From Gemmatimonadota bacterium (GTDB lineage: Bacteria > Gemmatimonadota > Gemmatimonadetes > Gemmatimonadales > Gemmatimonadaceae): a DNA stretch of 17,001 nucleotides. The stretch spans positions 1 through 17,001 of the forward strand of contig JAZJZK010000033.1 of assembly GCA_040389905.1 (NCBI GenBank), given 5' to 3'. The position numbers and the translations under genes were made by a program. Positions 1 to 17,001 of the stretch are shown in pieces. Under the pieces are notes generated by a model that saw nothing but the letters and a program-made list of their open reading frames with translations, did no database searches and was not told the DNA's origin. How positions within the stretch are numbered: the first letter of the stretch is position 1; each line of letters opens with the position of its first letter.

Positions 1-56
1 ACGCCTTTCCGGTTCTTTTTGCTGCCTGCGGCAGCTACATCACGCTTGGGGTAGGG

Positions 57-1085
57 CTAGAGCCACTTCAATCGCTTCAACACCAGGATGAGCACGACAC
101 CAAGCCCCAATTGCACGCCGAACATGATCTCGAACCCCCACGGATGATGCGCGAGCGGGATGCGATCGAAGTTCATCCCGAAGACACCCGCGATGACGAC
201 GAACGGGACGCTCAGGGCACCGACCACCGCAAGGCTCTTCGAGACGGCACCGAGCCGATTGGACACCTGCGTCAGGTAGCTGTCGAGCGTGCTGCTCAAG
301 AGGTCGCGATAGCTGTCCAGCGCATCCGTGATGCGCAGCATGTGATCGTACACATCGCGAAAATACAATTGCGCGTCCGGCGTCAGAAATGCCGATGGCC
401 GCATCGTTAATTGACTGAGCACCTCTCGCTGTGGCGCAAGGTACCTGCGCAGGGAAATCGCGAGACGTTTGACCTTGAATATCTCCTGGAGCAACTCTTC
501 GTCGAATTGGCCAAATACGCGCTGTTCGATGTCGTCGATAAACTCGTCGAGCCGGTCGACGACGGGAAAATACGCGTCCACCGCCCCATCGAGTACGAAG
601 TGCGCAACGCGAGCAGGACCTCGGCTCAGCAGATCGGGATTCGATCGCAGCGTGCTCAAAAGCGTTTCCACAATCGGCAGCGATTGCGTGTGCGCCGTCA
701 CGATCGCGTTCTGTGTTACGAAGATCGTCAGGTTCGCGGTGGCGAGGTCGTAGGGATCGAGGGTCGATTCCTCGAAGCTCACCACGCGCGCAACCACGAC
801 GAGGAATGTCGGATATTCGTCTACCTTGACCCGACTCTCCGGATTGCACGCATCCTCGATCGCCAACGGATGAAAATGAAACACGTCCTTGAGCAGCGCT
901 GCCTGTGCCCGGTCGGACGTGTCGAGGTCGACCCAGAGAACATCGCCCTTCTGCGCGAGCGCGGCGATCATCGCCTCCGCCTCGAGACAGTCCTCGATGG
1001 TGCCGTCCGCGCGTCGCAGCACCATGCGCGGCGGCTCGATACGATGGGGCGGGATTGCGGCGGTTTGAAGAGAGGACCTGGCCAT
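57..1085 (-). CDS. corA: Magnesium/cobalt transporter CorA
   Basis: 342-aa ORF with CorA hallmarks: LWVDL, FHPLAIED, KVDEY, YFRDVYDH, and two C-terminal TM helices with the GMN signature (GVFGMNF). Start could alternatively be the downstream MVLRR. Confidence 0.95.
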   Translation of the reverse strand: MARSSLQTAAIPPHRIEPPRMVLRRADGTIEDCLEAEAMIAALAQKGDVLWVDLDTSDRAQAALLKDVFHFHPLAIEDACNPESRVKVDEYPTFLVVVARVVSFEESTLDPYDLATANLTIFVTQNAIVTAHTQSLPIVETLLSTLRSNPDLLSRGPARVAHFVLDGAVDAYFPVVDRLDEFIDDIEQRVFGQFDEELLQEIFKVKRLAISLRRYLAPQREVLSQLTMRPSAFLTPDAQLYFRDVYDHMLRITDALDSYRDLLSSTLDSYLTQVSNRLGAVSKSLAVVGALSVPFVVIAGVFGMNFDRIPLAHHPWGFEIMFGVQLGLGVVLILVLKRLKWL

Positions 1086-1131
1086 GGGTGACGCTAGCCT
1101 CGCAACGTGCTGTCCGGTAGGTCTGGCCCAC

Positions 1132-1161
1132 TTGAACTAACTTCGTCTCCGCGAGTAGAAT
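1132..1161 (+). promoter_or_regulatory. Putative sigma70-type promoter for the CAP lipoprotein gene
   Basis: TTGAAC (1132-1137), 18-nt spacer, TAGAAT (1156-1161), then 4 nt to ATG 1166; no Shine-Dalgarno sequence. Confidence 0.5.
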
Positions 1162-1165
1162 CGGT

Positions 1166-1681
1166 ATGCGACTCGTCTTGCTCATCTCCGCCGCGACCGC
1201 CCTGTGCGCCTGCGTTTCACAGACGACTCGCGCTCCGGAGCCGAGTGCGCCGGTGGCGCCGCCGACCACCCAATCGCCAGCGGCGCTCGTGGCTGTCGCT
1301 GAGGATGTCGTGATCCGAACCAATGCCGAGCGCGCCAAGCTCCGCCTCCCTGCGCTCATGCGGTCGCCGCAGCTCATGCGCGCTGCGCAGTTGCAGGCGG
1401 ATCAGATGGCCGCGCGGAAGACGATGGAGCACGACCTCCCGGGCGCTACGTATCCCACGATGACGTCGCGCATCAACGCGGTCGGCTACCAAATGAGCTC
1501 GGCCGGGGAGAACATTGCCGAAGGGCAGAACTCGGCCGAGAAGGTCATCGCCAGCTGGATGACCTCACCCCATCATCGCGAGAACATTGTCGCGACGCGC
1601 TTCAAGGAGATGGGCGCCGGCCTCGCGATGGATTCCAACGGCCGGCGCTATTGGGCCCAGGTGTTCGCGCGCCCGCGCTAG
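1166..1681 (+). CDS. CAP/SCP-domain (YkwD-like) lipoprotein
   Basis: Signal peptide with lipobox-like LCAC, Pro-rich linker, then CAP motifs TNAER, AAQ..A.QMA, GENIAEG, WMTSPHHRENI, YWAQVF. Confidence 0.9.
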   Translation: MRLVLLISAATALCACVSQTTRAPEPSAPVAPPTTQSPAALVAVAEDVVIRTNAERAKLRLPALMRSPQLMRAAQLQADQMAARKTMEHDLPGATYPTMTSRINAVGYQMSSAGENIAEGQNSAEKVIASWMTSPHHRENIVATRFKEMGAGLAMDSNGRRYWAQVFARPR

Positions 1682-1920
1682 ACTCGCTGCGCTTCGCCCC
1701 GGGCAAGCGCCAGGAGTTGCTTGCCGAATACGACGTGGACGCCGAGGAGGGCAAGGAGAACCCCCGCGACGCTGAACCACGCGATGAAGCGCGACGTCGA
1801 GTCCATACCGGCAAAGCCCGTCGGGCGGGTGATGAACAGGAACAGCGCGTACAGTGCGGCAATACCGCCACACGCGCCGAATGCACCGAGCCCGGCCAAC
1901 TTCGCGATCTTTGGTGGCAT
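1678..1920 (-). CDS. Small membrane protein (80 aa, two predicted TM helices), function unknown
   Basis: ATG at 1920 preceded by GGAG (ttggagattcatcaaATG); two hydrophobic segments (GIAALYALFLFI; FIAWFSVAGVLLALLGVHVVF). Stop overlaps the CAP gene stop in CTAG at 1678-1681. Confidence 0.75.
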   Translation of the reverse strand: MPPKIAKLAGLGAFGACGGIAALYALFLFITRPTGFAGMDSTSRFIAWFSVAGVLLALLGVHVVFGKQLLALARGEAQRV

Positions 1921-1948
1921 TTGATGAATCTCCAACGTGAGGCGAAAA

Positions 1949-1980
1949 GTGCAGATCCCTCGACTGCGATCGGGATGACA
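1949..1980 (-). repeat. REP-like palindromic repeat, copy 1 (TGTC-tagged)
   Basis: Reverse complement TGTCATCCCGATCGCAGTCGAGGGATCTGCAC is 30/32 identical to 12102-12133; ATCCC/GGGAT stem; lies between pdp and the small membrane gene. Confidence 0.85.
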
Positions 1981-1999
1981 AACGGTAGCAGGATGTTCC

Positions 2000-3325
2000 C
2001 TATGTTTCCAGAATCTCGATGCCCGCCGCGGATATCCGGTGTGACACGAGTGGGAGCGGCGGGTCGGCTTCATCCGAAATCGTGATCGCGGTCCGCAGCG
2101 TTGCCTTCCCGGTATCGATCCCAGCGCGGTCGCGCGCGAAGATGGTCGCCAGCGGCTCGCCGCTTTCGACCCAATCGCCCGGGCGGGCGGTGATCACGAA
2201 GCCCACCGAGAGATCGAGCGTGTCGTCCATCTTGTTGCGCCCCCCACCCAGCGCCGTGATCCCACGACCGATGGCGCGCGGCTCGACCCGCGCCACGAAA
2301 CCGCGGCGCGGCGCCGCAAACAGTTCGACGTGCGCAGCCTGTGGCAGGATCGACGGATCGTCCACCACACCAGGATTGCCTCCCTGCGCCTCGATGATAC
2401 GCTGAAAATGCTCGGCCGCGCGTCCCGTGCTGATCTGCCGTTCCATCATGCGTTGGGCATCGTCGCGGTCCTTCGCACACTTCGCGAGCAGCAGCATTTC
2501 GGCACCGAGTGCGTACGTGACACGCATCAGGTCCGCGGGCCCTTCGCCCTTGAGCGCGAGGATGGATTCTTCCACCTCGAGCGCATTTCCGCACGCACGA
2601 CCCAACGGACGATCCATCGCCGTGATCATGGCGACGACGGGACAGTTGTGATCGGCGCCGAGGTCGATCATGACCTGCGCGAGCTCGAGCCCCAGATCTG
2701 GAAGGAAGGCACCCGAACCGCGCTTGACGTCGAGGACCAGACCGGTCAACCCTTCCGCGAGCTTCTTGCTCATGATGCTCGCGGCAATCAGCGGGATCGA
2801 CTCCACCGTCCCCGTCGCGTCGCGCAACGCATACATTTTGCGGTCGGCCGGCGCAATTTCCGCCGTCTGGCCGATGAGCGCACAATTGAGTGTCTCGAGT
2901 AATTGCTTCGCGGCGTCAAGGCTGATATTCGTCTCGAAGCCGGGGATGGACTCGAGCTTATCGAGCGTGCCGCCCGTGTGCCCCAACCCGCGCCCAGACA
3001 TCATGGGTACGGCCACGCCCAGTGACGAAATCAGCGGCGCGAGGACGATCGAGACCTTGTCTCCCACCCCACCGGTTGAATGCTTGTCGATGCGCGGGCG
3101 ACCGAGATACGCGAGATCGAGGGAGTCGCCGCTTCGCAGCATGGCGTCCGTCAGGGCATGCGTTTCACCGCGATCCAGGCCGCGGAGGAAGCATGCCATG
3201 AGGAACGACGCCATCTGATAGTCCGGGATGTGTCCCGCGGCATACGCGTTTGCGAGCGCGCGCCATTCGCCCGGTTCAATGTGCCCACCGTCCCGTTTGC
3301 GCTCGATGAGCCTCAGCGCGAGCAT
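2000..3325 (-). CDS. pdp: Pyrimidine-nucleoside / thymidine phosphorylase (Pdp/DeoA family)
   Basis: Signature motifs IERKRDG, DKHSTGGVGDK, SGRGLGHTGGTLDKLESIPG, YALRDATGTVESIPLIAASIMSKK, LDVKRGSGAF. Confidence 0.93.
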   Translation of the reverse strand: MLALRLIERKRDGGHIEPGEWRALANAYAAGHIPDYQMASFLMACFLRGLDRGETHALTDAMLRSGDSLDLAYLGRPRIDKHSTGGVGDKVSIVLAPLISSLGVAVPMMSGRGLGHTGGTLDKLESIPGFETNISLDAAKQLLETLNCALIGQTAEIAPADRKMYALRDATGTVESIPLIAASIMSKKLAEGLTGLVLDVKRGSGAFLPDLGLELAQVMIDLGADHNCPVVAMITAMDRPLGRACGNALEVEESILALKGEGPADLMRVTYALGAEMLLLAKCAKDRDDAQRMMERQISTGRAAEHFQRIIEAQGGNPGVVDDPSILPQAAHVELFAAPRRGFVARVEPRAIGRGITALGGGRNKMDDTLDLSVGFVITARPGDWVESGEPLATIFARDRAGIDTGKATLRTAITISDEADPPLPLVSHRISAAGIEILET

Positions 3326-3388
3326 AGCATTGCGTTTGCAGCAGCGTACGACGTCATGAACTCTCTCATATACATGTCATTCTCGGCG

Positions 3389-4156
3389 ATGGCCCGCGCA
3401 ATCACAACTGCGGCCCTGCTGGCCTTGCCTCTCGGGCCCAGCGGTCTCTCGGCGCAAACCACCGACCATATCGCTCTCGGCGACGTGGATCATGCGGCGT
3501 TGAACGCCTCCAGCGCGCTGCGGCACTACGAAGACGCCATCAGGGCGGACCCGAAATCCTATGAAGCGCTCTGGAAGGCAACGCGTGATGCGGTGGACCT
3601 CGGTGAATTTGCTCCGGACGAAAAGGAGCGGGACCGACTATTCACCGTGGCTGAACAATATGCGCGTCGTGCGGTGGAGGTGAACCCCGCTGACGCGACT
3701 GGCCAGTTTCAGCTGTCGCGCGCGCTCGGGCGGCGCGCGCTCTCGATCAGCGACCGAAACCGTGTCGTCCGTTATGCCACCGAGGTCCACTCTGCGGCGG
3801 TCGAAGCGCTCCGACTCGACCCCAAGCATGCTGGCGCTTTGCATGTGCTGGGTATGTGGCACTACAACGTCAAACGCCAGAATCGCTTCATGTTGCTGTT
3901 CGCGAAGGCGTTTTTCGGCGGCAAGGTGTTCAATCTCGCCAACTGGGGCGACGCGCAACGCATGATGGAGGAGGCGGTGGCCATCGAACCGGCCCGGATT
4001 GTTCACCATCTCGATCTGGGGCGGGTGTATGCGGCCCGGAACGAGGCGCGGAAGGCGGCGGAACAGTATCAATTGGCTATTCAGCTCCCCGCAAAGGAAC
4101 TGAACGATCAGCACTATCAGGACGAGGCACGGAAAGAGCTCGAAAGAAACAAGTGA
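3389..4156 (+). CDS. Secreted TPR protein, RMDN (RMD1-3)-like
   Basis: Signal peptide MARAITTAALLALPLGPSGLSA-Q followed by TPR-like helices (YEDAIRADP, ARRAVEVNP, ALRLDPKH, AVAIEP). In-frame starts also at 3356 and 3374; the 3080 start overlaps pdp and is unlikely. Confidence 0.8.
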   Translation: MARAITTAALLALPLGPSGLSAQTTDHIALGDVDHAALNASSALRHYEDAIRADPKSYEALWKATRDAVDLGEFAPDEKERDRLFTVAEQYARRAVEVNPADATGQFQLSRALGRRALSISDRNRVVRYATEVHSAAVEALRLDPKHAGALHVLGMWHYNVKRQNRFMLLFAKAFFGGKVFNLANWGDAQRMMEEAVAIEPARIVHHLDLGRVYAARNEARKAAEQYQLAIQLPAKELNDQHYQDEARKELERNK

Positions 4157-4413
4157 TCCGTGCTGTTTCCGCCGCATCCGGTCACTCCGTTCCTCAACCT
4201 AATGACATACCCGGTTCTTTTTGGTCAATCCAGTGGTTTGGAAATTGCGTCCGTCAACTGACGCTGGAGTCCGTCTGCCAGCGTCCGTGCCTGACATACC
4301 CCTCGGAGCCGGTTCCGTGGGACCGTTTGCCCTGCCGGGCGTTCTGGCAGTCCGCCACTCTCCTGCGGATCGCCAGTCGAACCATTTCAATGTGACGCGG
4401 TGTGAGGCCAAGC

Positions 4414-4812
4414 ATGGCTAGCAACGGCAAGACCGTCCTGCTCGTCGAGGACAACGAGGATAACCGTATCGTCTACTCGACGATTCTTCGTCACTTCGGC
4501 TACGAAGTGAGCGAAGCACTCAACGGAGAGGAAGGCATCGCCAAGGCGCGGGCTGAGCTGCCAGACCTCATTCTCATGGATATTTCGATCCCGATCATCG
4601 ACGGGTGGGAAGCGACGCAGGTGCTCAAGCACGACCCGGCGACGCGGGACATCCCGATCATCGCACTGACGGCACATGCCCTCGCATCGGACCGCGAGAA
4701 GGCGATGGAGGTCGGGTGCGACGGCTATCTCGCCAAGCCCTGCGAGCCACGGGCGGTGGTTGCCGAGGTTCAGCGATTCCTTGGAAAGGATACCCCTGCG
4801 AATGCCGGCTGA
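4414..4812 (+). CDS. Single-domain response regulator (DivK/CheY-like receiver)
   Basis: VLLVEDN acidic pocket, DLILMD phosphoacceptor, ALTAHA, YLAKP; GAGG upstream of ATG 4414. Confidence 0.93.
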   Translation: MASNGKTVLLVEDNEDNRIVYSTILRHFGYEVSEALNGEEGIAKARAELPDLILMDISIPIIDGWEATQVLKHDPATRDIPIIALTAHALASDREKAMEVGCDGYLAKPCEPRAVVAEVQRFLGKDTPANAG

Positions 4813-5875
4813 CGGCCTGGTGAAAAAGACATCTGCCTCGCCAGATGAAAGCGCGTGCGTTCTTCTCGTTGACGATCACGAGGACAACATCGAAGTACTG
4901 CGGGCGCGTCTGGAAGCGTGGGGATACAGGACGGCGTCCGCATCCAACGGCCCCGACGCCATCGCGTATGTCGAGGGCAGCCCCCCGGACCTGATCCTGC
5001 TCGACTGGATGATGCCCGAGATGAGTGGCCTGGACGTCGCCAAGGTCATCAAGGGCAACAAGAGCCTGCCGTTCATCCCGATCATCATGCAGACGGCGCT
5101 CGATTCGACGGAGAACAAGGTCGAGGGCCTCGAGGCGGGCGCCGATGACTACGTCACGAAGCCAATCGATTTTGCCGAGCTCAAGGCGCGCATGCGCTCG
5201 ATGCTCCGCATCAAGCGGCTCCAGGAAGCGCTCGAGGAACGCGAGAAGGAACTCCTCGAGGTGAACGAGCGCCTGCGACACATGTCGCAGACCGACGGGT
5301 TGACGGGTCTCGACAACCGCCGGCACCTCAACGAGCGCATCAACGAGATGTTCGCGCACGCGCAGCGGCTCAACGAGCCCTTCGCCCTCGTCATGTGCGA
5401 CCTGGACAAGTTCAAGAGCGTCAACGATACCTACGGCCATCAGGCCGGTGACGAGGTGCTCAAACAGCTCGCCGTCATCCTGAAGGACGAGGCGCGCGAG
5501 ATCGACCGCGTCGGACGGTATGGCGGCGAGGAATTCATGCTGCTGCTGCCGGGTTCGACCGCCCACGACGGGACGACGTTCGCCGAGAGGATGCGAAAAC
5601 GCATCGCGGCTCATACATTCACGTTTCCCGGGGGGACCCTCACGCGCACGGCCAGCTTTGGCGTCGCAGGTTGGCCCCATCCGGCGATCGACCACTGTGA
5701 AGCGCTCGTGCGGACCGCCGACGATGCGCTTTACGTCGCCAAGGAAACGGGACGCAACCGTGTCGTCGAGTTCGACAGCGACGAGTTCAACGCGCACCAG
5801 GCTGAGCATGGACACGACGCCTCCCGACCCGACTTCAGTGCATCCGAGGACGGAGGAGCAGCAGTTCCCCGGTGA
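4802..5875 (+). CDS. Diguanylate cyclase response regulator (REC-GGDEF, PleD/WspR-like)
   Basis: Receiver (LLVDD, LILLD, TA, KP), coiled-coil linker, DGLTGLDNRR, DLDKFKSVNDTYGH, RxxD I-site (REID) five residues before GGEEF, ADDALYVAKETGRN. Start ATG 4802 (AAGGA upstream) or GTG 4820. Confidence 0.93.
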   Translation: MPADGLVKKTSASPDESACVLLVDDHEDNIEVLRARLEAWGYRTASASNGPDAIAYVEGSPPDLILLDWMMPEMSGLDVAKVIKGNKSLPFIPIIMQTALDSTENKVEGLEAGADDYVTKPIDFAELKARMRSMLRIKRLQEALEEREKELLEVNERLRHMSQTDGLTGLDNRRHLNERINEMFAHAQRLNEPFALVMCDLDKFKSVNDTYGHQAGDEVLKQLAVILKDEAREIDRVGRYGGEEFMLLLPGSTAHDGTTFAERMRKRIAAHTFTFPGGTLTRTASFGVAGWPHPAIDHCEALVRTADDALYVAKETGRNRVVEFDSDEFNAHQAEHGHDASRPDFSASEDGGAAVPR

Positions 5876-6629
5876 CGAGAGCGCGCGCCTCAGGGCGCGC
5901 GTTGCCGAGCTTGTTCGCGAGCGCGATCACCTGCTCGCCACGGTGGATATCCTCCAGGAGGCATCGGCGTCGCTGCACTTCGTCGATGTCCTCCAGACCA
6001 TCGCCCGCAAGCTCGGTGAGACGTTCGGGCTCGACCGGTGCGCGATCTTCCTCTCGGGCGACAAGGACGAGGTCCGCCTGGTCGCGAGCTACGAGGATCC
6101 GACGATTCGCAATCTCGTCGTCGACCTCAATCGGTACCCGGAGCTCAAACGCGCCTTCGAGAGCGGAGAGACCGTCTTTATCCCCGATGCCTCCACGGAG
6201 CCCACCCTTCGCAGCATCAGGACCACGCTCGACAATCGCAACGTCCGTTCGATCATCGTGGTCCCGATCCGTTGGGAGGGCTCGGTGATCGGCGCGATTT
6301 TCCTCCGCACCGAGCGCGACGCGGAGCCGTTCAGCGAAGCCGACGTGCGTTTCTGCCAGTCGGTTGCCTCGCTCACCGCCAAGGCCCTCCGCAACGCGCA
6401 CCGCTTCGAGACACTCCTGCACAGCCAGCAGGCGATGGACGTCGCGCGCCGAAAGGCCGATCTCCAGCGGGTCGCACTCGTTGGCTTCCTGCGCCGCCTG
6501 CTCGACCGGTATGCGCGCAGCGAAGAGCACACGTGGGCCGAGACGCTTCTGCCCAAGGCGGCGGACGAGGAGTTGGAGCGACTCGTGACGGTCGCGATGC
6601 AGGTCCTCGAGGAAGAGGCAAAGGGGTAG
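5808..6629 (+). CDS. GAF-domain protein with flanking helical/coiled-coil segments, no recognisable output domain
   Basis: LQTIARKLGETFGLDRCAIFL...RSIIVVPIRWEGSVIGAIFL...FSEADVRF..SVASLTAKALRNA is typical GAF. Start uncertain; ATG 5808 overlaps the DGC gene by 68 nt. Confidence 0.85.
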   Translation: MDTTPPDPTSVHPRTEEQQFPGDESARLRARVAELVRERDHLLATVDILQEASASLHFVDVLQTIARKLGETFGLDRCAIFLSGDKDEVRLVASYEDPTIRNLVVDLNRYPELKRAFESGETVFIPDASTEPTLRSIRTTLDNRNVRSIIVVPIRWEGSVIGAIFLRTERDAEPFSEADVRFCQSVASLTAKALRNAHRFETLLHSQQAMDVARRKADLQRVALVGFLRRLLDRYARSEEHTWAETLLPKAADEELERLVTVAMQVLEEEAKG

Positions 6630-8648
<2,019 letters not shown>

Positions 8649-8688
8649 CGGCACTGGCGCTCCGGCCGTCCAGGGGAAAGACTACGGA

Positions 8689-9252
8689 ATGGGTGACACG
8701 CGGATGGATCTGACCGGAAGTGGAATGGTGGCGCTCACGCGCGATGCGCTTGCCGCATTGCGGAATGCGCTGATGCGCGATACGGGCTACGCGGCAGCCG
8801 GCTACCTCCAGGAAGCCGGCTACGCCGGCGGTGCGGCGCTGTTCGGTGCGTTCAGCCAATGGCTGGCGGCCCGCGGCGCCGGCGCGCCTTCCGACTTGTC
8901 GATCACCGCGTTTCAGGCGCGCGCCACGGAGTTTTTTCGTGATTGCGGGTGGGGCGCGCTTTCCATCGGCGACCTGCACGACACCGTCGCGACGCTCGAC
9001 TCATCGGATTGGGGCGAAGCAACGCCTGATGCAGGGCTGGAACATCCGGGCTGTCATCTCAGCAGCGGCATGTTCGCGGACTTCTTTGGCCGAGTGGCGG
9101 ATGCTCCATTGGCGGTGATGGAAGTGGAGTGTCGCTCAGCAGGAGCCGAGCGGTGCCGGTTTCTTCTCGGATCGCCAGAAGTGCTGCAGCAGGTCTACGA
9201 AGGAATGGCGCAGGGTGCGGGGTACGAAGAGGCGGTCAGCCTTTCAGCGTAG
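8689..9252 (+). CDS. Stand-alone V4R-domain protein
   Basis: GWG motif, GCH...G...FF, and EVECRSAGAERCRF, the Cys/Glu pattern of V4R domains. ATG 8689 has GGGGAAAG upstream; alternative start 8704. Confidence 0.85.
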   Translation: MGDTRMDLTGSGMVALTRDALAALRNALMRDTGYAAAGYLQEAGYAGGAALFGAFSQWLAARGAGAPSDLSITAFQARATEFFRDCGWGALSIGDLHDTVATLDSSDWGEATPDAGLEHPGCHLSSGMFADFFGRVADAPLAVMEVECRSAGAERCRFLLGSPEVLQQVYEGMAQGAGYEEAVSLSA

Positions 9253-9271
9253 GGGCTGTCCGCGCTCGTTT

Positions 9272-9302
9272 TGTCGCCCTGAGCGGAGCGAAGGGCCCGC
9301 AC
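9272..9302 (+). repeat. REP-like palindromic repeat, divergent copy 3
   Basis: TGTCGCCCTGAGCGGAGCGAAGGGCCCGCAC has the same TGTC tag, GAGCG core and GCAC tail as copies 1 and 2, with a GCCCT/AGGGC stem; between convergent V4R and PRT genes. Confidence 0.7.
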
Positions 9303-9324
9303 CGCACGCAGTTCCGCCGCGAAG

Positions 9325-9852
9325 CTACCCGCCGATCGTCTCCCGATAGAGCGGATTCGGCACCAGCTCGCCCTGGAACAGCACCTCGCGGTCCCACGGC
9401 AGCACGATCGTACTCTCCGTGCTGAGCGCGTGAAAATCAGGCTCGTAGTCGCCCGTCTGAAAGGCGACCGCCGTTCGCACTTCGGCCGCGCCCGCATTCC
9501 GGATCGAGCTCACCGCGAGCCGCATCGTCGCGCCGGAGTCGCAGGTCTCGTCCACGATGAGCACGCGTTTGCCACGCACGGCCGACGGCGCTGCACCGAA
9601 CACGGCCGGCGTTTCTCGGACGACCTCCGCCTGATATCGGCGACTCACGACGATGGAGTGGAACTCCCGGTCCAGAATTGCCGCGATCACAGCGCCGGGA
9701 ACGACCCCGGCCGTCGTGATCCCGACGATGATTTCCGGATCGTATGAACGGACAACCTTCAGCGCGAGTGCTCGGGAGAGCTCACCGAACATCGGCCACT
9801 CGACCTCGAAGACGCCTTTGCTCTGCTCGTCCGTGGGCTTTCGTGGGGACAT
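9325..9852 (-). CDS. Type I phosphoribosyltransferase (purine PRT-like)
   Basis: PRPP-binding loop VLIVDETCDSGAT, IVGITTAG loop, C-terminal PDF...IVLPW. Confidence 0.88.
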   Translation of the reverse strand: MSPRKPTDEQSKGVFEVEWPMFGELSRALALKVVRSYDPEIIVGITTAGVVPGAVIAAILDREFHSIVVSRRYQAEVVRETPAVFGAAPSAVRGKRVLIVDETCDSGATMRLAVSSIRNAGAAEVRTAVAFQTGDYEPDFHALSTESTIVLPWDREVLFQGELVPNPLYRETIGG

Positions 9853-10069
9853 TATGGGTGCTCGCTGCGAGGGTGGACCTGCCTCTTCAAGCTAGTCCTG
9901 GGTCGGAGGTGCAGTAAGCGGTTCGAGCATTTGCCTCGACGACTTTTGCCCAACTCCGAAGAACGCCGTTGTACCCCCAGCGCCGTGGAATTATGTTTGC
10001 GGTTCATGGGCGTGCCGGCTGCCCTGGAGCGCCGTTGCTCTCCCCTCCCCTCGCTGCTCAAGCATAGAA

Positions 10070-10525
10070 ATGTCCTGGTTGAGCCGCATGCTCGGCGGCA
10101 AGTCGGATGACGGCTTGAAGCCGCAGCGACTCGATTACCTGAACGAAGCCCTGGCGCTGGAGCGTCAGGGGGATTTCGACGCGGCCCTGACATCCTATCG
10201 GCTCGCGTTGCGCGATCATCCGAACGATCCGCGCATCCTCCAGAACATGGCGATCGCGTTTTCGCGCACCGGCCGGCTCGATGACGCCGTCCGCGCCTAT
10301 CGGCGCGCGCTCGAGCTCGATCCGCAGCTCTCCGGTGCACACTATGGGCTCGCCTTCTTGCAATTGAAGCGTGGCGACCCCGTCGAGGCCGCTACGCACC
10401 TTCAGGCGTTCCTCGATGCGCCACCCACGGGCTCCGATGCAGACCGGTGGGTCCGTCACGCGCGGAAGACACTCGATGACCTGCGCGCACCCTCAGTCGA
10501 GCAGCCAGAGGAACCAGAAGCCTAG
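10070..10525 (+). CDS. Small TPR protein with N-terminal amphipathic helix
   Basis: About three TPRs (ALALERQGDFDAALTSYRLAL, AYRRALELDP, AHYGLAFLQLKRGD); N-terminus MSWLSRMLGG. Confidence 0.88.
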   Translation: MSWLSRMLGGKSDDGLKPQRLDYLNEALALERQGDFDAALTSYRLALRDHPNDPRILQNMAIAFSRTGRLDDAVRAYRRALELDPQLSGAHYGLAFLQLKRGDPVEAATHLQAFLDAPPTGSDADRWVRHARKTLDDLRAPSVEQPEEPEA

Positions 10526-11292
10526 TGGGAACTGTTCTCGCCGTCGTCAGTCAGAAGGGAGGAGTCGGGAAGACCACCACCGCCATCAACCTTGCGAGCG
10601 CGCTCGCTCGGCGAGGCCGGAAGACGCTGCTCGTCGATGTCGACCCGCAGGGTTCCGTGCGTCACGGAATCGGGTTGACGTCGGAAACACAGCAGGCTGG
10701 ACTGGCGGACGTGCTCGCCGGAACGCACGAACTCCAGGACGTCATCCTCGCGACGGACCAGCCGTGGTTGCGCGTGTTGCTTGCCGGATCCGTGTCCGAT
10801 TCCGCGGAGCATGAGACCTACCGTGCGCGGATCGCCGAGTCGCCTCGCCTTGGCGATCTCTTTGCCCGCGCACGGAGCCGAGGATACGTGGTCATCGTAG
10901 ACTCGCCCCCGGGGTTGGGCTCGGTGACGCGGCGGGTGCTCGCGCACAGCCAGCACGTCATCGTGCCCCTCCAATCGGAACCGCTCGCACTCCAGACGAC
11001 GACGCAAATCCTTCGCGCCATCCGTGACGCGGCCACCACAAATCCCGAATTGGTCCTCGACGGCATTCTGCTCACGATGGTCGAAGCGGGGAACGCCGTC
11101 TCGGAGCGTGTGGCCGCCTATGTGCGCGAGCAGCTGCCGCCCGACCTTTTGCTCGACGTCGTCATTCCGCGAACGATGGCATCCATCGATGCATTCGCCG
11201 CTGGGCAGCCAGTCGTGTTGCGTTCGCCGGATGATCCCGCCGCACAGGCGTACACGCGGCTCGCGGAACTGCTGGACCCCAAGCTGGTATGA
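10525..11292 (+). CDS. ParA/Soj-family ATPase (orphan, no adjacent parB)
   Basis: Deviant Walker A SQKGGVGKTT, A' VDVDPQGS, Walker B IVDSPP; GTG start overlaps the TPR gene stop (TAGTG). Confidence 0.92.
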   Translation: MGTVLAVVSQKGGVGKTTTAINLASALARRGRKTLLVDVDPQGSVRHGIGLTSETQQAGLADVLAGTHELQDVILATDQPWLRVLLAGSVSDSAEHETYRARIAESPRLGDLFARARSRGYVVIVDSPPGLGSVTRRVLAHSQHVIVPLQSEPLALQTTTQILRAIRDAATTNPELVLDGILLTMVEAGNAVSERVAAYVREQLPPDLLLDVVIPRTMASIDAFAAGQPVVLRSPDDPAAQAYTRLAELLDPKLV

Positions 11293-12053
11293 CACGGATG
11301 CTCCCGAAATGGCTCTCCGCTGCGCTCGCGGCGCTGTTCGTCGTCGTCGCATGCGAAGCGGTCCCGACTTTCGCGGACGGCGTTGCGTATATCTCTCCGA
11401 TCAAGTTGCCGGCAAAGGCCGTCGCTGCCGGCGACAAGCTTCGCGATAGCACGGGTGCGATCGCTCCGCTTACGGTCGAAGCATACGACGCTCAGGGGGT
11501 GCTCGTTCCCGGCGTGACAGCCACGTACATCGTGAGCACGTTGCCAGCGGGCGTTACGGTCGACGCGAACGGCGTCGTGACGGCACTCGACTCGATTCGC
11601 ACCGTCCAGATCGTCGCGCGCATTGGCGACCGACTCCAGACGACTGCAGCGACACTCGACGTCGTTGCGCAGCCCGACTCGATGGCCAGGAGCGGCACGC
11701 TCGACTCACTCGCGGTTGCCGCGGTGTCGAGCGCGCTCCAGGTGACCATCACAGGCAACCGGCGCGGTACCCGCGTGCCCGTGAAGGGAATCGTCGTCCG
11801 CTATCGCATCACCGGTGTCTTCCCCTCGCGCTCGATCGACCCGACACAATTCTTCTTCCTCGAGGGGCTGAGCAAGGACCTCACTCGCTCCGCGGATACG
11901 ACCGATGCGAGTGGTTCCGCGAGCAGGACAATCGAAACGCTCGCCACGGGGATCGATTCGATCGTCGTGCAGGCGGACGCGAACTCGTTGCTCGGCCAGC
12001 CTCTCAATGGCAGCCCGATGCGGTTTGCACTTCGCGTCAAGAAGGGCGGCTGA
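11289..12053 (+). CDS. Lipoprotein with beta-rich, probably Ig-like domains
   Basis: Signal peptide ending in lipobox VVAC; V/T-rich strands, VTVDANGVVTA and TTDASGSAS reminiscent of bacterial Ig-like repeats; ATGA overlap with the ParA gene stop. Confidence 0.8.
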   Translation: MTRMLPKWLSAALAALFVVVACEAVPTFADGVAYISPIKLPAKAVAAGDKLRDSTGAIAPLTVEAYDAQGVLVPGVTATYIVSTLPAGVTVDANGVVTALDSIRTVQIVARIGDRLQTTAATLDVVAQPDSMARSGTLDSLAVAAVSSALQVTITGNRRGTRVPVKGIVVRYRITGVFPSRSIDPTQFFFLEGLSKDLTRSADTTDASGSASRTIETLATGIDSIVVQADANSLLGQPLNGSPMRFALRVKKGG

Positions 12054-12101
12054 TCGTCAATACGATCTGAGACGGCCACTTTTGGCGCGCATTGAGTTGG
12101 A

Positions 12102-12133
12102 TGTCATCCCGAGCGAAGTCGAGGGATCTGCAC
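12102..12133 (+). repeat. REP-like palindromic repeat, copy 2 (TGTC-tagged)
   Basis: TGTCATCCCGAGCGAAGTCGAGGGATCTGCAC, 30/32 identical to the reverse complement of 1949-1980. Confidence 0.85.
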
Positions 12134-12148
12134 GTTCAGTCTGGGTTT

Positions 12149-12319
12149 GCGCCGGCACATTGAACGCGGATTGAGCGGATCGGCACAGAAGAAACGCTGA
12201 TTGCTTCGGTGCGGCGCGACAGACGTGTCTCGCTCGAAGAAAACGAATTTCGTGTTTCATGCTTGATCAATTGTTTTCTCTTTTCAAATCCGCCCGATCC
12301 GCGTTCAATGTGCCGGCGC
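12149..12319. repeat. 171-bp element with 32-bp terminal inverted repeats (MITE-like or long hairpin)
   Basis: Left arm GCGCCGGCACATTGAACGCGGATTGAGCGGAT (12149-12180) matches the reverse complement of 12288-12319 at 30/32, with the outer 23 nt perfect; 107-bp relatively AT-rich interior. Confidence 0.85.
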
Positions 12320-12419
12320 CCCAATGCGTCCGTGGCCATGGCGGACACGCGCGTCGCGCTGGTATTTTCGCGCACCAACCCTGACGACTCGCGGGTTGCA
12401 CAACCTTTCGGAGACCGTG

Positions 12420-14255
12420 ATGCATTCATCCGGTGGACCCCGTAACTCCGCGCCTGGAACAGTGTGTCAACTGTTCTTCGAAGCCGTTCGGCGGCACAAC
12501 AAGCCAGACGCCCTGCAATACAAAGTCGACGGCACATATCATCCGATCTCGAGCCAGACGCTCGCTGATCGGGTGCGACACCTTGCGCTGGGCCTGCGCG
12601 AGCTTGGCATGAACGCGGGCGATCGGATCGCCATCTTCTCCGAGAATCGGCCGGAGTGGGCGCTTGCGGACTACGCGTGCCTCACGTCCGCGATGCCGGA
12701 CGTTCCCCTCTACCCCAACCTCCCCCCGGAGCAAGCCGCGTACATCATTCGTGACTCGGGCTCCGTCGCGATTTTTGTCAGCGACGCGACGCAGGCGGCC
12801 AAGATTGCGACGGTCCGCGAGACCTGTCCGACACTGCGCGCCACGATCACCTTCGATGCCGCAAAGCACGCGGGCGCCGACTACACGCTCGCGGAGGTCG
12901 AAGCGCTCGGCGCGGCGGTCGACGATGAGACGCACCGCGCCGAATACGTCGCGCGCGCGAACGCGGTGACGCCGAACGACATCCTCACGCTGATCTATAC
13001 CTCGGGCACGACGGGCGATCCCAAGGGCGTCATGCTCACGCACGACAATCTCTACTCCAACGTGATGGCCTCGGCGACGCAGGTTCCGTTCGAGGGCAAT
13101 GATATCGCGCTCAGCTTCCTGCCGCTCTCGCACATCTTCGAGCGGATGGGCGGACACTACCTGATGTTCCACGTGGGTTGCTCGATCGCCTATGCCGAGT
13201 CGATCGACACGGTGCCAGCCGATCTCCAGCGCGTGCGGCCGACACTCGTGCAGTCCGTACCACGACTGTACGAGAAGATGTACGCGCGCGTCCTCGAGAA
13301 TGCACTCTCCGGTGGCGCGGTCAAGCAGCGCATCTTTTTCTGGGCACGGAAGGTCGCCGAGCAGTGGGCGGACGTGAAGCTCGCCGGTGGCGAACCGCGT
13401 GGGATCCTCGCGATCAAGTACCGCATCGCGCAGAAGCTCGTGTTCTCGAAGCTTCAGACGAGAACGGGGGGCAGGCTCCGCTATTTCGTCTCTGGTGGAG
13501 CGCCGCTCGCGACGGAGATCAACAAGTTCTTCTACGCGGCGGGCCTCGTGATTCTCGAAGGCTACGGATTGACGGAGACGTCTCCCGTCATCGCCGTGAA
13601 CACGCCCGATGCGTTTCGGCTTGGTACCGTTGGCAAGTTGGTGCCGGGCGTCGAAGTGTCGATTGCGAACGATGGGGAAATTCTCACGCGCGGCCCGCAT
13701 GTGATGAAAGGCTATTACAACAAGCCCGAGGCGACGGCCGACGCCATCGATGGCGACGGCTGGTTTCACACGGGCGACATCGGTGAGCTTCGCGACGGCT
13801 ATCTGGCCATCACCGATCGCAAGAAGGACATCATCGTCACGGCGGGCGGAAAGAACATCGCGCCGCAACCGATCGAGAATGCGATCAAGACCAACAAGTT
13901 CGTGAGCCAGGCGGTCGTGATCGGCGATAAGCGGAAGTTTCCGATCGTGCTCATCGTCCCGAACTGGGACCAACTGGACAAGTTCGCGGCGAGCGAAGGT
14001 CTCGAGTCCGTCGACCACACGAAGATGCTGACGACCCCCGCGATTCAGGCGAAGATGGACACGGAGGTGCGCGGCCAGCTCACGGGTCTCGCCAAATTCG
14101 AGATGCCCAAGAAGATCGCCCTGTTAGAGCATGACTTCTCGATCGAACGCGGCGAGTTGACGCCAACGCTCAAGGTCAAGCGCCGTGTGATCGACAAGAC
14201 GTACAAGTCCGTGATCGATGCGTTGTATGCCGATGAGCCCGACGGACCTATGTAA
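12420..14255 (+). CDS. fadD: Long-chain fatty acid--CoA ligase (FadD15/ACSL-like AMP-dependent synthetase)
   Basis: P-loop IYTSGTTGDPKGVMLTH, LPLSHIFER, SGGAPL, EGYGLTET, WFHTGDIG, DRKKDIIVTAGGKNIAP, ELTPTLKVKR; GGAG 6 nt upstream of ATG 12420. Confidence 0.92.
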   Translation: MHSSGGPRNSAPGTVCQLFFEAVRRHNKPDALQYKVDGTYHPISSQTLADRVRHLALGLRELGMNAGDRIAIFSENRPEWALADYACLTSAMPDVPLYPNLPPEQAAYIIRDSGSVAIFVSDATQAAKIATVRETCPTLRATITFDAAKHAGADYTLAEVEALGAAVDDETHRAEYVARANAVTPNDILTLIYTSGTTGDPKGVMLTHDNLYSNVMASATQVPFEGNDIALSFLPLSHIFERMGGHYLMFHVGCSIAYAESIDTVPADLQRVRPTLVQSVPRLYEKMYARVLENALSGGAVKQRIFFWARKVAEQWADVKLAGGEPRGILAIKYRIAQKLVFSKLQTRTGGRLRYFVSGGAPLATEINKFFYAAGLVILEGYGLTETSPVIAVNTPDAFRLGTVGKLVPGVEVSIANDGEILTRGPHVMKGYYNKPEATADAIDGDGWFHTGDIGELRDGYLAITDRKKDIIVTAGGKNIAPQPIENAIKTNKFVSQAVVIGDKRKFPIVLIVPNWDQLDKFAASEGLESVDHTKMLTTPAIQAKMDTEVRGQLTGLAKFEMPKKIALLEHDFSIERGELTPTLKVKRRVIDKTYKSVIDALYADEPDGPM

Positions 14256-14272
14256 TTGCGTGAGTGCGGACG

Positions 14273-14377
14273 TACGAAATACGTAATACGTAGTTCGCAA
14301 TACGTAGTTCGTAATACGTACTTCGTAATACGTAGTTCGCAATACGTAGTTCGTAATACGTAGTTCGTAGTACGTAT
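14273..14377. repeat. Tandem heptamer array (15 x 7 bp) with 14-bp and 42-bp higher-order periods
   Basis: TACGAAA TACGTAA then alternating TACGTAG / TTCG(T/C)AA units to TACGTAT; fills most of the gap between convergent fadD and Trm112-like genes. Confidence 0.95.
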
Positions 14378-14381
14378 CTAG

Positions 14382-15020
14382 TTAACCTTGAGCCCGTCTC
14401 ACGTGCAGCGATATCAGCGGCGATGGGTCAGGCTCTCGCTCCGCAACCCACATCGATTCGTCGCGCGCAAGCTCCCGTACTCCCGGCGGCAGTGAAACGC
14501 CCGCAGGCCCGATCACTCGCCCGCCCGTTTTGGTCATCCGCACCGCCGCGGCGATGCGTGCCTCCAAGCCGCTGTCGATCGCTGTCGCGCGCGCCGATCC
14601 CATCGCGAGAGGGATCGCCTCTCCCTCGGTTCTGATCACCGAGATCCCCGGCGAGCCGGTAACATCTTCGGGAGGATCCACAAGCAACAGGGGCAACTCC
14701 ACGATACCGGCCAACGCGACGGCGTGCCGGCCCCAGTCGCCGAGGAGCACCGCGAAGCCGCGGCTGTCGGCAAGATCGAGAAGCGCGGCAATGCGCATCG
14801 CCAACTCCGGATCGGCCTGCCCAACGGCTGGCGCGACGTAAATCGCGTCTCGCCGAAAATCGACGACGCCGTCGCGAATTGGATACTCCGCCTGACATAC
14901 CGGGCACCCGAGCGTCCCGATCACAATGTGCCGAGCTTCGGTCCGCACTGCCGACGCGACAAGCCAGCTCTCTTCGTGCGAAACGGGACAGCGGAGTGCG
15001 TCTACGAGCTCGATGAACAT
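14382..15020 (-). CDS. Hypothetical protein with N-terminal Trm112-like zinc-ribbon domain and possible degenerate methyltransferase-like fold
   Basis: LVDALRCP...GTLGCPVCQAEYPIRDGVVDF matches the Trm112/YcaR pattern; later IPLAMGS and RMTKTGGRVI resemble class I MTase segments but there is no clear GxGxG. Starts 8 nt after the SDR stop. Confidence 0.75.
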   Translation of the reverse strand: MFIELVDALRCPVSHEESWLVASAVRTEARHIVIGTLGCPVCQAEYPIRDGVVDFRRDAIYVAPAVGQADPELAMRIAALLDLADSRGFAVLLGDWGRHAVALAGIVELPLLLVDPPEDVTGSPGISVIRTEGEAIPLAMGSARATAIDSGLEARIAAAVRMTKTGGRVIGPAGVSLPPGVRELARDESMWVAEREPDPSPLISLHVRRAQG

Positions 15021-15028
15021 GCCGGTAG

Positions 15029-15754
15029 TCAGCTCTTCGAAAGCCGCAATTCGTCGACATTCAAGTCGGCTGGCGCCGTAAGGACGTAGTGCACGGCGTC
15101 CGCGACCGCTCCGGGTGTCAGCATGTCTTTCCTCGGCGTAAAACCCGGTTGGCGATCCGGATCGATGGAATCCCAGAGCGGCGTATCCACCGGGCCCGGG
15201 GAAACCAGACTGACCCGCACGCCCGTTCCGCGCAGCTCGGCACGAAGGACTTCATGGAGTGCACGCAGTCCGTGTTTGCTCGCCGCGTACGCGCCATTGC
15301 CGGGATAGACGCTCCGATCGGCAATCGAGCCGATCGTGACGATGTGTCCGGCGCCGTTGCTGCGAAGCCCCGGCAGGAGCGCACGAATCGCGGCGAACGG
15401 CGCCGTCAGGTTCACGGTCAACGTGTCACGGAATGCATCGACTGATGTCTCGTGCGCCGGCGCGATGGAGAAGCCGCCGGCGTTGTTCACGATGATGTCC
15501 GGCGACCCACCGATCTGGGTGCGCAATTGGTCGATCGCGCGGGTCAGGGTATCGGTGTCGCGCAGATCGCACGCGAGGCCGACGGCGCCACCTCCAAGTT
15601 CCTTCGCAAGCGAGGCCAGCGCCGCCTTGTCGCGCGCGAGGAGCACGACTCGCGCGCCTGCGCCCGAGACTCTCCGAGCGATCGCGGCGCCGATGCCGCG
15701 CGACGCACCCGTGATGAGCGCAATACGGCCGGTGAGCGGCTTCGGGGTCATCAT
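15029..15754 (-). CDS. Classical SDR oxidoreductase, probably NADPH-dependent; candidate sepiapterin/pterin reductase by context
   Basis: TGASRGIG, Arg after beta2 (LARD), NNAG, catalytic Ser (GSIA) and YAASK; ATGA overlap with the folE stop. Confidence 0.9.
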
Positions 15755-16356
15755 CGTTGCGTGTACGCCAGGCTGAGGAATTCGTCTCGCGTCTTGGCAT
15801 CGTCACGAAAAACGCCGCGAAGCGCGGAGGTAATCGTGCGGGAGTTTTGCTTCTCCACGCCGCGCATCATCATGCACATGTGGAATGCCTCGATCACCAC
15901 ACCGACGCCGCGTGGTTCCAGCACCTCCTCGATGGCCTTGGCGACCTGTTCGGTGAGGCGTTCCTGCACCTGCAGACGCCTGGCGAACATGTCGACGATG
16001 CGCGGCAACTTCGAGAGCCCGACGATGCGCGTGCTGGGGATGTATGCGACGTGCGCTTTTCCGTAAAACGGCAGCATGTGGTGCTCGCACAGCGAGTAGA
16101 CCTCGATGTCCCGCACCATGACCATGTTCTCGTGCTCTTCGTCGAACAGCGCGTTGCCCACCACGTCCGCGAGCGTCTGCGAATAGCCGCGCGTGAGGAA
16201 CTGCATTGCCTTCGCGACGCGTTCCGGTGTGCGCTGGAGGCCATCGCGCTCCACATCCTCGCCGAGGAGCTCGAGTTGATTGCGGACAAGGTCGGCGTAT
16301 TGGCCAACATCCTCGCCGGCGAGTGGATGGGGCCTTGGACGCTCTGTACTATTCAC
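15751..16356 (-). CDS. folE: GTP cyclohydrolase I (type IA)
   Basis: [54 protein letters not shown] start at 16356 overlaps the PTPS stop. Confidence 0.96.
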
Positions 16357-16762
16357 CGGTGTACTCGACGTAGTTGTTTGGCGTCTCCCAGAGGACGAGA
16401 CGCACGAGATTGCGCGGCCGGATGGCTGGCTCGAGCTCGCGCCAGATGGCAACGATGATGTTCTCGGACGTGGGAATCGTTCCCCGCATGAATGCCACGT
16501 CGAGATTCAGGTTCTTGTGGTCGATCTTGTCCACGACGCGCTCCATGACGATCTGCTTCAGCAGGCCGAGGTCCAACACATAGCCGGTGCGTTCGTCGAT
16601 TTCGCCACGCACGGAGACGTCGAGCGTGTAGTTGTGGCCGTGCCCGTTCGGGTTATTGCACTTGCCGAACACGCGATTGTTCTCCTCGTCGGAGAACGCC
16701 GGATTGTGGACGCGGTGCGCCGCATTGAACATCAGGCGGCGCGTGACCGTTACATGAGGCAT
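16349..16762 (-). CDS. 6-pyruvoyl-tetrahydropterin synthase, animal-like PTPS-II type (COG0720)
   Basis: [28 protein letters not shown] (CX5HGH), [18 protein letters not shown]. Confidence 0.9.
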
Positions 16763-16831
16763 GGCACGTCGAACGAGTGATCGAACGAGGTTGTCGGAAA
16801 CAAAGGCGCCGTCAGCCGGCGGCGTTCCCGA

Positions 16832-16837
16832 AGTATA
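16832..16837 (-). promoter_or_regulatory. Putative -10 element for the pterin operon
   Basis: TATACT on the - strand about 70 nt upstream of the PTPS ATG, just downstream of the terminator; no convincing -35. Confidence 0.35.
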
Positions 16838-16863
16838 CGCGAGCCTCGCGCCACTTGGAGCGG

Positions 16864-16902
16864 AAAAAAGACGCGGGCTCCGCCGTGACGCGCGGAGCCC
16901 GC
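16864..16902 (-). terminator. Intrinsic (Rho-independent) terminator
   Basis: Perfect 11-bp GC stem GCGGGCTCCGC/GCGGAGCCCGC with an 8-nt loop, followed on the - strand by GTCTTTTTT. Confidence 0.85.
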
Positions 16903-17001
16903 AAGAACTGGAACGGAGAGGGTTTTTTGAAGCCCAGTCGAAATAATGAGGCTCTCACCACACCTTCCGGCTTCCCCCGCACTGAGGGCATGCCGTCAGT
17001 A

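Follow-up and report, generated by a model that had tools for sequence, protein, structure and literature searches.

Does a PTPS–folE–SDR cluster in a Gemmatimonadota bacterium serve biopterin synthesis, as the cysteine motif of its first enzyme indicates, or synthesis of the tRNA base queuosine, whose first dedicated enzyme, QueD, was not found in the same genome? The question arises from a 17,001-nt stretch of DNA (the window) that makes up the entire contig C33 of the assembly, in a genome that is 85% complete. The initial annotation read four minus-strand genes there as a dedicated, animal-type BH4 operon, with an uncharacterized fourth gene and a first enzyme prone to being mis-annotated as queD; that reading is partly supported by what follows. 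All four genes are present with the junctions described (Table 1): folE and the SDR gene overlap by 4 nt (ATGA), 8 nt separate the SDR gene from gene 4, and the PTPS gene and folE overlap by 8 nt, the last figure hinging on an inferred GTG start of folE. The folE frame is open through the GTG position in all 15 genus loci checked, 12 of which have GTG there, and in 3 of the 15 an in-frame ATG lies 15 nt further upstream. FolE reaches 265.6 bits against NCBIfam model TIGR00063 (cut-off 181.6) and, as the single tblastn match in the assembly, is the sole FolE found; FolE2 (PF02649) was not found in this assembly, and a search of five genomes, four of which have no folE at the operon locus, gave no FolE2.

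Table 1. Features of the window (positions in the 17,001-nt stretch).
Feature	Position	Strand	Description
COG0720 enzyme (paralog 'a', operon PTPS)	16349..16762	-	137 aa; PF01242, 118 bits; predicted pyruvoyl-tetrahydropterin (PTP) synthase and likely QueD substitute
FolE, GTP cyclohydrolase I	15751..16356	-	201 aa from inferred GTG; TIGR00063
SDR, classical NADPH-type	15029..15754	-	241 aa; candidate Chlorobium-type sepiapterin reductase, by sequence
Gene 4, Trm112-like zinc knuckle and degenerate class I methyltransferase fold	14382..15020	-	212 aa; Gemmatimonadota family
Long-chain acyl-CoA ligase, fadD-like, convergent	12324..14255	+	PF00501
Non-coding RNA, 3′ part, likely divergent 6S RNA	16862..17001	-	upstream of operon

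The COG0720 enzyme carries CNNPNGHGH, the CX5HGH motif that had been claimed for it and that denotes PTPS-II under the COG0720 motif rule (PMC5041015). The motif recurs in 136 of 137 orthologues, and H16, C35, H41, H43, D81, H82, E100 and E126 are kept in 136–139 of 139 orthologue matches. The proposed likeness to mammalian PTS was also confirmed, the best PDB matches being human (3i2b) and rat (1b66) PTS at 134.8 bits, against 35–36 bits for E. coli QueD; with these PTPS-II enzymes it has in common the motif, the zinc and active-site residues, and the place beside folE and an SDR gene. A phylogeny of 51 COG0720 proteins from the loci studied here, with no animal sequence included, grouped it with folE-linked proteins of other phyla and apart from QueD, making it PTPS-II by motif and by tree.

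Animal PTS halts at PTP, and functional roles have been invoked for His25, Asp54 and Trp51 in the QueD reaction. Two residues before its Cys the operon PTPS has Gly33 (136/139), where E. coli QueD has a His that we take to act in the second half-reaction. At Tyr61/Asp64 of the operon PTPS, rat PTS has Met/Asn and E. coli QueD Trp/Asp. Against the QueD model TIGR03367 the enzyme scores 64.4 bits, below the cut-off of 89.25, and at the level of sequence it fails every QueD test applied (motif, TIGR03367, His). Compared with QueD (4ntm) and QueD2 (CX4HGH, 7v0f), it belongs to the same fold family and would share the substrate and the first half-reaction, but differs in its CX5 spacing, the missing His before Cys, its separate clade and its lack of clustering with queC or queE: no que gene lies beside the operon in 80 loci, and queC–queE of this genome are on another contig.

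Conservation of the gene order, which the initial annotation had proposed to examine, was followed in a genome scan covering 9 of 64 parts that returned 59 Gemmatimonadota-like loci (one from a record titled Acidimicrobiales, but 69% identical) and 21 loci from Ignavibacteriota, Rhodothermota and Bacteroidota. All 15 extended genus loci keep the four genes in order. Among Gemmatimonadota-like loci with room, folE follows the PTPS gene in 49/55, the SDR gene then follows in 48/49 and gene 4 in 44/46; in the 21 loci of other phyla folE follows in 18 and an SDR gene stands directly after folE in 14, so that PTPS–folE–SDR is kept within the family and beyond it. The cluster is real, widely conserved and of a known kind. 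PTPS-II beside folE and sepiapterin reductase is a described context (PMC5041015), folE being reported in 13% of PTPS-II neighbourhoods (PMC5445326), and because this cluster type is known and recurs in other phyla the combination is not new. The closest named relatives of the operon PTPS are Gemmatimonadaceae; our literature search found no report of a PTPS–folE–SDR cluster in Gemmatimonadota. Of 27 operon loci in relatives (L038–L064), 24 have the fadD-like gene next to gene 4, which marks the whole region as conserved. The RNA upstream of the operon is conserved in alignment and has a terminator hairpin at 16903–16872 in a terminator scan; its orthologous copies score 36.3 and 34.6 bits on Rfam RF00013, under the gathering score of 46.4, and contig C24 shares 55 identical bases with the window end in an overlap. 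Because the convergent fadD-like gene and this 6S-like RNA are equally conserved, synteny alone does not prove a single pathway.

The SDR had been assigned the role of pterin side-chain reductase, and its sequence makes it a reasonable candidate for a sepiapterin reductase of the Chlorobium type. The triad S143, Y156, K160 is intact, as are the NADPH-type arginines R19 and R41; R41, D146, Y156, K160 and W194 occur in 133/133 orthologue matches, F95 and S143 in 129/133. W194 maps to Chlorobium Trp196, described as needed for substrate binding (PMC7520308), in an alignment through a folE-linked Rhodothermales SDR that is 40% identical and whose own best PDB match is the Chlorobium tepidum enzyme, 2bd0. 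None of 12 other SDRs of this genome has an equivalent Trp. A quick tree places the Rhodothermales clade as sister to the window SDR family (SH-aLRT 87, with one long-branch paralog intruding). Among family models PRK07454 scores highest for the window SDR (178, cut-off 234); it also ranks first for two SDRs from Rhodothermales and one from Ignavibacteria, and second for another.

Both the window SDR and 2bd0 are NADPH-type classical SDRs with the Ser-Tyr-Lys triad and the Trp at the Trp196 position. They align with 31% identity and rmsd 1.9 over 224 residues at Z 30.5, a value not far from those reached by many unrelated SDRs (best 32.3); in fold searches sepiapterin reductase could not be told apart from other SDRs, 2bd0 ranking 43 by fold and falling outside the best 60 PDB matches of the whole SDR. 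The window SDR differs in an extra loop after Trp, in the invariant Asp146, in F95, which lies two positions off Phe99 in ungapped register (likewise in the Rhodothermales SDR), and in having no C-terminal tail, which 2bd0 and the Rhodothermales and Ignavibacteria SDRs keep. When the Rhodothermales SDR was used to search for homologues, the 120 matches listed included neither Chlorobi proteins nor named reductases. Nor was any animal sepiapterin reductase, an enzyme in which a C-terminal Asp257 anchors the pterin, among the best 60 PDB matches of the window SDR, and of the 'animal-type' pathway it is the PTPS that is animal-like. As to the side-chain reductase role, the Chlorobium-type residue and the synteny speak for it, but the missing tail and the persistence of the gene without the PTPS speak against it: of the 12 PTPS-less genomes, 11 still have the SDR gene next to folE. 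It is missing at the locus in four PTPS carriers (G048, G054, G066, G087), and in five Ignavibacteria-type loci an SDR of a different class, without the Trp, follows folE. A FolM-type role was considered and rejected: TGASRGIG replaces TGX3RXG, the motif of the FolM, PruA and PTR1 pteridine reductases (PMC13259868), and a separate pteridine-reductase-like SDR on contig C34 has TGX3RXG, with PRK09135 as its best model.

Gene 4, called Trm112-like in the initial annotation, matches Trm112 at 20.4 bits, under the Pfam cut-off of 22, but the zinc-type residues C11, H15, C39 and C42 are kept in 130–132 of 132 sequences. Its predicted model (pLDDT 92.6) combines a zinc knuckle with a class I methyltransferase fold; RlmA(I) is the best Foldseek match, and all listed matches are SAM-fold enzymes. 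It resembles RlmA(I)-like and Trm112-fused methyltransferases in its N-terminal zinc knuckle and seven-stranded SAM-type fold, and differs in length, with about 100 residues fewer than the Acidobacteriota-type matches, in having 11–20% identity to solved structures and in an eroded motif I. In class I methyltransferases motif I comprises an acidic residue and a GxG loop; gene 4 has L92 instead of the acid and no GxG loop, with G94 alone conserved. Its Atlas clusters are unnamed and from Gemmatimonadota. Of 46 Gemmatimonadota loci with room, 38 have gene 4 directly after the SDR gene. In sister families an insert of 1.6–2.1 kb, an M23 peptidase gene in both loci tested, sets it apart at 11 of 12 loci. 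L162 and L219 have gene 4 in inverted orientation, it persists in genomes that have lost the PTPS or SDR gene, and a search beside the cluster in 18 non-Gemmatimonadota loci did not find it (0/18). The claim of a four-gene pathway is thus not supported, and gene 4 is probably a conserved neighbour and not a pathway enzyme.

The window contains no BH4 consumer, as had been observed; PhhA, within a phenylacetate-type gene cluster, and pterin-4a-carbinolamine dehydratase (PCD) are encoded elsewhere in the genome. The search for BH4 users that had been suggested thus located PhhA, but NOS was not found in this genome, and PhhA is not linked to the operon PTPS: it is patchy (13/41 genomes in a first draw, 31/71 in a family draw) and occurs in 24 of 59 PTPS carriers and 7 of 12 non-carriers. 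PhhA can be a pterin user here, but not the principal one across the family. A histidine-box scan, a weak test with strict filters, detected no desaturase- or alkylglycerol-monooxygenase-like proteins, and biopterin is described as rare in bacteria in a 2026 review (PMC13259868). FolA was not found in this genome. A bypass of FolB was rejected, FolB–FolK being present in this genome and FolB in 5/5 sister-family genomes tested.

The queuosine pathway gave a different picture. This genome has queC–queE and queA–tgt, but QueD was not found and no queD follows queC–queE; QueF was likewise not found in this 85%-complete genome. It has two COG0720 genes only, both CX5HGH: the operon PTPS gene and a Moco-linked paralog (paralog b) that adjoins fdhE-like, mobA and moeA genes. 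Of 25 genomes in a genus draw, 24 had QueC, 18 had QueF and a single one had canonical QueD. The family draw comprised 71 Gemmatimonadaceae genomes (G000 and 70 at a completeness of at least 93%), the earlier first draw of 41 having been more fragmentary. Of these 71, 65 have QueC, 62 QueF (one with a stop), 59 the operon PTPS, 66 paralog b, 30 canonical QueD (29 over the cut-off and G097, with CX3HGH beside queE) and 16 a CExxHGH type, the last two counts being among the matches listed, with 19 further weak matches that score below both. Several CExxHGH genes adjoin genes resembling methanopterin C1 genes.

QueD is missing from 35 of the 65 QueC carriers, and all 35 hold the operon PTPS. QueF is present in 31 of them, 30 are also without the CExxHGH type, and the set includes assemblies of 4, 7 and 10 contigs. 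The 12 genomes without the operon PTPS are 7 with QueD and 5 without QueC; it is lost in 5 of the 6 QueC-less genomes, the sixth, G063 (95% complete), keeping it together with an intact QueF. Three unpublished genomes enter these figures, G012 in the genus counts and alignments, G047 among the 12 PTPS-less and the 6 QueC-less genomes and G066 among the 35; without them the pattern is 34/34 with 11 losses. An enzyme present, in this draw, in 35/35 genomes with QueC and without QueD, and absent only where QueD is present or QueC is missing, is therefore likely to be the supplier of 6-carboxy-tetrahydropterin (CPH4). The association with queuosine need gives Fisher p = 1.6e-4 across the 71 genomes, a value that overstates it because related genomes are not independent. 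On a tree of operon-region proteins, from which G054 was dropped for too little sequence and G095 is missing for want of the locus, the operon PTPS was lost separately as many as 7 times, perhaps fewer because the basal nodes are weak; none of these losses touches a QueC+/QueD− genome, an outcome that random sets of clades of the same sizes matched in 10 of 20,000 trials. In the basal clade of 11 the three PTPS carriers, G058, G075 and G087, are exactly its three QueC+/QueD− members, and they hold the gene at the ancestral place. In G078 and in G096, which is 98% complete with QueC, QueE and QueF, the operon PTPS is the only COG0720 gene found. A QueD-like substitute gene between queE and the next gene was absent in 29 of 30 queC loci, with QueD in the other, and searches for CX5HGH enzymes in phage and plasmid deazaguanine clusters gave only distant matches (28–35%, mostly annotated QueD), none of them in viral contigs. 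The expectation of an enzyme dedicated to BH4 and wrongly called queD was thus not borne out: its distribution tracks queuosine need, not PhhA, and queC–queE stand without a separate queD.

Other observations run against this pattern. Five QueC+/QueD− genomes of the first draw yielded no operon PTPS, four of them (G001, G002, G009, G016) fragmented and 58–89% complete, the fifth (G031) 99% complete and holding a CExxHGH paralog. Loss of the operon PTPS tracks the CExxHGH paralog more strongly (10/16 versus 2/55), and 23 of the 30 QueD+ genomes also keep the operon PTPS. Seven sister-family genomes and G037 retain the PTPS and SDR without QueC, and in them the PTPS therefore has another use; PhhA is absent from 6 of the 7 sister-family genomes. 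Paralog b, with CX5HGH in 20/20 genus sequences but no Cys in 14/44 sequences and the Cys lost in 6 of 10 PTPS-less genomes, may, given this Cys pattern and its presence in 66/71 genomes, do or share the QueD job.

We propose that FolE would supply dihydroneopterin triphosphate, from which the CX5HGH enzyme would likely make CPH4 for QueE–QueC in place of the missing QueD, and that the enzyme, as we predict, would also release PTP, from which the SDR would form a biopterin-type pterin by reduction. A QueD role is chemically plausible because QueD is described as passing through a sepiapterin-like intermediate and then removing acetaldehyde (PMC9894224); the PTPS-II reaction would therefore correspond to the first half of the QueD reaction. 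Tolerance of a CX4 spacing by QueD is described in the same source (PMC9894224). Unlike other PTPS-II, the operon enzyme is present where queuosine is needed and not where a BH4 user is, and in 35 genomes it occupies the place of QueD in the gene inventory. On these grounds we lean, if only modestly, towards the CX5HGH PTPS-II being a working CPH4 synthase for queuosine in about half of the Gemmatimonadaceae, one that would complete the QueD reaction without carrying the QueD motif, and a biopterin-type branch through the SDR probably runs alongside this step. The combination of the two, an enzyme that both substitutes for QueD and feeds PTP to the SDR, we advance tentatively, rating it somewhat below an even chance.

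If FolE, PTPS-II and a Chlorobium-type sepiapterin reductase made a biopterin-type pterin only, the QueD gap would have to be filled by paralog b or a non-COG0720 enzyme. The PTPS-II motif and animal-like sequence, the known cluster type (PMC5041015) and its synteny across phyla, the PhhA and PCD of this genome, the CX5HGH of paralog b in all 20 genus sequences read and the retention of the operon without QueC in the sister family would all fit. We nevertheless regard this explanation as doubtful, although possible, for it leaves unexplained why losses spare every QueC+/QueD− genome of the family draw; moreover, the operon PTPS is unlinked to PhhA, G096 and G078 yielded no paralog b, the Cys of paralog b is missing from 14 of 44 sequences, and the SDR outlives the PTPS. 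That last fact, together with the four PTPS carriers that have no SDR at the locus, the equal synteny of fadD, gene 4 and the 6S-like RNA, and the different SDR class after folE in the Ignavibacteria-type loci, would suit an operon PTPS that serves queuosine only in this family, beside an SDR that sits in a conserved chromosome stretch and acts on something other than PTP (another pterin from the FolE product, a salvaged pterin or an unrelated carbonyl). This we think unlikely: the invariant Trp194 also occurs in the Chlorobium enzyme and in the SDRs linked to folE in Rhodothermales and Ignavibacteria, the tree has the Rhodothermales clade as sister to this SDR family, and a separate pteridine-reductase-like SDR is available for ring reduction.

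A single four-gene pathway, in which gene 4 would be an active methyltransferase on the pterin and the end product methylated, draws on the usual position of gene 4 directly after the SDR gene, on its modelled class I fold and on the O-methylated monapterin known from Agrobacterium (PMC13259868). With motif I eroded, with gene 4 separated, inverted or left behind in relatives and with none found at the loci of other phyla, we consider it very improbable. Our preferred reading remains the operon PTPS as both QueD substitute and PTP source.

Databases rely on cysteine spacing to tell the queuosine, biopterin and folate enzymes of COG0720 apart, and the useful point here is a pathway hole: 35 of 65 queC-bearing genomes are without QueD, and all of them carry a biopterin-type enzyme. 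Such a gap could stay hidden because a published survey, as it describes its method, scored QueD by InterPro family (PMC11130926). That the PTPS-II-motif enzyme fills the QueD step is the better supported part of our proposal and, in our judgement, moderately probable; no report of a CX5HGH enzyme replacing QueD was found in the literature, and its novelty is provisional. If CPH4 is made by this enzyme, it would be a large exception to the COG0720 motif rule and another structural solution for the second half-reaction of QueD. It would also partly answer the long-standing puzzle of bacterial PTPS-II genes without a BH4 user, PTPS-II being reported as 21% of the COG0720 family (PMC9894224), a share far above the approximately 50 genomes predicted to make BH4 (PMC5041015), and would suggest that some of these many bacterial PTPS-II enzymes serve queuosine.

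The operon is preceded by a conserved RNA gene that carries a promoter-like site (TTGACC-17-TAGATT) and a terminator and spans the junction of contigs C24 and C33 (the window) of the source genome G000, which share a 55-base overlap. This RNA is likely a divergent 6S RNA, with a score below the Rfam gathering score. In most relatives the 6S-like RNA lies immediately 5′ of the operon, and no sigma-70-like site was found in the stretch between it and PTPS. At the opposite end of the operon, a 14-bp tandem repeat with no other occurrence in the G000 genome sits between the convergent stop codons of gene 4 and the acyl-CoA ligase gene fadD. Elsewhere in the window, a tight gene run surrounds the NAD-dependent DNA ligase.

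Features within and beyond the window
Feature	Position	Strand	Remarks
Conserved RNA	window 16862-17001, on into G000:C24:1-260	-	high conservation, 6S-like
Tandem repeat	window 14282-14376		14-bp unit, 6.8 copies
NAD-dependent DNA ligase flanks	window 4402-9252		response regulator, diguanylate-cyclase-like, GAF-like and V4R-like proteins (families assigned by reading sequences alone)
Second CX5HGH paralog	G000:C40:5786-6205 = L002:1489-1905		neighbours fdhE-like, mobA, moeA
PhhA-like gene	L185:123-818		Bacteroidota-titled locus
Pteridine-reductase-like SDR	G000:C34:68086-68820 = L229:3586-4320	-	best model PRK09135

The gene content of the locus varies within the family. In genomes G091, G107, G052, G074 and approximately 10 others of the family (loci L280, L251, L274 and L272, for example), folE is absent from the locus and PTPS is directly joined to the SDR gene; a search of four of these genomes gave no FolE2. 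Almost every relative, 66 of 71 genomes, carries the second CX5HGH paralog, which is linked to molybdenum cofactor (Moco) genes; the catalytic cysteine of this paralog has been lost in several lineages (14/44 sequences). COG0720 proteins of the CExxHGH type, as at loci L230-L238 and L069, were present in 16 of the 71 genomes; several copies adjoin genes similar to those for methanopterin cyclohydrolase and RimK-like ligases, and others adjoin a gene resembling pterin-4a-carbinolamine dehydratase.

A gene resembling phenylalanine hydroxylase (PhhA) lies approximately 1.2 kb 5′ of PTPS-folE-SDR at L185, the only one of 80 loci with this linkage. A search of the G000 genome for FolA gave none. 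The separate SDR on contig C34 scored 244 against the PRK09135 cut-off of 288, and this pteridine-reductase-like protein is likely a dihydrofolate or dihydropterin reductase.
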